A stretch of 64,000 nucleotides of DNA from an uncultured delta proteobacterium (GCA_963708295.1 CAVPSJ010000012.1:128001-192000); one strand, 5' to 3'. Positions 1-64,000 are shown, counted from the first letter of the stretch. The notes: generated from the letters alone by a model not told the origin. A program made the numbers and translations.

Positions 1-321
1 GAAGACAAGAAACGTTCCGGAGAGAATCCAGAAGAAAATACGGAAGGATTCTACTTCGAGAAAGAGCGCTCCCATGAAGGAACAGGCGATCATCAACGCC
101 AGGACGATACTCCAGGCGGCCCCACGTCTTGTTCTCCGGGTGATGATGGCCTGGATATCGGAGAAGTAGAAGCGTTTGTAATCCTCGGAGAAGCCATTGC
201 TATCCACCGCAAGGATATGGTCATTTCCCAGGTAGAGCGAACATCTGGAGAGTGAGACGGTAATGAAACCTCTTCTGCGGGGGCCTCTTCCCGGAAGTCG
301 CTTGTATTGGGTTTGTGCCAT
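1..321 (-). CDS. Hypothetical membrane protein, runs off the window start
   Basis: Hand translation from ATG at 321 is open to base 1 (MAQTQYKRLPGRG...SEDYKRFYFSDIQAII... then two hydrophobic segments). Not in the ORF track; follows the B-box gene in the same operon. Confidence 0.75.
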   Translation of the reverse strand, partial: MAQTQYKRLPGRGPRRRGFITVSLSRCSLYLGNDHILAVDSNGFSEDYKRFYFSDIQAIITRRTRRGAAWSIVLALMIACSFMGALFLEVESFRIFFWILSGTFLVF

Positions 322-333
322 CCATGCTTGTAT

Positions 334-904
334 TCACCGCCTCGAGACGAAATAGACGATGCCAGTGGTCCACGCGAGGATCTGGAGGCCGGAAATGACT
401 ATTGCCAGAATGAAGCGGACCTTGGTCCGCTTGACAACACTCATGGGTGAATTCCAATGCCGGATGGAAAGATAGATGGCGACAGGGGCTGTGACTATTG
501 TAAACCAGACTGTGATTATTGGGAACAAGGCGAGCCTGAGCGCAACGCCGTCATAGAGCACCCGATGACGGTCAAGGTTGATGATCCTGCCTTTTTTCTT
601 CCCTGTTTCCAGACAGGCCGGACAGAGGTGCTTCCCGCCCAATTCCACGTCGCAGAGGGCGCACAGGAATCGCCCGCAATGGTCGCAAGGGAGGACGGCC
701 TTTTTTTTGGGATGGTAATAGCAGCTCGCCTGGTCATCGATCAGCGCCTCTCCTTCCTTTCCCGGCTGAAGACCTCGAAAAAGGGCCGGAAACACATCGA
801 TTGTAATCGGCGCATGACAGGATGGACATGGGATAAGATCCGGAGTGTTATAGTACCCCGGAGGAATCGAGCGTATGACAGTGTGTGCAGGAGATTTCTT
901 CCAT
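334..904 (-). CDS. Zn-ribbon/B-box zinc-finger membrane protein (one apparent frameshift near 870)
   Basis: ORF 334..795 has CYYH..CDHCGRFLCALC..CPAC plus two TM segments. The upstream MEEISCTHCHT (ATG 904) joins IPPGYYNTPDLIPCPSCH if one base is removed near 870. Confidence 0.65.
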
Positions 905-909
905 TGATC

Positions 910-1745
910 CTAGGCTTTCACGACCCTCGTATCGCAGATGCGATCATGGAGCGCCCGTTTTTCCTCATCGAAAGCCACCATGATGTAGCCAATGCAAAGA
1001 ATGATAGAGCTGAGCAAGTTCTGCAAAGAACCTGCCGCAGGCCCGGCCATAGGTGATCTTCTCACCGTCCGGTCTCACGACCTTGAGACCGCATGCCATT
1101 TTCCCAGGGGTGGCGCTGTATTTGCCGAGGAAATAGGTGACGTAGGCAACGCTAAGGGCAAGGGAAGAGACGTTCTGGATGATGGCGACTCCGATGCCTG
1201 TGCCTTATCACTGAAATTTCCAAAAATCCGAGAACAAATCCGACGACACCGAGGATGATTCCGTCGATGAATTCTGGCTCCAACGCGGATCCAGAATCCG
1301 GCATACACCATTTCTCCCGCAACGGTCACACCCTCCTTCAGCTTCTGCACAAACAGCGGTTTGCACTTACCGCACACCAAAGCATCACCGAATTGGATGA
1401 GTTCATCGTCAAAATACACCATTCCGCATTGGCTGCAGTTTTTCGCCGTCCTCGACGTTCGACCTTCTGAAGGACCATTGGAGGGAATCTGAAAGAGGTC
1501 TTCTGATGGAATGTCTAAATTCAATTCTAATGCGGCCCTTGGGGAGACTTGTGAAAGCGCATTTGAAAAAGCCCTCGGAGGGGGGGCTTCGGAAGAGTCC
1601 TTGAGGAGGGAGGACTTGAAGGAGGTCTCGGAGAAGCTCTTCGAGGAGCCTCCGAGGGAGCTTCGAGAACGGCGCCACAGGCCTTGCAGGTGGCACTAGG
1701 CAATTGCGTCAACCCACACTTAGAGCATTTTGCACCGTATAGCAT
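910..1745 (-). CDS. RDD family membrane protein with N-terminal Zn ribbons (several apparent frameshifts)
   Basis: Pieces in different frames: CSKC..CKAC, CSQC..CGKC, YAGFWIRVGA, ATPGKMACGLKVV, ALHDRICDTRVVKA-stop (TAG 910-912). These are typical RDD motifs. Confidence 0.7.
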
Positions 1746-1890
1746 GTTTCAACACCTCTCTCTCATTGAATTGTCTGGTTCCCGTTAGTCGACTTTATTC
1801 TTTCTCCTCGCGCGGAAAGCAGCGAATTTTTTTAACCGGGTCAACGGATTCTTGATCTCCACCGCTGACCAAATCGACTCACTGAACAAA

Positions 1891-1905
1891 GCAATTCCGA
1901 TGCCA
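1891..1905 (-). promoter_or_regulatory. Sigma-54 (-24/-12) promoter for the RDD operon
   Basis: Minus strand TGGCATCGGAATTGC matches TGGCAC-N5-TTGC with exact GG/GC spacing; an AT-rich tract lies upstream. Confidence 0.7.
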
Positions 1906-2317
1906 ACAGGATTTTATTTAACAATTTCAAATAATTGTGTTTAGTTGAATGTACAAGAAAGCCAAAAGTGGAAAATTTTTTGCCATTCTCGCCAAAGAAT
2001 GTCCAAAAATGTGTAATAGCAAAGAAATCATATAGATAGAGTACTAATATCGTCAATCATCGAAGGCGTTTTGGAGATAGACGGACAAACTATGTTTTCA
2101 CCACGGGCGTCGTCCCCTGTCTGTGACGGGCAGAGGCGATTCAGACATGGACTTGAGGGAAGGGAACGGGCTAGAAGAATTCCTAAAAATACCCTTAGAT
2201 TTTCAATGAAATACAGTAAATCCCCCATTTACGATATCAGCCTTTTTCTCGTAGTGTACAAGGAGTACAAACAAAAACCTTTCGGGTCGTCGAATACCTG
2301 GGCTGTTCCTGATAAGA

Positions 2318-3127
2318 ATGAAAACACCACTCGCCATAAAAATCTCGATTTTACTCATGGGAGTTATTTTTTCCTACGGCCCTCTCTATGCTCATGTGGA
2401 GCAATCAAAAGATCTTTCCGGAATCGGAATCGACGAGAAGCTGGGTCAATTTGTCCCTCTTGACCTGACCTTTAATGACGAATTCGGCAACCCGGTTATC
2501 CTCAAGCAATTGATTCACACACCCATCATTCTTGCCCCTGTCTATTTGCACTGCCCCAATGTCTGCAGTCTTCTACTGCAGAACCTGGCGGACGTTTTGG
2601 ACAAATTACCGGCTGAACCGGACAAAGAATACAGCGTGATTTCAGTCAGTTTTGATGAAACAGAAAAGCCGGAACTCGCCCTTGAGAAGAAGAGAACTTA
2701 TTTGAAAATGATCCGAAAACCCTTCTCTGAAGACGCCTGGAGGTTTTTGACTGGAGACAAAGAGACTATTCACGAGCTGACGGATGCCATTGGATTCCAT
2801 TTCAAGAGAGTGGGGCAAGATTTTGAACACCCCGTGGCTTTAATCATTCTTGCCCCTGATGGAAAGATCATCCGCTACATGTACGGGGCGGATCCCCTCC
2901 CCTTTGACCTGAAGATGGCCGTCGCTGAAGCTTCCCAGGGGAAGATCGGCCCTGCCATCAGCAAGGTTGTTCGATTCTGCTTCCGTTACGATCCTAAGGC
3001 CAATAAACTCGTGTTTAATACGTTGAAAGTGACCGGAACCGTCACCCTGATTTTTGCGTTATCCTTTATCGTGTTTCTTCTTTTCAAAGGCAAGAAACAG
3101 CAGACTCAACAGGAGCAACAGGAATGA
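2318..3127 (+). CDS. SCO/SenC family copper chaperone
   Basis: CPNVC motif, later conserved His (FEHP), signal peptide and C-terminal TM; first gene of the cox operon. Confidence 0.9.
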   Translation: MKTPLAIKISILLMGVIFSYGPLYAHVEQSKDLSGIGIDEKLGQFVPLDLTFNDEFGNPVILKQLIHTPIILAPVYLHCPNVCSLLLQNLADVLDKLPAEPDKEYSVISVSFDETEKPELALEKKRTYLKMIRKPFSEDAWRFLTGDKETIHELTDAIGFHFKRVGQDFEHPVALIILAPDGKIIRYMYGADPLPFDLKMAVAEASQGKIGPAISKVVRFCFRYDPKANKLVFNTLKVTGTVTLIFALSFIVFLLFKGKKQQTQQEQQE

Positions 3128-4761
3128 CATCAACCGGAGCGGCGGAGAGCATTCGTCCAAGGACCAGTTTTTATCAAGACCACGGCCGATATCGCGGAAT
3201 CCTTTCATGGGTTCTCACCTCAGACCACAAAAGAATCGGCCTTCTTTACTTTATTTTTGTCATCGCCTTCTTTTTTAGTGGAGTGGTCCTGGGATTCTTC
3301 ATGCGCCTGGAGATGATTGCCCCCGGAGGGGCCATCATGAAACCCCGGACATACAATTCTCTTTTTACGTTGCACGGGATCATCATGATCTTTCTGGTCG
3401 TCATCCCTGCGATTCCGACCATTTTTGGGAATTTTTTTCTTCCGATTCAAATCGGGGCCAGAGATGTTGCCTTCCCGAGAATCAATCTTTTATCCTGGTG
3501 GCTCTATATTTCCGGGGCAGCGATTGTCGCCCTCTCCGTCTTCACCGGCGACGGACCTCCTGATACAGGGTGGACATTCTATGCGCCGTACAGCCTAAGG
3601 ACCACGGTCAATGTCCCCCTTGCGGTTTCTGGTGTCTTTGTTTTGGGCATGTCCTCGATTTTGACGGGTATCAACCTCGTAACAACCACCCACAGACTGA
3701 GGGCTCCCGGAATGACCTGGAAGCGTCTCCCTCTCTTTGTGTGGGCGATTTACGCGACGTCATGGGTTCAAATTCTTGCCACTCCGGTGATCGGGATTAC
3801 CATGGTACTGATTTTCCTCGAGCGATTCTTTGGAGTGGGGGTATTTGACCCGGCCAAGGGAGGCGATCCCATCCTTTACCAGCATATGTTCTGGATCTAC
3901 TCCCATCCAGCCACTTACATTATGATCCTTCCGGCCATGGGAATCGTCTCGGATGTGGTCCCGGTGTTTGCCAGGAAAAAGATTTTTGGATATATGGCAA
4001 TCGCTCTCTCGGGGATAGCGATCGCCGCCGTGGGATCGCTCGTCTGGGGCCATCATATGTTTGTCAGCGGGCAGAGTGATTTTGCCAACCTCCTCTTCTC
4101 CCTTCTCACTTTCTTGGTGGCCGTTCCCAGTGCGATCAAAGTCTTCAATTGGGTCGCTACTCTCCATAAAGGCTCCATCGTCCTTGAACCCCCTCTCCTG
4201 TATTGTCTCTCCTTCATCTTTCTCTTTTCGATTGGTGGACTGACAGGCTTGATCCAGGGGGCCCTGGCTCCGAATGTCCACCTCCACGATACTTATTGGA
4301 TCCCGGCCCATTTTCATTACATCATCTTCGGCGGGATGGGATTCGGTCTCTTTGCAGCTTTTCACTACTGGTTCCCCAAGATGTTCGGCCGGATGTATAA
4401 CCGAAAAACAGCAAGAATGGCATGGGTCATCATGTTCGTCGGATTTAACATCTTCTATTTCTCCATGCTCCTTCTGGGCTGGCAGGGGATGCCGCGGAGA
4501 TATTACGACTATCTCCCTCAATTCCGGACCCTCCATCTGACAGCGACCTTCGGTTCCTGGATTCTCATCGCTGGGCTGATTGTCATGTTTGCCAATCTTT
4601 TCCGTGGACTCTTTAAGGGTGAAAAGGCAGAAGACAACCCCTGGGGCGCAGCGACGCTCGAATGGCAAATTCCCTCCCCGCCCCCAACAGAGAACTTTGA
4701 AAAAATTCCGGTCATCCAACACGGCCCCTATGATTTTAAGGAGTTTTCTAGAAATGGATGA
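3124..4761 (+). CDS. ctaD: Cytochrome c oxidase subunit I, A2-type heme-copper oxygen reductase
   Basis: TSDHKRIG, LHG (low-spin heme His), GWTFYAP, FWIYSHPATY (YS motif and cross-link Tyr), WGHHMF, AHFHY, GMPRRY. Confidence 0.97.
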   Translation: MTSTGAAESIRPRTSFYQDHGRYRGILSWVLTSDHKRIGLLYFIFVIAFFFSGVVLGFFMRLEMIAPGGAIMKPRTYNSLFTLHGIIMIFLVVIPAIPTIFGNFFLPIQIGARDVAFPRINLLSWWLYISGAAIVALSVFTGDGPPDTGWTFYAPYSLRTTVNVPLAVSGVFVLGMSSILTGINLVTTTHRLRAPGMTWKRLPLFVWAIYATSWVQILATPVIGITMVLIFLERFFGVGVFDPAKGGDPILYQHMFWIYSHPATYIMILPAMGIVSDVVPVFARKKIFGYMAIALSGIAIAAVGSLVWGHHMFVSGQSDFANLLFSLLTFLVAVPSAIKVFNWVATLHKGSIVLEPPLLYCLSFIFLFSIGGLTGLIQGALAPNVHLHDTYWIPAHFHYIIFGGMGFGLFAAFHYWFPKMFGRMYNRKTARMAWVIMFVGFNIFYFSMLLLGWQGMPRRYYDYLPQFRTLHLTATFGSWILIAGLIVMFANLFRGLFKGEKAEDNPWGAATLEWQIPSPPPTENFEKIPVIQHGPYDFKEFSRNG

Positions 4762-5374
4762 GGCGAAAACACTCGTTCTTGAAGAGACCAGGGAGCATAC
4801 CAGCGCAAAATTGGGCATGTGGCTTTTCATCCTGTCCGAGCTTCTTCTCTTCGGGGGGATGTTCATTCTCTATTCTGCGTACCGGTATAAAAACCCGGTC
4901 GATTTTCATCATGCCTCGCGGGAGCTTGAGGTTCTTCTCGGAACCCTCAACACCATCATCCTCCTGACGAGCAGTTTAAGCATGGCCGCTTCCATTTCGG
5001 CCCTTCAGAGAGGACAGCGTCAATTATCCATGGTCTTGTTGGTGGTCACGATGGCCCTTGGCCTTCTGTTTCTCGTCGACAAGGGCTTTGAATGGGGGAC
5101 GAAGATTGAACATGGTATTTATCCGAATTCTCCGACCCTTTTGGCCCGCGCGAATGGCGAGATTCTCTTCTACGGCCTTTATTACGTGATGACAGGACTC
5201 CATGGGCTCCATGTCCTCGTGGGAGTCTGCGTTCTTTTTGGGATGCTGATGCTCATTGCAAAAGACAGGATAAACCAGACGCGTTTCGCCTCCCTGGAAA
5301 ACGCCGGATTGTACTGGCACCTGGTCGATATCATCTGGATCTTTCTGTACCCCCTGTTCTATTTGATTACGTAA
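4754..5374 (+). CDS. coxC: Cytochrome c oxidase subunit III
   Basis: GMWLFILSELLLF, TGLHGLHV, LYWHLVDIIW; ATG 4754 overlaps the subunit I stop. Confidence 0.95.
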   Translation: MDEAKTLVLEETREHTSAKLGMWLFILSELLLFGGMFILYSAYRYKNPVDFHHASRELEVLLGTLNTIILLTSSLSMAASISALQRGQRQLSMVLLVVTMALGLLFLVDKGFEWGTKIEHGIYPNSPTLLARANGEILFYGLYYVMTGLHGLHVLVGVCVLFGMLMLIAKDRINQTRFASLENAGLYWHLVDIIWIFLYPLFYLIT

Positions 5375-5426
5375 TACCCCACCCTCCTTGAGAGACGGGG
5401 CATCATGGGGATGGAGGGTAAATATG

Positions 5427-5471
5427 GATGGGACAGGTGGTCAACTTTGTCAGCTGACCACCTGTCCCATC
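5427..5471. repeat. Perfect 17-bp inverted repeat in the coxC-coxD spacer
   Basis: GATGGGACAGGTGGTCA (5427-5443), 11-nt loop, TGACCACCTGTCCCATC (5455-5471). Confidence 0.85.
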
Positions 5472-5762
5472 TTGCAACGAAAGTGTAATGAAGATAGAGT
5501 GGGAGAATTCCAAGAAACGGGGCAGGCAGACGGGTGAAAAAGCTTTAGAGCGCAACCTTATTAAATATGACACTCACGGAAGCAAGCCATGCAAAAATTC
5601 ACTTTCTCGCAACAGAGACAATGACCCCTCACATTAAACGCGCGCATTCTAAAGCTTTGGAATCCGGCTGTCTGTTCCGTTTTTCCCCTCCTCTGCTCGA
5701 TTGCGGCATAATCTCTGAGCAAAAGAGAGAATAGTGGAATCTTGAGAGGGAACGGAGCGAAG

Positions 5763-6041
5763 ATGGTGAAGTATCGAACCTATCTCCTGGTCTGGGTGGG
5801 TCTGGTCATCCTGACAGGATTGACATTTAGCGTTGCAGGGAGGGAACTCGGCGGCTGGACCGTTCTCGTCGCTTTGGCGATCGCAGGGACGAAGTCCGGA
5901 CTGGTCCTAAACTATTTCATGCACCTCCGTTCCGAAAGACTCCTCATCTTCAGAGTGCTCATCCCCCTGGTCATGGCCGTTTTCCTCATATTCATCCTCC
6001 TGACCTTTGCAGACCTGGCCTTTCGAGGTGACGTAAAATGA
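5763..6041 (+). CDS. Cytochrome c oxidase subunit IV
   Basis: Three TM helices with K..LV..YFMHL motif; position in the cox operon. Confidence 0.9.
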   Translation: MVKYRTYLLVWVGLVILTGLTFSVAGRELGGWTVLVALAIAGTKSGLVLNYFMHLRSERLLIFRVLIPLVMAVFLIFILLTFADLAFRGDVK

Positions 6042-6955
6042 ATTTCCTGGGATCGACAGGTTTATCAGGCAGGGTAGTAGACAACGTCTTTCTCTATATT
6101 CTCATCATCTGCGTTTTCCTCCTGGGGCTCATCACCTTCTTGATGATTTACTTCGTGATCCGCTACCGGCGGGAAAGACACCCTACGCCGGCGGATATCG
6201 AAGGGAGCACCTGGCTGGAAATTACCTGGACGGTCATACCGACGCTGATCGTTCTCACCATGTTCTATTATGGACTGACCGGCTTCGAATTCTTAAAGAA
6301 GGTCCCCGAGGGGGCAATGGTGGTCAACGTGATGGCCCGCCAGTGGTCCTGGCTCTTTCAGTACGAGAATGGGATCCAGGACACGAAGTTGACGGTTCCG
6401 GTAGGAAAACCTGTCAAACTCCTCCTGAGGTCGCAGGACGTCATCCACGGCTTTTATGCGCCCGCTTTCCGGATCAAACAGGATAGCGTCCCGGGAATGA
6501 CGAACACCTTATGGTTTCAGCCGACCGAAGTAGGAACGTATGATGTGATGTGTTCACAGTATTGCGGGCTCGAGCATTCCCACATGCTTTCAAAAATTAT
6601 GGTTCTTCCCCAGGAAGAGTTCACAAAGTGGTACCAGGGAAAGGGGGCAGAAATGGCGGTAAAGGGCCCTCCCCCGGGATCGCAACTCTACCAGGTTAAA
6701 GGGTGTGTCGCCTGCCACAGCACCGATGGAAGTCCCCGGGTCGGCCCGACTTTCAAGGGACTTCTTGGAAAGAAGGAGGCGGTCACCAGCGGAGGGAAGA
6801 AGGAGATCCTGGTGGTGGATGAGGCTTTCATCCGGAAATTCATATTAGAGCCCAACATGGTCCACATTGAAGGATATCCTCCCATCATGCCCAAAATAAG
6901 CATGACCGACCAGGAGCTCGCGGCACTGGTCGACTATATAAAAAGCTTGAAGTGA
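6038..6955 (+). CDS. coxB: Cytochrome c oxidase subunit II with C-terminal heme c domain
   Basis: LEITWT, QWSW, CuA site DVIH...CSQYCGLEHSHM, and CVACH...MP. Confidence 0.95.
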   Translation: MNFLGSTGLSGRVVDNVFLYILIICVFLLGLITFLMIYFVIRYRRERHPTPADIEGSTWLEITWTVIPTLIVLTMFYYGLTGFEFLKKVPEGAMVVNVMARQWSWLFQYENGIQDTKLTVPVGKPVKLLLRSQDVIHGFYAPAFRIKQDSVPGMTNTLWFQPTEVGTYDVMCSQYCGLEHSHMLSKIMVLPQEEFTKWYQGKGAEMAVKGPPPGSQLYQVKGCVACHSTDGSPRVGPTFKGLLGKKEAVTSGGKKEILVVDEAFIRKFILEPNMVHIEGYPPIMPKISMTDQELAALVDYIKSLK

Positions 6956-7881
6956 GGGAGAACGTGAGGACAACCGCCATCCATGTGAGAGGCATCTTCG
7001 GTCACCCAATCTACCTAACGAGAGAGTGTGCCAGTCTATTTCTTCAGCTCACAAAGATAAAAATCTCTCTCCTTGCCACCCTCTCGACGGCCACAGGGTA
7101 TCTTCTCGCAACGGGAAGGATCACGATTCACATGCTTGTGCCAACGGCAGCCGTTTTCCTTCTCGCCTGCGGCTCCTGTGCCCTCAATCAATATCAGGAA
7201 AGCGAAATAGACCAACGGATGGAAAGGACAAAATCGAGGCCCATCCCTTCCGGAAGGCTGGATCCTGAGACGGCCCTCTGGATCTCACTAAGCTTGATTC
7301 TTTCAGGGGCTCTCACCCTCTTTTTCGGAGCCGGGGACCTGGCATTGGCTTTAGGTCTTTTTGCTGTTCTCTGGTACAATATAATCTATACGCCTCTCAA
7401 GCAGAAAACGGCCTTTGCGGCCGTTCCGGGCGCTCTGGTCGGAGCGATACCGCCTGCCCTGGGATGGGTCGCAGGAGGGGGAGAGATATTCGATCCCAGG
7501 ATAGGAGGGGTCGCGCTCTTCTTCTTCATCTGGCAGATCCCTCATTTCTGGATTCTCCTGCTAGTTGCTTCAAAAGATTACGAGAACGCCGGGCTTCCTT
7601 CCATCACAAGAATCTTTTCGACGGAACAGATCAAAGGAATCATTTTTATCTGGCTTTTGTCTACAGGAGTTTCATCTCTTATCTTTCCTTTATTCGGCTT
7701 TTTGAATTCCTTCATTTTCTATATGTTATTAACGGCCGCAGTGTTTTGGCTCTTTTGGAGTGCCACCATTTTTTTAAGGTCTCATGATGATAAAGACTCG
7801 GTGAGGGCCACCTTCATCAAATTGAATATTTTTGCCGTCTTCGCCATCTCACTCCTTTCCGTTGACAGATTGTTGAGTTGA
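6952..7881 (+). CDS. cyoE: Protoheme IX farnesyltransferase (heme o synthase)
   Basis: LNQY.E.EIDQRMERTKSRPIPSG, YTPLK, FIWQIPHFW (UbiA family). Confidence 0.93.
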   Translation: MRENVRTTAIHVRGIFGHPIYLTRECASLFLQLTKIKISLLATLSTATGYLLATGRITIHMLVPTAAVFLLACGSCALNQYQESEIDQRMERTKSRPIPSGRLDPETALWISLSLILSGALTLFFGAGDLALALGLFAVLWYNIIYTPLKQKTAFAAVPGALVGAIPPALGWVAGGGEIFDPRIGGVALFFFIWQIPHFWILLLVASKDYENAGLPSITRIFSTEQIKGIIFIWLLSTGVSSLIFPLFGFLNSFIFYMLLTAAVFWLFWSATIFLRSHDDKDSVRATFIKLNIFAVFAISLLSVDRLLS

Positions 7882-7956
7882 TGATTTTGAAGTGATGCGG
7901 CATCGGTGGCCGATTTTGACTTGACAGATTTGGAAGCTTGCGAATAGACTGAAACT

Positions 7957-8508
7957 ATGAAGAAGAAAGTCGCTTTTCTCGTGGCGGTGGTCCTCGTGCT
8001 TCTTCTTGCCACGGTTGCATGGTTTCGCTTCCGGGTTCCGACGAAATCCCTTCTTTTCTCCGTTTTCCCAATTTTGAGAAGTGAGCCTGTCGATCAACCT
8101 ATCCGCTTCAGTCATATTCACCATAAGGAAGTCGCCAAGTTGGACTGCATTTTTTGCCATCGATATGTTGGCGAATATCGTGCCGCAGGGATCCCGAACA
8201 TAGAACTCTGCCGAATCTGTCATTCTAGCGATGCAATCAGTAAGAGACCCGAGGCATTAAAAGTGGTTGAATATGTCAAGGCGGGGAGAAGGATTCCGTG
8301 GAACCGAATGTACGAGCTTCCTAAATTTGTCGTCTTTCCTCACTGGGTCCATATCCAAAGTCAAATTGACTGTTCCACCTGTCACGGGGTTACCGGCATC
8401 AGTGATGTCCCTGTCAGGATGGTTGACCGAATATATATGGAGTGGTGCGTGGATTGCCACAAGAGGAGAGAAGCGGATACGGATTGTTATACATGCCACT
8501 CGAGTTAA
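7957..8508 (+). CDS. Membrane-anchored pentaheme cytochrome c (ActA/QrcA-like)
   Basis: N-terminal TM, QPIRFSH, five CxxCH motifs (CIFCH, CRICH, CSTCH, CVDCH, CYTCH). Confidence 0.9.
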   Translation: MKKKVAFLVAVVLVLLLATVAWFRFRVPTKSLLFSVFPILRSEPVDQPIRFSHIHHKEVAKLDCIFCHRYVGEYRAAGIPNIELCRICHSSDAISKRPEALKVVEYVKAGRRIPWNRMYELPKFVVFPHWVHIQSQIDCSTCHGVTGISDVPVRMVDRIYMEWCVDCHKRREADTDCYTCHSS

Positions 8509-8523
8509 GCGCAGAGAGATATG

Positions 8524-8655
8524 GAAGCACCAAATCCCAAGCACCAAATTTCAAATAAATTCCAATCACCCAAATTCGAAACAAAATCTGTTTTGGTCAT
8601 TTGAAATTCGAAATTGGAGCTTATTTGGGATTTGGAATTTGTGATTAGGGATTTT
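8524..8655. repeat. About 125-bp quasi-palindromic heptamer-repeat element, copy 1
   Basis: AAGCACC/AAATCCC/AAATTTC units mirrored by GGGATTT/GGAATTT units; near reverse-complement copy at 17508-17629. Confidence 0.85.
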
Positions 8656-8690
8656 AGACCCAATACTCTGTGCAGATTTAGATTAGGGCG

Positions 8691-11078
8691 ATGAAGATTA
8701 ATAGAAGAGAATTGCTAAAGTTGATGGGGGCGGCAACCCTGGGGGCGGCGCTGCCGGATGAACTCCTCCATGCCTTGCCCAAAGAGGGGGAATGGATTCC
8801 GTATGAGGAGTATTGGTCCACGGGTATCTGTCTTCAATGTCCCAGCGGATGCGGCCTCCGCATTCGCTCCGTCAACCATTGGCCGGTCAAGTTGGAAGGA
8901 ATAAAGGATTATCCCATCAACAAAGGCCGGCTCTGTCCAAAGGGTCAATCGGGCCTTCAGGTCCTCTACGATCCGGATCGAATCCGCCATCCCTTGAGGA
9001 GAAAAGGCAAAAGAGGAGAAGGGAGCTGGGAAAAGATTTCATGGGAGGAAGGTCTCCGGCTCGTTGTCGACAGATTGAAGGACCTGCGGCGAGAGGAAAG
9101 ACCTCAAGGTCTGATGGCCTGGGGAGGACGGTACCGCGGTCACATGGGAGAACTAATGGCGCGATTTATGGAAGCCTATGGCTCTCCCAACCACCTTGGA
9201 AATTCTGCGAGGGGCTCCGAGGGCATTTTAAAGGGTCATCTTTTCACCATGGGTGTAAGAGACTTTCTGGCGATCCACTGGGAAGAGGTGAATTATGTCC
9301 TCTCCTTTGGGGCCAGCCTTCTGGAAGCATCGAGACCTTCAATAAGAAATCTCTGGGGCTATGGATTTCTAAGAAGAGGAAGGCCCGGCATCAGGGGAAA
9401 AATTGTCCAGATCGAGCCGAGATTCTCTGTGACCGCATCAAAGGCAGACCAATGGGTTCCCATTCAGCCCGGGACCGATGGAGCGCTGGCTTTGGGGATT
9501 GCTCACTGGATGATCAAGGAGAAAAAATACGATCGCCCGTTCGTGGACCGCCATACCTTTGGATTCGAGGACTGGAAAGATCGTGACGGGAATCCCCATA
9601 TGGGTTTCAGCACCCTAGTGCTCAAAGAATACTCACCCAAGCAGGTCTCTTCATTAACAGGGGTATCCGAAGAGATGATCGTTCAGATGGCAAAAGAATT
9701 CTCATCTCACCTCCCCGGGATCGCCATTTCCGGAAGGGGGGTGGGCATGCAAACCAATGGAACCTACAGTCAGATGGCGATCGACAGCCTCAATGCCCTG
9801 GTCGGTTCGATCGATTCCCCGGGGGGGCTCCTGGTGCAAAGAAAGCCTCCCTTCCAAAACTGGCCTGCTCTTCAGAAAGACGACATCGCTCAAAAGGGCC
9901 TTTCTCAACCCAGGATCGACGGCGCGGGAACGATTCCCTTCCCCTTTGCAGAAGAGCTCCCTTCCGCACTTCCGGAAAGGATCGAGAAAGGCCGAACCTT
10001 ACCCCGTAGACACCCTTTTCCTGTACTATACCAATCCTCTATTCAGCCTTCCTGAAAACCGAAAAACTTCGGCCTGCTTTAGAAAAGGTCCCTTTCATCG
10101 TCAGCTTCTCACCTTTCATGGACGAGAGCAACAATGGTTTCTGATCTGGTCCTTCCGGATGGGACCTTCTTTGAGCGCTGGCAGGATGACGGTGTGGAGC
10201 CCGGATCGGGTTTCCCGATGTTCGGGCTGCGGAGTCCCACGATGGATCAGCCTCTCTACGACACCCGCAATACAGGGGATGTCATTATTCAGATAGCACA
10301 AGGAGTCGGCGGAAATGTTGGCAAATCATTTCCATGGAAGAATTTTCAGGACGCCTTAAAGGATGCCATCAAAGGAGTTTTTGCATCAAAACGGGGGTCG
10401 ATCCAGGCTAAAGATTTTGATCAGTTCTGGGATACCTTAGTCGAGCGAGGGGGTTGGTGGGATCCTCATTATCCCTTCGGAGAATGGAAGAGAAACTTTA
10501 ACACTCCGTCAGGAAAGTTTGAGTTCTTTTCCCTGGCGATGGAACATGGTCTGAAGGAGATTTCGAAAAGGAGCCAAAGGGATCTGGGTCATGTCTTAGG
10601 AGAACTCAAAATTGAGGCGAGAGGAGACAAGGTCTTTCTCCCTCATTTTGAAGAACCCCGATGGGTCGGGGAAGAAAAGGAATACCCTTTCCATCTCATC
10701 AACTACAAACTGATGACCATGGCGGAGGGGAGAGGAGCGAATCAACCCTATCTTCAAGAAATCATCGGACCTCATCTCTATGAAAAATGGGATTCCTGGG
10801 TCGAGATCAATCCGGAAACCGCTAAGAGCCTCGGGATCAAGGATGGAGATCCTGTTTGGGTGGAATCTCCCGCAGGGAAACTGAAATCGAAAGCAAGGCT
10901 TTTTCCGGGAACCCACCCGAAGTGCATTCATATTCCCTATGGACAGGGCCACAAGGCTTATGGCCGCTGGGCAAGAGGGAGGGGGATCAATCCAAATGAC
11001 CTTCTTCCGAGAGAATACGATCATCTGGGCGGGTTTGTCTCTTTCTCTTCAGCGAGGGTGAAGGTGTACAAGGCCTAG
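8691..11078 (+). CDS. Tat-exported molybdopterin-oxidoreductase-fold subunit (QrcB/ActB1-like); about 3 apparent frameshifts at 9990-10140
   Basis: RRELLK Tat motif, CLQCPSGC...GRLCPKG, PGTDGALALG. EPYPVDTLFLYYTNP, VPFIVSFSPFMDE and DLVLPD..FERW lie in successive frames; C-terminal VEINPETA..GIKDGD domain. Confidence 0.85.
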
Positions 11079-11187
11079 AGATGATAAGGCGTAGGGAGAT
11101 GGGGAGATAAAGCGATTATTTGACTCCCTGAGAGCGGTGAAAGAAGGATGTTGATAAAAATCACAGTGATGGCAATGGGGCAAAGAG

Positions 11188-11886
11188 ATGTACCGCTGGG
11201 GGATGGTAATCGATCTGGATAAATGCACGGGATGTCAGGCTTGCGTCGTGGCCTGCCGGCAGGAGAACAACATCCCGATTATGGGCGAGAAGTATGCCAG
11301 GCTGGGACGGGCGAAATTCTGGATGAATCTCATCCATGAGATCAAGGGAACCTATCCCGATGTGGAGATGCGCTTCATTCCCATGCCCTGCATGCACTGT
11401 GACAAACCGCCTTGTACCAAAGTCTGTCCCGTCGAAGCGACCTACAAGAACCCGGAAGGGATTGTCGCACAGGTCTATCCCCGCTGCATCGGAGTCCGGA
11501 TGTGCATTTCCAACTGCCCCTACACCGTCCGCTATTTCAATTGGTATCCACCTTCCTGGCCGGAAGAGTACAAAAAGGGGTTAAATCCGGATGTATACCC
11601 GCGTAGAAAAGGGATTACGGAGAAATGCAATTTTTGCATCCATAGGATTCGAAGAGCGAAGATGACCGCCAGGAAAGAGAATCGAAGAATAAGAGAGGGT
11701 GAGGTGACTCCTGCTTGTGTCGAGACCTGTCCGAGCGAAGCCCTCTCTTTTGGAGACCTGAATGACCCACAGAGTAGGGTTTCCAAGCTCTCTAAGAGCA
11801 GACGCGCCTTCCGGCTCATGGAGGACCTTGGAACGGAACCAAAAGTCTTTTATCTAAAAGAAGGGGACTGGTATGATGGAGAGTGA
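11188..11886 (+). CDS. Multi-cluster Fe-S subunit (NrfC/QrcC/ActB2-like)
   Basis: CTGCQACVVAC, CMHCDKPPCTKVCP, CIGVRMCISNCPY, KCNFC...PACVETCP. Confidence 0.93.
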   Translation: MYRWGMVIDLDKCTGCQACVVACRQENNIPIMGEKYARLGRAKFWMNLIHEIKGTYPDVEMRFIPMPCMHCDKPPCTKVCPVEATYKNPEGIVAQVYPRCIGVRMCISNCPYTVRYFNWYPPSWPEEYKKGLNPDVYPRRKGITEKCNFCIHRIRRAKMTARKENRRIREGEVTPACVETCPSEALSFGDLNDPQSRVSKLSKSRRAFRLMEDLGTEPKVFYLKEGDWYDGE

Positions 11887-13198
11887 GGCTGTCGCCGAAA
11901 AACATAGGCGTCTCATCGAACCACTGACCCGATGGGGGAGAGGCTCTTTGATCCTGATCAGTCTCCTCTCAGCGGTCGTCCTCTGGTCCGTCTTCGCATT
12001 TGTCTGGCAATTCATAGAGGGGTTGGGGGAGACCGGGATGGGCCACCCCGTGTCATGGGCTCTCTACCTTGTCAATTTCGTCTTCTTCATCGGGATCAGC
12101 CATGCGGGTGCTCTGGTCTCGGCAGTCCTCAGAATCACTCATGCCAGATGGGGGACTCCATTCGGCCGTGCCGCAGAGGCTGTGACTGTTTTCGCCCTGG
12201 CGGCAGGTCCGACCAACATCCTCTTCGATCTCGGTCGATCTTACCTCTTCTACTGGGTGGCTCTCCACGCCCAGTTCAAATCGCCACTCCTGTGGGATTT
12301 CACCTGCATCATGACTTACTTCACCGTCAGCAATATTTTCCTTTTAGTACTCATGGTCCCTGACGTTGCTTTCCTCAGGGATCGGTTCCCGGGCCGGAGA
12401 TGGCTTTACAAGCCGCTCTCTTTCGGGTGGACGGGAACAGAAAGACAGCAACGGAATTTGGGAAAGGCGATCGCCATCCTGTGCGTCGCAGTCATCCCGA
12501 TTGCCGTCAGCGTCCATACGGTGGTGTCCTGGGTCTTCGGGATGCAGACTCAACCGATGTGGCACAGCTCGATCTTCGCTCCTTATTTCGTGACCGGAGC
12601 CATCTTTTCGGGAATCGCCACGATCATTGTCGTCATCATTGCCCTAAGGAAGGCCTACCATTTTGAACATTATCTGAAGCCTCACCACTTCAACAATATG
12701 GGTTTGCTGCTTCTCGTCTTCACTCTCCTCTGGTTTTACTTTACCTTTGCTGAACATCTGACTGCGGTTTATGGAGGGGATTCTTTTGAAGTCACCGTCT
12801 TCTGGGCGAAGGTGGCCGGGAAGTATGCTCCCCTTTTCTGGACCATGGTGACTCTTTGCTTCGTGATTCCTTTTCCCATTCTTGTATTCAAGCGCACCAT
12901 TCCAGGACTTCTGATCTCATCGGTTTCGATCATTATTGGGATGTGGCTGGAACGGTTCCTCATCATCATCCCCTCTTTCACTCAACCTCGCCTTCCCTAT
13001 GCCCGTGGCCTTTATACGCCTTCCTGGGTGGAGTGGTCGATGACGGCGGGTCTCTGTGCAGGGTTCACTCTGGCTTTCGTTCTCTTCTCAAAACTCTTCC
13101 CGGTGATTTCCATCTGGGAAACGGAGAAGGAAGAAAAGGAAAGGGGTGAAACCGCTCATCGGATACAGGGCGAGGCGATGGATCCAGGCTCTTTTTAA
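11873..13198 (+). CDS. nrfD: NrfD/PsrC-family quinol-interacting membrane subunit (ActC/QrcD-like)
   Basis: NFVFFIGISHAG, R.AEA.T, DLGR, SPLLWD, SVHTVVS..WHSSIFAPYFVTGAIFSG, GMWLERF; about 10 TM. Confidence 0.9.
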   Translation: MMESEAVAEKHRRLIEPLTRWGRGSLILISLLSAVVLWSVFAFVWQFIEGLGETGMGHPVSWALYLVNFVFFIGISHAGALVSAVLRITHARWGTPFGRAAEAVTVFALAAGPTNILFDLGRSYLFYWVALHAQFKSPLLWDFTCIMTYFTVSNIFLLVLMVPDVAFLRDRFPGRRWLYKPLSFGWTGTERQQRNLGKAIAILCVAVIPIAVSVHTVVSWVFGMQTQPMWHSSIFAPYFVTGAIFSGIATIIVVIIALRKAYHFEHYLKPHHFNNMGLLLLVFTLLWFYFTFAEHLTAVYGGDSFEVTVFWAKVAGKYAPLFWTMVTLCFVIPFPILVFKRTIPGLLISSVSIIIGMWLERFLIIIPSFTQPRLPYARGLYTPSWVEWSMTAGLCAGFTLAFVLFSKLFPVISIWETEKEEKERGETAHRIQGEAMDPGSF

Positions 13199-13210
13199 CG
13201 GGAAGAATCC

Positions 13211-15154
13211 ATGTTTAAGAAAGTTCTCATTGCCAATCGGGGAGAAATCGCGGTTCGTATCCTCCGCGCCTGCCATGAGCTGGGGATCTCGGTCGCGGCT
13301 GTTTACTCCGAGCAGGATCGGGGGGCCTTGCATGTCCGCTACGCTGACGAGGCTTACTCGTTAGGCAGCGGAACCTCCGAAAACACTTACCTCTCCGGAG
13401 ATAAGATTCTGACGATCGCTGAAAAAGCGGGGGCAGATGCGATCCATCCCGGATACGGATTCTTGGCCGAAAACCCGGACTTCGCTCGATCGTGCCAGGA
13501 AAAGGGGGTTGTCTTCATTGGACCCTCCGGGGAATCTCTGGAAATCATGGGTCGAAAGCTGACGGCAAGATCGAACATGACCCGGGCTTCGATTCCCGTG
13601 ATTCCGGGGGGCGAATTTCCTCCGGATGACAAAGAGGGCGCCCTGAAGGCCGCCCGTGATCTGCGATATCCGGTGCTCATCAAAGCCGTTGCGGGGGGCG
13701 GAGGGAAAGGGATCCGGCGCGTGGACCGGAAGGAACAATTTTTTGAAGCGGTGCGCGTCGCAAGGACGGAGGCCAGGGCCGCCTTCGGAAATGACGCCCT
13801 CTATCTTGAGAAATACATCTCCCGCGCGCGGCACATCGAGTTTCAGATTCTGGCCGATCATTACGGGAACATCATCCATCTTTTCGACCGGGAGTGCTCC
13901 ATCCAGAGGAGGTACCAAAAGATCCTTGAGGAGTGCCCTTCTCCTTTCTTAGACGACACTACCCGCCTTCGAATGGCCGGGGTGGCCCTCTCCGCTGCCA
14001 TCGCCGTCAACTATACCGGGGCGGGGACGGTGGAATTTCTCGTGGACCCGGAGAAAAATTTCTTTTACCTCGAACTCAACGCCCGCCTCCAGGTGGAACA
14101 CCCGGTCACGGAAATGGTGACCGGGGTGGATATCGTGAAGGCACAAATCCGCATCGCTGAAGGTGAAAAGCTTTCTCTGACTCAAAAGGACGTTCAACCG
14201 GTCGGGGCATCCCTGGTCTGCCGAATCTATGCGGAAGATCCCGAGACTCATTTCTTCCCTTCCGCAGGAAGAATTGAGAGGCTCCAGATTCCGAGCGGAC
14301 CCGGGATTCGCGTGGACCTCGGAATCTACCAGGGTTATACGGTTCCGATCGACTACGATCCGATCATCGCCAAGGTCATCGCCTGGGGCCGGAATCGGCA
14401 GGAGGCCCTTTTGCGAATGGACCGGGCACTCCGGGAACTCGTCATCCAAGGGGTCAAGACGACCATTCCGTTCCACCGCTGGCTCATCAACCATCCCTCC
14501 TTCATCAAGGGGGATTTCGACACCACCTTCGTGGATCGGGAATACTTACAGAAAAAGCAGGAGCAGAAAGATTCCTTCTGGGAGACTGCCTGCATCGCCA
14601 CTGCCATCCGGGCCTATCAGAAAGACCGGAAGGGCCCCGGACATGAATACAAGATCAAACTTGGGGATGCCCTTTATGACGTGAGGGTGGAATCCATCCG
14701 CGGTCGTGTCTATCGTGTTTTTCTTCTCAGTCACGACCATCACGTTGATTTTTTCGAAGTCTCGGAGAATCTTTACTCCATGATCTCGGATGGTCATTCC
14801 TACGAAGTGGATATGATGGAAAAAGGGAATCTCTATCAGGTCTTCGTGGGAGGAAGGAGTTACACGTCTGAAATCCTTGGACCGGGAAGAAGGCCTCCTT
14901 CTCCCGTCAAAGAGGGAAAACCCCCTCTCTCTCGTAAAGAGGTGGTAACCTCTCCGATGACCTGTAAGATTGCCAGGATTCTGATCAAGGTTGGAGAGGT
15001 CGCGCAGATTGGCCAGGGGCTCCTCATCACAGAGGCCATGAAGATGGAAATGGCCATCCCCTCTCCCATGAGGGGAAGAGTCAAGGAGCTTTTGGTGAAG
15101 GAAGGAGAAACCGTTGATGCAGGAGCAAAGCTCCTGACCCTGGCTCCTCTTTGA
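13211..15154 (+). CDS. Acyl-CoA carboxylase alpha-type subunit: biotin carboxylase fused to biotin carrier domain
   Basis: KKVLIANRGEIAVR, HPGYGFLAEN, GGGGKG, ECSIQRR, RLQVEHPVTE and C-terminal EAMKME. Confidence 0.93.
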   Translation: MFKKVLIANRGEIAVRILRACHELGISVAAVYSEQDRGALHVRYADEAYSLGSGTSENTYLSGDKILTIAEKAGADAIHPGYGFLAENPDFARSCQEKGVVFIGPSGESLEIMGRKLTARSNMTRASIPVIPGGEFPPDDKEGALKAARDLRYPVLIKAVAGGGGKGIRRVDRKEQFFEAVRVARTEARAAFGNDALYLEKYISRARHIEFQILADHYGNIIHLFDRECSIQRRYQKILEECPSPFLDDTTRLRMAGVALSAAIAVNYTGAGTVEFLVDPEKNFFYLELNARLQVEHPVTEMVTGVDIVKAQIRIAEGEKLSLTQKDVQPVGASLVCRIYAEDPETHFFPSAGRIERLQIPSGPGIRVDLGIYQGYTVPIDYDPIIAKVIAWGRNRQEALLRMDRALRELVIQGVKTTIPFHRWLINHPSFIKGDFDTTFVDREYLQKKQEQKDSFWETACIATAIRAYQKDRKGPGHEYKIKLGDALYDVRVESIRGRVYRVFLLSHDHHVDFFEVSENLYSMISDGHSYEVDMMEKGNLYQVFVGGRSYTSEILGPGRRPPSPVKEGKPPLSRKEVVTSPMTCKIARILIKVGEVAQIGQGLLITEAMKMEMAIPSPMRGRVKELLVKEGETVDAGAKLLTLAPL

Positions 15155-15241
15155 AGAGGGAACCCTTCGCCTTCTCCTTGCGCCTTTCTCTACCGTCTTC
15201 CGGCGAGAGAGCATGAATTGAAACTTACTAATTTACTAATG

Positions 15242-15433
15242 GGGCCATAATTGAGAAGACATAATTATACTGCTCCGGCAAATCCCCATCCCCTTCCTAA
15301 CCTCCCCCTTGAAGGGGGAGGAACGTGACGCTTTCTCTCCCCGTCAGGGAAGGAGCGCAACTGTTTCCCTCCCCTTCAGGGGGAGGGAAAGGGTGGGGGT
15401 GGGCTTAATCAGATGTCTATCCAACTATGGACC
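15242..15433. mobile_element. Candidate MITE with imperfect 21-bp terminal inverted repeats and internal CCCTCCCC/GGGGAGGG hairpins
   Basis: Left GGGCCATAATTGAGAAGACAT vs reverse complement of the right end GGTCCATAGTTGGATAGACAT (16/21 match); internal hairpins near 15301-15321 and 15364-15390. Confidence 0.55.
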
Positions 15434-15471
15434 GATTAATAAAAAATCCACCGGGCCAAGGAGGAAGAAAA

Positions 15472-15873
15472 ATGAAAAAATGGACATGGACGGTGATCGT
15501 CGGATCTCTTTCTCTTTTTGCCTCATCCGGCATCGTTCTTGGAGCAGATCCTAAGCCTCCCCAGAAGACGCCCGATCTGGTAAACGTGGGCAAAAAACTC
15601 TACGACCAGAATTGCCTCCCCTGCCATGGGGCAAAAGGAGAAGGAAAGGGACCGCTTGCGGCTGCGCTCACGCCTCACCCGTCAGACTTTGCCCTGCCCC
15701 TGAAAGACTGGCCCCATACAAAAGGAGACCCGGAGAAAATCTTAGGGGTGATTACAAAAGGCATTCCGGATTCGGCCATGGTAGGGTTTCCCCAGTTATC
15801 GGACAAGGAAAGGTGGGGGTTGGTCTACAGAGTGATGGAATTTTCCGTACCGTCAGGGAGGAAGGGGAAATAA
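15472..15873 (+). CDS. Periplasmic monoheme cytochrome c
   Basis: RBS AGGAGG, signal peptide, CLPCH, distal Met (SAMVGF). Confidence 0.9.
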   Translation: MKKWTWTVIVGSLSLFASSGIVLGADPKPPQKTPDLVNVGKKLYDQNCLPCHGAKGEGKGPLAAALTPHPSDFALPLKDWPHTKGDPEKILGVITKGIPDSAMVGFPQLSDKERWGLVYRVMEFSVPSGRKGK

Positions 15874-15891
15874 ATAGTCGCGGACGAAGAG

Positions 15892-16785
15892 CTACCCTTC
15901 TTTCTTCTCTTCATCCTCCAATTTTTTCAGGAAGGCCTGAATGTAAACCACCTTGTCTTCTTTCAGCCTGTCGTCCCCTTCTGACTGCCCGGGAATCCTC
16001 CCGGACTGCTTATAAACTTCTTCCAACTGATGGATGACCTCCTGGAGCTTGGGATCCTCTTCCACCAGATGGTTGATCTGCTGATCAAAATACTCACCGG
16101 CCTTTTCGAGTTCGGAGAGGTCAACTTCCATGCGGGTCAAGTCCATCAATCTTTTCAGGACCGAGCAGGCCGTTTTTATATTCTTGGTCTGAAGATATTG
16201 CGGGACATGGCCCCAAAGGCTGACGCCCTTCAAACCCCTCTTTCTCGCGGCCTCGAGAATAAACGTATGAATGCTGATGGGGCCGGAATATTCCGTCAGC
16301 CCCAGCCCCGCCCGGATCAGTTTCTCCCTCAACTCCTCATGATTGAACAGGGCGCTGACCATGGGAGGATAGGTGTGAGGGATGTAATCGTAAGTGCCGC
16401 CGAGGGTGAAGATCTGGGCGACATTGAAATGTTCCGCCAGGTCGAGAAGAAGGTGAGCAAACCGATCCCATCGAAGATGAGGCTCGACCCCGTGAAAGAG
16501 GATGAGGTCGTTGAAAAGCGGAGCCTTGACATAGTAAAAATCGTTGGCGGGCGGCTTCAATTCAAGCAGCCTTCCCTCTTTAATAACCGCCATCGGCCGC
16601 AGGGAAGAGATTTGATAAAACATCTCCGTCTGAATGGAAGCGAATTTCTTGGCTTTTAAGCTGTCGATCAAATGCTGAAGAGCATAAGAAGAAACCTCTC
16701 CTGCGTTCGGCCACCCTTCAAAGCCGATGATCATGGAGGGTTTATCAAGGTTTGGTTTCTCGGTATAAATCACTTCTTCCATCAA
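15892..16785 (-). CDS. PAC2 family protein
   Basis: GFEGWPNAGEVS, EPHLRW, PHT.P, SLWGHVPQY. Confidence 0.85.
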   Translation of the reverse strand: MMEEVIYTEKPNLDKPSMIIGFEGWPNAGEVSSYALQHLIDSLKAKKFASIQTEMFYQISSLRPMAVIKEGRLLELKPPANDFYYVKAPLFNDLILFHGVEPHLRWDRFAHLLLDLAEHFNVAQIFTLGGTYDYIPHTYPPMVSALFNHEELREKLIRAGLGLTEYSGPISIHTFILEAARKRGLKGVSLWGHVPQYLQTKNIKTACSVLKRLMDLTRMEVDLSELEKAGEYFDQQINHLVEEDPKLQEVIHQLEEVYKQSGRIPGQSEGDDRLKEDKVVYIQAFLKKLEDEEKKEG

Positions 16786-16834
16786 GGCTCATCCCCCGTT
16801 CAGTATAGCCCAAAACGGGAAAAAATACGACACA

Positions 16835-17467
16835 TCACTCCGATTTAGAGCGGTTGATCAGTCTTCCCGCTGTCACCTGACCCAGCACCACCATATCTTC
16901 CAGGGTAAGATAATGGTCTATAGAGGCATCGAAGAGAAGCTGGACGGACGGCGGAAATTCTTCGTCCCCTTCCCAGAGGACGTACTGAAGGGGCACACGG
17001 GGGAAAGCATGAAGAATGAAAGAAGCATCCCCGATCTCAACGGACTCGCCCCCGGATCGGATGCCCGTCTCTTTAAACGAGTGGGCCGACTTCCCAAATT
17101 TCCTCTGCAACGGTTCTGTCACCCGCCTGGCAAAAACACCCGCGTAGAGGAGGCCTCCCGGAATATCTTTGTACGCCGCCCATTTTCCCGTGAGGGGATA
17201 ACCGTCGGCACGCATCAGATAATGAAGGAGGAGAATCCGGGTCACCAGGGAAACCACCTTTTTCGACGGAGAATGAAATTCTATTTGAGGAAACTGAATC
17301 GTATAGCGCTCCCAAAAAAAAGGAACGGTGATTTTTTCTCCCTCTTTTCCTTTTTCGTAATCTGCCCCGGCCTTCATCGCCCTCTCTTCGGGATTCATCC
17401 CCCGGATGGAAGAACAGGCAAGGTCAAGCGTCTGCTGATAATTTTTTTGCTTGGAGAGTTCCATCAC
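16835..17467 (-). CDS. DUF3786 domain protein
   Basis: ILLLHYL, YKDIPGG..Y..F, FPRVP...LWEGDEEFPP..LFD...YL..ED. Confidence 0.85.
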   Translation of the reverse strand: MMELSKQKNYQQTLDLACSSIRGMNPEERAMKAGADYEKGKEGEKITVPFFWERYTIQFPQIEFHSPSKKVVSLVTRILLLHYLMRADGYPLTGKWAAYKDIPGGLLYAGVFARRVTEPLQRKFGKSAHSFKETGIRSGGESVEIGDASFILHAFPRVPLQYVLWEGDEEFPPSVQLLFDASIDHYLTLEDMVVLGQVTAGRLINRSKSE

Positions 17468-17507
17468 TCACTCTAAAACCCCTTATCGCAAGGCGCACAG
17501 CGATTAA

Positions 17508-17629
17508 AATCACAAATTCCAAATCCCAAATAAGCTCCAAATCCCAATTTCAAATGACCAAACACGTCCGTATTGAAATTTTGGTGATCGGAATTTATTT
17601 GGGATTTAGCGCTTGGCATTTGGTGCTTC
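17508..17629. repeat. Quasi-palindromic heptamer-repeat element, copy 2 (inverted relative to 8524-8655)
   Basis: Reverse complement aligns with copy 1 over its length, including GGAGCTTATTTGGGATTTGGAATTTGTGATT. Confidence 0.85.
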
Positions 17630-17631
17630 CG

Positions 17632-18300
17632 TCATCCAATCTCTTCTCTCAATTTCCTTATCGTTTCCTCGTAGTTTTCCGTCTTGAAGATACCCGTGCC
17701 CACGACGAAGATATCCGCACCGGCCCTTGAAACCTCCCTGATATTCTCAGCCTTCACTCCCCCGTCGACTTCTATCTCCAGGGGGTGACGGTTTTGATCG
17801 ACGATTTTCCTCAATCGTTCGATCTTTTTCAGGGTCGAGGGAATAAAGGATTGTCCGCCAAACCCGGGGTTCACCGACATGATCAGAACTAAGTCGATTT
17901 CATCCAGAACCGGAAAAAGTGCTTTTAACGGAGTCGCCGGTTTGAGCACAATGCCCGGTCTCGCCCTCAACTGGCGAACCTTCTTGATCACCCGCTTGAG
18001 GTGAGGACACGTTTCGGCATGAACCGTCATCCAGTCGCCCCCCGCCTGGGCAAACGCCTCGATATAACGCTCAGGGTTCTCGATCATGAGATGGACATCC
18101 AGCGGCAACGAGGTCAGCTTTTTCAATCCCTGCACCACCAGAGGCCCGATGGTGATGTTGGGGACAAAATGCCCGTCCATCACGTCGACATGGATCACAT
18201 CGGCTCCCGCCTTTTCAACCGCCCTTACCTCGTCGGCGAGGCGGCTGAAATCAGCAGACAAAATCGAAGGCGCTATCTTTTTCACGGATACCCTCCCCAT
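17632..18300 (-). CDS. rpe: Ribulose-phosphate 3-epimerase
   Basis: IAPSILSADF, HVDVMDGHFVPN, DVHLM, MSVNPGFGGQ, EVDGG. Confidence 0.97.
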   Translation of the reverse strand: MGRVSVKKIAPSILSADFSRLADEVRAVEKAGADVIHVDVMDGHFVPNITIGPLVVQGLKKLTSLPLDVHLMIENPERYIEAFAQAGGDWMTVHAETCPHLKRVIKKVRQLRARPGIVLKPATPLKALFPVLDEIDLVLIMSVNPGFGGQSFIPSTLKKIERLRKIVDQNRHPLEIEVDGGVKAENIREVSRAGADIFVVGTGIFKTENYEETIRKLREEIG

Positions 18301-18724
18301 TGTTCATGAAAGAATCTCTTCATTCTATTTCTCAGAAATCTTAAATCGGCCCTCGCCTCTTTGCAGAGAGAGATGGGTCATCCTTGGCATCCCTGGAAAT
18401 ACTTGACCACATCTTGCTTGAACTCTCTCACACCAACAAATTTAATCTTACTCACCTTCAAAAATAGTGTTACCACAAATGTGGGGATAATTCAAAAGGT
18501 TCTTATCAGGGGCTTATCTCCCTATCTCGGATGGCCCTAAAAAGGAAAGGAGGTTATAATTAGAAACTGGAAAGATCTATCCCGCCTTCATAACGGATTT
18601 GGGCGGGTAAAGATGTTTCAACTGCAACTTCGCCCTGAGATATAAGAATTTGTTTCAGTAAAAGAAGGCGGTTATCTTATTCAAATCCCCATCGTGTCAC
18701 AGCGACAATTTTGTGGAGGTTAAG

Positions 18725-18907
18725 ATGAAATGCGATCGATGCAGCGGGACAATGATTCATGAGGAGTTTTTCGGTCCGAATGGTTCCTTCCTCAGCTGGC
18801 GGTGCTTAATTTGTGGAGAGGTTGTCGATCAGACGATCAAAGACAATCGGGATCATCAGAGCCACGGAGGGGAGTGGGACAGAAGAGGCAAGAAGTCGGA
18901 AAGATAA
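18725..18907 (+). CDS. Small Zn-ribbon hypothetical protein
   Basis: RBS GGAGG; MKCDRCSG.M...WRCLICGEVVD. Confidence 0.7.
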   Translation: MKCDRCSGTMIHEEFFGPNGSFLSWRCLICGEVVDQTIKDNRDHQSHGGEWDRRGKKSER

Positions 18908-18948
18908 CCCTGCGACTCCGCATCCCGAGCCCCCCAGCACCCTCCACC

Positions 18949-20163
18949 TCAAGATTGGATGCCGCTGAAGAAGAAATCAAGGTATTGCACGAGAGCGTTG
19001 GTCACAAGTCGAGCATCCTGCCAATACTGGTCGAGCACCCATAGGGCAGATCCAAGGCCGGTTAGATAATGGGGGTCATAGGCGCCCTGATACTTGTCAC
19101 ACACCCCTTGAACGAGGAAGCGTTTTATCTTCTGCCGACCCTCTTGAGAGCCGATCAGGCCGCTGAGCGATGCCACAACAGGCTTCGTCTTCAGGGTCGA
19201 AAATCTTTCGTAGAATTGATCATATTCCTTCGCGGGTTCGGACGCCGCCGCCACCGGTGAAACCTTCTCTTCTCCCGTATCTCCCAAAAAGTCAATCCAT
19301 TCATTCACCATGTGATGGTAGTCCTCTTGGCCGAGAAACTTTCGGGCCCGTTCGATGGAATAGCGGGTGATCGTCTGGTGTAAAGGCACAAAGCCTTTGC
19401 CGCTTGTCGCCCGAAGCATGTGATGGTTGGAAGCCTGTTTTTCCGTATCGGGGTTTGATTTTTTCAGGGCCGGCGTAGCGCTGAACCTCCCCTTGCAGAA
19501 ATAGAGAGCCAATGCCGACAGCGCAGGCCAGGGATCCAGGTCCGTCCGCTCAAGCATTTCTGACAGAATAAAGGCGGTGCAGGAAACCGAGTGACCTAAT
19601 GAGCTGTTTAAGTAACCGCTTCCGAGGAGCAAAAGACGACGGGCAAATTCCACTCCCGACTCCTGCTTCAAAAAGGCGGCCATGAGTGCCGCGGTCTTCT
19701 CCGGATCATTTGCTTGAATTGCAGTTTCAATGTTTTTGAATCCCGCAGGAGTGGGTAAACGATCCCCCCTCGGGATTTTTCCCATCTTGGGCCTCCTCGC
19801 GTACTCCCTGATTTCGAGGGAAAGGAAGGCCCCGGTCTTTCCCTCACTCAGGTAGGGCACAAGCTCCCGATAAATACCGTACACCTTGGGCAGATGCGGG
19901 TTGATGAAAGGGGGATTCTGAACTCGCTGAACCGTAGGAAAGAGAGAAAGGTGAATCTTCCAGGGATCAATCCCCTGGCTCACCATTTTTACGCATATCT
20001 CCAACGCTCTATCCACATCCGAAGCTTCAACGGCCTCCAACAAATTCCTCCCCGTAATTTCAGTCGAATTGGCACACATGGGCCTTCCCCAATCCCCCAA
20101 GGCAGACAAACTTCCTGCAGATACGAATCTCAGGAAATCCCTTCTCGTGAATCTATTCACCAT
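18949..20163 (-). CDS. Tat-signal hypothetical protein with spaced His motifs
   Basis: TRRDFLR signal; 404-aa helical ORF; no family recognised. Confidence 0.7.
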   Translation of the reverse strand: MVNRFTRRDFLRFVSAGSLSALGDWGRPMCANSTEITGRNLLEAVEASDVDRALEICVKMVSQGIDPWKIHLSLFPTVQRVQNPPFINPHLPKVYGIYRELVPYLSEGKTGAFLSLEIREYARRPKMGKIPRGDRLPTPAGFKNIETAIQANDPEKTAALMAAFLKQESGVEFARRLLLLGSGYLNSSLGHSVSCTAFILSEMLERTDLDPWPALSALALYFCKGRFSATPALKKSNPDTEKQASNHHMLRATSGKGFVPLHQTITRYSIERARKFLGQEDYHHMVNEWIDFLGDTGEEKVSPVAAASEPAKEYDQFYERFSTLKTKPVVASLSGLIGSQEGRQKIKRFLVQGVCDKYQGAYDPHYLTGLGSALWVLDQYWQDARLVTNALVQYLDFFFSGIQS

Positions 20164-20480
20164 AGCGAAGGAGCGCCTGGCGCCGCCTGTCCGTCAGGCA
20201 GCCGGTCAGTGATAAACGTACATCCTACCTTGTTCGTGACTCCCACGCACAAACCGTTTCGAGCGATTCACTCCTCACTTCAGCTTGCACCGGTCATTCA
20301 CTCCCAGCAATTAAAACTGGAGAGTTTCCGTAATTTACTTTCCGGACCTCTCTTTAATGACTGAGATACAAGGCTCCCGGATATTCTATCCTCAGGGGCC
20401 GTCCCATAGTCAAGGACGACAATGCTTTAAGATGCCCGGTCAAGAGTGTACGCCTGATACCGGAGTTTCTCAGAGATAGG

Positions 20481-20810
20481 CTACCAGCGATTGCGGCCGC
20501 CGCCGCCGCCACCACCACGACCTCCCCCGAAACCGCCCCCGGATCGGCCGCCTTGGCGAGGACTCTTTTCCTGCGCCTCGTTCACCTTAATGGTCTTGCC
20601 GTCAAGGGTTGCTCCATCCATCTTGGTAATCGCTGATTTAGCATCCTCATTCTGAGCGAAGGTTACGAATCCAAAACCCCGGCAGCGCCCCGTGTCCCGG
20701 TCTGTAACGACCTTGGCTTCGGTGATTTCCCCGCAAGACGCGAACGCCTGGCGTAGATCTTCATCCTTCATGTTCCAGCTCAGTCCCCCAACAAATAGTT
20801 TCTTAGCCAT
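20481..20810 (-). CDS. RRM RNA-binding protein with Gly-rich tail
   Basis: KLFVGGL (RNP2), RGFGFVTF (RNP1), GGRGGGG tail; RBS AGGAG. Confidence 0.95.
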   Translation of the reverse strand: MAKKLFVGGLSWNMKDEDLRQAFASCGEITEAKVVTDRDTGRCRGFGFVTFAQNEDAKSAITKMDGATLDGKTIKVNEAQEKSPRQGGRSGGGFGGGRGGGGGGGRNRW

Positions 20811-21547
20811 AGGTTCAACCTCTCCTTTTCTGCGTTGGTTTTTCCAACGCCGTTTGATGGGTAGCACCCACTGTTCAGCGGCTGCTCCACTCGTCTAAAC
20901 TAAATTTGTCTTGTACAATGCCAGACCCGTTTAGGAGGATAGACACCGGTAATTCCTCTTATCCCATCCGGCTCTGTCGAAAGCCCTCAGCCATGGGATT
21001 GAGTCTTGCCCACGAGTCACGTTCAACCGATTGCATTCACCTTGCCGGCTCATGATGAAAACACCTTTGCCCTTACCGGAGGAGTGACTCTCTTGTGTTC
21101 GTGGCGAGCGAAAATAGAAAGGCTTATCCTTGGAAAGGCGTATCGCGTTAGGGCCCGGCTCACTTTTTTCTTGTTCGACCTCTACAGCTTTTCAAAACCA
21201 TACCATAAAAAGGTTAAGAATTTCAACAATATTTCTGGAACCTTCATCAATGACCGATTCAAAACAAGTATGCTCTGCCGGAATACCGGTCCGACTCCGC
21301 ACCCAGAAAGTGTGAATTTTCAACGATGTCCCCCTGTTACCCGATTTCTTCTTGCCCACGATGAACGATACCTTTGCTGTGGCGTTGCCCTGGAGGGTCG
21401 ACTTTGGAGGTTGTTTCAAGAATTATTAGATATGTTATAATGAGTACTAACCCAAAAGCCGGAAGGTAATCGTGAAACGCCAGGGAAAAAACTATAAATG
21501 GAATCTCTTGATGGTCGTCATTCAATAACCCCGGAAGGAGGAAGTCT

Positions 21548-23420
21548 ATGAAAGGCGGATACGCGGGCAAATTACTCTATGTAGATTTGACGAAAAAGAC
21601 TCTCAAAGAAGAGGCACTCTCAGAGAAATTAGCCAGAAACTTCCTCGGGGGATATGGCATTGGGGCCCGTGTTCTCTACGATAGGATGAAACCGGGGGTT
21701 GACCCACTGGGCCCAGACAACATTTTAGGTTTTATTGCCGGACCCTTGAACGGGACAGGGGCCATGTTTGGCGGCCGGTACATGGTGGTCTGCAAGTCAC
21801 CGGTCACAGGCGGGTGGAACGATGCAAACTCGGGCGGGTTTCTTGGGCCAGAGTTAAAAAGAGCTGGCTATGACGGCCTATTCATTTCCGGTGCTTCGGA
21901 TAAACCTGTCTATCTTTTTATCAAAGACGGGAAGGCTGAGATAAGAGATGCGAAAGCGCTTTGGGGAAAAGACTGCACGGAAACGGAGGAGGCCTTGGTT
22001 CGAGAAACGGGTGAAGGCAAGCTTCGGGTTGCAGTCATCGGTCCTGCAGGTGAAAAGAAGTCCCTGATGGCCTGTGTCATCAACGATAAACATCGTGCAG
22101 CAGGCCGGGGCGGCCTTGGCGCCGTGATGGGTTCGAAGAACCTCAAGGCCATTGCCGTGAGGGGTACGGGAAAAATTCCCGTGGCCGATCCTGAAAAGGT
22201 TAAAGCAATCAACACGGAAGTCTTAGCGTTCATGAAGAATGGACCTACCCTCGAACAGATCAAGCTCTTTGGCACCTATGGTACGGGCGGAATGACGGCG
22301 GGAAACGCCCTGAGCGGGGATGCCCCTGTGAAGAACTGGAACGGTGTGGGCGTTGTAGACATGGGGGAGGAATCTGCGACAAAGCTTGGAACGTTTACTT
22401 TCGATGCCAAGTACAACACAAAAAAATATGCCTGTGCCAACTGCCCTCTTGGCTGCGGAGCCCATTACAAGGTGGATGATGGAAAGTGGCCCGTGGGAGA
22501 CACGGATCGTCCGGAATATGAGACGTTGGCAGCCTTTGGAACCATGACTCTGAACGACGATGTCGAAGCAATCATCAAATGTAATGATATTTGTAATCGA
22601 TATGGTCTGGACACCATCTCCGTGGGTTGCACGGTTGCCTGGGCGATCGAATGCTATGAGAACGGGGTATTCACCCAAAAAGAGACCGAAGGAATTAAGC
22701 TGACCTGGGGAAATCCTGAAGCCATGGTGGCGATCACACAGGCGATTGCGGATCAAACGGGTTTCGGAAAGATCTTAGCCCTGGGCTCGGCAGGGGCAGC
22801 CAAGAAACTGGGAAGGGGGGCGAAATACCTCCAAACGGTGCGGGGGATTGAGGTTCCCATGCATGATCCCCGCTTTTCACCCCGATTTGCGAGGACTTAT
22901 CAGTATGACCCCACCCCCGCCCGCCACGTGAAAGGGGGGTTGGGGATACCCGATTTCCGATCCCCTGATGAAGTAAAATATAATTACGAGGGAAGAGGGG
23001 AAAAGGATGTGGGGGCCACCTGTGGTACCGAAATATTCAATACTGCCGGCCTCTGTATTTTTGGGGGATTTTGCATGCCCCCGGACGCCGCAGTCAGATA
23101 TATTGAAGCCGTGACGGGCTGGGATTTTAAAGAGAATGATGTGATTCAGACCGGGAAGCGGATTACTGAATATGCGATACGCTTTCAATCTGCGGGAGGG
23201 CCAAAAACCCAATGACGATGACAATCAGCTTCCGAAGAGATGTGTCGGAGAGCCGCCCCAGAAAGAGGGCCCGCTGAAAGGCGTCACTCTGGATCTCAAT
23301 AAGATGGCCTGCGCTTTCTTTGAAAGTATGGGCTGGGATGAAGAGACTGCGATTCCCACCCGGGAATCACTGGAAAAGCTGGGGGGAATGGAGGATGTGA
23401 TCCGGAATCTTTATCGTTAG
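21548..23420 (+). CDS. Tungsten aldehyde:ferredoxin oxidoreductase family protein (apparent frameshift near 23165)
   Basis: GYAGK, KSPVTG, GRGGLGAVMGSKNLKAI, CANCPLGC, PEYET, HDPR; the C-terminal FNLREG...GWD piece is in another frame. Confidence 0.9.
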
Positions 23421-23443
23421 TCCTTTCCTGTCGTTGGATCACG

Positions 23444-23600
23444 GGGGCAATTCTTCAATCGTTACATTGTGAGAAGACCCGTTTAGATAAATCTTGAGCA
23501 TTTCGATCATCTCCCGGCCGATCCCTCAATCTCCTTCGCTCCTGGTTCACCGATCTGTCACCCACTCGGAAAAGCTCTCCTATCTCCCGGCCTCTTCCTC
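23444..23600 (-). mobile_element. Relic of a RAYT (REP-associated tyrosine transposase) C-terminus, type 2, copy 1
   Basis: Translates GREIGELFRVGDRSVNQERRRLR, an HTH-like segment typical of RAYT C-termini; 23495-23592 is repeated at 30301-30398. Confidence 0.6.
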
Positions 23601-23750
23601 CCCGCGCCCAGTAACATCCAGAATACCTAACAGGTTTATCCATGCCAGGCCCGCCCCTCTTGGTGTCCCCGTCAAAATGGCACTTGAACTTTGTAGCGGC
23701 TAACCGGTCAATGTGTTATCAGAAGAAAATCCGGAGGAAAGGATCGGATC

Positions 23751-25428
23751 ATGCTGAGAAGAGACGAAGAGCCAATGGAGACAGACGTCTTGATTGCGGG
23801 GGGTGGCATCGCAGGACTGATGGCGGCCATCCGTGCAGCCGTGTCCGGGGCAAGCGTGATCGTTGCTGAAAAGGCCAATACAAAAAGGAGCGGCTGCGGC
23901 GCGACCGGAAATGACCACTTCCTGTGCTATCTCCCGGAAGTACACGGCAAGGACATGGCGCCCATACTCCGGGAGTATCAAGAACAGCCAGGTCGGCGGC
24001 TTCTCGGATACTTCCTTGGCTGTCCGATTCCTCGAACAGTCCTTCGACCGGGTAAAGGCCTGGGACAGCTGGGGCATCTCCATGAGACCCAAAGGGCACT
24101 GGGACTTTTCCGGCCACGCCTTTCCGGGACGCCCGCGCATCTGGCTCAAATATGCCGGTCACAATCAAAAATCGGTCTTGACCCGGCAAGCAAAGAAACA
24201 AGGGGTTCGCATCGAGAACCATCTGATGATCACGGAGGTCATCACGGAGGAGGGTGAAGTCATCGGCGCCATCGCTCTCGGCATAAAGGAAGAGACCCCT
24301 GTGATCAAAGTCATCCGGGCAAAGTCTGTTATTCTAACGACCGGATGCGGAAGCAGGCTCTATCCTGCGGTATCGCCCGGGCTGATGTTCAACACGGCCA
24401 ATTGTCCGGTTTGTACGGGAAGCGGGCAGGCCATGGCCTATCATTCAGGGGCGAAGCTGACGAACATGGAGTTCCCTCAGCGGCATGCAGGGCCCAAATA
24501 TTTTGCCCGATGCGGCAAGGCCACATGGATCGGACTTTACAAAGACCCCCATGGCAAACGGGTGGGTCCCTTTGTCAAAAAGGCAACCCGGGAGCTGGGC
24601 GACATTACGGGCGATGTCTGGAACTCTGTGTTCACGGATAAATTCAGGTCCGGAGAAGGGCCCGTCTACATGGACTGCAGCGGCACTTCTCAGGAAGACT
24701 TCGATTACATGATGTGGGGCCTGGTCGAGGAAGGGAATACGGCGCTCCTCAACTATATGGCGGAAGAAGGCATCGATGTCAGGAATCATCAGGTCGAGTT
24801 TATGCAGTACGAGCCTTTTCTCGTGGGCCGTGGAATTGAGATCGATTTAAATGCCGGAACCAGCGTCCCGGGACTCTTTGCGGCCGGAGACCCGGTGGGA
24901 AATTTCCGCGCCGATATTGCCGGGGCCGCGACCTTCGGCTGGATTGCAGGAGGAAGTGCCGCGGAGAGAGCCAAAAGGATCTCAGGTTTTAAGAAGGCTG
25001 AAAAGGATCGCCTTGTCGCTAGTGAAGAACGAGTCGATTTTTACTCCCAAATCATGGGGAGGCAAACCGGTCCTGACTGGAAAGAAGCGAATCTGGCCCT
25101 GCAGCAGATCATGCAGGATTACGCCGGGGTTGACGTCAGGTCCGAAACGCTTCTCAGAGCAGGTTTAAAATATCTGACAGACCTGAAAGACAAGGCGCAG
25201 ACCCGTATCACCGCAGACCATTCCCATACGCTGATGAGATGTCTGGAAGTCCTCGACCTGATTCAATGCGGAGAGATCGTTTTCCTGGCGGCCCTCGAAA
25301 GAAAAGAGACCCGCGGGATGCATCGACGCTCGGATTTCCCTTTCACGAATCCTCTGTTGCAGGATAAATTTCTCACCCTCTGGCAGGAGAATGGGCAAGT
25401 GAAAATGGCCTGGCGGGATAAGCGTTAA
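23751..25428 (+). CDS. FAD-dependent oxidoreductase, SdhA/AprA-like family (apparent frameshift near 23976)
   Basis: DVLIAGGGIAG, RSGCGATGNDHF, TSVPGLFAAGD, ERKETRG.H.RSDFP. Confidence 0.88.
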
Positions 25429-25504
25429 TCGCGTACAGGTGCCCCCCCTGTCTTTCCCTGCAAACGGATTTGCCGAATGTTGGCGGCTCAAATCCGCCCG
25501 TCTA

Positions 25505-25825
25505 TCAAGATCGTATCATGGTAAGAATCATTTTGAATCGCGTGATTGCCTTCAATGCGTGTGGATCGTTGGCAGGCATGATCACCATCTCGCCCCCTTT
25601 TAAGCGAAAGGGTTTACCCGAAATGACAATTTCTGCTTCACCCTCAAGAAGATAGACCAAGGCGTCAAAGGGTGCCGTATGTTCGCTCAGCCCTTGTCCT
25701 TTATCAAAAGCGAAAAAGGTGACCGTCCCTGTCTTCTTGTCAAGGATCGTTCGACTTACAACAGAACCTTCTTGATAGTCCGCCAGATCAACTAACGTGA
25801 TTGTCTGTATTCCGCTTTTTTCCAT
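25505..25825 (-). CDS. Cupin domain protein
   Basis: FAFDKGQGLSEHTAPFDA...MPANDPHAL. Confidence 0.9.
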   Translation of the reverse strand: MEKSGIQTITLVDLADYQEGSVVSRTILDKKTGTVTFFAFDKGQGLSEHTAPFDALVYLLEGEAEIVISGKPFRLKGGEMVIMPANDPHALKAITRFKMILTMIRS

Positions 25826-25991
25826 GTCTCCCCTCTCCTTCTTTCATTTTTCAATCTTCTGCTCCTCTGCAACGTCGCCCTTCCACGAAGGGGCTCGTTT
25901 TCTCGGCTGAGCCGTTATCGGTAACCTCCCTATCAAGAAATGCCGCATCTGTCAATCAATGGATGAGGAAACTGAACCAATTTAGTCGAAC

Positions 25992-26750
25992 CTAACTCCC
26001 CCCTGATCTTTCCCTTACATAAGGGCTCCGGAGTTTGATCGGCTGTGTCTCCTTCTTCCGAATTCGGAGATTGATCATCTCTACAAAGACGGAAAAGGCC
26101 ATGGCAAAGTAGATATACCCTTTGGGGATATGGAGTCCGAGGCCATCTGCAACCAGCGTCATCCCAATCAATAAGAGAAAGCTCAGGGCAAGCACCTTAA
26201 TGGTGGGGTGTTTTTCAACAAATCCGCTGATACTGCCGGATGCGAACATCATGAAGATCACCGCGATGACCACAGCCAAGACCATAATGATCAATTGATT
26301 GGCCATGCCAATGGCCGTGATAACCGAATCGAGGGAAAAGATGATATCGAGGAGCATGATCTGGATGAGAACTCCTGCAAAAGAAGAAGCCGTGCGTTCA
26401 GAGATGTGGCCCTCTTTTCCTTCGAGCTTGTCGTGGATCTCAAGGGTGCTTTTGGTTAATAGAAAGAGACCCCCGACAATGAGTATGATATCCCTTCCCG
26501 AAATGCCATGGCCTAAGACGGTGAAGAAGGGCTGGGTCAGCCTCATGATCCAGGTCAGAGAAAAGAGAAGCAGGACCCGGGAGATCATGGCCAACCCGAG
26601 ACCGATGATCCGGGCCTTCGGCTGTTTATCGGGCGGGAGTTTCCCTGCCAGGATCGAGATGAAGATGATGTTATCGATACCGAGGACGATCTCAAGGCCG
26701 GTCAGGGTCGCTAACGCCACCCATGCATGGGGTTCGGCCATCCAATGCAT
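25992..26750 (-). CDS. TerC family membrane protein
   Basis: LEIVLGIDN, DIIFSLDSVITA, IPKGYIYFAMAFS. Confidence 0.93.
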   Translation of the reverse strand: MHWMAEPHAWVALATLTGLEIVLGIDNIIFISILAGKLPPDKQPKARIIGLGLAMISRVLLLFSLTWIMRLTQPFFTVLGHGISGRDIILIVGGLFLLTKSTLEIHDKLEGKEGHISERTASSFAGVLIQIMLLDIIFSLDSVITAIGMANQLIIMVLAVVIAVIFMMFASGSISGFVEKHPTIKVLALSFLLLIGMTLVADGLGLHIPKGYIYFAMAFSVFVEMINLRIRKKETQPIKLRSPYVRERSGGS

Positions 26751-26799
26751 TGATCTTTCCTCCTCATCCTTTTCGCTGGTTCAAAGGATCCTTAAAATA

Positions 26800-27948
26800 T
26801 CATCTTGTTTTTCCCACGAGAAAATAGAAATAAATGAGATTGAGGATGCCCATAAAAGCTAAACAGAGAAACATGATTGAATAGCTTGTCGATTGGATGA
26901 CGATGCCCATCATCACCGGCCCCAGGCTCATTCCGAGATCCGTGAGCGCTTGGAAGGTTCCCATCGTCGGACCTGGAGCCCCCCCACGATCAAGCGCACA
27001 GGCCATTAAGGCGGGAATGAGAAAAGCAGGCCCTATCCCGTAGATCACTGCAACGAGAATAAACATGAATAACGTTTTGGAAAAAGCGAGCAGTATCATT
27101 CCGAGGATATAAGGAGTAATGCAAACCAGGATGATTCTTTCTCTGCGATAAAGATCCAATATCCTCCCGCCGAAAACACGACTCAAAATTAGCGTCGCGG
27201 CAACCGTGCTGAAGAACAGCCCGGGATTGGTCACCCCATGACGGATTGCATAAAGGGGGAAAAAGGTGGTTAACGCTCCCCAGACGAAGAAAGGGGAGAA
27301 AGCAATGATGGACGGTGGAAGAGATCTCCGGCTGAGAAAGAAACCGTCCTCGACGGAGGATTCCTGCACTGGAACGACGGGTCCCCTTCCCAATTGATGA
27401 GTAATGACCAGTGAGCATAACGATAAACCCAGGCAGACCAGGAAGAGGAAGATGAAACCAAAGCGGTTGATGAGGAACATGGCCATGGGAGGAGCTAATG
27501 CGCCGGAGGTCGTGAAGGCCAGGATAAAATAGCTGAGACTTTGTCCCATATGCGCCCCGGCGCTGATTTTCGCGATCAAGGTAAACGAGGCGGTCGTGAA
27601 GAGTGCGAATCCAATTCCTTGTAAGACGCTCACGATCAAAAAAGGCCAAAAAGGGGGAGCGAAAATATAAGCGATGGAAGCGGAGGCAAAAAAGAGGGCC
27701 CCGATGATCATAAAGCGTTTTTCCGGAATTTTGAGAAGGGCTCTTCCGACAAAGAGTCTGAGGACCAACGAAGCGACAGCCGAGCTTCCGATCAGGACGC
27801 CAATCTCTACTTCTTTAGAACCCAATCTGGAAAGATAGATCGGGAGAGTAGGAAGGAGGCTAAAAATAACGAAGGTGAAGGTGAATTGTGCGAAGAAACA
27901 AAGAATGAAATCACGGATCAATATCTTTCGTATCGTTTCTGTTGGCAT
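26800..27948 (-). CDS. MFS transporter
   Basis: About 12 hydrophobic segments, G.ILD.Y.R MFS loop motif, DLGMSLGP. Confidence 0.85.
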   Translation of the reverse strand: MPTETIRKILIRDFILCFFAQFTFTFVIFSLLPTLPIYLSRLGSKEVEIGVLIGSSAVASLVLRLFVGRALLKIPEKRFMIIGALFFASASIAYIFAPPFWPFLIVSVLQGIGFALFTTASFTLIAKISAGAHMGQSLSYFILAFTTSGALAPPMAMFLINRFGFIFLFLVCLGLSLCSLVITHQLGRGPVVPVQESSVEDGFFLSRRSLPPSIIAFSPFFVWGALTTFFPLYAIRHGVTNPGLFFSTVAATLILSRVFGGRILDLYRRERIILVCITPYILGMILLAFSKTLFMFILVAVIYGIGPAFLIPALMACALDRGGAPGPTMGTFQALTDLGMSLGPVMMGIVIQSTSYSIMFLCLAFMGILNLIYFYFLVGKTR

Positions 27949-27994
27949 CTCTTACTTGCAGTATCGCAACCCTGCCCCGGAAGCTGTTTTTGAA

Positions 27995-28373
27995 TCAGGC
28001 AGCGTCTTTGAAAGTACGATACGGCTGTATTAAAACCTCTGCGGGAATACCGAGTCCTTTATGGAGATTGCGGATCATCTCCATGGTAAGGGGTCTTTTC
28101 CTGTTCAAAACCTCCGACACCCTGGCACGGCTGCCGATGTAACGTTCAAGATCGCGGCGGGTAAGTCCCCTGGTCTCGATGTAATATAAGATCGCCTCAA
28201 TCGGATCGGGCAATGGAATACGGAACGTGTTTTTCTTCATAGGCTTCGACAAGGGTTGTCAATACCTCGAGTCGGTCTCCTTCCCGTGTTCCGGGAGCGG
28301 CATCAAAGATGCGCTCGATTTCTTTAAGAGCCGCATGATAATCTGCCTCTGTTTTTATGGGTTTGATTCTCAT
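27995..28373 (-). CDS. higA: HigA antitoxin (HTH); one extra base near 28227
   Basis: MRIKPIKTEADYHAAL...LVEAYEEKH, then in the next frame PDPIEAI...VSEVLNRKRPLT...LGIPAEVL. Confidence 0.85.
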
Positions 28374-28388
28374 GGTGAATCCCTCCGA

Positions 28389-28682
28389 TTAAATTGTAGA
28401 TGCATCTATGCGTTCATATTCCCGATGTGTACCCACAAAACGGATATACACGATGCCGTACTCATACCGTATGGCCACGATCAGCCTATACTTGTTTCCC
28501 TTGATATTGAAAACAACTCGGTTCTTTGCGATAAAACTGGCATTGCGATAGACTTCCTTAATATCCGTCGGAGACTTCCATAAGGCGTGCTTGGTATCAT
28601 GATACCAGGCCTGCAAAGGTTGTTGCGCATCCGGATGTTGGTCCCAAAATTCTTTAAGGGTCTTCCGGGAGATGATACGCAT
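28389..28682 (-). CDS. higB: HigB toxin (RelE-like)
   Basis: MRIISRKTL.EFW, RVVFNIKGNKYRL, IRFVGTH.EY; toxin precedes antitoxin. Confidence 0.92.
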   Translation of the reverse strand: MRIISRKTLKEFWDQHPDAQQPLQAWYHDTKHALWKSPTDIKEVYRNASFIAKNRVVFNIKGNKYRLIVAIRYEYGIVYIRFVGTHREYERIDASTI

Positions 28683-28950
28683 GAAACATTATAATATGAT
28701 CCCATCATGGGAGCAAGCACTTTTTCTTTCCTTCTTCTTCCAGCAGTATCCAGATGAGATTGACCAGAGACGCAGAATCCTCACCCTTCCCCCCCTGAAC
28801 CGGCCTTGCCATTTCAGGGCTTCCGCATATTCTTATATCGCTTGTCAACGATGAGGATTGACCCCATTGACCCGGTTTTCAATAAATCCTTGGATTCACT
28901 CGTAAAGTAGGGTATGCTGAGAATCTGGACGACCGGGAAGGAATCGGTAA

Positions 28951-29072
28951 ACCCCGTTAGAAAGTCTTCTACTTTCTAACGGGAAGGCTCGCACGGGGCT
29001 TTAAACCCCGTGTTCGGTCTAAAAGGAATAGTTTTCATCCCCGCTGCAAGGAGCGGGGCTTTCTAACGGGGT
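28951..29072. mobile_element. MITE-like palindromic element bounded by ACCCCGTTAGAAAG...CTTTCTAACGGGGT
   Basis: Perfect 14-bp terminal inverted repeat with internal hairpins; homologous shorter copy at 58312-58373. Confidence 0.8.
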
Positions 29073-29079
29073 AAAGAGG

Positions 29080-30285
29080 ATGGATGGAGATACATTTCCC
29101 CATGAATGGATCGAGACTCTTCCGCGTCTGGAAGAGGCTGCCCGGATTCTGGGTCAGGCCAAAATCATTGGGGTTGACCTGGAAGCGGACTCCATGTACC
29201 ACTACTTCGAAAAGGTGTGCCTCCTGCAGATCGCTACGGAATCCGCCTCTTATGTCATGGATCCTTTGGCGCTAAGGGATCTTTCCGCTTTACACCCGGT
29301 TTTCTCCAATCCCCGCATTCGCAAGGTATTCCACGGGGCGGATTATGATATCCGTTCCCTGTACCGGGACTTTCGGATCGAGGTCGAGAACCTCTTCGAT
29401 ACGCAGTTGGCCTGCAAATTTCTGGGTCTCCGGGAGACCGGTCTGGAAGCGTTGCTGCGAAGCCGGTTCCATGTCGAGCTGAATAAGAAATATCAGCGGG
29501 CCGATTGGTCCCAAAGACCCCTTTCCCCGGAGATGGTGGATTACGCGGCGATGGACGGCAGGTACCTGATTCCCCTGGCCCGTATGCTGGAAAAGGAACT
29601 GGAAGAGAAGGGCCGGTTATCCTGGGTGGAGGAAGAATGCCTATTTCTGAGGAAGGTTCGATTCATGCGCCCCAGTCATGCCCCGCTTTACCTGAGAGTG
29701 AAAGGGGCTTTTCTCCTGGATCCCAGGAGTCTTGCGGTTCTGGAGGCTTTGCTGGAATTTCGAGAGGCCCAGGCCCAAAAGGCGGATCTTCCCCCCTTCA
29801 AGGTGCTCGGCAACGAACCCCTCCTGGAATTAGCTATGAAAAAACCTTTGAGCCTGGAAGAATTGGAAACAGAGAAAGTCCTGAGCCGGAAGCAAATCGA
29901 CAGATATGGGACAAACCTGCTGCAGGAAATTCACCGGGCCATGGCCCTTCCCGATGAAAATCTCCCGGTGTACCCCCGTGAAGCAAGGCCGGAGTTGTCA
30001 TGGCCGGTACGCCAAAGGGTCAAAGCGCTAAAAACATGGCGGGATATGCGGGCAAAAACGTTGGGGATGGAGCCTGGAATCCTTTTGAATAACGCCCTGA
30101 TCAATGACCTGGCTTTGAAAAACCCCCGGTCGATGAAAGAGATGGAATCGATTCCGGGCTTGAAAAAATGGCGGCAAAATCATTTCGGCCGGGAGATTCT
30201 GACTGTTCAAAAGACTCCGACTGCGCGGGCTGTTGCTCAAAAACCCAATTCAAAAATATCTGAACGTGTGAGTTTCGATGAATGA
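29080..30285 (+). CDS. rnd: Ribonuclease D (3'-5' exonuclease plus HRDC domains)
   Basis: VDLEADS, KVFHGADYD, FDTQ, DWSQRPL..YAAMD. Confidence 0.92.
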   Translation: MDGDTFPHEWIETLPRLEEAARILGQAKIIGVDLEADSMYHYFEKVCLLQIATESASYVMDPLALRDLSALHPVFSNPRIRKVFHGADYDIRSLYRDFRIEVENLFDTQLACKFLGLRETGLEALLRSRFHVELNKKYQRADWSQRPLSPEMVDYAAMDGRYLIPLARMLEKELEEKGRLSWVEEECLFLRKVRFMRPSHAPLYLRVKGAFLLDPRSLAVLEALLEFREAQAQKADLPPFKVLGNEPLLELAMKKPLSLEELETEKVLSRKQIDRYGTNLLQEIHRAMALPDENLPVYPREARPELSWPVRQRVKALKTWRDMRAKTLGMEPGILLNNALINDLALKNPRSMKEMESIPGLKKWRQNHFGREILTVQKTPTARAVAQKPNSKISERVSFDE

Positions 30286-30300
30286 TGGAGAGGAGGTTTC

Positions 30301-30435
30301 TGAGCATTCCAATCATTACTTCGCCGAATCCTCAATCTCCTTCACTCCTGGTTCACCGTTTTGTCACCTACTCGGAAAAGCTCTCCTCATTCCCGGCCCT
30401 TTAGGATGCCTTGTGAAGAGTGTAGCACTGACACC
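30301..30435 (-). mobile_element. RAYT C-terminal relic type 2, copy 2, with adjacent end motif
   Basis: Direct repeat of 23495-23592 carrying stop codons; GTGAAGAGTGTAGCACTGACACC at 30413-30435 matches the reverse complement of 55245-55267 at 20/23. Confidence 0.6.
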
Positions 30436-30566
30436 GGTGACCTTCTCGACCGCCCCACCCTATCCCGCCCATACGGCTCATGGAAGAGAACGCCATCCCA
30501 AGGGGGGCCGACGAAATCGGGCCCCCTCGGGAATGAGCGTGAAAACCCGGCATGTTTGCATCGTCT

Positions 30567-31485
30567 CTACACGAGCCGAGTGACGTCCTCGGCAACTTTG
30601 GGATAGCCCTGGTGCATGAGAACATCGTGCCCAGGAAAGATCAGATCGATGGCGGCTTTCGACTTCACCTTATCAAAGCTCTGTATCCAAGCGGGCATGT
30701 CCATGATGAAAACGCTCGGATTGTCTTCCCGATAGCCCCGAAAGACGTGGGCGCAGTCCGAACCCACGACCGCCGGCCCCTTGGCGGTGTTCACCCGGAC
30801 CACCTGCAGGCCCAGGGTGTGGCCGGGGGCGAGGAGGAGGTCTATCCCGGGCGCCAGGTTGACGTCACCGTCCACGATCACCAGGCGATCGGACCGCTCC
30901 AGATCGCCTACGATCTTGTTCGCCGTCGGATCAAAGATGACCACGACGGGTTTCCGCTGGGCACACGGGGTTCTTCACGCAGAAGTCGAACTCCCGCTTC
31001 TGGACGTAGAACTTGGCCTTCGGGAAGGCCCGAAGGTATCCCTCGATGTTGCCCACGTGATCCCAGTGCATGTGCGTGATGACCACCTTGCTCACGCTGT
31101 CCGCGGTGGCCCCGATGCGCGCCACCACGTCGATCGGATCCACGAACCCGGGGACTTTCCGCGCGGCCCCCTGAGCGGGGCTGGGGCCGGTATCCACCAG
31201 GGTGATCTCGCCGCCCTTCGCCTTGATGGCCCAGACATAGTAATTAATCGGGCCGTCCTCGTCCCAGCCGACGTTCCACAAGACGATGGCCACCTTGCGG
31301 ACGAGCGGACCGCCGTACTTCGCGGCGTAGATCTCGTACTCCGGCTCCGGCCCGGCCGCCTCGGCGAAGGGCTGGCGCCTGTTCAACCCTTTCGAGGCCG
31401 CCTCTAGGAGGACCGCCGCCCCCACCACCGTGGTCCCGGTCTTCAAGGACTTCTTCAAGAAATCTCGTCGGTTTAATGCAGCCAT
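30567..31485 (-). CDS. Tat-exported metallo-beta-lactamase-fold hydrolase (AHL-lactonase-like); apparent frameshift near 30962
   Basis: NRRDFLK, LVDTG, THMHWDHVG, then APGHT, GSD, FPGHD in the next frame. Confidence 0.85.
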
Positions 31486-31572
31486 TTTCTCCTCCCTTCG
31501 TGGTTGAAATGATAAGAACTCTCTTCAGGAGCAACAGCCCGTCAAGACCTGACACGGACTCCTCTTATTAAA

Positions 31573-32508
31573 TTAGGCCACACCCCGTCCCTGCGCCTTC
31601 AATTGTCCGGGTTTCAGGATCGCATAAGCAAGCCTCATGACAGGTGTGGATACGCCCAACTCCATTCCTAATTGCACAAGGATGCCGACCATCGATTCCA
31701 GCTCGCATCTTCGCCCCGCTTCAACATCACGCTGCATGGACGGCTTGAGGTTCGGCGGGCTCTCGTCGATGGAGGATAAAGTCCTTGCAACAATATCGGG
31801 TGCGAGGTTCACGCCCTTGGCGCGGGCCACCGCAGCTACCTCCCCCATCGCGTCTGCCAGGACGGCGTGCGTTTCTTGCACAGATCGGTACTCCCCAATC
31901 ATGACTCTCGTCAACGTGCCCATGGCACTTATGGATGCAATGAAGACAAATTTTGTCCAAAGGATTGTGGAAATGTTTTCAACGACCTCTACGGCAGCAC
32001 CGGTCTGTTTGAGAATCTGATGGATCGCCTGAACGCGCGGCGTCTGGCGTCCATCAAATTCACCCAAAATGATTCGACGGAATGGGCTGTACTGGCCGAT
32101 CACACCCGGTGCTTCGATCGCAGCGGAAAGCCACGTGACACCGCCCAACAGGTGTTCCTTGCCTACCGCCGCCCCGATACGATCAGCAGCATCCACGCCG
32201 TTCTGAAGCGGAAGAATCACCGTATTCGAAGCAACCAACGGCTTGATCGCCTGTGCTGCGTCGTCCGTTTGATAGGTCTTTGTCGTGAAAAGAATGAGTT
32301 CTACTGGACCGATGCTTTCAGGATTGTCAGTCGCTCGGGCGCCTGAAACAAGAAAGTCACCGTGTACGCTCTTAACCTGCAACCCTTTTCTACGAATCGC
32401 CTCCAAATGCGGGCCGCGCGCAATGAATGTAACATCTTGGCCGGAATGAGCGAGCAAGCCCCCGAAATAACCTCCCACTCCCCCGGTCCCCATGATCGCG
32501 ATCTTCAT
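31573..32508 (-). CDS. panE: 2-dehydropantoate 2-reductase family protein
   Basis: GTGGVGGYFG, PLQNG, LWTKF, SMQRD....E. Confidence 0.88.
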   Translation of the reverse strand: MKIAIMGTGGVGGYFGGLLAHSGQDVTFIARGPHLEAIRRKGLQVKSVHGDFLVSGARATDNPESIGPVELILFTTKTYQTDDAAQAIKPLVASNTVILPLQNGVDAADRIGAAVGKEHLLGGVTWLSAAIEAPGVIGQYSPFRRIILGEFDGRQTPRVQAIHQILKQTGAAVEVVENISTILWTKFVFIASISAMGTLTRVMIGEYRSVQETHAVLADAMGEVAAVARAKGVNLAPDIVARTLSSIDESPPNLKPSMQRDVEAGRRCELESMVGILVQLGMELGVSTPVMRLAYAILKPGQLKAQGRGVA

Positions 32509-32677
32509 AACCTCTCCTCCTGAGAATTCTTTTCAAGTGACCGGGCATCTCCCATCAGGGTCCAAAACCTTCATAGGAACACCGGAAGGCCATTCACGGT
32601 TTGGGGTTGTCCCTGTCAGGTCAATCCTATTCCGCACCCTTCGATCGCTCAAAATAATCTTGCTGCCACCGATGCCA

Positions 32678-33871
32678 TTAAACGACATGAATCTTCTGAG
32701 GCGTCTCGTGCAAGCACTCGGGCGGACCGCTTTTGGGCACCAGATAGTTTTCACAAACCTGGACATAGGCCTTCTGAGAGATGACACAGGGGTGAACTGC
32801 CATATTCATAGCCGCTTGAATCTTGATCGTTTCCCCTGGATTAAGCGAAGGCCTTTCGACCAAATCGTATCCTTGCCCATGGGCGAATAGCCGTCCTTCT
32901 TTCTCAAAACCTCTGCTGCTTAAAAAGTCATTATTCGCATTCCAAAGGTCAATCGGATCTGCCCCCGGCTTCAGAAGCTTCAGAATGAGCCGTTGGGCCT
33001 CCTGAGCAACCTCAAATTGCTCTTGCAATTCCGGAGAGACCCTCCCGAGGCCGAACACGCAAAAGAGATGGGCATAAAAACCGCTCGGACCATTTGACTC
33101 GATGAGCAAATTGAATTGATCACCCTCCTCGATCATTCGGTTCCCCAGGAAACTATCGAACAAGCGGCCCCGGGTGCCGTAGGGGAAGGAACCCCCGATC
33201 ACCAGCTGTTGCGTACTTCCCATTTCCATGCACTTGGCCTTCACCTGCCCAAATATTTCGAAATCCCTTCTCCCGGGCTGGATTCTGGGCAGGATGTCTT
33301 TGAAGGCGGCGTCCTGGATCTGGCAGGTCTCCCTGATCAGCCGGATTTCCTCCTCACTCTTGATCGCTTTGATTTCATCCACCCAGTCGGTTGCATTTTC
33401 AAATTCTGCGAAAGTAAGGTGTTCTGTGACGTATTTATAAAAAGAGGCCGACATGGAGCCCAGGTTCACCAAGCCAATCCGGCATTTCCCAAAAGGGGAC
33501 AACTCCTCAACCACCTTTTCCGCATCCCAGTGGCTGGTATATTCCAGTATGGGCAGGAGAGGGATGCTGATCCGCTTCTTGACGCCTCGCAGAACCCACG
33601 CTGGCGGAGTGGGCTCAGCGGGCGCCCGGGTCCCGTGCCAGACGGTCGTCATCTCATCGTTCCGCGGAAAAATGACGGAGACCGGATACTGGTGAACCGC
33701 AGGCATATCCGTGAACCATTTGACATACCCGCCAAAATAGTCCGTGCTGTTCTGGATCAACAAAAAGTCGATCTTCCTTTCGGTCATGGCGAGACGTACC
33801 GCCTTCCATCTTCTTTCAAGCTCGTTCGTTGATATTCTTTTGATGATCCTTGCTTCTGCTTCGTCGTGCAT
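32678..33871 (-). CDS. M24 (Xaa-Pro peptidase/creatinase) family hydrolase
   Basis: IKSEEEI, AHGQGYDLVERP, AVHP. Confidence 0.85.
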   Translation of the reverse strand: MHDEAEARIIKRISTNELERRWKAVRLAMTERKIDFLLIQNSTDYFGGYVKWFTDMPAVHQYPVSVIFPRNDEMTTVWHGTRAPAEPTPPAWVLRGVKKRISIPLLPILEYTSHWDAEKVVEELSPFGKCRIGLVNLGSMSASFYKYVTEHLTFAEFENATDWVDEIKAIKSEEEIRLIRETCQIQDAAFKDILPRIQPGRRDFEIFGQVKAKCMEMGSTQQLVIGGSFPYGTRGRLFDSFLGNRMIEEGDQFNLLIESNGPSGFYAHLFCVFGLGRVSPELQEQFEVAQEAQRLILKLLKPGADPIDLWNANNDFLSSRGFEKEGRLFAHGQGYDLVERPSLNPGETIKIQAAMNMAVHPCVISQKAYVQVCENYLVPKSGPPECLHETPQKIHVV

Positions 33872-33936
33872 CCTCGTCCTCCTTCGTGGCGATCTCTTTC
33901 AAAACAAACACAGAGAGATTTCTCGACTCAGGTTGT

Positions 33937-35238
33937 TTATCCCATGACACGGGGCAGAAACAAGGCAATTTCCGGAAAGGCAATAATCAGGCCTACCAAT
34001 ATTGCCATCGCGATCGCGTAGGGCCATATCCCCGAGTAGATCTCAAACATGGGCACCTCCTTCACCATTCCCGCCATGACAAAGACGTTCATTCCAACCG
34101 GAGGCATGATCATGCCCATCTGCATCATAATCACGGTGATCACCCCAAACCAGAGCGGGTGAAACCCCAGAGCGATCACTGTCGGGTAAACAGCAGGCAC
34201 GATAATCAGCATCATGGCCCAATCATCCATCAGGGCACCCAAAATAGCGTACAGGATGACGATGGCAATGATAATACCGACAGCGGGAACAGGGAGACCT
34301 GTGCAGAAATCTGCCAGTGCGGCAGTCAGACCGCTCAATGTCAACAAGTAATTAAACAGCATGGCTCCAATGACCATGATAAAGATCATGCCGGTGGTTC
34401 GGAGCGTGTTTTGCACACAGCGCTTGACTCCCCCGATCGTCAACCGTTTCCGGATTAAGGCGATGAGGAAGGCTGCGAGAACGCCTACGCCGGCCGCCTC
34501 CGTGGCATTGAATATTCCAGAATATATCCCCCCCATCACCAATCCGAATAGGATCACCACCGACCAGAGATCCTTGAGTGAAACAATCCGTTCGCGCCAG
34601 CTCACAGGAAGACCCGGAGGACCCAGCTTTGGATTGCGTCTGCACCAGATATAGGTGAGAGACCAGAAGAAAACCGTCAGAAGAAGTCCGGGTATAATCC
34701 CTGCTGTAAAAAGCTTACCGATGGATTGTTCCGTCATGATCCCATAAAGGACAAAGGCATTGCTGGGCGGAATCAGAATGCCCATCGTCCCGCCGGCCGC
34801 AATGCACCCTAAGGACATGCTGTTGGCGTAACCGCGCGCTTTCATCTCCGGATAGGCGATGGAGACCATAATCACTGCGCCCGCGATACTCGATCCCTGA
34901 ACCGCGGCGAAGGCAGCGCAAGCCCCTATGGTCGCCATGGCCAGGCCTCCGGGCAGATGCCCCAGCCACTTATTCACCGTCCGATAAGCGTCCAGGCTCA
35001 ACTCTGAAAGAAACGCAAACTCGCCCATGAGCATATAAAGCGGGATGACAGACATCATGTAGGTAGACGCTTGCGTCAACGCCGTTTGAGCCAGAATGCT
35101 AAATGCCGACTCGATGCCGTTCAGAATAGCGACACCCACAAATGCCGTGAGACCCATTGTGATGCCGATGTGCATGCGCAACACCATGAGGACAAACATG
35201 GCAATGACACAGATCATTCCAATCTGCCACTCTTCCAT
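33937..35238 (-). CDS. dctM: TRAP transporter large permease
   Basis: AAGGTMGILIPPS, GIIPG, PPVGMNVF. Confidence 0.93.
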   Translation of the reverse strand: MEEWQIGMICVIAMFVLMVLRMHIGITMGLTAFVGVAILNGIESAFSILAQTALTQASTYMMSVIPLYMLMGEFAFLSELSLDAYRTVNKWLGHLPGGLAMATIGACAAFAAVQGSSIAGAVIMVSIAYPEMKARGYANSMSLGCIAAGGTMGILIPPSNAFVLYGIMTEQSIGKLFTAGIIPGLLLTVFFWSLTYIWCRRNPKLGPPGLPVSWRERIVSLKDLWSVVILFGLVMGGIYSGIFNATEAAGVGVLAAFLIALIRKRLTIGGVKRCVQNTLRTTGMIFIMVIGAMLFNYLLTLSGLTAALADFCTGLPVPAVGIIIAIVILYAILGALMDDWAMMLIIVPAVYPTVIALGFHPLWFGVITVIMMQMGMIMPPVGMNVFVMAGMVKEVPMFEIYSGIWPYAIAMAILVGLIIAFPEIALFLPRVMG

Positions 35239-35242
35239 CTAT

Positions 35243-35773
35243 TTACTCCAATTCCTTCTTCTCGCCATTTCCAGAGTCAAGGGGTGAGAAAGCATTCAAC
35301 AAGAGCTCGAGGCCAAACATGACCATCCCGATGGCCATAACGAAGACAACGGGCGCAATCGGCAGATGAAGAACGTCCGTCACTCGGAATATCGGCTGGG
35401 TATGTTCTACGGCCAGTACCCACGACCGCCAGCCCATGAGGAACATGAACGCAGCCGCGGCAAAATACATCACACTCATCAAAATCCCCCGGATGCGTCG
35501 GGGAAAATGATCAACGACCTCGTTCATGGTGACATGCCCTTTCCTGACCTCGGTGTAGGCGAGCGAAAAATAGACAATGACCACGAGCAACAGCTGGACA
35601 ATCTCCACCGAGCCCCTTAAGGGCATCCTGAAGACATAGCGGCCCAGGACATTCACGATCACCGCCAGGGCCGCCAGGCCGAGGGCAAGCTCTGCAATCC
35701 AGAGAACACCCTGAATCAGGGCGTGTAACCCTTTCCTGACGGTCCACAAGACTCTGGATGGCACAGTATTCAC
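35243..35773 (-). CDS. dctQ: TRAP transporter small permease
   Basis: NVLGRY...P..G..E, GHV; four TM; between dctP and dctM. Confidence 0.9.
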   Translation of the reverse strand: MNTVPSRVLWTVRKGLHALIQGVLWIAELALGLAALAVIVNVLGRYVFRMPLRGSVEIVQLLLVVIVYFSLAYTEVRKGHVTMNEVVDHFPRRIRGILMSVMYFAAAAFMFLMGWRSWVLAVEHTQPIFRVTDVLHLPIAPVVFVMAIGMVMFGLELLLNAFSPLDSGNGEKKELE

Positions 35774-35874
35774 CTCCCTATCACCGATCGCCTTGATAAA
35801 GACGGGAGTCTTCTCTACTCAGCAATAGTTCTCATGGAGCCAATGGATCGGAGCAAATTAAAAAAATTAATCGA

Positions 35875-35911
35875 GAGTGAAGCCCCCTTCCTACAACAGG
35901 GGGCTTCACTC
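35875..35911 (-). terminator. Strong stem-loop after dctP (attenuator or mRNA stabiliser)
   Basis: GAGTGAAGCCCCCT, 9-nt loop, AGGGGGCTTCACTC (14-bp perfect stem). Confidence 0.65.
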
Positions 35912-35929
35912 GAAAGGAAGTAAGGAGCT

Positions 35930-37030
35930 CTATTTCTTTGATTTTAACTGAAGGATGTCATTGTACATCTGTGACCCCGGAAGCCCAGCGCCGTCCATCT
36001 CTTTCACCCATTCCATTTCCACCGGCTTTACTGCGTCAATCCATCGCTGTTTCTCGGCGGGCGACAGTTCGATCAACTCCATCCCGGCCTTTTTCCCTGC
36101 TTCGATCCCCACATCGACGTTGCTTCGATAGCTATTCGCTTGTCTCTCCAGCGCCCAAGGGACCAAATCCGCAATGATCTTCTGATCCGCAGGGGGAAGC
36201 TTGTCCCAGGCCGCTTGTCTCATCGCCGTAAAGTTTGTTGCTGAGCCGAAATCAATTTTTGTCCCATATCTGACGACCTCCGACAGCCGGAACCCTGCAA
36301 GAGAATCAAAAGGGTAAAGCATACCGTCAACCACCTTTTTTTCCAGGGAGGTGTAGAGGTCATGAGACTGGATCGTCTCACCGGAGCTTCCTAAGGCTCG
36401 TAGCACGAGGGGTGGCGTTTTTCCTCCACCAAATCCGATGATCTTACCTTTCATATCTTCCAGTTTCCTCACCGGTTTTGCCGCCATCAACAGATTATTG
36501 AGTCCGAAGCGGCCCGTGTACAGTATCTTTACATCCTTAAAGTATCGGGGGATGAGATATTTCTCGTAGACCATCGTACGAATAGCAGTGCAGGTCGGAT
36601 CGCCGACATCTCCCGGGACAAGGGCTGGAAGGTGAAAGACGCTCTCAAGGGGAAAGCGCCCGGTCTGAAATCCAGGGATAATCCATGCCAAATCGGTGGT
36701 TCCCTTTACAAGTGCGTCATACAGCTCGCCTACCTTGCCCAGCTGACCATCGGCGTAAACCGTCACCTGAACTCGCCCTTCCGTTCGTTTCGTGATCTCC
36801 GCCGCAAGAGGTGCGATCACGTTCTTGTAGTTGTGATGAAGGGTAGGAAGATGGGTCGCAAATTTCAATTTGACGGGTTGCACCGAGGCTTGGGCTGATG
36901 CCGAGGCAGGGGACAGGAATGTGGTTACAGCAGAAGATAGCGATGTCGGAGGGGTTGATGATCCAAGACCCGTGAACACGACGCCGACCAATACTACCAT
37001 GCATATCAAACCTAAACTTACCTGTTTCAT
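35930..37030 (-). CDS. dctP: TRAP transporter substrate-binding protein
   Basis: TEGRVQV..Y..GQLG, GRFPL, LED.KG, LYTSLEK.VVDG. Confidence 0.92.
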   Translation of the reverse strand: MKQVSLGLICMVVLVGVVFTGLGSSTPPTSLSSAVTTFLSPASASAQASVQPVKLKFATHLPTLHHNYKNVIAPLAAEITKRTEGRVQVTVYADGQLGKVGELYDALVKGTTDLAWIIPGFQTGRFPLESVFHLPALVPGDVGDPTCTAIRTMVYEKYLIPRYFKDVKILYTGRFGLNNLLMAAKPVRKLEDMKGKIIGFGGGKTPPLVLRALGSSGETIQSHDLYTSLEKKVVDGMLYPFDSLAGFRLSEVVRYGTKIDFGSATNFTAMRQAAWDKLPPADQKIIADLVPWALERQANSYRSNVDVGIEAGKKAGMELIELSPAEKQRWIDAVKPVEMEWVKEMDGAGLPGSQMYNDILQLKSKK

Positions 37031-37188
37031 CGCGAATTGCCTCCTTCGGAAGATTTAAAATTTGGATTCCTATATTCCGCTTTGATCACCTGACCGGACA
37101 GTAGAGCGACGTATCACAGACAAGAAAAAATGTCAAGCTGCTAAAAACATGGCCGCCATAGAACGTAAGCTTTTTTAGTGAAATGGAG

Positions 37189-37463
37189 TAGGTATCAGGT
37201 CTACACGATTCACTCAATATTCTCTTGAGGTTATTACCTTTTTCTGATAGCTTCGGAACCTCTTTTAATCTCTCTTCGAGCCTTCGCGTATTCTGTGTTG
37301 CAACCCTTACGCCCCCCGATCACTTCATCTCCGTTTCTCCCCATCTTGGTCTTCATGGAGGTCTGGGAGTCAATAACCTAACGAACCCAATAACTCAATC
37401 AACGATTATTTGGTCAAGATTTTTGATGGATGCTACCTGCGAAGAGCGCAGACCCGATACCTA
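37189..37463. repeat. About 270-bp non-coding segment bounded by inverted TAGGTATC(A/G)GGTCT motifs (REPIN-like)
   Basis: TAGGTATCAGGTCT (37189-37202) and AGACCCGATACCTA (37450-37463), 13/14 complementary. Confidence 0.55.
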
Positions 37464-37487
37464 TTGCTCTTCGAGGTTTGAAGTCTG

Positions 37488-37862
37488 TCAGTACCTCACC
37501 CGGGTCGACTCGGTGAGCTTGCCATCCCTGTTAAATCTCAGGCGCAGGTATTCTCCGCGGGGCGGAGGTGACACGGAAGTTCCCACCCCGACCCCCGAGG
37601 ACGAATGATGGCCATAACCCGCGCCGCCTAAGCCAAAACCGAAGGAGATCATTGGGCTTCGTCGAAGCACCCACTCTGCGATCACGCCCTCGCTCATTTC
37701 GCCTATCACGTTGGGTTCCCCCAACTCGGCCAGAGCTTCCTCGTAGGTGTACGTTCCGAGGCGGCTCCCCCAATCGATGTTCTTGATATTGGCTTTCGGG
37801 CCGGAGGCACAGCTTCCAGTCAGAAGGACCAGCACAATGAATGATGACCGTAATAATTTCAT
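37488..37862 (-). CDS. Hypothetical lipoprotein
   Basis: Hydrophobic signal ending TGSC; Gly-rich internal segment. Confidence 0.7.
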   Translation of the reverse strand: MKLLRSSFIVLVLLTGSCASGPKANIKNIDWGSRLGTYTYEEALAELGEPNVIGEMSEGVIAEWVLRRSPMISFGFGLGGAGYGHHSSSGVGVGTSVSPPPRGEYLRLRFNRDGKLTESTRVRY

Positions 37863-37937
37863 AACGAATGATAGAGGTGAGACTCAACCTTCTGGCCGAC
37901 GATCGTCCTCTTGGTCCGACCCGAGCCCCGCTCAAGC

Positions 37938-38060
37938 CTATACGCTCTCTTTCACCAATGCCAAGAAGGCTGAAGCTTTCATGATCCTAATCCCCTCAAA
38001 GACTTTCAGGTCTTTAAGAGGGTGGTCGCCGGAGACAATGAAATCCGCCTTTAATGATAT
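37938..38060 (-). pseudogene. C-terminal fragment of a PIN-domain toxin
   Basis: Hand translation LKADFIVSGDHPLKDLKVFEGIRIMKASAFL resembles the ADxIVSGDxxLLxL...GIxI C-terminus; no 5' part. Confidence 0.6.
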
Positions 38061-38158
38061 CAGATGGAAGGAGGCAGTCAAGGGGGCCCCTGACAAAAGA
38101 AATCACTCTCTTTTTGGATGAGGACAACGCCGCAGATGGGCGTTTTTCAACAGCCTGC

Positions 38159-38380
38159 TTATCCTTGACCTGGCTCCATTCGCCTCTTCAACCTTTCAAT
38201 TCGTGCCGACAGATTACGGTCTTCCTTCTGAAGTGCCGAAAGTCTCTTCCGCATCACACTCACCGCGCTATAGTCAATGCCCATTAACTCTCCGATGTCC
38301 CTTTGATCCACCCCCCCGTCGCGATACAACGTAATCGACACTGCCGGTTCTTTCCCTGTCTCACGTCAAGACCTGATACT
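38159..38380 (-). mobile_element. RAYT C-terminal relic type 1 with end motif GTCAAGACCTGA(C/T)AC, most complete copy
   Basis: LYRDGGVDQRDIGELMGIDYSAVSVMRKRL...; segments repeated at 40834-40898, 44592-44662, 45246-45300 and 49296-49639. Confidence 0.7.
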
Positions 38381-38709
38381 GGCTCTGGCTTCTCCTATCC
38401 GGGTCACGTTATTGACAATCCGATGGGATCGGGTTAAAAAAGATATGTACCACATTGTAGTATGCTTGAACTTACACTCCTTCCAAAAGCATCAACTCTT
38501 TCGAGCGGGGGATGGAATGCGGTCATTTTCAACTGGCGACCGAGTTGCCCAGGGATGAAAATTCGACCCATCCGCCTTTTTGGGGAACCGAGAAGGAAAC
38601 GATCCTATTCACATACAGGAAAGACATTTCAGAATATCCTTTGCTTCGAACCCTTTTGCTCCAAGTCAAAGCGACAGATCCAACATATAGGAAAAAAGGA
38701 GGATCAACG

Positions 38710-39267
38710 ATGAAACCAGGGGTGTATTCTTTCGCGGGGGTGTTGCTATCTTTTGCCCTTGTCGTATCCGCCGTTGCCGGCGACAAAGTAAAAATCACCA
38801 ATTTCCACGGCACAGACAAGCTGTTGGCGGAGGCATTCGAGAAGCACGGCAAGTATTTTGCCAATGCCACCATCACTTCTGCGACGGCGGATGCCGCAGG
38901 CAGAGTCACCGTCAATTTCAGTGTCAGAGATCGCGCCGGGAATGGGGTCGTCGGCATCAAGGGCGTCAGCTTCAGCTTGGCCAAGCTCATTCCGGCTGTG
39001 AGGGGTGAGAGTTTCAACAAATGGGTTCCGTATATCTGGCGGTCGGAGGTGGTCCGTGGGTCCGCCACCGGCCACTGGCCGAATCCCGATGGAACGGCTG
39101 CTGACCAGGCCGATCGCGAGAGCAAAGGTACTTTAACCGATAACAAGAATGGCTCGTACCGATACGTGTTTGCCACCAACCTTTCCAAAATTAGGACTCC
39201 CGTTGCGGGGACAGCGATTTCATACAAGCAACCGATTTCAGCGTCACCTTTCAGCTTTGACCTTTGA
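38710..39267 (+). pseudogene. Truncated OmcA/MtrC-family decaheme cytochrome (heme-free N-terminal domain only)
   Basis: Signal peptide, VTVNFSV.D..G, FSLAKL.P, WVPYI, GTLTDNKNGSYRYVF; ends in a tandem-repeat tract with no CxxCH. Confidence 0.7.
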
Positions 39268-39334
39268 TCTTTCAGCCTTCAGTCTTCAGCTTTCAGCCTT
39301 CAGCCTTGAGCCTCCACCTTTGAGCCTTTAGCTC
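39249..39334. repeat. Degenerate 7-bp tandem repeat, unit about TTCAGCC/T
   Basis: About 12 consecutive degenerate heptamers between convergent genes. Confidence 0.85.
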
Positions 39335-39338
39335 TTTT

Positions 39339-40394
39339 TCAATTCCAATCCGCCACGATGAAGCCGATGCCAATCCGGTTCACAGCACGGTTGTAATCGA
39401 GAAGGCTCTCGCCATATCCGACAAAGTATTGGACATAGCCGTTCACCCACTCGTAAATGGGAAAGCTCCATTCCGCTTGCAAGGCGCCGCGATTGGTGTG
39501 GAAACTAAAATTGTTCCGGAGCATCAGCCCGAACCGGTGCTTTTTCAAGAAATAGTATGCCCAGAGTTCTCCGTATCCGAGGTATTTTTCGATATTGGGA
39601 TTATCGTCATCCTTGGCAGATTCAGGGATGCGGTACCATGTCTTCAGGAGAAGGGAAAACCGACCTCTTTCAAAACCGAAGTTTGCCACCACGCGGTTCC
39701 AGCTTCTCGATAAAGGGTTGGATTCCCCGTTGGACTGGTGGTTAAAACCCAGATTGATGAAGCGGCCCGTCAATCCCAGGATGCGGTAATCGGTTTTAAA
39801 GTTGAGTAGAAGTTCCGGCTCGTAATCCGTCTCCCGGAATGGAGCGGAGTCCTCGGAGTTGTAAAGTTGCCAGAAAGACCGCTGCGTGTAGCCGAACCAC
39901 AGATCCATTTTTTGGCCGAGAACGTCTCTCCAGAGCTTTGCCTTGAAACTCAACTGAAAAGCGACCTCGGCCTTCTTGAGATCCTTATCGGGATCGTCTT
40001 CCCGGAGGACATCGACATTCGGCGATGAGTTGTAGGTATAAGGGAGAAAATAGTTGGATCGATGGAATTTAATGGCGAATCTCCTGCGACGGCCCTTCTC
40101 GTCCATGTCCCAGAGCCGTGAAAAGTAGGAAGCCTCCTCCTCTCCTCTTTCCGGGGCCTTTTCCGCTGATTCCTTCCCGGGCTCAATCGTTCTTGATTTC
40201 CGGCCGGCAAGGTTGTCGTAGCACTTCAGCCTTTCGGCATCCTCCTCGATTTTTGCGCATTCCGCCATGTCCTGGGGCGTTTCCGAAAGCGTTTCCGCGG
40301 ATGCCGCGTCTAACAACGCGAGAACGAGCCACAAACCGATCAAAAGACTTCCGGCGCCTGCCCAGGATCCGCAGCGCGTGGTTCGCCTTCTCAT
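39339..40394 (-). CDS. pldA: Outer membrane phospholipase A
   Basis: FQLSFK, FRETDYEPE, HQSNG...LSRSWNR, GYGESLLDYN. Confidence 0.93.
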   Translation of the reverse strand: MRRRTTRCGSWAGAGSLLIGLWLVLALLDAASAETLSETPQDMAECAKIEEDAERLKCYDNLAGRKSRTIEPGKESAEKAPERGEEEASYFSRLWDMDEKGRRRRFAIKFHRSNYFLPYTYNSSPNVDVLREDDPDKDLKKAEVAFQLSFKAKLWRDVLGQKMDLWFGYTQRSFWQLYNSEDSAPFRETDYEPELLLNFKTDYRILGLTGRFINLGFNHQSNGESNPLSRSWNRVVANFGFERGRFSLLLKTWYRIPESAKDDDNPNIEKYLGYGELWAYYFLKKHRFGLMLRNNFSFHTNRGALQAEWSFPIYEWVNGYVQYFVGYGESLLDYNRAVNRIGIGFIVADWN

Positions 40395-40469
40395 CGATAC
40401 CCCTTTTTCCGACTCGGGCATCCGCCCGTTGAGACCGGGTCCCTGTCTTTTACGACCGCATGCCGGGAT

Positions 40470-40799
40470 CTAACCTTTGTCGCAGCCAAGATATTTGAGT
40501 AAACCAGCGACATAGTTTCCCCAGGTTGGAGCCAATTTATCAATCTCATGCGAAAGGAGGGTTATTTCTCCGTTGTGAAATTTTTCGTGCAATTCCTCTA
40601 ACTTATAATACTTAAAGGGCCATGTTCTTTTTCCCAGTTGATTAACCATGTAAACACTTTTTTCTATTTCATCAATTTCAAATATTCGCAATTTGTTAAG
40701 GCCATCCGCTGCCCAGAATTCAATTTTATTATCCTTCATTTCCTTCAATTTTTCCCAGCTAAAGGAACAGCTTGATGGAGTCTCCGTTCTTTTTCCCAT
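40470..40799 (-). CDS. Hypothetical protein (AT-rich)
   Basis: Open frame of about 109 aa with protein-like composition; no family recognised. Confidence 0.55.
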   Translation of the reverse strand: MGKRTETPSSCSFSWEKLKEMKDNKIEFWAADGLNKLRIFEIDEIEKSVYMVNQLGKRTWPFKYYKLEELHEKFHNGEITLLSHEIDKLAPTWGNYVAGLLKYLGCDKG

Positions 40800-40939
40800 G
40801 AGTCCTTTGTTCTTCTCTTTCTCTCGTCTCATCCCCGTTGCGATGCAACGGTATCAGAAGTGTCTGCTCTTTCACCGTCTTATGTCAAGCCCTGACACGG
40901 AATCCCTCTTCCGTCCTCCTCTCACCGCTCTTCGTCTCT

Positions 40940-41908
40940 CTATTTCTTAAATTGTTTACCAAGTTCTTTGTGAGCTTCATACTCTTCCCGCCACACCTTG
41001 GTAAACTCATCGGGTCCGAGATAATGGATGTCGTCGCCAAATTGTTTGATCATTCCTATGACAGATTTGTCTTCTGTCATTTTCTTGAAGGCGGCAGCCA
41101 GCTTCTCGACGATGGGTCGGGGAGTCCCCTTGGGTGCCAAGACTCCCCGCCACATGACGTAGACGACATTGACCCCCTCCTCCTTTGCCGTAGGAACGTT
41201 GGGGAGGTCAGGATCACGCTTGTTGTCCAGAACAGCCAGTGCCCGAACCTTTCCTGATTTGATGTGAGGCAGAATGGCAATAGCGAATTGGCCGGAGATA
41301 TCGATGTGGCCGCCCAATTGGGCAACCAGAGCCGGGCCGCCCCCATCATGGGGGACGACCTTGGTTGTGATGCCGGTTTCCTTTATAACCATTTTCCATG
41401 GCAGGTCGGAAGGTCCCCAAGGGCCTCCGTTTCCGAAGACCACCTTGCCCGGGTTGGCCCTTGCCCACTCGACCATCTCCTTGAAGGTCTTATAGGGCGC
41501 ATCGGGTCGGGTAACGATAATGATCGGACTGTAGTTGATGCGGCACACCGCCGCGAAATCGTCTGGACCTTTTGACCGACCTTCAACCGCCGGAAGGGTC
41601 GAGTTCGGTCCTGGGCCACCGAACAATAACGTATAGCCGTCCGGCGCAGCCTTGGCAACGAATTCGGAGGCGATCGCTCCGCCTCCACCCGGTCTAAGCT
41701 GAACGATCATCGGTTGCCCCAGATAATCTGCTGCGACGCTCGTGACCGCGCGCGCTGTCAAGTCATGAGAACCTCCAGCACCCATGGGGACGACCAGGGC
41801 CACCGGTTTCGTCGGATAATCCTGGGCCTGGATCATCGAAGCGCCAAGAAATAAAAACATCAGTGAAATAACACTCACCCATCCCCCTTTTCGTAATTGC
41901 CTGAACAT
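40940..41908 (-). CDS. Tripartite tricarboxylate transporter substrate-binding protein (Bug/TctC)
   Basis: YPTKPV.LVVP.GAGG..D, PGGGG, APDGYTLL, PNVPT..E.G; RBS GGAGG. Confidence 0.93.
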   Translation of the reverse strand: MFRQLRKGGWVSVISLMFLFLGASMIQAQDYPTKPVALVVPMGAGGSHDLTARAVTSVAADYLGQPMIVQLRPGGGGAIASEFVAKAAPDGYTLLFGGPGPNSTLPAVEGRSKGPDDFAAVCRINYSPIIIVTRPDAPYKTFKEMVEWARANPGKVVFGNGGPWGPSDLPWKMVIKETGITTKVVPHDGGGPALVAQLGGHIDISGQFAIAILPHIKSGKVRALAVLDNKRDPDLPNVPTAKEEGVNVVYVMWRGVLAPKGTPRPIVEKLAAAFKKMTEDKSVIGMIKQFGDDIHYLGPDEFTKVWREEYEAHKELGKQFKK

Positions 41909-41978
41909 CTCTCTTCCTCCTTTCATGAAACACGAATGGGCCCTCTCTGTTGATCCTGTTCCCCTGTCTCCTGGAAAC

Positions 41979-42737
41979 TTATCGTGGGATAGCCTTCTTC
42001 TTCGGAATTGCACTCGGGAAGGCCAATTTGCTCTGGCTGACCTTCATGTTGACAAGAGCTTTTGCAATTTCAATCGCACACTTGTACGGGTGTAAAACGG
42101 GGACCTCGTAACCTGACTCCATCAGTCGTTTCTGAGCTAAGGGTTGTATCCACAACAGTTGATTGCAACCCACCACGATTACATCCGCGCCGTCCTTCTC
42201 GATGGCTTCGATACATTCCCTGACAAATGCCTCTGCCGCTTCCGGGGGATCGCCGTTCAGGCTCCCTGGCAGCCACTCGATCGATCTTACGGAGGCGCAC
42301 TTCTCATTCATCCCGTAGGAAATGATATTCTGCCGTAGCGCGATGGCCATCCATTCAAGAGTATCGATGATCGAATACCTGTTCCCTAAGAGAGAAGCGA
42401 AGGCAATCTGGGAACTTGTGCCGCCAACGAGCGGTATGCCGTATTGGGTGGCCAGCTGCTTCGCGGCGTAAAGTCCTGGCTCTAATCCACCCAATAGAAT
42501 CAAGGCATCGTACTTCCGACTCTCACAAGCCTCACGGACAAGCTTCAGAACATGAGAGAGTCCCGCAGCCATATCTTCACGCGTATCAGGCGCGGCGCCA
42601 GGATTACCCGGGGCGAGATCCCATTGGATCCCCTTCAGTAAGCCTTCCGCCTCAATTTCACGTAAGCACCGAACAGCGGTGGGCTCCTTACCGGAAGAAT
42701 ACTCAATCTTAAAAGGTGGTATGAATTGGAATCTCAT
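41979..42737 (-). CDS. Asp/Glu/hydantoin racemase family protein
   Basis: YDAL....EPGL.AAK, AIEKDGADVIVVGC, PVL.P...A, S..AFP. Confidence 0.8.
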   Translation of the reverse strand: MRFQFIPPFKIEYSSGKEPTAVRCLREIEAEGLLKGIQWDLAPGNPGAAPDTREDMAAGLSHVLKLVREACESRKYDALILLGGLEPGLYAAKQLATQYGIPLVGGTSSQIAFASLLGNRYSIIDTLEWMAIALRQNIISYGMNEKCASVRSIEWLPGSLNGDPPEAAEAFVRECIEAIEKDGADVIVVGCNQLLWIQPLAQKRLMESGYEVPVLHPYKCAIEIAKALVNMKVSQSKLAFPSAIPKKKAIPR

Positions 42738-42967
42738 CTGATTTCCTCCTTCATCGTATCAAACGTACGTATGGGGGTGGACGAAGCCGGCTTCAATATA
42801 CCAAAAAAAGGAAATTATGCAAGGATAAAGCATTCCTCAGGCAAGAGAATTCGCTCAAAACGGCATGACAACGCAAAGGATAACGATTTGACCCCAATTG
42901 CTCCGACTTTGACTTGACCGGAGAAAAAAGATAATCTCTTAAAGAGAGGTCTGAGGAGGTAAAAGAC

Positions 42968-43474
42968 ATGGATGCCATGGAGGCAATTCTTTCACGGAGA
43001 AGTATTCGGAGTTACACTTCTCAGAAGGTGTCGGATCAGCTGATCAAGGAACTTTTGGAGGCTGCCATGAACGCTCCTTCTGCAGGGAATGAACAACCCT
43101 GGCATTTTGTTGTCATCCATGATCGCAACATCCTGGGAGAAATCACAGGGTTTCATCCATATTCAGGAATGTTGAGAAAAGCTCAGGTAGCCATCCTGGT
43201 TTGTGTGGACCTCGATTCAGGAAATGAAGGATTTCTAGTTCAGGACGGTTCAGCAGCGACGGAAAACCTTCTGATCGCAGCCCATGCAAAAGGGCTGGGA
43301 GCCGTCTGGCTGGGGATCTATCCTTTAAAAGAGCGAATAGCAGGGATGCTTAAACTGCTTCGTCTTCCTGAACGGATCCTTCCTCTTTCCCTGATTTCAA
43401 TAGGCTACCCAGCGGAAGAAGTTTCTAGGGAAAACCGATATCATCCCGCAAGGGTCCACACCAACCTGTGGTAG
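42968..43474 (+). CDS. Nitroreductase family protein
   Basis: RRSIRSY, APSAGNEQPWHF, GLGAVWLG. Confidence 0.93.
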   Translation: MDAMEAILSRRSIRSYTSQKVSDQLIKELLEAAMNAPSAGNEQPWHFVVIHDRNILGEITGFHPYSGMLRKAQVAILVCVDLDSGNEGFLVQDGSAATENLLIAAHAKGLGAVWLGIYPLKERIAGMLKLLRLPERILPLSLISIGYPAEEVSRENRYHPARVHTNLW

Positions 43475-43610
43475 AGTAGAGATAGGTGTAAGGGGGTTTT
43501 TTAGGCGGGCGCTCTGCGTGCTTGGAAGCTTTCAAGGTTTATGCTCCACGCGATGCCCTTTGCGCGATGCTCTCTTCGATTCTTAATGCTGAGCTTCTTT
43601 ATAGATGATT

Positions 43611-43649
43611 CTATCTCCCTATCTCCCTATCTCCCTATCTCCCTATCTC
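43611..43649. repeat. 8-bp tandem repeat (CTATCTCC)x4 plus a partial unit
   Basis: Read directly from the sequence. Confidence 0.9.
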
Positions 43650-43682
43650 GACCCCATTTCTTTCACCCTTGCCCATAGCGTT

Positions 43683-44432
43683 TCAGGTTCGATTTCCAGG
43701 CGGAACCCAAACAAATCTTTTGTAATTTACCAATATTTGTTCGATTCGATTTTTTGGCCAGGAGGGATCCCATCCCAACCCCAGATCTTTATTGACAATG
43801 ATGACGTTGAGGTCGGTGAAGAACGGCTTACCTTCAATCACCGCGAAAATGTTACATATCCTGTCTATCGCCCTACAGTCACTGCATTCTCCAGTGACGG
43901 CACAGGGCGTCTTGGAATTTCTTCCCCCTAATTCAACCGACCTTATTCGAACATGGTTCGGAGCAATGATATTTCTAATCCTGTAAAAAGCTTCGTCCAA
44001 ATCCTTGACAATTTTGTTCCTTCCGACGACAACAATGGAAACAGGATGGCCCCAGAATATCCCCGCTACCCTATTCCCAACCGCATCCACGTTGACAAGT
44101 CTCCCATCTTCAGTAATGGCATTCGTCCCCGTGAGAAAAACGTCGCCAACCGTTGCCTCTTTAAGAATCTTTCTCATCTGGCGCAGGCCCTCCTCCGGAT
44201 CTTTCTGGAGCCTGTCTTGCTCGAAGGGATCCAGGACCTGGATACCTTTTTCCTTTAAAGTTTGCGGTATTCCGAGTTGTCTCATGGTCGTTGAATCGCC
44301 TATTCCCACGACCGCATCCTGAGAAATCAAACTCGTGACCTTCTGACGCGCATCCTCAGAATTTTCGGCAAATGAAGCATGGATGTGTCTCTGACGCAGA
44401 GAGGACAGAACCTCTTCGATCCGGATATCCAT
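43683..44432 (-). CDS. LUD domain (lactate utilization LutC/YkgG-like) protein
   Basis: FLTGTNAITEDGRLVNVDAVGNRV, GRNKIV, TPCAVTGECSDC....RIC. Confidence 0.88.
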   Translation of the reverse strand: MDIRIEEVLSSLRQRHIHASFAENSEDARQKVTSLISQDAVVGIGDSTTMRQLGIPQTLKEKGIQVLDPFEQDRLQKDPEEGLRQMRKILKEATVGDVFLTGTNAITEDGRLVNVDAVGNRVAGIFWGHPVSIVVVGRNKIVKDLDEAFYRIRNIIAPNHVRIRSVELGGRNSKTPCAVTGECSDCRAIDRICNIFAVIEGKPFFTDLNVIIVNKDLGLGWDPSWPKNRIEQILVNYKRFVWVPPGNRT

Positions 44433-44683
44433 CGAAACACCTCGATTCTTCCAGTCTTACAGGAAGGCTTTGAAACTATTTACATTTCCATCATCACCTG
44501 TGAGCAAAAAGCTGAAGTTCTTTCAAGACACCAACGACTCAAGTTCTCGTCACGAATTTGGTCAGGAATCTGGGTGCCTTTTAGATGATTATCAAATCCT
44601 TATTCTTAACTTGACTCCATTCGCTTCTTCAACCTTTCAATGTACTGGCAGATTTCGGTCCCGATGATCTGCTTAATACTACC

Positions 44684-44819
44684 CTATTTTCTTCTAAGTT
44701 CTAAGAATTTCCTGAGAGTCAATATCTTAAGATGAAAGGGGAGAGCCGGGGATTCCTCCAAAGACAAAAGCAGAGACAAGAACTCCTATATCAATGACTA
44801 CCTTGTTTCTTTCCTTCGT
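44684..44819 (-). pseudogene. Internally deleted PIN-domain toxin
   Basis: N-terminus KVVIDIGVLVSAFVFGGIP joined almost directly to a C-terminal LKILTLRKFLE in another frame; start codon reads ACG; overlaps the upstream small gene. Confidence 0.6.
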
Positions 44820-44988
44820 AAGCCTTTCTCCTTACCGATTTTACAGCACCTTCAATATCTCTCATTGTTAGTTTTGTTCCCTTAAATGCTTCTCTGGCAA
44901 TCTTAAGGGCAGCATCTAACCTGTCTTCAGGAGAAAGGACAGAAAGAATGTAATCTTCGTGATCAACTATCTTTCTTGCTGGTTTCAT
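44791..44988 (-). CDS. Small hypothetical protein, probable antitoxin
   Basis: 65 aa ending LTMRDIE.AVK.VR, overlapping the start of the PIN relic. Confidence 0.55.
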   Translation of the reverse strand: MKPARKIVDHEDYILSVLSPEDRLDAALKIAREAFKGTKLTMRDIEGAVKSVRRKAYEGKKQGSH

Positions 44989-45292
44989 CTTTACCTATCA
45001 TCCCGGCTAATTTTCTCTGATCATACACTAAAACACGGAGTAATTCCACCCATGATTTTGGCCGGTAGCGGGAGGCTCAAAAGCAAATCAAGCATAAGGA
45101 TAGATTAGCTCTCTTTGACACGTCTCCTCATCGCCGCTTCACCACGTCCCTTTGTCTTTCTATTTTATCTTTTCATCCCCCCGTCTCCCCATCACCGCAT
45201 TTCCTCACCTGCTCCTATGTCTCACCCGTCTCCCTCTGATTTATCCCCCATCGCGATACAACCTAAACAGCAAGGGTTGGTCTTTCACTGTC

Positions 45293-45976
45293 TCATGTCA
45301 CTGAATGCCTTTTCTTTTCATACCATTTTTTGAGGTTTTCGGGCCTCGCTCCCAGAAGATAAAATATCACCAAAATAATATTCATCACTTGCTGGCGTAT
45401 AATCCCACGCTCCAGGAACCGCCGGGCTGAGGTTGTAATCGGCTGGTTGACCAACGTCACCCGGCCGACCCGGTGTAATCGCTGCAAGAAATCGACGTCT
45501 TCCATGAAAGGTATTTCCGCAAATCCATTGAGTTGTTCAAAAACCTGTCGCCTAACGAAAATTCCCTGATCCCCATAGTGGAAATATCGGAATTTAAAAC
45601 GGCTAAAGAAGGCGATTAAACGAAGAAGAAATTTCTCACTGTTAAATCTCAACCGAAACGTGCCGCCGACAATCCGGGAATCAGCCAAAACCTGTTCCAG
45701 GAGGGGAAACGCTCGTGCGGGGAGGTGCGAATCAGCGTGTAAGAAGAGCAGGACCTCACCGGTCGAGGCGCGTGCCCCGGAATTCATCTGAACCGCGCGA
45801 CCCCGTCCGCTGTGGACCACCCTGGCATGTGGCCGGACAGCCTCAACCGTCCCATCCACACTGCCTCCGTCAACGACAAGAAGTTCAAACTCGCCTGACT
45901 GCTTATTGACACTGTCCAGGCAAGCGAGAATACCTCTGTCCTCATTCAACGCAGGAATAATCACAGAAATGTTCAT
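45293..45976 (-). CDS. GT2 glycosyltransferase, TIGR04283-like
   Basis: SVIIPALNE, VVDGGS.D.T, GRAVQMN.GA, LFLHAD, YGDQG, MED, TSARRF. Confidence 0.88.
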   Translation of the reverse strand: MNISVIIPALNEDRGILACLDSVNKQSGEFELLVVDGGSVDGTVEAVRPHARVVHSGRGRAVQMNSGARASTGEVLLFLHADSHLPARAFPLLEQVLADSRIVGGTFRLRFNSEKFLLRLIAFFSRFKFRYFHYGDQGIFVRRQVFEQLNGFAEIPFMEDVDFLQRLHRVGRVTLVNQPITTSARRFLERGIIRQQVMNIILVIFYLLGARPENLKKWYEKKRHSVT

Positions 45977-46234
45977 GGGTCAATAAAGAACGAATCATTT
46001 AAAATGATTAAGAGCTCAGTTTAGGGAAGCTGACGGATGTCTTAGGACCACTCACCCATTAACTTATTCGTCCTCTTTTTGTTAATTCCGCAATCCCTGC
46101 CTACCGGCAGGCGGGCGAAATCCTCATTGGAATGGGTGATTCAGTAACCTCCTGATCCCGGTAACTCAATGACAAAACAATCGAGCCAACTTTGGTGGAT
46201 ACGAATCTCAATCTTTAGGTCTCACCCCAAGATC

Positions 46235-47515
46235 TTAGACATCGGCTTCTTTCTGCCGTCCGTGTCCTATAGCCCTTTTGAGGGGTCCCAGCACCGCAAG
46301 CATGCCGAACCCCGCCCCGAATGCAAGCAGGGAGAGTATGACAAAAAAGTCCTGCTTTGACATCTTCTCCCAGAACGTACCCAGATAGCCTGATAGATAG
46401 TTGCCGGCAAAACTTGACAGAAACCACATGCCCATGAGCATCGAGACCATGCGGGCTGGTGCAAGCTTTGTCACGAGCGAAAGGCCGACAGGAGACAGAA
46501 AGAGTTCACCGATGGTGAGGATACCCACACACGCAGTGAGCCACCACATGCTCACGCTTTGCTGCTCTCCTGAGACGTGTGCGGCAAAAATCATGACGAC
46601 GAAGGAACCACCCAGCAGCATACATCCGATCGCCATCTTGGCGACGCTGGAAGGCTCGCTGCCCCGCTTTGCCTGCCAGGACCAGAAGCTGTTGATGGCC
46701 GGCGTGAGAAGAATAATCATGGCAGGGTTGAAAGCCTGGAACCAGGAGGCCGGCATCTCCCATCCCAAAACGTGACGGTTCGTATTCACGGCAGCCCAGA
46801 GCGCAAGCGTGTTCCCCTGCTGCTCGTACACCCCCCAAAAAATGATCGTGAACATCATCAGCACCACGAGTCCAAGTATCTTGTTGCGGTCATCCCGGCT
46901 CAGAGCCTCACGTTCCGGAACGCGGCCTGAAGTTCGCCTCGTGATGTCGTCCGGCGCGAGATGCTTCTGACCGACAAGATAGATGACAAGGCCGGCCACC
47001 ATACCCACCCCCGCAGCACTAAAGCCATAATGCCAGCCGTAGACCTCGCCAAGGGTGCCGCAGACAAGAGGTGAAAAGAACGCCCCGAGGTTGATGCCAA
47101 GGTAAAAAATGGTGAACGCACGGTCACGACGGTGATCGGCCGGAGGGTAAAGAGCGCCGACCTGCGTAGAAATGTTCGGCTTGAAGGCACCGTTTCCAAG
47201 AATCAGGAACAGCAGGGCCGGGAAAAACATGCTCTCGAGAGCCATCAGAAAGTGCCCGATGGCCATGAGCACCGCTCCCACGATCACGGTCCGCCGCTGC
47301 CCCAGAACCCGGTCGGCGAGCAGCCCACCGAAGAAGGGCGTGAAATAGACAAACCCCGTATACAGGCCGTAGATTTGAGACGCTTGCTCCTGGGTGAACA
47401 GAAGATGTTGGATCATGTAGTATACGAGAAGCGCCCTCATGCCGTAATAAGAGAACCGCTCCCACATTTCTGTGAAGAAAAGAAAGTACAATCCCTTGGG
47501 ATGACTGTGTCGCAT
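46235..47515 (-). CDS. POT/PTR family peptide:H+ symporter
   Basis: EMWERFSYYGMR (ExxERF motif), FKPNIS, FYLGINLG, GELFLSPVG. Confidence 0.95.
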   Translation of the reverse strand: MRHSHPKGLYFLFFTEMWERFSYYGMRALLVYYMIQHLLFTQEQASQIYGLYTGFVYFTPFFGGLLADRVLGQRRTVIVGAVLMAIGHFLMALESMFFPALLFLILGNGAFKPNISTQVGALYPPADHRRDRAFTIFYLGINLGAFFSPLVCGTLGEVYGWHYGFSAAGVGMVAGLVIYLVGQKHLAPDDITRRTSGRVPEREALSRDDRNKILGLVVLMMFTIIFWGVYEQQGNTLALWAAVNTNRHVLGWEMPASWFQAFNPAMIILLTPAINSFWSWQAKRGSEPSSVAKMAIGCMLLGGSFVVMIFAAHVSGEQQSVSMWWLTACVGILTIGELFLSPVGLSLVTKLAPARMVSMLMGMWFLSSFAGNYLSGYLGTFWEKMSKQDFFVILSLLAFGAGFGMLAVLGPLKRAIGHGRQKEADV

Positions 47516-47651
47516 GGTTCCTGGTTCGTTTGACGATGCGAAGGATAAGAGCTTCAAGATCTTTCAAATAATGTCACCCATGGCCGGGTAGACACGGAAT
47601 CCGTCCCATAAGACCCGACACCCGATTCTCTTCCGGTTCGACAGTCCGTGC

Positions 47652-48209
47652 TCAGGGGACCGGAGAGTCGAAGGGTCCCATGAATGGACTAAAGATATTA
47701 ATATTAATTCGACCTAACATTGGGAGGTCCCCCCCATCAAAGGGAGGAGGAAGTTTATACTTATGTTCGCCCCTCCGTCCCGGCGCGAACGTAAGCGGGA
47801 AGACCACTGCGTTACTCTCGTTCCCTGCCTCGTCAACGATAGAAATCTTCACGGTAATCTGCGTCCACACATCCAAAGTGGGTCTTTCCGAAGTAAAGGT
47901 ATTCCACTGAATATACCCTTTCAGATGATGTCTGTTCTCCGGCTTGATCGGTATGGTATCGGCAATATACTCACCCCATCCCAGTTGATTTACCGTTGAA
48001 ACGATTCTAGACATATCCCCGGTTGGATCCTCAGCTTCAAGATAGATTTTCCAAATATATGAATATTTTCCAGTCTCGGCAGCAAAGGAGTGGGTAATGA
48101 TGGGTCCCTCCGAGTCTGCTTTCGGTTGAGTCGATCCAAAAGTGTAAAAGAAAAGGGTTGTCGCTAACACTCCGAATATGACAGGAAGAATCTCTTTTTT
48201 CACCTTCAT
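47652..48209 (-). CDS. Hypothetical exported protein
   Basis: N-terminal hydrophobic signal, RBS GGGGG, beta-rich body. Confidence 0.65.
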   Translation of the reverse strand: MKVKKEILPVIFGVLATTLFFYTFGSTQPKADSEGPIITHSFAAETGKYSYIWKIYLEAEDPTGDMSRIVSTVNQLGWGEYIADTIPIKPENRHHLKGYIQWNTFTSERPTLDVWTQITVKISIVDEAGNESNAVVFPLTFAPGRRGEHKYKLPPPFDGGDLPMLGRININIFSPFMGPFDSPVP

Positions 48210-48576
48210 TCAGCCATCCCCCTAAAATTTAAACCCCCATCAAACGTTTTTCAAGATAATGACGGAGCAACGGCGGATTAAATTGACTATATAACCAAAT
48301 TCAGGATTCTTTGCGTAAACTGGGACTATCTTTAAAATTCCTAGTCAGAGCATTTTAGTCCCAAAAATTGCCACTCTAAGGCTAAAAACCGCCTCTTTTC
48401 CCAGAAATTTCTCCGTAGACTCAAGTAGTTTCATTGGTCCGACCCCACCAGCTTTGATTCGTACGTTCCACTTGGCCCTATTGAATAAAAAGCCCGAGAA
48501 GCACGTCGAATAAGTTAAGAACCCTTTGAAGCTTTGTATTTTTTGAATTAAAATTATAATTAGGAGGTGGAGAGAA

Positions 48577-48882
48577 ATGAAAAAGATTCTGTTATTGAGC
48601 ACCTTACTGCTGGTTTTCTTCCTGTCAACAGGAATATCTTCAGCATGGGTCTCTTTTCACTTTGGGATACCTGTACCTCCGGTGGTTGTCGGTCCTCCGG
48701 TAGTTGCAGCGCCGCCCCCTGCTTATTACCCCTATCCTTACGGTTATCCTTATTATTATGGTCCCGGTTATTATGGATATTATGGTCACCGGGCGTGGGT
48801 TCCAGGTTACTGGGGTTGGGGATGGACGAACCACAGGTGGGGAAGAGTCTGGCACGGGGGACATTGGGGGCACCACCGTTAA
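48577..48882 (+). CDS. Secreted Pro/Tyr/Gly-rich small protein (YXWGXW-repeat-like)
   Basis: Signal peptide, PPVVV/PPP, WVPGYW...WHGGHW; RBS GGAG. Confidence 0.8.
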   Translation: MKKILLLSTLLLVFFLSTGISSAWVSFHFGIPVPPVVVGPPVVAAPPPAYYPYPYGYPYYYGPGYYGYYGHRAWVPGYWGWGWTNHRWGRVWHGGHWGHHR

Positions 48883-49064
48883 GTTCAATTTCTCAAGGCT
48901 GATCGCAAGATTTTTCCCTGGGTTAACGGGGTGGTGTACCGAGATTTGGATGAAACCGAGGGCTTTGAATAATTAATTTGCATCTATCGGTTATTCAAAA
49001 GATTGTGAGAGCCGTCCCCAATTGAATCCTAGCTACGGCTGACCCCTTAGCTTCTTTCCGCCGG

Positions 49065-49295
49065 CTAATCGTGCACGTCCATTCCGATCATCTTGCCCAC
49101 TTTCACATACCCCGGCGGCAGAGGAGGCTCAACTCTCATTGCAGGGGCAAGCTGAGTATAACCGTGACCTGCCTCATCAAAATGTCTCAGCCCTGCCATT
49201 AAGTCTTCCATGAGATGCGCAGGCACCGAGAAGATCAGCTCATCGTCCTGGGCCAGTGCATTCCTGCGATCGCCGCCGCAAGGCAGAGTCACCTG
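49065..49295 (-). pseudogene. C-terminal fragment of a DUF169-like protein, fused to a RAYT relic
   Basis: VTLPCGGDRRNALAQDDELIFSVP; the upstream in-frame part is RAYT-derived (AVSVMRKRL). Confidence 0.6.
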
Positions 49296-49639
49296 AATTC
49301 GTACCGACAGCTTTCGGTCTTCCTTCTGAAATGCGGAGAGCCTCTTTCTCATCACACTCACCGCGCCTCCGTGTTTTCCCCTCATTCTCGCTCTATTTCC
49401 TTATCTCCTCATCTCCTAATCTGGTTTTCTGTCTCCCTATCTCTTTATCACCATGTCTCCGTTTCCCGTGTATCCGTGTATCCGTGTCGTTCTTTTTATC
49501 GTCGCCCCATCTCCCCATCACCCTATCTCCTCACCTGCTCCTACGTCTCCCCAATCTCTCTCTGCTTTATTTCCCTGTTGCTATGCAATGTAATCGGAAA
49601 TGTTTGTTCCTTAACTGTCTCACGTCAAAACCCGACGTC
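49296..49639 (-). mobile_element. RAYT relic type 1 interrupted by pyrimidine-rich low-complexity DNA
   Basis: 49296-49366 aligns with 38198-38268; 49573-49639 aligns with 38315-38380. Confidence 0.65.
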
Positions 49640-49694
49640 ATATGCATCCTAATTGGGCAGACCTAATTCATGGATGACGGGTAGACGTTTTGAA

Positions 49695-50066
49695 CTAATC
49701 ATTGATTGGCAGGCTATGGATTCGTAGACGGGTTTGTTCAAGAACGACAATACTCCCCTGCTCCAGTGCCTCCTGGATCTTCGGGAGATTTGACAACAAG
49801 AGAGTAACCTGTTTAGCGGGCCGGCGATCCGATCCCCTTCTGAATAAAATAACGGAGGGTTTACTCTTTTTCCATAACGCCAGGATTGCTCCAAAGTCGG
49901 TGTCCGCCGATATGAGTATAGGCTTTTCAGTTTCAGCAAGTGAGAAGATCTCTTCGTCTTGAGCCTTTTGCAATCCATAATCTCGGATATGCAATGCATC
50001 GTGGCCCGCCTGCCTTAAGCTTTCGGCCACCCATGGGAACAGGGCATTGTCCACGAGGAACTTCAT
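49695..50066 (-). CDS. DUF5615 PIN-like toxin
   Basis: MKFLVDNAL, GHDA.H, D.EI...A, ISADTDFG. Confidence 0.9.
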   Translation of the reverse strand: MKFLVDNALFPWVAESLRQAGHDALHIRDYGLQKAQDEEIFSLAETEKPILISADTDFGAILALWKKSKPSVILFRRGSDRRPAKQVTLLLSNLPKIQEALEQGSIVVLEQTRLRIHSLPIND

Positions 50067-50293
50067 GATCCAGTCACCAGTGGGAGCTCCCGTTCCCGCA
50101 CCGCTTCAGCAGCATACCGAAGAGCTTCCTGGAGATCCTGCCGCTCAAGATCTGGATATGCCCTCAGAATCTCTTCCTCTGTCATACCATCTGCTATCAT
50201 TCCTACAACAGTGGCCACCGGAATGCGTAGTCCGCGGACGCATGGCACGCCTCCCATCTGGTTGGGATTGACCGTGATTCGATTGAATTTCAC
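50063..50293 (-). CDS. DUF433 antitoxin
   Basis: GGVPCVRGLRIPV, EEIL..YPDL...D...AL.YAA; overlaps the toxin start. Confidence 0.92.
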   Translation of the reverse strand: MKFNRITVNPNQMGGVPCVRGLRIPVATVVGMIADGMTEEEILRAYPDLERQDLQEALRYAAEAVRERELPLVTGS

Positions 50294-51288
50294 TTTCTTA
50301 CCTCCCGAAATCTCAATCCAATTGAGCCGCTACCTATAGCACTTCTTCAAATTATTATACATTAAATCTCTTGCCTCCAAAAGGGAATAAATATGGATGT
50401 TTCCTCGAATGCAAATAGAACATGAGATTAAAAATGGAAGCACTTAAAATGGTGCTTCCCGGAGAGGTTCACTCCGTTAGAAATTCTAGTCGTTACGACC
50501 CGAAACCCAGCGGAGCAGATCAAGTGCCCTTTCGGCCAGAGAAGTTATTCCGATGAGGAGAGGGTTGGAACGGGGAACCTTAACTGGGGTTGGTTGATAA
50601 CCACGAGATTTGATTGGTCATCCGTTCCACCCCGACTTTCATAAGGTCATCAACGTCTTGACCGCCCACGCTGTGAGCCACGAGAGGTTGGATAATAACC
50701 ATGAGGTTTGTCCACAAACGAATTGGACACAGTCTGGAACCGAAGATTTTCTGGTCCGTTTGAAACGGAAGGGGTCGCAGAGGAGGAACTCTCGTTTTTC
50801 TGCAGATCTAGAGCCTGATGGGTGACTGGTGCCGTCAAGTCGGTACGACTCGTCCCGAGACGGACACTGCAAACTCCAAAGAAACTACGGCAAAGGAAAA
50901 GATGGGGATGACTCTATTGATTTGTTTCGCCCACTCCGATACGAACGACGCAAGGGGAAGAAGATACTCCTCTTACGCTAGCAATATTTTTTTCTCTTGA
51001 CAGGTGCCTTTTAATGGGTGACCCTCTTTTTTAATACAAAATCTCTCTCCGCCCAAAGCAATCTCCGCAACCACCCCTTCCTGGGTTCCCTGACCTTTTC
51101 AACACTTCTTTGTGGAATAATTCGGGACTTTTGTGAAAAACTCTCTCATTTTTGACTTTTATTAAAATATTGAAGGTTGAGAAAAAAAAGAGTGGTTATG
51201 GGAGCTTATCATGATAGCCGAGACCTGGCATCGAAAATGCATTAACAAGTCGAGGAAGAAGTTTAAAAAGTGAGCAGGGGATTAAGGT

Positions 51289-51498
51289 ATGGTAGGTTAT
51301 AACCTTTACTGCTGGCGTGACCCAAAAGGTTATGAGTTGATCGGGGTGCTGCCGGAAAGGAGAAACGACCCTCTGAGAATAACCCAGGAATCGGTTTTGA
51401 ATTGGGGGCAAAACTTTTTTGCTATGCAGTTGCACCCCGATGACCTGTACTTTATCGAAGTAGAAATAGATGGGGAGGCAATCCCTCAGGACATTTGA
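51289..51498 (+). CDS. Small hypothetical protein
   Basis: 69 aa, LIGVLPERR.DP.RITQESVLNWG; plausible RBS. Confidence 0.65.
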   Translation: MVGYNLYCWRDPKGYELIGVLPERRNDPLRITQESVLNWGQNFFAMQLHPDDLYFIEVEIDGEAIPQDI

Positions 51499-51530
51499 TT
51501 TTCTGTAGTTTCGAACTATTTGATTTGATT

Positions 51531-51545
51531 TGGCATATCGTATGC
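51531..51545 (+). promoter_or_regulatory. Sigma-54 (-24/-12) promoter
   Basis: TGGCATATCGTATGC with exact GG-N10-GC spacing. Confidence 0.6.
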
Positions 51546-51556
51546 TTTTCCCAGGG

Positions 51557-51680
51557 CGAGCGGTTGATACGGCTCATCATCCTGTAACTTCCCTTTCAAA
51601 GCACCTTCGGGGGGTGGATTAGGCAAACCCCCCGCCAATTACTTAAAAGGGGCAGGGTTAGCAATGGCTCATCCTTTTTT
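51557..51680 (+). ncRNA. Candidate sigma-54-dependent small RNA
   Basis: Starts about 12 nt after the -12 GC; no ORF in the track; hairpin at 51609-51632; terminator-like stem with GCAA loop and T run ending at 51680. Confidence 0.4.
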
Positions 51681-51889
51681 ATGCACATTTCGATTCATAA
51701 TCCTCAATCCATAGACACGGATCGGACGTATTGGTGGGTGAACTAAAAACCTTCCTTCCCTGCTCTTCCTGAAAGAGTGATAGTCTAAAATAGAAAATCA
51801 CTTTTGTCCGGTTTATGCGAAGTCATTAGCTGCTCAATGTCCCGAAAGATCATTTTGACTTTCTTATTTTTGTGGTTGAGTAAACCGAT

Positions 51890-53311
51890 ATGAAAAAGTT
51901 AGGGGAACACCTTCCATGGGCAGTCCCGGCACTGAGTAACTTAGCTGCGACCTTACATGGCTGGAGGCTCAATCAACAGCGTTACGGAAATGAATATCAT
52001 CGATGCATCGAAGAGATTCTCCGAAGGGATACATGGAACTCAGAACAGATTTTAAGATACCAAGAAGAAAATCTGCAGCGCCTTATCAAACATGCAGCCA
52101 CGCATGTGCCGTACTACCGAGAGGTATTTAGGCAGCGAGGTTTGTCGCCGGATGACATTAAGAATGTTTCTGACCTACAAAAACTTCCCATCCTTGAAAA
52201 GAGCCAGGTTCGTGATAACCCTCTGAGATTTGTGGATGAGCGGCTCGATATACGACGACTTCACATGGATCGAACCTCGGGTACCACAGGTATCCCGGTT
52301 ACTTTATACAAATCTAATGAGTCCATTCAGCGTCACTATGCCTTCTTCGAGGTGCGCTGTCGCCGTATCGCAGGCTTGCAATATGGTCGTTTACCTTATG
52401 TGATGTTTGGTGCTCAGACGGTCGTCCCTGCCTGGCGCACTAAGCCTCCATTCTGGTGTTACAACTACATTGCAAGGCAACTCTATATGTCAGTCTTCCA
52501 CCTATCCCCCCAATATCTGCCATGGTATTGCCGGGAAATGCGCAGCCGACCTTTTCACGCCATCATGGGTTATCCTTCCAGTTTATACACCGTCGCCCAG
52601 TATATACTCAAAAAGGGTGAACCGACATTTCAAATGTGTTGTGCGATAACCAGCGGGGAAATATTGCACCCACAACAGCGCCGCGAAATCTCTGCCGCCT
52701 TCGGGTGCGAGGTCTTCGATCAGTATGGATGTTCTGAAAATGTGGTCTTTGGTGCTCAGTGCCCTGCAGGCGCCATGCACCTCAGCCCTGACTACAGTGT
52801 GGTGGAAATCGTAGACGATCGCGGTAACCAGATCCCACCCATTCAAAAGGGACAATTGTTATGCACTGGCTTGTTAAATTACGCCCAAGTGCTGATCCGC
52901 TACCAGTTGGGCGACCGCGGCAGCATGAGCACTAATTCCTGCTCTTGTGGACGACCGCTCCCTACATTGGCCTCAATTGACGGTCGTACAAGCGAGGAAC
53001 ACTTTATCACCCGCGACGGCCGGCGGATTACACGCACTGGTACCGTAACGGAGGACGTACCCCACGTGGCCGAGTGCCAGGTCGTGCAGGAGGATTATGA
53101 GCGCTATACGATTAATATCGTTCCTCGCCCCGGCTTCAATGACGCAGACAGGGCTAAATTACACGAGAATCTAACTCAAACGGTAGGTAAGGTCCAGATT
53201 GATGTCAAGGTGGTAGAGCTTCTCGAACGGACACCCAGCGGCAAGGTACTATTGGTAAATTCCAAACTTGAACACTCGGAGCAGGAATCGGTTGGAACAA
53301 GACCAAAGTGA
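51890..53311 (+). CDS. Phenylacetate-CoA ligase family (CapK-like) adenylate-forming protein
   Basis: HVPYYR, LPILEK, TSGTTG, GYPSSL, DQYGCSE, LIRYQLGD, IDGR, TPSGK. Confidence 0.9.
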   Translation: MKKLGEHLPWAVPALSNLAATLHGWRLNQQRYGNEYHRCIEEILRRDTWNSEQILRYQEENLQRLIKHAATHVPYYREVFRQRGLSPDDIKNVSDLQKLPILEKSQVRDNPLRFVDERLDIRRLHMDRTSGTTGIPVTLYKSNESIQRHYAFFEVRCRRIAGLQYGRLPYVMFGAQTVVPAWRTKPPFWCYNYIARQLYMSVFHLSPQYLPWYCREMRSRPFHAIMGYPSSLYTVAQYILKKGEPTFQMCCAITSGEILHPQQRREISAAFGCEVFDQYGCSENVVFGAQCPAGAMHLSPDYSVVEIVDDRGNQIPPIQKGQLLCTGLLNYAQVLIRYQLGDRGSMSTNSCSCGRPLPTLASIDGRTSEEHFITRDGRRITRTGTVTEDVPHVAECQVVQEDYERYTINIVPRPGFNDADRAKLHENLTQTVGKVQIDVKVVELLERTPSGKVLLVNSKLEHSEQESVGTRPK

Positions 53312-53405
53312 GGTGGAAATCAAAGGGCTCTCTTTCATACAGCATGTTTTTTGTTTAGTACGAGAGTGTTTAATTTTAAAAAACTTTTTCAAAGGGTGGA
53401 AACAT

Positions 53406-54494
53406 ATGATAGTAACAATAATAGGAGCTGGAAACGCTGGTTATGCACAAGCCTGCAAGCTGACGGAAAGTGGGCATACCGTAAGGTTATTAAAAACTTC
53501 GCATGCAATACATGAGGAAAGTTTTGAAGAGGTTCAGAGAAATGGGGGCATTTATGCTATTGATACTACCAACAACGAAAATACCTTTTTTGCTAAACTT
53601 GGCAAGATAACTAGAAACGTTAAGGAAGCAATGTTGGGCGCTGATGTGATCATGGTGGTGACGCAGACTCTCTATCATGAATCTATTGCTAAGAAGATTG
53701 CCAAATATATCAAAGAGAACCAATTAGTTATTATTATACCCGGTAATTCGGGAAGTATTCTCTTTAAAAACAATACGAACAAGAAAAATGTTATTCTCTC
53801 GGAAGGAGAATCAATGCCATATGATGCAAGGATTATAGAAAATGGAAAAGTAAGGATATCGTTTAAAAATGTTAGAAATGCATTGTCTTTTTTACCGGCT
53901 TCAAGAAAAGAGGACGGGATGAAAGTTGCATCTAAATTATTTGATACATATAGATATTTCCGGAGACATATTTTCGAATCTGCGTTACATAATCCTAATA
54001 TTGTAGTCCATATTATAGGGACGATCCTCTCGTCTAGCAGGATTGAATACAGTAAAGGGGATTTTTGGATGTATCGTGAAGGTTTTACAGATTCAATTTG
54101 GAACGTAGTAAATGACCTGGATAAGGAAAAAAATGATATTTTGGAGGCATTGGGTTGTGAAAGATTAAACTATTTAGATGCGTGTAAGTTTAGGAATGGA
54201 GAAGATTTAAAGGCCGATTCATTGGAAGTTTTTAAGCAATATGCGCAAAAAGGTGGTCCAAAGGGACCGAGTAGTTTGAATACAAGATTTCTTTATGAAG
54301 ATATTCCAATGGGTCTATGCCTGTTAAGTTCGCTGGGAAAGAAATGTGGCATACCAACCCCTATTTCAGATTCATTAATTAATATGGCTTCGTCACTGTT
54401 AAAGAAAGATTTTTGGAAAGAGGGACGGACATTAGAAACACTTGGATTAGGTAGAATGAGTAAAGAAGAAATGATAAATTATGTAACCAATTAA
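53406..54494 (+). CDS. NAD/NADP opine (octopine/nopaline) dehydrogenase family protein
   Basis: IIGAGNAG, L.NPNIVVH, FWMYREG, LDKE, RFLYEDIPMGL, GRTLETLGL. Confidence 0.9.
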   Translation: MIVTIIGAGNAGYAQACKLTESGHTVRLLKTSHAIHEESFEEVQRNGGIYAIDTTNNENTFFAKLGKITRNVKEAMLGADVIMVVTQTLYHESIAKKIAKYIKENQLVIIIPGNSGSILFKNNTNKKNVILSEGESMPYDARIIENGKVRISFKNVRNALSFLPASRKEDGMKVASKLFDTYRYFRRHIFESALHNPNIVVHIIGTILSSSRIEYSKGDFWMYREGFTDSIWNVVNDLDKEKNDILEALGCERLNYLDACKFRNGEDLKADSLEVFKQYAQKGGPKGPSSLNTRFLYEDIPMGLCLLSSLGKKCGIPTPISDSLINMASSLLKKDFWKEGRTLETLGLGRMSKEEMINYVTN

Positions 54495-54551
54495 GTTTAA
54501 TCACCCCACTCCCAGATCAGAGAGTGATTCAGCTAAACAGAACCAGCTCGT

Positions 54552-55202
54552 TTATTGATACCGCCCACTTTCTGAAATTCTACGGTTTTTTGCGGCTTCA
54601 ATATCCTTAATGTGGTTAATGTGTTGAAAATGGGTTTCCAGCCCTGGGGCCAATCGTTTTTCAGCAATCGATTCTATGATTTCATTAACTTCATTGTCTG
54701 CCAGCACAGTTCGGACCTGTGAACGGATGTACTGAATGTACCCGCGCGGCCCCGTTACGTTCTTTGGCATCTCCGTTTTGAAAGTGCTGTCCCCAATGGA
54801 AACAACAACCGATCGCATCTTATCATCCGGTATTCCCAGAATTTCAGACAATGTCTTCGTATGTTTGTAGTTCTGCCGAAGCGGGTTCTGGAATTTCTCG
54901 GAATGGCGAAATATCTTCTGCGTCCAATAGGCGTCTCCTTCCTTGCCGAATATCCAGCCTCTCAGGTTTTTCGTCTCGACTACAAAAACACCAAAGCGCG
55001 AAACGATGACATGGTCGATTTGTGTCGTTCCCCCGTCTGCCGGAATAGTAACATTCTTAATAAGGTGGTAGACGTTTTTGTCCAAGGAAAACTTCGTTAG
55101 GAGATTAACCTGAAGTTCACCTATCCAGCCTTTGAACCAAGGGTTTTTGAGGATAATAGCAAGAACAGCTATGATCCCGGCCAATATATATATTTTAGTC
55201 AT
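54552..55202 (-). CDS. NERD nuclease-related domain protein
   Basis: KGWIGE, TTQIDHVIVSRFGVFVVETKN.GWI.G, FQNPLRQN. Confidence 0.92.
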   Translation of the reverse strand: MTKIYILAGIIAVLAIILKNPWFKGWIGELQVNLLTKFSLDKNVYHLIKNVTIPADGGTTQIDHVIVSRFGVFVVETKNLRGWIFGKEGDAYWTQKIFRHSEKFQNPLRQNYKHTKTLSEILGIPDDKMRSVVVSIGDSTFKTEMPKNVTGPRGYIQYIRSQVRTVLADNEVNEIIESIAEKRLAPGLETHFQHINHIKDIEAAKNRRISESGRYQ

Positions 55203-55244
55203 CTCTTGACCCCTTAAGGGTAGCTCAAACAAACCTTCATCTTG

Positions 55245-55275
55245 GGTGTCAGGTCTACACTATTCACTACCCGCC
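55245..55275. repeat. GGT(G/A)TCAGGTCTACAC-ATTCACT motif copy
   Basis: Same motif at 37191-37214, 55447-55477 and 56850-56874. Confidence 0.8.
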
Positions 55276-55446
55276 TGCATCAATCGTGTCAGTGTTAGTG
55301 TCTGTGTCAGCATAGAACATCTAAACACCGTGTGAGTGTCCGTGGTAAATAGATAATCCTGTCGAACCAAAAATATTATTGCCCCCTTTTTTACCCTGTT
55401 TTAGAGGTAATACCCTTTCTTCGCCATGGAGCGCCAGCCGCAACTG

Positions 55447-55477
55447 GGTATCAGGTCTACACGATTCACTACCGCCC
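55447..55477. repeat. GGTATCAGGTCTACACGATTCACT motif copy
   Basis: First 24 nt identical to 37191-37214. Confidence 0.85.
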
Positions 55478-55495
55478 ACCTTTCAATTGAGTCTT

Positions 55496-56659
55496 TTATG
55501 AAAGGGCAGATAACAGCTTTTCTATCGACAATGCCTTTATGCCGGGGCGAAGCGCCGAGATGGACTCCTTTCCCTTCGAAGGCCGATAGATGAGAAATCG
55601 ATCGACCTTATAATTGGATACCACCTTTGACAGACGACTGAGAGACTCCGCTGTCTCAGGCCAAACGGTCCGGGAGGCTTTGGCCTCAAGGAGGATAAGT
55701 TTATGGTCCCCCCCGGGAACCAAAAAATCCACCTCAAGGCCTTGCTGATCCCTAAAATAATAGAGCTCTCTTGCTCTTCCCGAATTCATTTGTCGTTTGA
55801 TGATTTCCGACGCAACGAATCCTTCAAAAATAGCTCCCAGAAACGTAGAGCCGTTCAACATCTTTTCAGACTCGATTCCCAGTAAGTGGCAAACAAGACC
55901 TGAATCGAAAAAATAGAGTTTTGGCGATTTGATAAGCCGTTTCCCAAAATTCTCGTAGAAGGGCGGTACAAGAATGATTTGAGAGGTAATTTCAAGAATG
56001 TTCAACCATTCGGAAATCGTTGGTACCGTCACCCCGAGAGGAGCAGCTAAATCCGTGCGATTCAGGATTTGTCCACAGCGGCTCGCTAAGAGCGATAGAA
56101 AACGGCGAAATGTTGCCAGATCCCGTATGGAGCTGATGGCCCGAACATCTCTCTCCAAATAGGTCTGGATATATGACCGAAACCACGTCTGAGAGACCGA
56201 AGGATGAGCGAGGACTTCTGGGAATCCTCCATTCAAGAGAGATACCTTGGGGGTCTCCAGAAGAGAGAGTGTCAACAGATGAAACACAGCGGCTCGACCT
56301 GCCATCGACTCGGTGGCCCCTTTCATGAGGGGAGACTCCTGGGACCCTGTGAGCAACCATTGGCCCTTCTTATTTGGGAATCGGTCAATCTGAGTTCTTA
56401 CATAGCTAAGGATTTCTGGAACATTCTGAATTTCATCAAGAATGGCAGGGGGGCGAATTTCCTCAATAAAGGAATGGGGATCTGCACGGAGGCGTGCGAT
56501 GATGTCTGGATCTTCCAGCAAATAATACTGGGCTTTCGGGAAGAGCTTTCCGAGAAGGGTAGTTTTCCCTGCTCGTCGGGGACCCGTGAGAATGAGCCCC
56601 GAAAAATGTTTCGAAGCTAAAAGGAGTTCTGATTCAATCTTTCGGGGGATGTATTTCAT
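55496..56659 (-). CDS. AAA_14 ATPase with DUF4143 (PD-(D/E)xK-like) domain
   Basis: GPRRAGKTT, LDEIQ, LTGS, ESMAGR, YLERD, KSPKLYFFDSG, EVDF...EAK. Confidence 0.92.
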   Translation of the reverse strand: MKYIPRKIESELLLASKHFSGLILTGPRRAGKTTLLGKLFPKAQYYLLEDPDIIARLRADPHSFIEEIRPPAILDEIQNVPEILSYVRTQIDRFPNKKGQWLLTGSQESPLMKGATESMAGRAAVFHLLTLSLLETPKVSLLNGGFPEVLAHPSVSQTWFRSYIQTYLERDVRAISSIRDLATFRRFLSLLASRCGQILNRTDLAAPLGVTVPTISEWLNILEITSQIILVPPFYENFGKRLIKSPKLYFFDSGLVCHLLGIESEKMLNGSTFLGAIFEGFVASEIIKRQMNSGRARELYYFRDQQGLEVDFLVPGGDHKLILLEAKASRTVWPETAESLSRLSKVVSNYKVDRFLIYRPSKGKESISALRPGIKALSIEKLLSALS

Positions 56660-56719
56660 CTTGAGTATTCTAAACCGTTACTTTAAATAACTCAAATAAA
56701 AAGATGATTTCTTTTTCAC

Positions 56720-56846
56720 GGATCTTACACTCCTTGAGCTCCTTTTTCTTTGAAAGGGCAACCCGTTCATAGAGCATCGCGTTAATCTGTCGATCAAGCT
56801 GCCTGACTGACCAGCCAGCTCTTCGGGTTTCTTCCTCATGCCAGCG
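56720..56846 (-). pseudogene. Fragment of a second YhcG/DUF1016 gene
   Basis: Hand translation RWHEEETRRAGWSVRQLDRQINAMLYERVALSK parallels ERWSTRTLEKKISGMLFERTALSK of the intact neighbour. Confidence 0.7.
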
Positions 56847-56865
56847 TATAGGTCTACACTCTACA

Positions 56866-57045
56866 CTACCCGCCTTCCCCTTTCAATTGTTCCGGAGTCC
56901 TTTCTTCCAGCCAAAGCTTACAGACATTTTTCCAACCAATACGCCGCCATCTTTTGAATACTGCCTTCAAATCCCCCAAATCTTTCGCTTCCAGAAGATC
57001 TTTTTGAGCCGCCTTCAAATCTTCAAGAGATGCAATCGCTGGCAT
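56866..57045 (-). CDS. Small hypothetical protein
   Basis: RBS GGAGG, 59 aa, WRRIGWKNVCKLWLEE. Confidence 0.6.
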   Translation of the reverse strand: MPAIASLEDLKAAQKDLLEAKDLGDLKAVFKRWRRIGWKNVCKLWLEERTPEQLKGEGG

Positions 57046-57133
57046 GGGCACCTCCAACTAACGTAAAAGAAAAACCGCATAGGGCATAGAGCATAGGGTA
57101 AAATTACTGCCGTAAAGCGTCAGGCGTTAGGAG

Positions 57134-58186
57134 TCAGGCATTTCCTGGTTCTTCGCTTTTTTCTTCCAAACGAACCCGCGCCAGAAGTATCGCCTCGTGA
57201 AGCTTCCTCTGTAAAAGCTTCCGAGGGGGAAGCTCTGTCAAATAAGCCGCCACACGAATCCCACTCTTGTCTAGCTGAAGTAACTTGATCTGTTCCTCGG
57301 ATTTGTCGGCACACAAGATTAATCCGATTGGAGAATCCTCTCCGCGTTGTTGCTCATACTTTTCCAGCCACCTAAGATAAAGCTCCATCTGGCCTTTATC
57401 CGCAGCCTGAAATTTTCCTAACTTCAAATCAATGGCTACCAAACGCCGCAGCTTCCGATGGTAAAAGAGCAGGTCGAGGTAATAATCCTCATCGTCTACC
57501 GCCATCCTCTTCTGTCTGGCTACAAAGCTAAAGCCCGCCCCGAGTTCTAAGATGAAGGATTCCAATTCTCTCAGGATGGCTGTCTCAAGGTCCTTCTCGC
57601 TGTAGGTATCCTTCAACCCAAGGAAATCGAGAAAATAGGGATCACGAAAAACAAGATCAGGTGTGAGTTTATCCTCTTCCCGTAATTTAATGAGCTCTTG
57701 TTTGGCCAACTCCGCCGGTTTCTTAGAAAGGGCGGTTCGCTCAAAGAGCATGCCGGAGATTTTCTTTTCGAGAGTCCGCGTGCTCCACCGTTCGATGCGG
57801 CACATTTCCGCATAGAAGTCCCTCTTCAGCGGATCATCCAAAGGGATGATGTGCCGAAAATGGGTCCAGCCCAATTGTGTACTCAGTGCGTTCACAATCT
57901 TCTCGTCCGGGAATACCTCCGCAAACCGTAACATGTGCCACAGGTTTCGAGAGGAAAAACTCAAACCAAATTCAGAGACCAATTGCGTCGACAGTGTCGA
58001 CACAATTTTCTCCCCATAGTCAGCCCGCTCTTCCTTCAGGATGTCTTTGCGGATGCGTTGGCCCACGCGCCAGTAGAGCATTACCAAGGCAGAATTCACC
58101 TGCCGGGCTACATCCTGTCGTGCCTCAATGATCAGGGACCTTAAATCCTGGAACAGGCTGTCTGATATTTGAAGGAGTTTTGTCAT
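57134..58186 (-). CDS. YhcG/DUF1016 PD-(D/E)xK nuclease family protein
   Basis: LYWRVG, L.WTH, RDPYFLDFL, FILELG.GF.FVARQ, DLLFYH..LR, GQMELYL, PIGLILC. Confidence 0.93.
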   Translation of the reverse strand: MTKLLQISDSLFQDLRSLIIEARQDVARQVNSALVMLYWRVGQRIRKDILKEERADYGEKIVSTLSTQLVSEFGLSFSSRNLWHMLRFAEVFPDEKIVNALSTQLGWTHFRHIIPLDDPLKRDFYAEMCRIERWSTRTLEKKISGMLFERTALSKKPAELAKQELIKLREEDKLTPDLVFRDPYFLDFLGLKDTYSEKDLETAILRELESFILELGAGFSFVARQKRMAVDDEDYYLDLLFYHRKLRRLVAIDLKLGKFQAADKGQMELYLRWLEKYEQQRGEDSPIGLILCADKSEEQIKLLQLDKSGIRVAAYLTELPPRKLLQRKLHEAILLARVRLEEKSEEPGNA

Positions 58187-58311
58187 AACCGTTCTGGAGG
58201 CGTGATGGGTAAGGTGTTAAAAATCAGAAGACGAAAAGGCCCATGCCTTTTGAGAACGGGCTTAAAACCAGTCCCAGAACTTTTCAATGTTTGAATCCCC
58301 CACCCGGGTTT

Positions 58312-58373
58312 ACCCCGTCAGAAAGCCCCGCGTGAGGCTTGCTGTTAGAAAGTAGAAGACTTTCTAACGGGGT
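58312..58373. mobile_element. Short inverted copy of the ACCCCGTTAGAAAG element
   Basis: Reverse complement is identical to 28951-28980 for 30 nt and similar for about 20 nt more. Confidence 0.8.
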
Positions 58374-58632
58374 AAACCCTCTCAGAAAAACAACAGGTCG
58401 ACAGTTTGGATTACTTTTAGATCTTATTGGGCGGGAAGTCAATAATAAAATTGCGGAATGCGCGCGGAATCTCTCTCTTTGTCGAGGAACAACCAATGGA
58501 ACAAATTGGCAATCCTAAAAAGATAATTTTCACAATTAGTTTTTGGGATTGACAAACCTTGTGCTCGTGGTACATTTGAACCAAATCTTCTGGCTTATAG
58601 AGCGGGGAAAGAGAAGGGCTCGAAAGGGGGGC

Positions 58633-59763
58633 ATGATGGCGACGGACATTTATGAAAGATTGGCTGAACATCTCGATAATCTGCCCGGAGGTTTCCCACG
58701 GACTGAAAGTGGCGTGGAAATGCGAATTCTACGGCGGCTCTTTACCCCTGAAGACGCCAAGCTTGCGGTCCACCTGACACTGATCCCTGAGGAACCAAGA
58801 GTGGTTGCTCGGCGGGCCAGGATCCCGGTCGGGGAGGCTTCCCAACGATTGGAGGGGATGGTCAAGGCCGGCCTGATCATCGGGGTCTATCCGAAGAACA
58901 AATCACCTCTGTACATGGCCGAGCAGTTCCTCGTCGGCTTCTGGGAAAGCCAGGTGAATCGACTGAGTCGAGAGCTGATCGAAGAGTTCGAAGAGTACCT
59001 GCCGTTTTTCACCGAACAAAACATCGGGCCGGGAGTCCCCCAGTTGAGAACGATCCCCGTGGGGAAGAGCATCAGCACGCAAACCGAGGTCATGCTCTAT
59101 GAGCGGGCAGAGGAGCTGGTGCGGACCCACAAGACATTTGCCGTGGCCAATTGTATTTGCCGGCAGGAGATGCGCATCATGGGCAAAGGCTGTAAGAAGC
59201 CCGAAGAGAGCTGCCTGAGTATGGGAATGGCCGCCAAACTCGTGGTGCGCACGGGCAGGGGCAGGCCCATCGACAGGGAGGAGGCCCTGGCGATCCTTCG
59301 GCGTGCCGAGGAAGTCGGGCTCGTCCTGCAACCCTCCAACTCTAAGAAGGCCCCTTTTATCTGAACGTGCTGCGGCTGCTGCTGTGGCGTGCTCCGCAGC
59401 ATTAAACGCTATCCGAATCCGGCCAGTCTCGTGTCTACCCCTTTTGTGGCGAGCCTCGCGACCGATACGTGCAAAGGCTGTGGAGCCTGTGTCAAGCGCT
59501 GCCAGATGGAAGCCCTTTCTGTAGACCATAAGAAAGCGGCCCTGGATTCGAATCGATGCATCGGTTGCGGTTTGTGTGTCAGCACGTGCCCTACCGGCTC
59601 GCTTTCTCTCATACGCAAGCCCAGAGCGAAACAGCCCTATGTTCCCGGGGATATCGTGGAAACCCATATCAAGCTCGGGAAGGCTCGAGGCAAGCTGGGT
59701 GTCGGCAAGAGGATAGGGATGAAGGTCAGGTCGAAGCTGGACCGGTTGCTAGCCTCTAAATAG
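58633..59763 (+). CDS. 4Fe-4S ferredoxin-domain protein with in-frame TGA (59362-59364), candidate selenoprotein
   Basis: The two track ORFs are in the same frame. Readthrough gives CICRQ..C..C...PFI-U-TCCGCCCG, followed by two CxxCxxCxxxC motifs. Confidence 0.8.
59367..59402 (+). promoter_or_regulatory. Candidate bacterial SECIS hairpin
   Basis: GTGCTGCGG pairs with CCGCAGCAT; upper stem closes a UGUG loop (59383-59386) 18 nt after the UGA. Confidence 0.6.
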
Positions 59764-59907
59764 ATAAGGGGGGCAGTGAATCCCTCCCCAACTTGAGTCA
59801 GACCAATTAATCCACCGGCGTTTTGTTCATGGGTCCCAAATCTACCGGCAGCACTCCTTTGACAGCTTGAGTTCACATACTTATATTTGAAGTGAGGAGG
59901 CAAGCCA

Positions 59908-60078
59908 ATGAACAGTAGACTATTAAAATGGTTTATGATCGTGTTGTTCTCGATATCAGCGCTGACCGGGTGTTTTTTTTATCACGACCGGGATGATCAC
60001 TATCGGGATCATGGGTACTCTCACGATAGGGATGATCACCACCACCCTGATCGAGACGACGGACACCATAGATACTAA
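59908..60078 (+). CDS. 56-aa His/Asp/Arg-rich lipoprotein
   Basis: RBS GAGGAGG; MNSRLLKWFMIVLFSISALTG-C lipobox, then FFYHDRDDHYRDHGYSHDRDDHHHPDRDDGHHRY; below the ORF-track length cutoff. Confidence 0.7.
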   Translation: MNSRLLKWFMIVLFSISALTGCFFYHDRDDHYRDHGYSHDRDDHHHPDRDDGHHRY

Positions 60079-60157
60079 CGAATTCTTTATTTACTCCGGC
60101 CCGGAAAAGAACCGGAACAAGGACGGAGGAGATGAGGCGGAAGCCGGCGGATTCTGC

Positions 60158-61528
60158 CTATCGGGTGCCGCGTTTAACCAATCTGGCTGCAAAAAATCCG
60201 TCCATCTCATGACCGGGAGGAAAGGTCTTGAAATATCCATTCCGGATAAAAACGTGGAATTTCTCCGGAAGGACCTGATCCATTCGATCCAGTTGAAATT
60301 CCGAATGCTCGTTTAAAAACTTCTCCACCACATCCTCATTTTCCTCGTGGAAAACCGTACAGGTGCTGTAGACCAGGACGCCTCCCTCTTTCACATAGGG
60401 TGCAACATTCCCCAATATGGAAAGTTGAAGCTCACTTAGCCGCTTGAAATCTTTTTCCCCTCTTCTCCACTTCAAATCAGGATTCTTGCGAATCGTCCCA
60501 AACCCCGAACAGGGAACATCCACCAGGACGCGATCGAAGAATAACCGCCCCGGGATAGGGAGAGAGGCCGCCGCACTTCCCTTGATCGTTTTAACGATCT
60601 TGACTCCCAGCCGTTGACACATCTCTTCAATCAAATCCAATTTCTCCCTGCCGACATCCACAGCATAGACTTCTCCCCGATTCTCCATGGCCTGAGCCAT
60701 ATGGGTGGTCTTCCCGCCTGGAGCCGCACAGGCATCGAGGATTCGTTCTCCCGGCTTCGGGTCCACAACGGAAGTGATCAATTGAGAGGCCTCATCCTGA
60801 ATGATATAGAAACCTTCTTTAAGGAATGGAAGCTCTGAGGTGGGTGGGGGATCCTGGAGCAAAATCCCCTCTTCTGAAAAATTGGATGGAAGGGGTTTCA
60901 ACGCCTTTTCCCGGAGCTTATCCATAAGGTCTCCCCGGTTTATCTTCAGGGTGTTGGTCCGAAGCGCCAAGGGGGAAATCTGATTATTAACCTTGCAGAT
61001 CCGGAGGGTTTCTTCCGCCCCCAGCTCTTTTACCCATCTCTGAACCAGCCAGAGAGGATGGGATTGGACGACGGAGATATGGAGTGCCGGATCCTGGTCC
61101 CTTTCCGGATAGAGGATTTCATCTTTTTCCCGGATGGATGAGCGAAGCACGGCGTTGACAAAACCCGCTCCGCCTTTTCCCCGGAACCGTTTCTCCAGCT
61201 CGACCGACTCGTTGACCGCGGCCGAGGAGGGGGTCCTGGTCAAAAAAAGGATTTGGTAGAGTCCAAGGCGCAGGATATTGAGAGTTCCGGGCTCGATTTT
61301 TTCAAATGGGATTTTCGAAAAATGGCGGATCACCCAATCAAGTTTTCCTCTCCAGCGGATGACTCCGTAAGTCAACTCTGTGAGAAAGGCTCGATCGAGG
61401 GAGGTAAAATATCGGTAACGTTTGAAGGAATCCGTCAGAAGACGATCGGTATGGGCATTGGCCCCCCCCACCCGATTTAGGATGTCGAGGCAGATTGCCC
61501 TCGGAGATTTTTTCGAAGCTCCCCTCAT
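60158..61528 (-). CDS. rsmB: 16S rRNA m5C967 methyltransferase (Sun)
   Basis: NusB-like N-terminal domain, QDEAS, DACAAPGGKT, DVPCSG, YSTCT..EENE, DGFF. Confidence 0.95.
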   Translation of the reverse strand: MRGASKKSPRAICLDILNRVGGANAHTDRLLTDSFKRYRYFTSLDRAFLTELTYGVIRWRGKLDWVIRHFSKIPFEKIEPGTLNILRLGLYQILFLTRTPSSAAVNESVELEKRFRGKGGAGFVNAVLRSSIREKDEILYPERDQDPALHISVVQSHPLWLVQRWVKELGAEETLRICKVNNQISPLALRTNTLKINRGDLMDKLREKALKPLPSNFSEEGILLQDPPPTSELPFLKEGFYIIQDEASQLITSVVDPKPGERILDACAAPGGKTTHMAQAMENRGEVYAVDVGREKLDLIEEMCQRLGVKIVKTIKGSAAASLPIPGRLFFDRVLVDVPCSGFGTIRKNPDLKWRRGEKDFKRLSELQLSILGNVAPYVKEGGVLVYSTCTVFHEENEDVVEKFLNEHSEFQLDRMDQVLPEKFHVFIRNGYFKTFPPGHEMDGFFAARLVKRGTR

Positions 61529-61610
61529 GTCGGGGCTTCCCGGGAATGAAATGCCATTCAGAGTATGCCCTTAGCCCGTCGGAAAGATTGGGCTGCGGGG
61601 CGCTTGCCGG

Positions 61611-62471
61611 TCAAAACTTTCCTGTCCTCGCCATCTCTTCGAGCCTGGCGATACGTTCTTCCATCGGCGGGTGGGTGCTGAAGAGGGAAAGGACCCCTCC
61701 CCCCCTTAACGGATTGACGATGAACATGTGAGCGGTGGAAGGATTGGCCTGCATGGGAATCTTCTGGGAGGCTATTTCCAGCTTTCCCAAGGCTTTCGCT
61801 AATGAAAGGGGATGAGCGAGATGGGCTCCACCCTCATCCGCCATGTACTCCCGGGAGCGGGAAATCGCCATCTGAATGAGCATCGCCGCAACGGAAGCAA
61901 CGATCGAAACGAGGAGCACGACGAGAATATTTCCTCCCCCGCCGCCCTCTTCATCATCGGAGCGGCCTCCTCCGAAGATCGCTCCCCAGCGGGCCATCGA
62001 CGCAAGCATGCCGATCGCGCCAGCCATCGTGGCGGCAATCGTGCTGATGAGGATATCGCGGTGCTGAATATGGGAAAGCTCATGACCGATGACTCCCATC
62101 AGTTCTTCTTTTGACAGAATTCTCATAATCCCCGATGTGACGGCGACGGCCGCATGTTCCGGATTTCTTCCCGTTGCAAAAGCATTCGGTGTCTCATTTT
62201 CCATGATATAGACCTTCGGCATCGGAAGGCTGGCCTTGCTCGTCAGTTCCGCGACGATCCCGTAAAGCTCGGGGGCCTCGCCTTGCGTGACTTCCTTTGC
62301 GCCGTACATACGGAGGACCATTTTGTCACTAAACCAGTACATGACGAAATTCATCAGGCCTGCAAAGACAAAGGCATAGATCGCCCCGTTTTTTCCCCCG
62401 ATGGCCGTCCCCACCAGAATAAAAATACCCGTTAAAACCAGCATCAAAATGAACGTCTTAAATTGATTCAT
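61611..62471 (-). CDS. htpX: Zinc metalloprotease HtpX
   Basis: [27 protein letters not shown]. Confidence 0.96.
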
Positions 62472-62616
62472 TTAGAATTTACCCTCCTTTTACAAAAGCC
62501 AGTATAATCATTCATCCTTTTTTTGTCAATTCCTGGACATCCCCGGCGCAAAAGTGGGGCTTGCTCAGACTCAGTCCCGAGCAGTGCATTGCGCCTGCAC
62601 CGCGCCCTCTCTTACC

Positions 62617-62666
62617 TTTTGAAATTTGACATTTATTTGAACTTTGAACTTTGATATTTGCCATTT
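62617..62666. repeat. Half heptamer-repeat tract (TTTGAAC/TTTGAAA-like)
   Basis: Degenerate 7-mers resembling the right arm of the 8524 element. Confidence 0.6.
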
Positions 62667-62671
62667 CTCTT

Positions 62672-63616
62672 TTATACGAAGACCGTCCCGACAGAAATAG
62701 AATGTCCGGAAAGAAATTCCCGGATGGTCATTTTCCTCTTCCCCTCCAGTTGAATTTCCTCGATCAGGTAGGAATCCTTCCCGGTCTCCACCTGGATGAA
62801 ATCCGACCCGATCCAGACCACTTCTCCCGGTTTTCCCGAAGGCACCCTTTCCCTTATCCTTCCTCCAAGAACTTTCAGAAGCCGGTCCCCCCATTTCGTA
62901 AAGGCTCCCGGCCATGGATGGAGCGCACGGATCTGCCGGTCGATCTCTGCGGCCCCCTTCTCCCAATGGATGCGTCCGTCTTCTTTTTTCAGAGGAGGAG
63001 CATAGGTCGCTTTCGAGTGATCCTGCGGAACGGGTCGTATCTCTCCTGCCTTCATTTTCTCAACGGTTCTTGCTAACAGTTGAGCTCCCAGAGCGGCTAA
63101 CCGATCGTGCAGTGTCTCGCAGGTCACTTCGTTGCCGATGGGAACCTCCGCTTGCAAGAGGATGCTCCCCGTGTCCATCCCTTCGTCCATGGCCATCGTC
63201 GTCACGCCCGTCACTTTTTCTCCTTCCAGGATGGCCCGGGCAATGGGTGCGGCTCCCCGATACCCCGGAAGTAAGGAGGCGTGGACATTGACGGCTCCGT
63301 ATTTTGGAATGTTCAAAACGGACTTTGGTAAAATCTGACCGTAGGCGACGACCACGAAGAGGTCGGGTTGAACACCCTTCACCGTCTCCTGAAAAGCTTC
63401 TTCTTTCACTTTCTCTGGCTGAAGAACGGGAAGGCCGTGCTGGAGGGCAAGCTCTTTTATGGGAGAAATAACCATTTTTCTCCCCCTTCCCTTTTCCCTG
63501 TCCGGCTGAGTGACGACACCCACCACTTCATCAGGTCCCTCCAAAAGGCCCCTCAGGGTGGCGAGTGCAAAGGATGGGGTCCCAAAGAAAACGATCCGCC
63601 AGGGCGGTGCGCTCAA
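62672..63616 (-). CDS. fmt: Methionyl-tRNA formyltransferase
   Basis: FFGTP.FA, VVTQPDR..GRG, NVHASLLP.YRGAAPI, GMDTG. Confidence 0.97.
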   Translation of the reverse strand: MSAPPWRIVFFGTPSFALATLRGLLEGPDEVVGVVTQPDREKGRGRKMVISPIKELALQHGLPVLQPEKVKEEAFQETVKGVQPDLFVVVAYGQILPKSVLNIPKYGAVNVHASLLPGYRGAAPIARAILEGEKVTGVTTMAMDEGMDTGSILLQAEVPIGNEVTCETLHDRLAALGAQLLARTVEKMKAGEIRPVPQDHSKATYAPPLKKEDGRIHWEKGAAEIDRQIRALHPWPGAFTKWGDRLLKVLGGRIRERVPSGKPGEVVWIGSDFIQVETGKDSYLIEEIQLEGKRKMTIREFLSGHSISVGTVFV

Positions 63617-64000
63617 GGTTTTTCTTCCTTACGCTTCTCTTTCTTTAACTTATTCCGATAAATTTCTCTTTTCAGCTGGCTCACTCTGTCCAGGATAAGA
63701 ATCCCATTGATATGGTCAATTTCGTGCTGGAGGGCAATGGCGAATATCCCGTCTCCGTTGATTTCCACTTCCATCCCTTCCGGAGACAGCCCCTTCACAC
63801 AGACTTTTTCTTTCCTCTTTATTTTTTCCAGATAATCCGGGACGCTCAGACATCCTTCTTCATGGTCCACCTCGCCTTCTTCGGAGATGATCTCGGGGTT
63901 GATCAAGGCGAGGAAGGTGTGCTGGGGATCCAACGGGCTGACGTCGAGAACGATCACTTTCCGGGAGACCCCGACCTGACAGGCAGCCAAGCCCACACCG
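63613..64000 (-). CDS. def: Peptide deformylase (5' end outside the window)
   Basis: GVGLAA.QVG, EGCLS, QHEIDH. Confidence 0.96.
   Translation of the reverse strand, partial: GVGLAACQVGVSRKVIVLDVSPLDPQHTFLALINPEIISEEGEVDHEEGCLSVPDYLEKIKRKEKVCVKGLSPEGMEVEINGDGIFAIALQHEIDHINGILILDRVSQLKREIYRNKLKKEKRKEEKP

Follow-up and report, generated by a model that had tools for sequence, protein, structure and literature searches.

The window analysed here, a stretch of 64,000 nucleotides from an uncultured delta proteobacterium (GCA_963708295.1, CAVPSJ010000012.1:128001-192000), carries on its plus strand a frame at 58633-59763 that runs through a TGA at 59362-59364. One ORF (58543..59364) closes with this TGA, a second one (59389..59763) lies in the same frame, and reading across the TGA fuses them into a product of 376 residues (...PFI-U-TCCGCCCG). 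That the two ORFs share a frame and are parted by the TGA had been proposed in the initial annotation and was confirmed by the sequence, the ORF list and the translation. With TGA translated as U from the ATG at 58633, the residue becomes U244 within ...KKAPFI-U-TCCGCCCGVLRS...; the 376-residue product was stored with C in place of U and is called P0001 below. The following features were assigned to the locus:

58549..58576, plus strand: promoter-like site, TTGACA-16 nt-TACATT with TG ahead of the second hexamer (consensus scan, 10 of 12 matches)
58633..59763, plus strand: proposed full selenoprotein CDS, 376 residues plus TAG stop; the ATG agrees with the homologue starts
58645..59028, plus strand: winged-helix-like N-terminal domain, approximately residues 5-132 (AF2 model, fold matches)
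59035..59448, plus strand: Cys-rich alpha/beta middle domain, residues 135-272 (alignments A1 and A2)
59362..59364, plus strand: in-frame TGA, most probably selenocysteine U244 (Cys column in homologues, recurrence)
59367..59402, plus strand: SECIS-like element within the CDS, two alternative hairpins with the 3' arm CCGCAGCA (59394-59401) common to both
59449..59610, plus strand: 2x[4Fe-4S] ferredoxin domain, residues 273-326 (Pfam, invariant Cys)

Full-length Cys homologues of 375-376 aa span 100% of the CDS. The promoter-like site, which is a consensus match only, lies 57 nt 5' of the start codon. Since the neighbouring long ORFs in the ORF list are on the opposite strand, the gene seems to be monocistronic and to stand alone. 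The flanking ORFs were not conserved across 17 related loci, so that the gene neighbourhood yields no clue to function. Within the 64-kb window no tRNAs were detected, and Rfam gave zero families both for the whole window at gathering level and for 59300-59480 at E <= 10; a match to Rfam is not expected for bacterial SECIS elements.

Domain make-up of the predicted protein

The AlphaFold (AF2) model of the whole protein (pLDDT 93.5, pTM 0.90) suggests three parts, namely a winged-helix-like N-terminus, a middle domain with ten Cys/Sec residues and without a known fold, and a 2x[4Fe-4S] C-terminus. Compared as a whole, the model gave ferredoxin and winged-helix matches only in Foldseek, one of them at E <= 0.001, and a best Z of 6.6 in VIA-align. 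Residues 5-132 resembled winged-helix proteins of the ArsR/MarR/TrmB/TFE type at VIA-align Z scores of 5.1-6.3, a range that is common for this tool. Among 75 family members, Pfam assigned TrmB in seven and MarR in two; P0001 itself reached 13.6 bits for HTH_20 against a cut-off of 27.

The C-terminal domain is clearly recognised by Pfam (Fer4 39 bits versus a cut-off of 21.1, Fer4_21 37.9 versus 35, Fer4_7 above its cut-off). It carries two CxxCxxCxxxC motifs, the eight Cys of which (280, 283, 286, 290, 309, 312, 315 and 319) are invariant in alignment A1, and its sequence and fold matches in the PDB are the ferredoxin domains of HdrA, MvhB, RnfB and HydB. Residues 273-326 are the sole part of P0001 that Pfam and NCBIfam recognise, and sequence searches of solved structures likewise returned matches to the ferredoxin domain only.

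The middle domain (135-272) is modelled as an alternating strand-helix fold with Cys residues at the strand ends, and its Cys/Sec residues are C174, C176, C187, C194, U244, C246, C247, C249, C250 and C251. It belongs to no Pfam family. When modelled alone (pLDDT 79), its best Z was 3.2, and zero of 48,161 chains matched at Z 5. The CCG domain of the HdrB/HdrD type (PF02754) is absent from the Pfam matches of P0001 at E <= 0.1 and also from the 25 listed of the 34 families matched by the 75 members. In the ESM Atlas, residues 1-272 of the Cys homologue P0002 fell into clusters that were either unnamed or called 'ferredoxin family'. The absence of a solved fold match for this domain is not proof of a new fold.

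The TGA column and the codons beyond it

A search of 5.8 billion proteins yielded 6071 matches, and in all 120 best homologues (69-81% identity, approximately 375 aa) the column of the TGA holds Cys within the motif C-[T/A/M]-C-C-x-C-C-C. Over a wider range (30-81% identity) this Cys is invariant in 75 of 75 aligned family members, as are C174, C176, C246 and the eight Cys of the ferredoxin domain; C187, C194, C247, C250 and C251 are conserved in 90% or more of them. The middle domain's four invariant residues make up two pairs of the C-x-C type (C174/C176 and U244/C246), and U244 opens the U/C-x-C-C-x-C-C-C motif, with the other pair next to it. The genome of the window also encodes two Cys paralogues, which read CNCCGCCC. 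The initial annotation had stated that the family normally reads ICNCCxCCC, which is correct for these paralogues; the orthologues read I-C-T-C-C-G-C-C-C.

The TGA is not confined to the window. A six-frame search of 55 genomes of the order located orthologues with 68% identity or more at 12 places. The flag '1 TGA' was given to four of these, which belong to the window and to three congeneric species (87, 78 and 75% identity). Loci with the motif in this search comprised four with TGA, all at the same column, and 27 with TGC or TGT. A further 153 loci came from scans of metagenome contigs and of a single genome for each species. In the resulting tally (loci L021-L224), TGA occupies the column in 37 loci including that of the window, TGC is read there in 98 motif matches and TGT in 45, and TAG stands there in one locus; one more TGA, one more TAG and four matches with other codons are all spurious and off-frame. 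The motif is missing from 24 loci, which are partial loci or unrelated ferredoxin matches. The initial annotation had suggested looking for homologues that share the position of the TGA; such homologues are present in the three congeneric species and at 30 more loci from metagenomes or genomes. The 37 Sec loci represent 27 distinct downstream sequences of 66 nt, and three loci (L152, L154, L158) whose downstream sequences are those of L033, L037 and L038 were not counted as independent. Six weak paralogue matches flagged '1 TGA' or '2 TGA' were considered as extra Sec sites and rejected, the TGAs being terminal stops outside the tblastn alignments.

The recurrence of TGA at the same column, on an otherwise invariant Cys, rules out both a sequencing error and a private nonsense mutation. 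In the comparison with Logan contigs, zero of the 40 listed of 192 differences fell on 59362-59364, and positions 59367 and 59385 differed synonymously. No run contained half of the sampled words. Three contigs, one from DNA (X2 record 15) and two from a metatranscriptome run (X20 records 19 and 20), extend across the site with over 31 nt to either side. We regard the Logan contigs as no more than compatible with the TGA, since they are those of relatives and 40 of the 192 differences are listed.

Purifying selection acts on the codons that follow the TGA. Compared with the window, nine Sec forms showed dN/dS values of 0.08-0.31 over the 130 codons after the TGA, next to 0.05-0.22 over the 240 codons before it. 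In addition, the eight codons from the TGA to the next possible start (GTG 59389) keep T-C-C-G-C-C-C-G despite synonymous changes. These data bear directly on the possibility that the TGA is a true stop, leaving a 243-residue N-terminal protein and a 124-residue ferredoxin starting at GTG 59389, or that the gene is a decaying pseudogene. Such a reading might draw on public gene calls, as 58 clusters out of the best 120 matching the N-terminal 243 residues finish just before the column at 234-243 aa under names such as hypothetical protein, Lrp-family regulator or RnfB, and on TGA being the commonest ordinary stop in the window. It is, however, highly improbable. The peptide between the TGA and GTG 59389 is kept while its codons vary synonymously, six conserved motif Cys would be lost from a split gene (the Sec column included), and TGA is found in 37 loci of 64-99% identity without another in-frame stop in the motif contexts. 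For a pseudogene the dN/dS values given above are not expected, and the frozen synonymous sites over the hairpin described below would be left without explanation. We therefore favour with considerable confidence one 376-residue selenoprotein over two separate ORFs.

The family comprises 664 representatives at E <= 1e-30, which according to the record titles are from Thermodesulfobacteriota, Chloroflexota, Aminicenantes, Bacteroidota, Cloacimonadota and Asgard archaea. The Sec form is restricted to a sub-clade of the orthologues from Thermodesulfobacteriota (Syntrophales-like), with at least three exchanges between Sec and Cys. In a quick, unrooted FastTree analysis of 142 distinct members, 26 Sec rows were located in three places, a 19-row clade including the window, a six-row clade nested among Cys forms, and L110 alone. 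This requires at least three state changes, compared to a mean of 24 in shuffles. The same frozen arm (see below) is present in all three Sec groups, and the nearest Cys forms are one to two substitutions away, so that an older Sec state with later losses fits at least as well as repeated gains.

An RNA element behind the TGA and the putative role of selenocysteine

Analysis of synonymous sites pointed to a constraint found in the Sec forms only. Among 30 distinct Sec forms, the entropy at third positions was 0 at codon +6 and at codons +8 to +11, and 0.21 at codon +7, where the exception is the TGT of the window; these codons read TGC TGC GGC GTG CTC CGC. The same third positions showed 0.62-1.8 bits in 52 distinct Cys orthologues, and those of codons +1 to +5 and +12 onward varied in both sets alike. 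Since freezing at synonymous positions is limited to the Sec forms, it marks an RNA element in this place. The frozen block covers nucleotides +16 to +36, counted from the first base of the TGA, and its 3' portion (+33 to +36) forms the first four nucleotides of the arm CCGCAG(Y)A (+33 to +40), for which two alternative pairing partners exist, both copies of UGCUGCGG. In place of the CTC CGC AGY of the Sec forms, close Cys forms carry CTT CGC GGT, CTC CGG GGT, CTT CGA TCT or CTT AAA ACT, so that the arm is lost even where the protein still reads L-R-S.

Pairing of the arm with the two copies results in two alternative hairpins. Hairpin A (59380-59401) has its 5' arm at +19 to +26, 8 bp and, at a distance of 23 nt from the UGA, the loop CGUGCU. 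Hairpin B (59367-59402) is built from +6/+7 to +14 plus an upper stem, with the loop UG(U/C)G 18 nt after the UGA, which in the window is UGUG at 59383-59386. Their energies in the window are -12.3 kcal/mol for A and -20.7 kcal/mol for B. Hairpin B is the minimum free energy fold of the 69-nt segment starting at the TGA (-25.1 kcal/mol), consisting of a 9-bp lower stem, an internal loop and the upper stem, and is the structure that had been described in the initial annotation; it can be formed in all 18 distinct Sec-form sequences. Taken alone, the 69-nt fold of the window is unremarkable (z = -1.5), with 16 of 200 shuffles folding at least as well.

According to PMC13188914 (section 5 and legend of Fig. 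2), the bSECIS model comprises an apical loop of 3-9 nt, an upper stem of 4-16 bp, a G in the first two loop positions, a distance of 16-37 nt from the UGA and a minimum free energy of <= -7.5 kcal/mol. Checked by hand, both hairpins agree with these published constraints. The SECIS-like character originally ascribed to hairpin B thus holds for its UGUG loop, its distance of 18 nt and its energy.

Across 18 distinct 48-nt sequences of Sec forms, 96.5% of the cells were paired in hairpin A and 92.5% in hairpin B, and B was the more stable hairpin in 13 of them and A in five. The shared arm is weakened in two of the 18 sequences: in L073 a U-A pair is changed to U-G, which still pairs, and in L074 two pairs of hairpin A are mismatched. 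All variation in the hairpins is one-sided and mostly preserves wobble pairing. For neither hairpin did any pair change on both sides in these 18 sequences, and 500 of 500 shuffles scored as high in the covariation analysis; support for the RNA element hence comes from conservation and not from covariation. As candidates for the element, hairpins A and B cannot be told apart. As most Sec forms are closely related, the element looks more conserved than it is; this is tempered by the separate six-row clade and by L110 (64% identity), which have the same element.

The initial annotation had named selA, selB, selC and selD as genes to be sought in the genome. We detected selB (353 bits), selA (625 bits), a tRNA-Sec (81 bits) and two selD genes (381 and 375 bits, with one in-frame TGA each), all above the respective cut-offs. 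Both selA and selB were also present in three of three other Sec-form genomes tested and in two of two Cys-form genomes of the genus (5/5); as Cys-form genomes possess them too, their presence does not discriminate between the two forms. The genetic code does not seem to be reassigned globally, because TGA terminates 21 of the 38 long stop-to-stop frames in the window.

Taken together, the Cys column, the recurrence of the TGA, selection downstream of it, the sites frozen in Sec forms only and the selenium machinery argue strongly for a genuine Sec-encoding gene, which we consider very likely. Read-through of the UGA independent of selenium, either by a near-cognate tRNA inserting Cys or Trp or by reassignment of UGA, would fit the conserved frame as well; we found nothing that speaks for it specifically and judge it scarcely credible, given the number of window frames that end in TGA, the complete Sec machinery in the genome, the position of the codon exactly on a Cys column, as in Sec/Cys pairs, and the conserved stem-loop that follows at SECIS distance. 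Judging from the strong comparative data given above, recoding of this selenoprotein gene would follow the ordinary SelB-dependent mechanism of bacteria. The UGA at 59362-59364 would be decoded as selenocysteine by SelB and Sec-tRNA(Sec), with SelB being recruited by the stem-loop in the codons for C-C-G-C-C-C-G-V-L-R-S directly 3' of the UGA.

As to the protein, in the most probable arrangement the ferredoxin domain would supply electrons to a centre, metal or iron-sulfur in nature, that the ten Cys/Sec residues of the middle domain hold. The selenocysteine might then be a ligand of this centre or a reactive residue beside it, tuning its redox properties as in other redox selenoproteins. To this arrangement, with Sec in either of the two roles, we assign about even odds. 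As proposed in the initial annotation, Sec would replace a putative cluster-ligating Cys, at a column that holds an invariant Cys in the family. It is also conceivable, yet rather unlikely, that the ten-Cys/Sec domain holds an undescribed metal centre that the ferredoxin domain feeds, for example an Fe-S cluster that is selenium-ligated or non-cubane, with Sec marking the reactive atom, and that the protein is a selenium-containing redox sensor or transcription factor by virtue of its winged helix, or a new class of reductase.

Relation to listed selenoproteins and known systems

[quoted passage not shown] A dedicated model is absent among the best 25 of the 76 families matched in NCBIfam release 20, and the family is not described in the accessible parts of the Haft & Gwadz 2022 preprint, PMC2398784, PMC5029168, PMC12013277, PMC13326102 and PMC9312934. 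The family is thus probably new to the selenoprotein lists. The suspicion raised at the outset that it is missing from the standard lists agrees with Table 1 of PMC13188914, leaving aside one entry, the PRK07118-type Fe-S selenoprotein (UxxC). The family table of BSepDB, which is outside this comparison, might list the family.

Identity with the PRK07118-type entry would make our finding a rediscovery; this concerns novelty only and is compatible with a true selenoprotein. Its listed representatives are WP_258165141.1 and ABC78902.1, the latter given in a 2022 review (PMC9312934), and the comparison made here is between P0001 and the family models. Formally U-T-C-C fits UxxC, and PRK07118-type models are among the better NCBIfam matches of P0001 (NF005503 2.7e-10, NF005504 4.4e-10). 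In addition, we take ABC78902.1 to be from Syntrophus aciditrophicus, a related deltaproteobacterial lineage. We nevertheless consider this identity unlikely. The scores of P0001 stay far below the cut-offs (NF005503 40 bits versus 252, NF005504 39.4 versus 437, NF005506 28.8 versus 388), and the matches are confined to residues 277-333 in the ferredoxin domain. Across the class (68 genomes), NF005503 and NF005504 match a different, RnfB-like gene of approximately 275-460 codons; these matches occur only in the families f2 and f3, never in family f1 of the window and never with a TGA. Assuming that the domain label of 2026 means a match above cut-off, the entry is RnfB-like and a different family. 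The listed Fe-S selenoprotein itself was sought with NF005503 and NF005504 in the same 68 genomes, and TGA-free RnfB-like genes were all that was obtained.

If the selenoprotein reading is true, it adds one more family to the approximately 119 catalogued in prokaryotes. It would further mean that such genes are systematically truncated by public annotation, as in the 58 clusters mentioned above, and that many entries need correcting. Few natural markers point to redox-active or metal-binding sites as well as Sec/Cys pairs do, and U244 therefore gives biochemistry a starting point, namely a functionally critical residue or active centre in a widespread, uncharacterised iron-sulfur family of anaerobes. 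The repeated exchange of Sec and Cys in one genus-level clade would also offer a compact case for studying the rise and decay of a SECIS element inside a coding motif.

Four known systems invite comparison. The PRK07118-type selenoprotein shares a predicted Sec in a Cys motif (UxxC) of an Fe-S protein with 4Fe-4S ferredoxin domains; unlike the protein described here, the PRK07118-type/RnfB-like model does not cover the winged-helix and ten-Cys domains. In ferredoxin:thioredoxin reductase, C-x-C motifs adjoin a [4Fe-4S] cluster. The two C-x-C pairs found here (C174/C176, U244/C246) recall this arrangement, a resemblance in pattern only, as no sequence or fold similarity was found and both size and domain make-up differ. 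Sec forms of its catalytic subunit, with CxU and Sec in place of a redox-active Cys, are documented in PMC2398784.

The selenoprotein form of HgcB (NF040864, GVGU; Table 1 of PMC13188914) is likewise a 2x[4Fe-4S] ferredoxin with an extra Cys/Sec that is thought to handle metal, and P0001 matches NF040864 across the ferredoxin domain at 29.9 bits, below the cut-off of 99. In HgcB, however, Sec is located in the C-terminal tail, whereas here it is in a separate upstream domain, and no hgcA is adjacent.

HdrA and VhuD/MvhD of methanogens and Deltaproteobacteria use Sec as an Fe-S ligand. In contrast to these, the protein described here has no flavin domain and no homology beyond the ferredoxin domain, its motif is U-x-C-C-x-C-C-C instead of CxxU, and it is encoded by a lone gene and not in an hdr/mvh operon. 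What they have in common is Sec in place of Cys in an iron-sulfur protein of electron transfer, HdrA and VhuD/MvhD being listed as CxxU selenoproteins in Table 1 of PMC13188914, and it is the ferredoxin domain of HdrA that provides the best match of the C-terminal domain in both fold and sequence.

Codons of the Cys-rich motif and the SECIS-like element

The sequence UGC UGC GG occurs twice between positions 59362 and 59402 of the window, and because the Cys codons are repeated in this way, two alternative 5′ arms are available for the single 3′ arm (59394-59401) of the SECIS-like hairpins. Most of the stem is supplied by the codons of the poly-Cys motif itself, and protein motif and RNA signal overlap unusually tightly within these nucleotides.

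Cys paralogues and selD genes of the same genome

The genome from which the window derives encodes two further members of this protein family, both of them Cys paralogues (identity 30-32%) with the motif C-N-C-C-G-C-C-C, as well as two selD genes:

contig C14, 100635-101735: Cys paralogue (L022)
contig C20, 82591-83658: Cys paralogue (L023)
contig C17, 66608-67531: selD (L010), one in-frame TGA
contig C4, 371872-372792: selD (L011), one in-frame TGA

Since each selD gene contains one in-frame TGA, both selenophosphate synthetases of this genome appear to be selenoproteins themselves. Eight family matches at E ≤ 1e-40 were obtained in the genome of a relative (G051).

Homologues and shortened gene calls

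Downstream of the Cys orthologues L088, L089, L153 and L155 lies a convergent ORF of approximately 346-356 amino acids starting with MPKILIADDDPVL, which by eye looks like a response-regulator receiver; at L089, L153 and L155 an ORF of 631-653 amino acids is additionally located upstream of the family gene. This arrangement was not found at the Sec-form loci examined.

One metagenomic homologue (L123), 58% identical to the 376-residue product, carries TAG (3512-3514) exactly at the Sec/Cys column and a further in-frame TAG (3470-3472) 14 codons upstream, where the window encodes Val. L123 may be pseudogenic or misassembled, or it may come from an organism in which TAG has another meaning.

In the public protein collection, at least 58 clusters (90% identity; among P0272-P0333) comprise predicted proteins of 234-243 residues whose last residue immediately precedes the Sec column. 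It follows that the Sec form occurs commonly in metagenomes from wetland, soil and sediment, and that annotation systematically truncates its genes.
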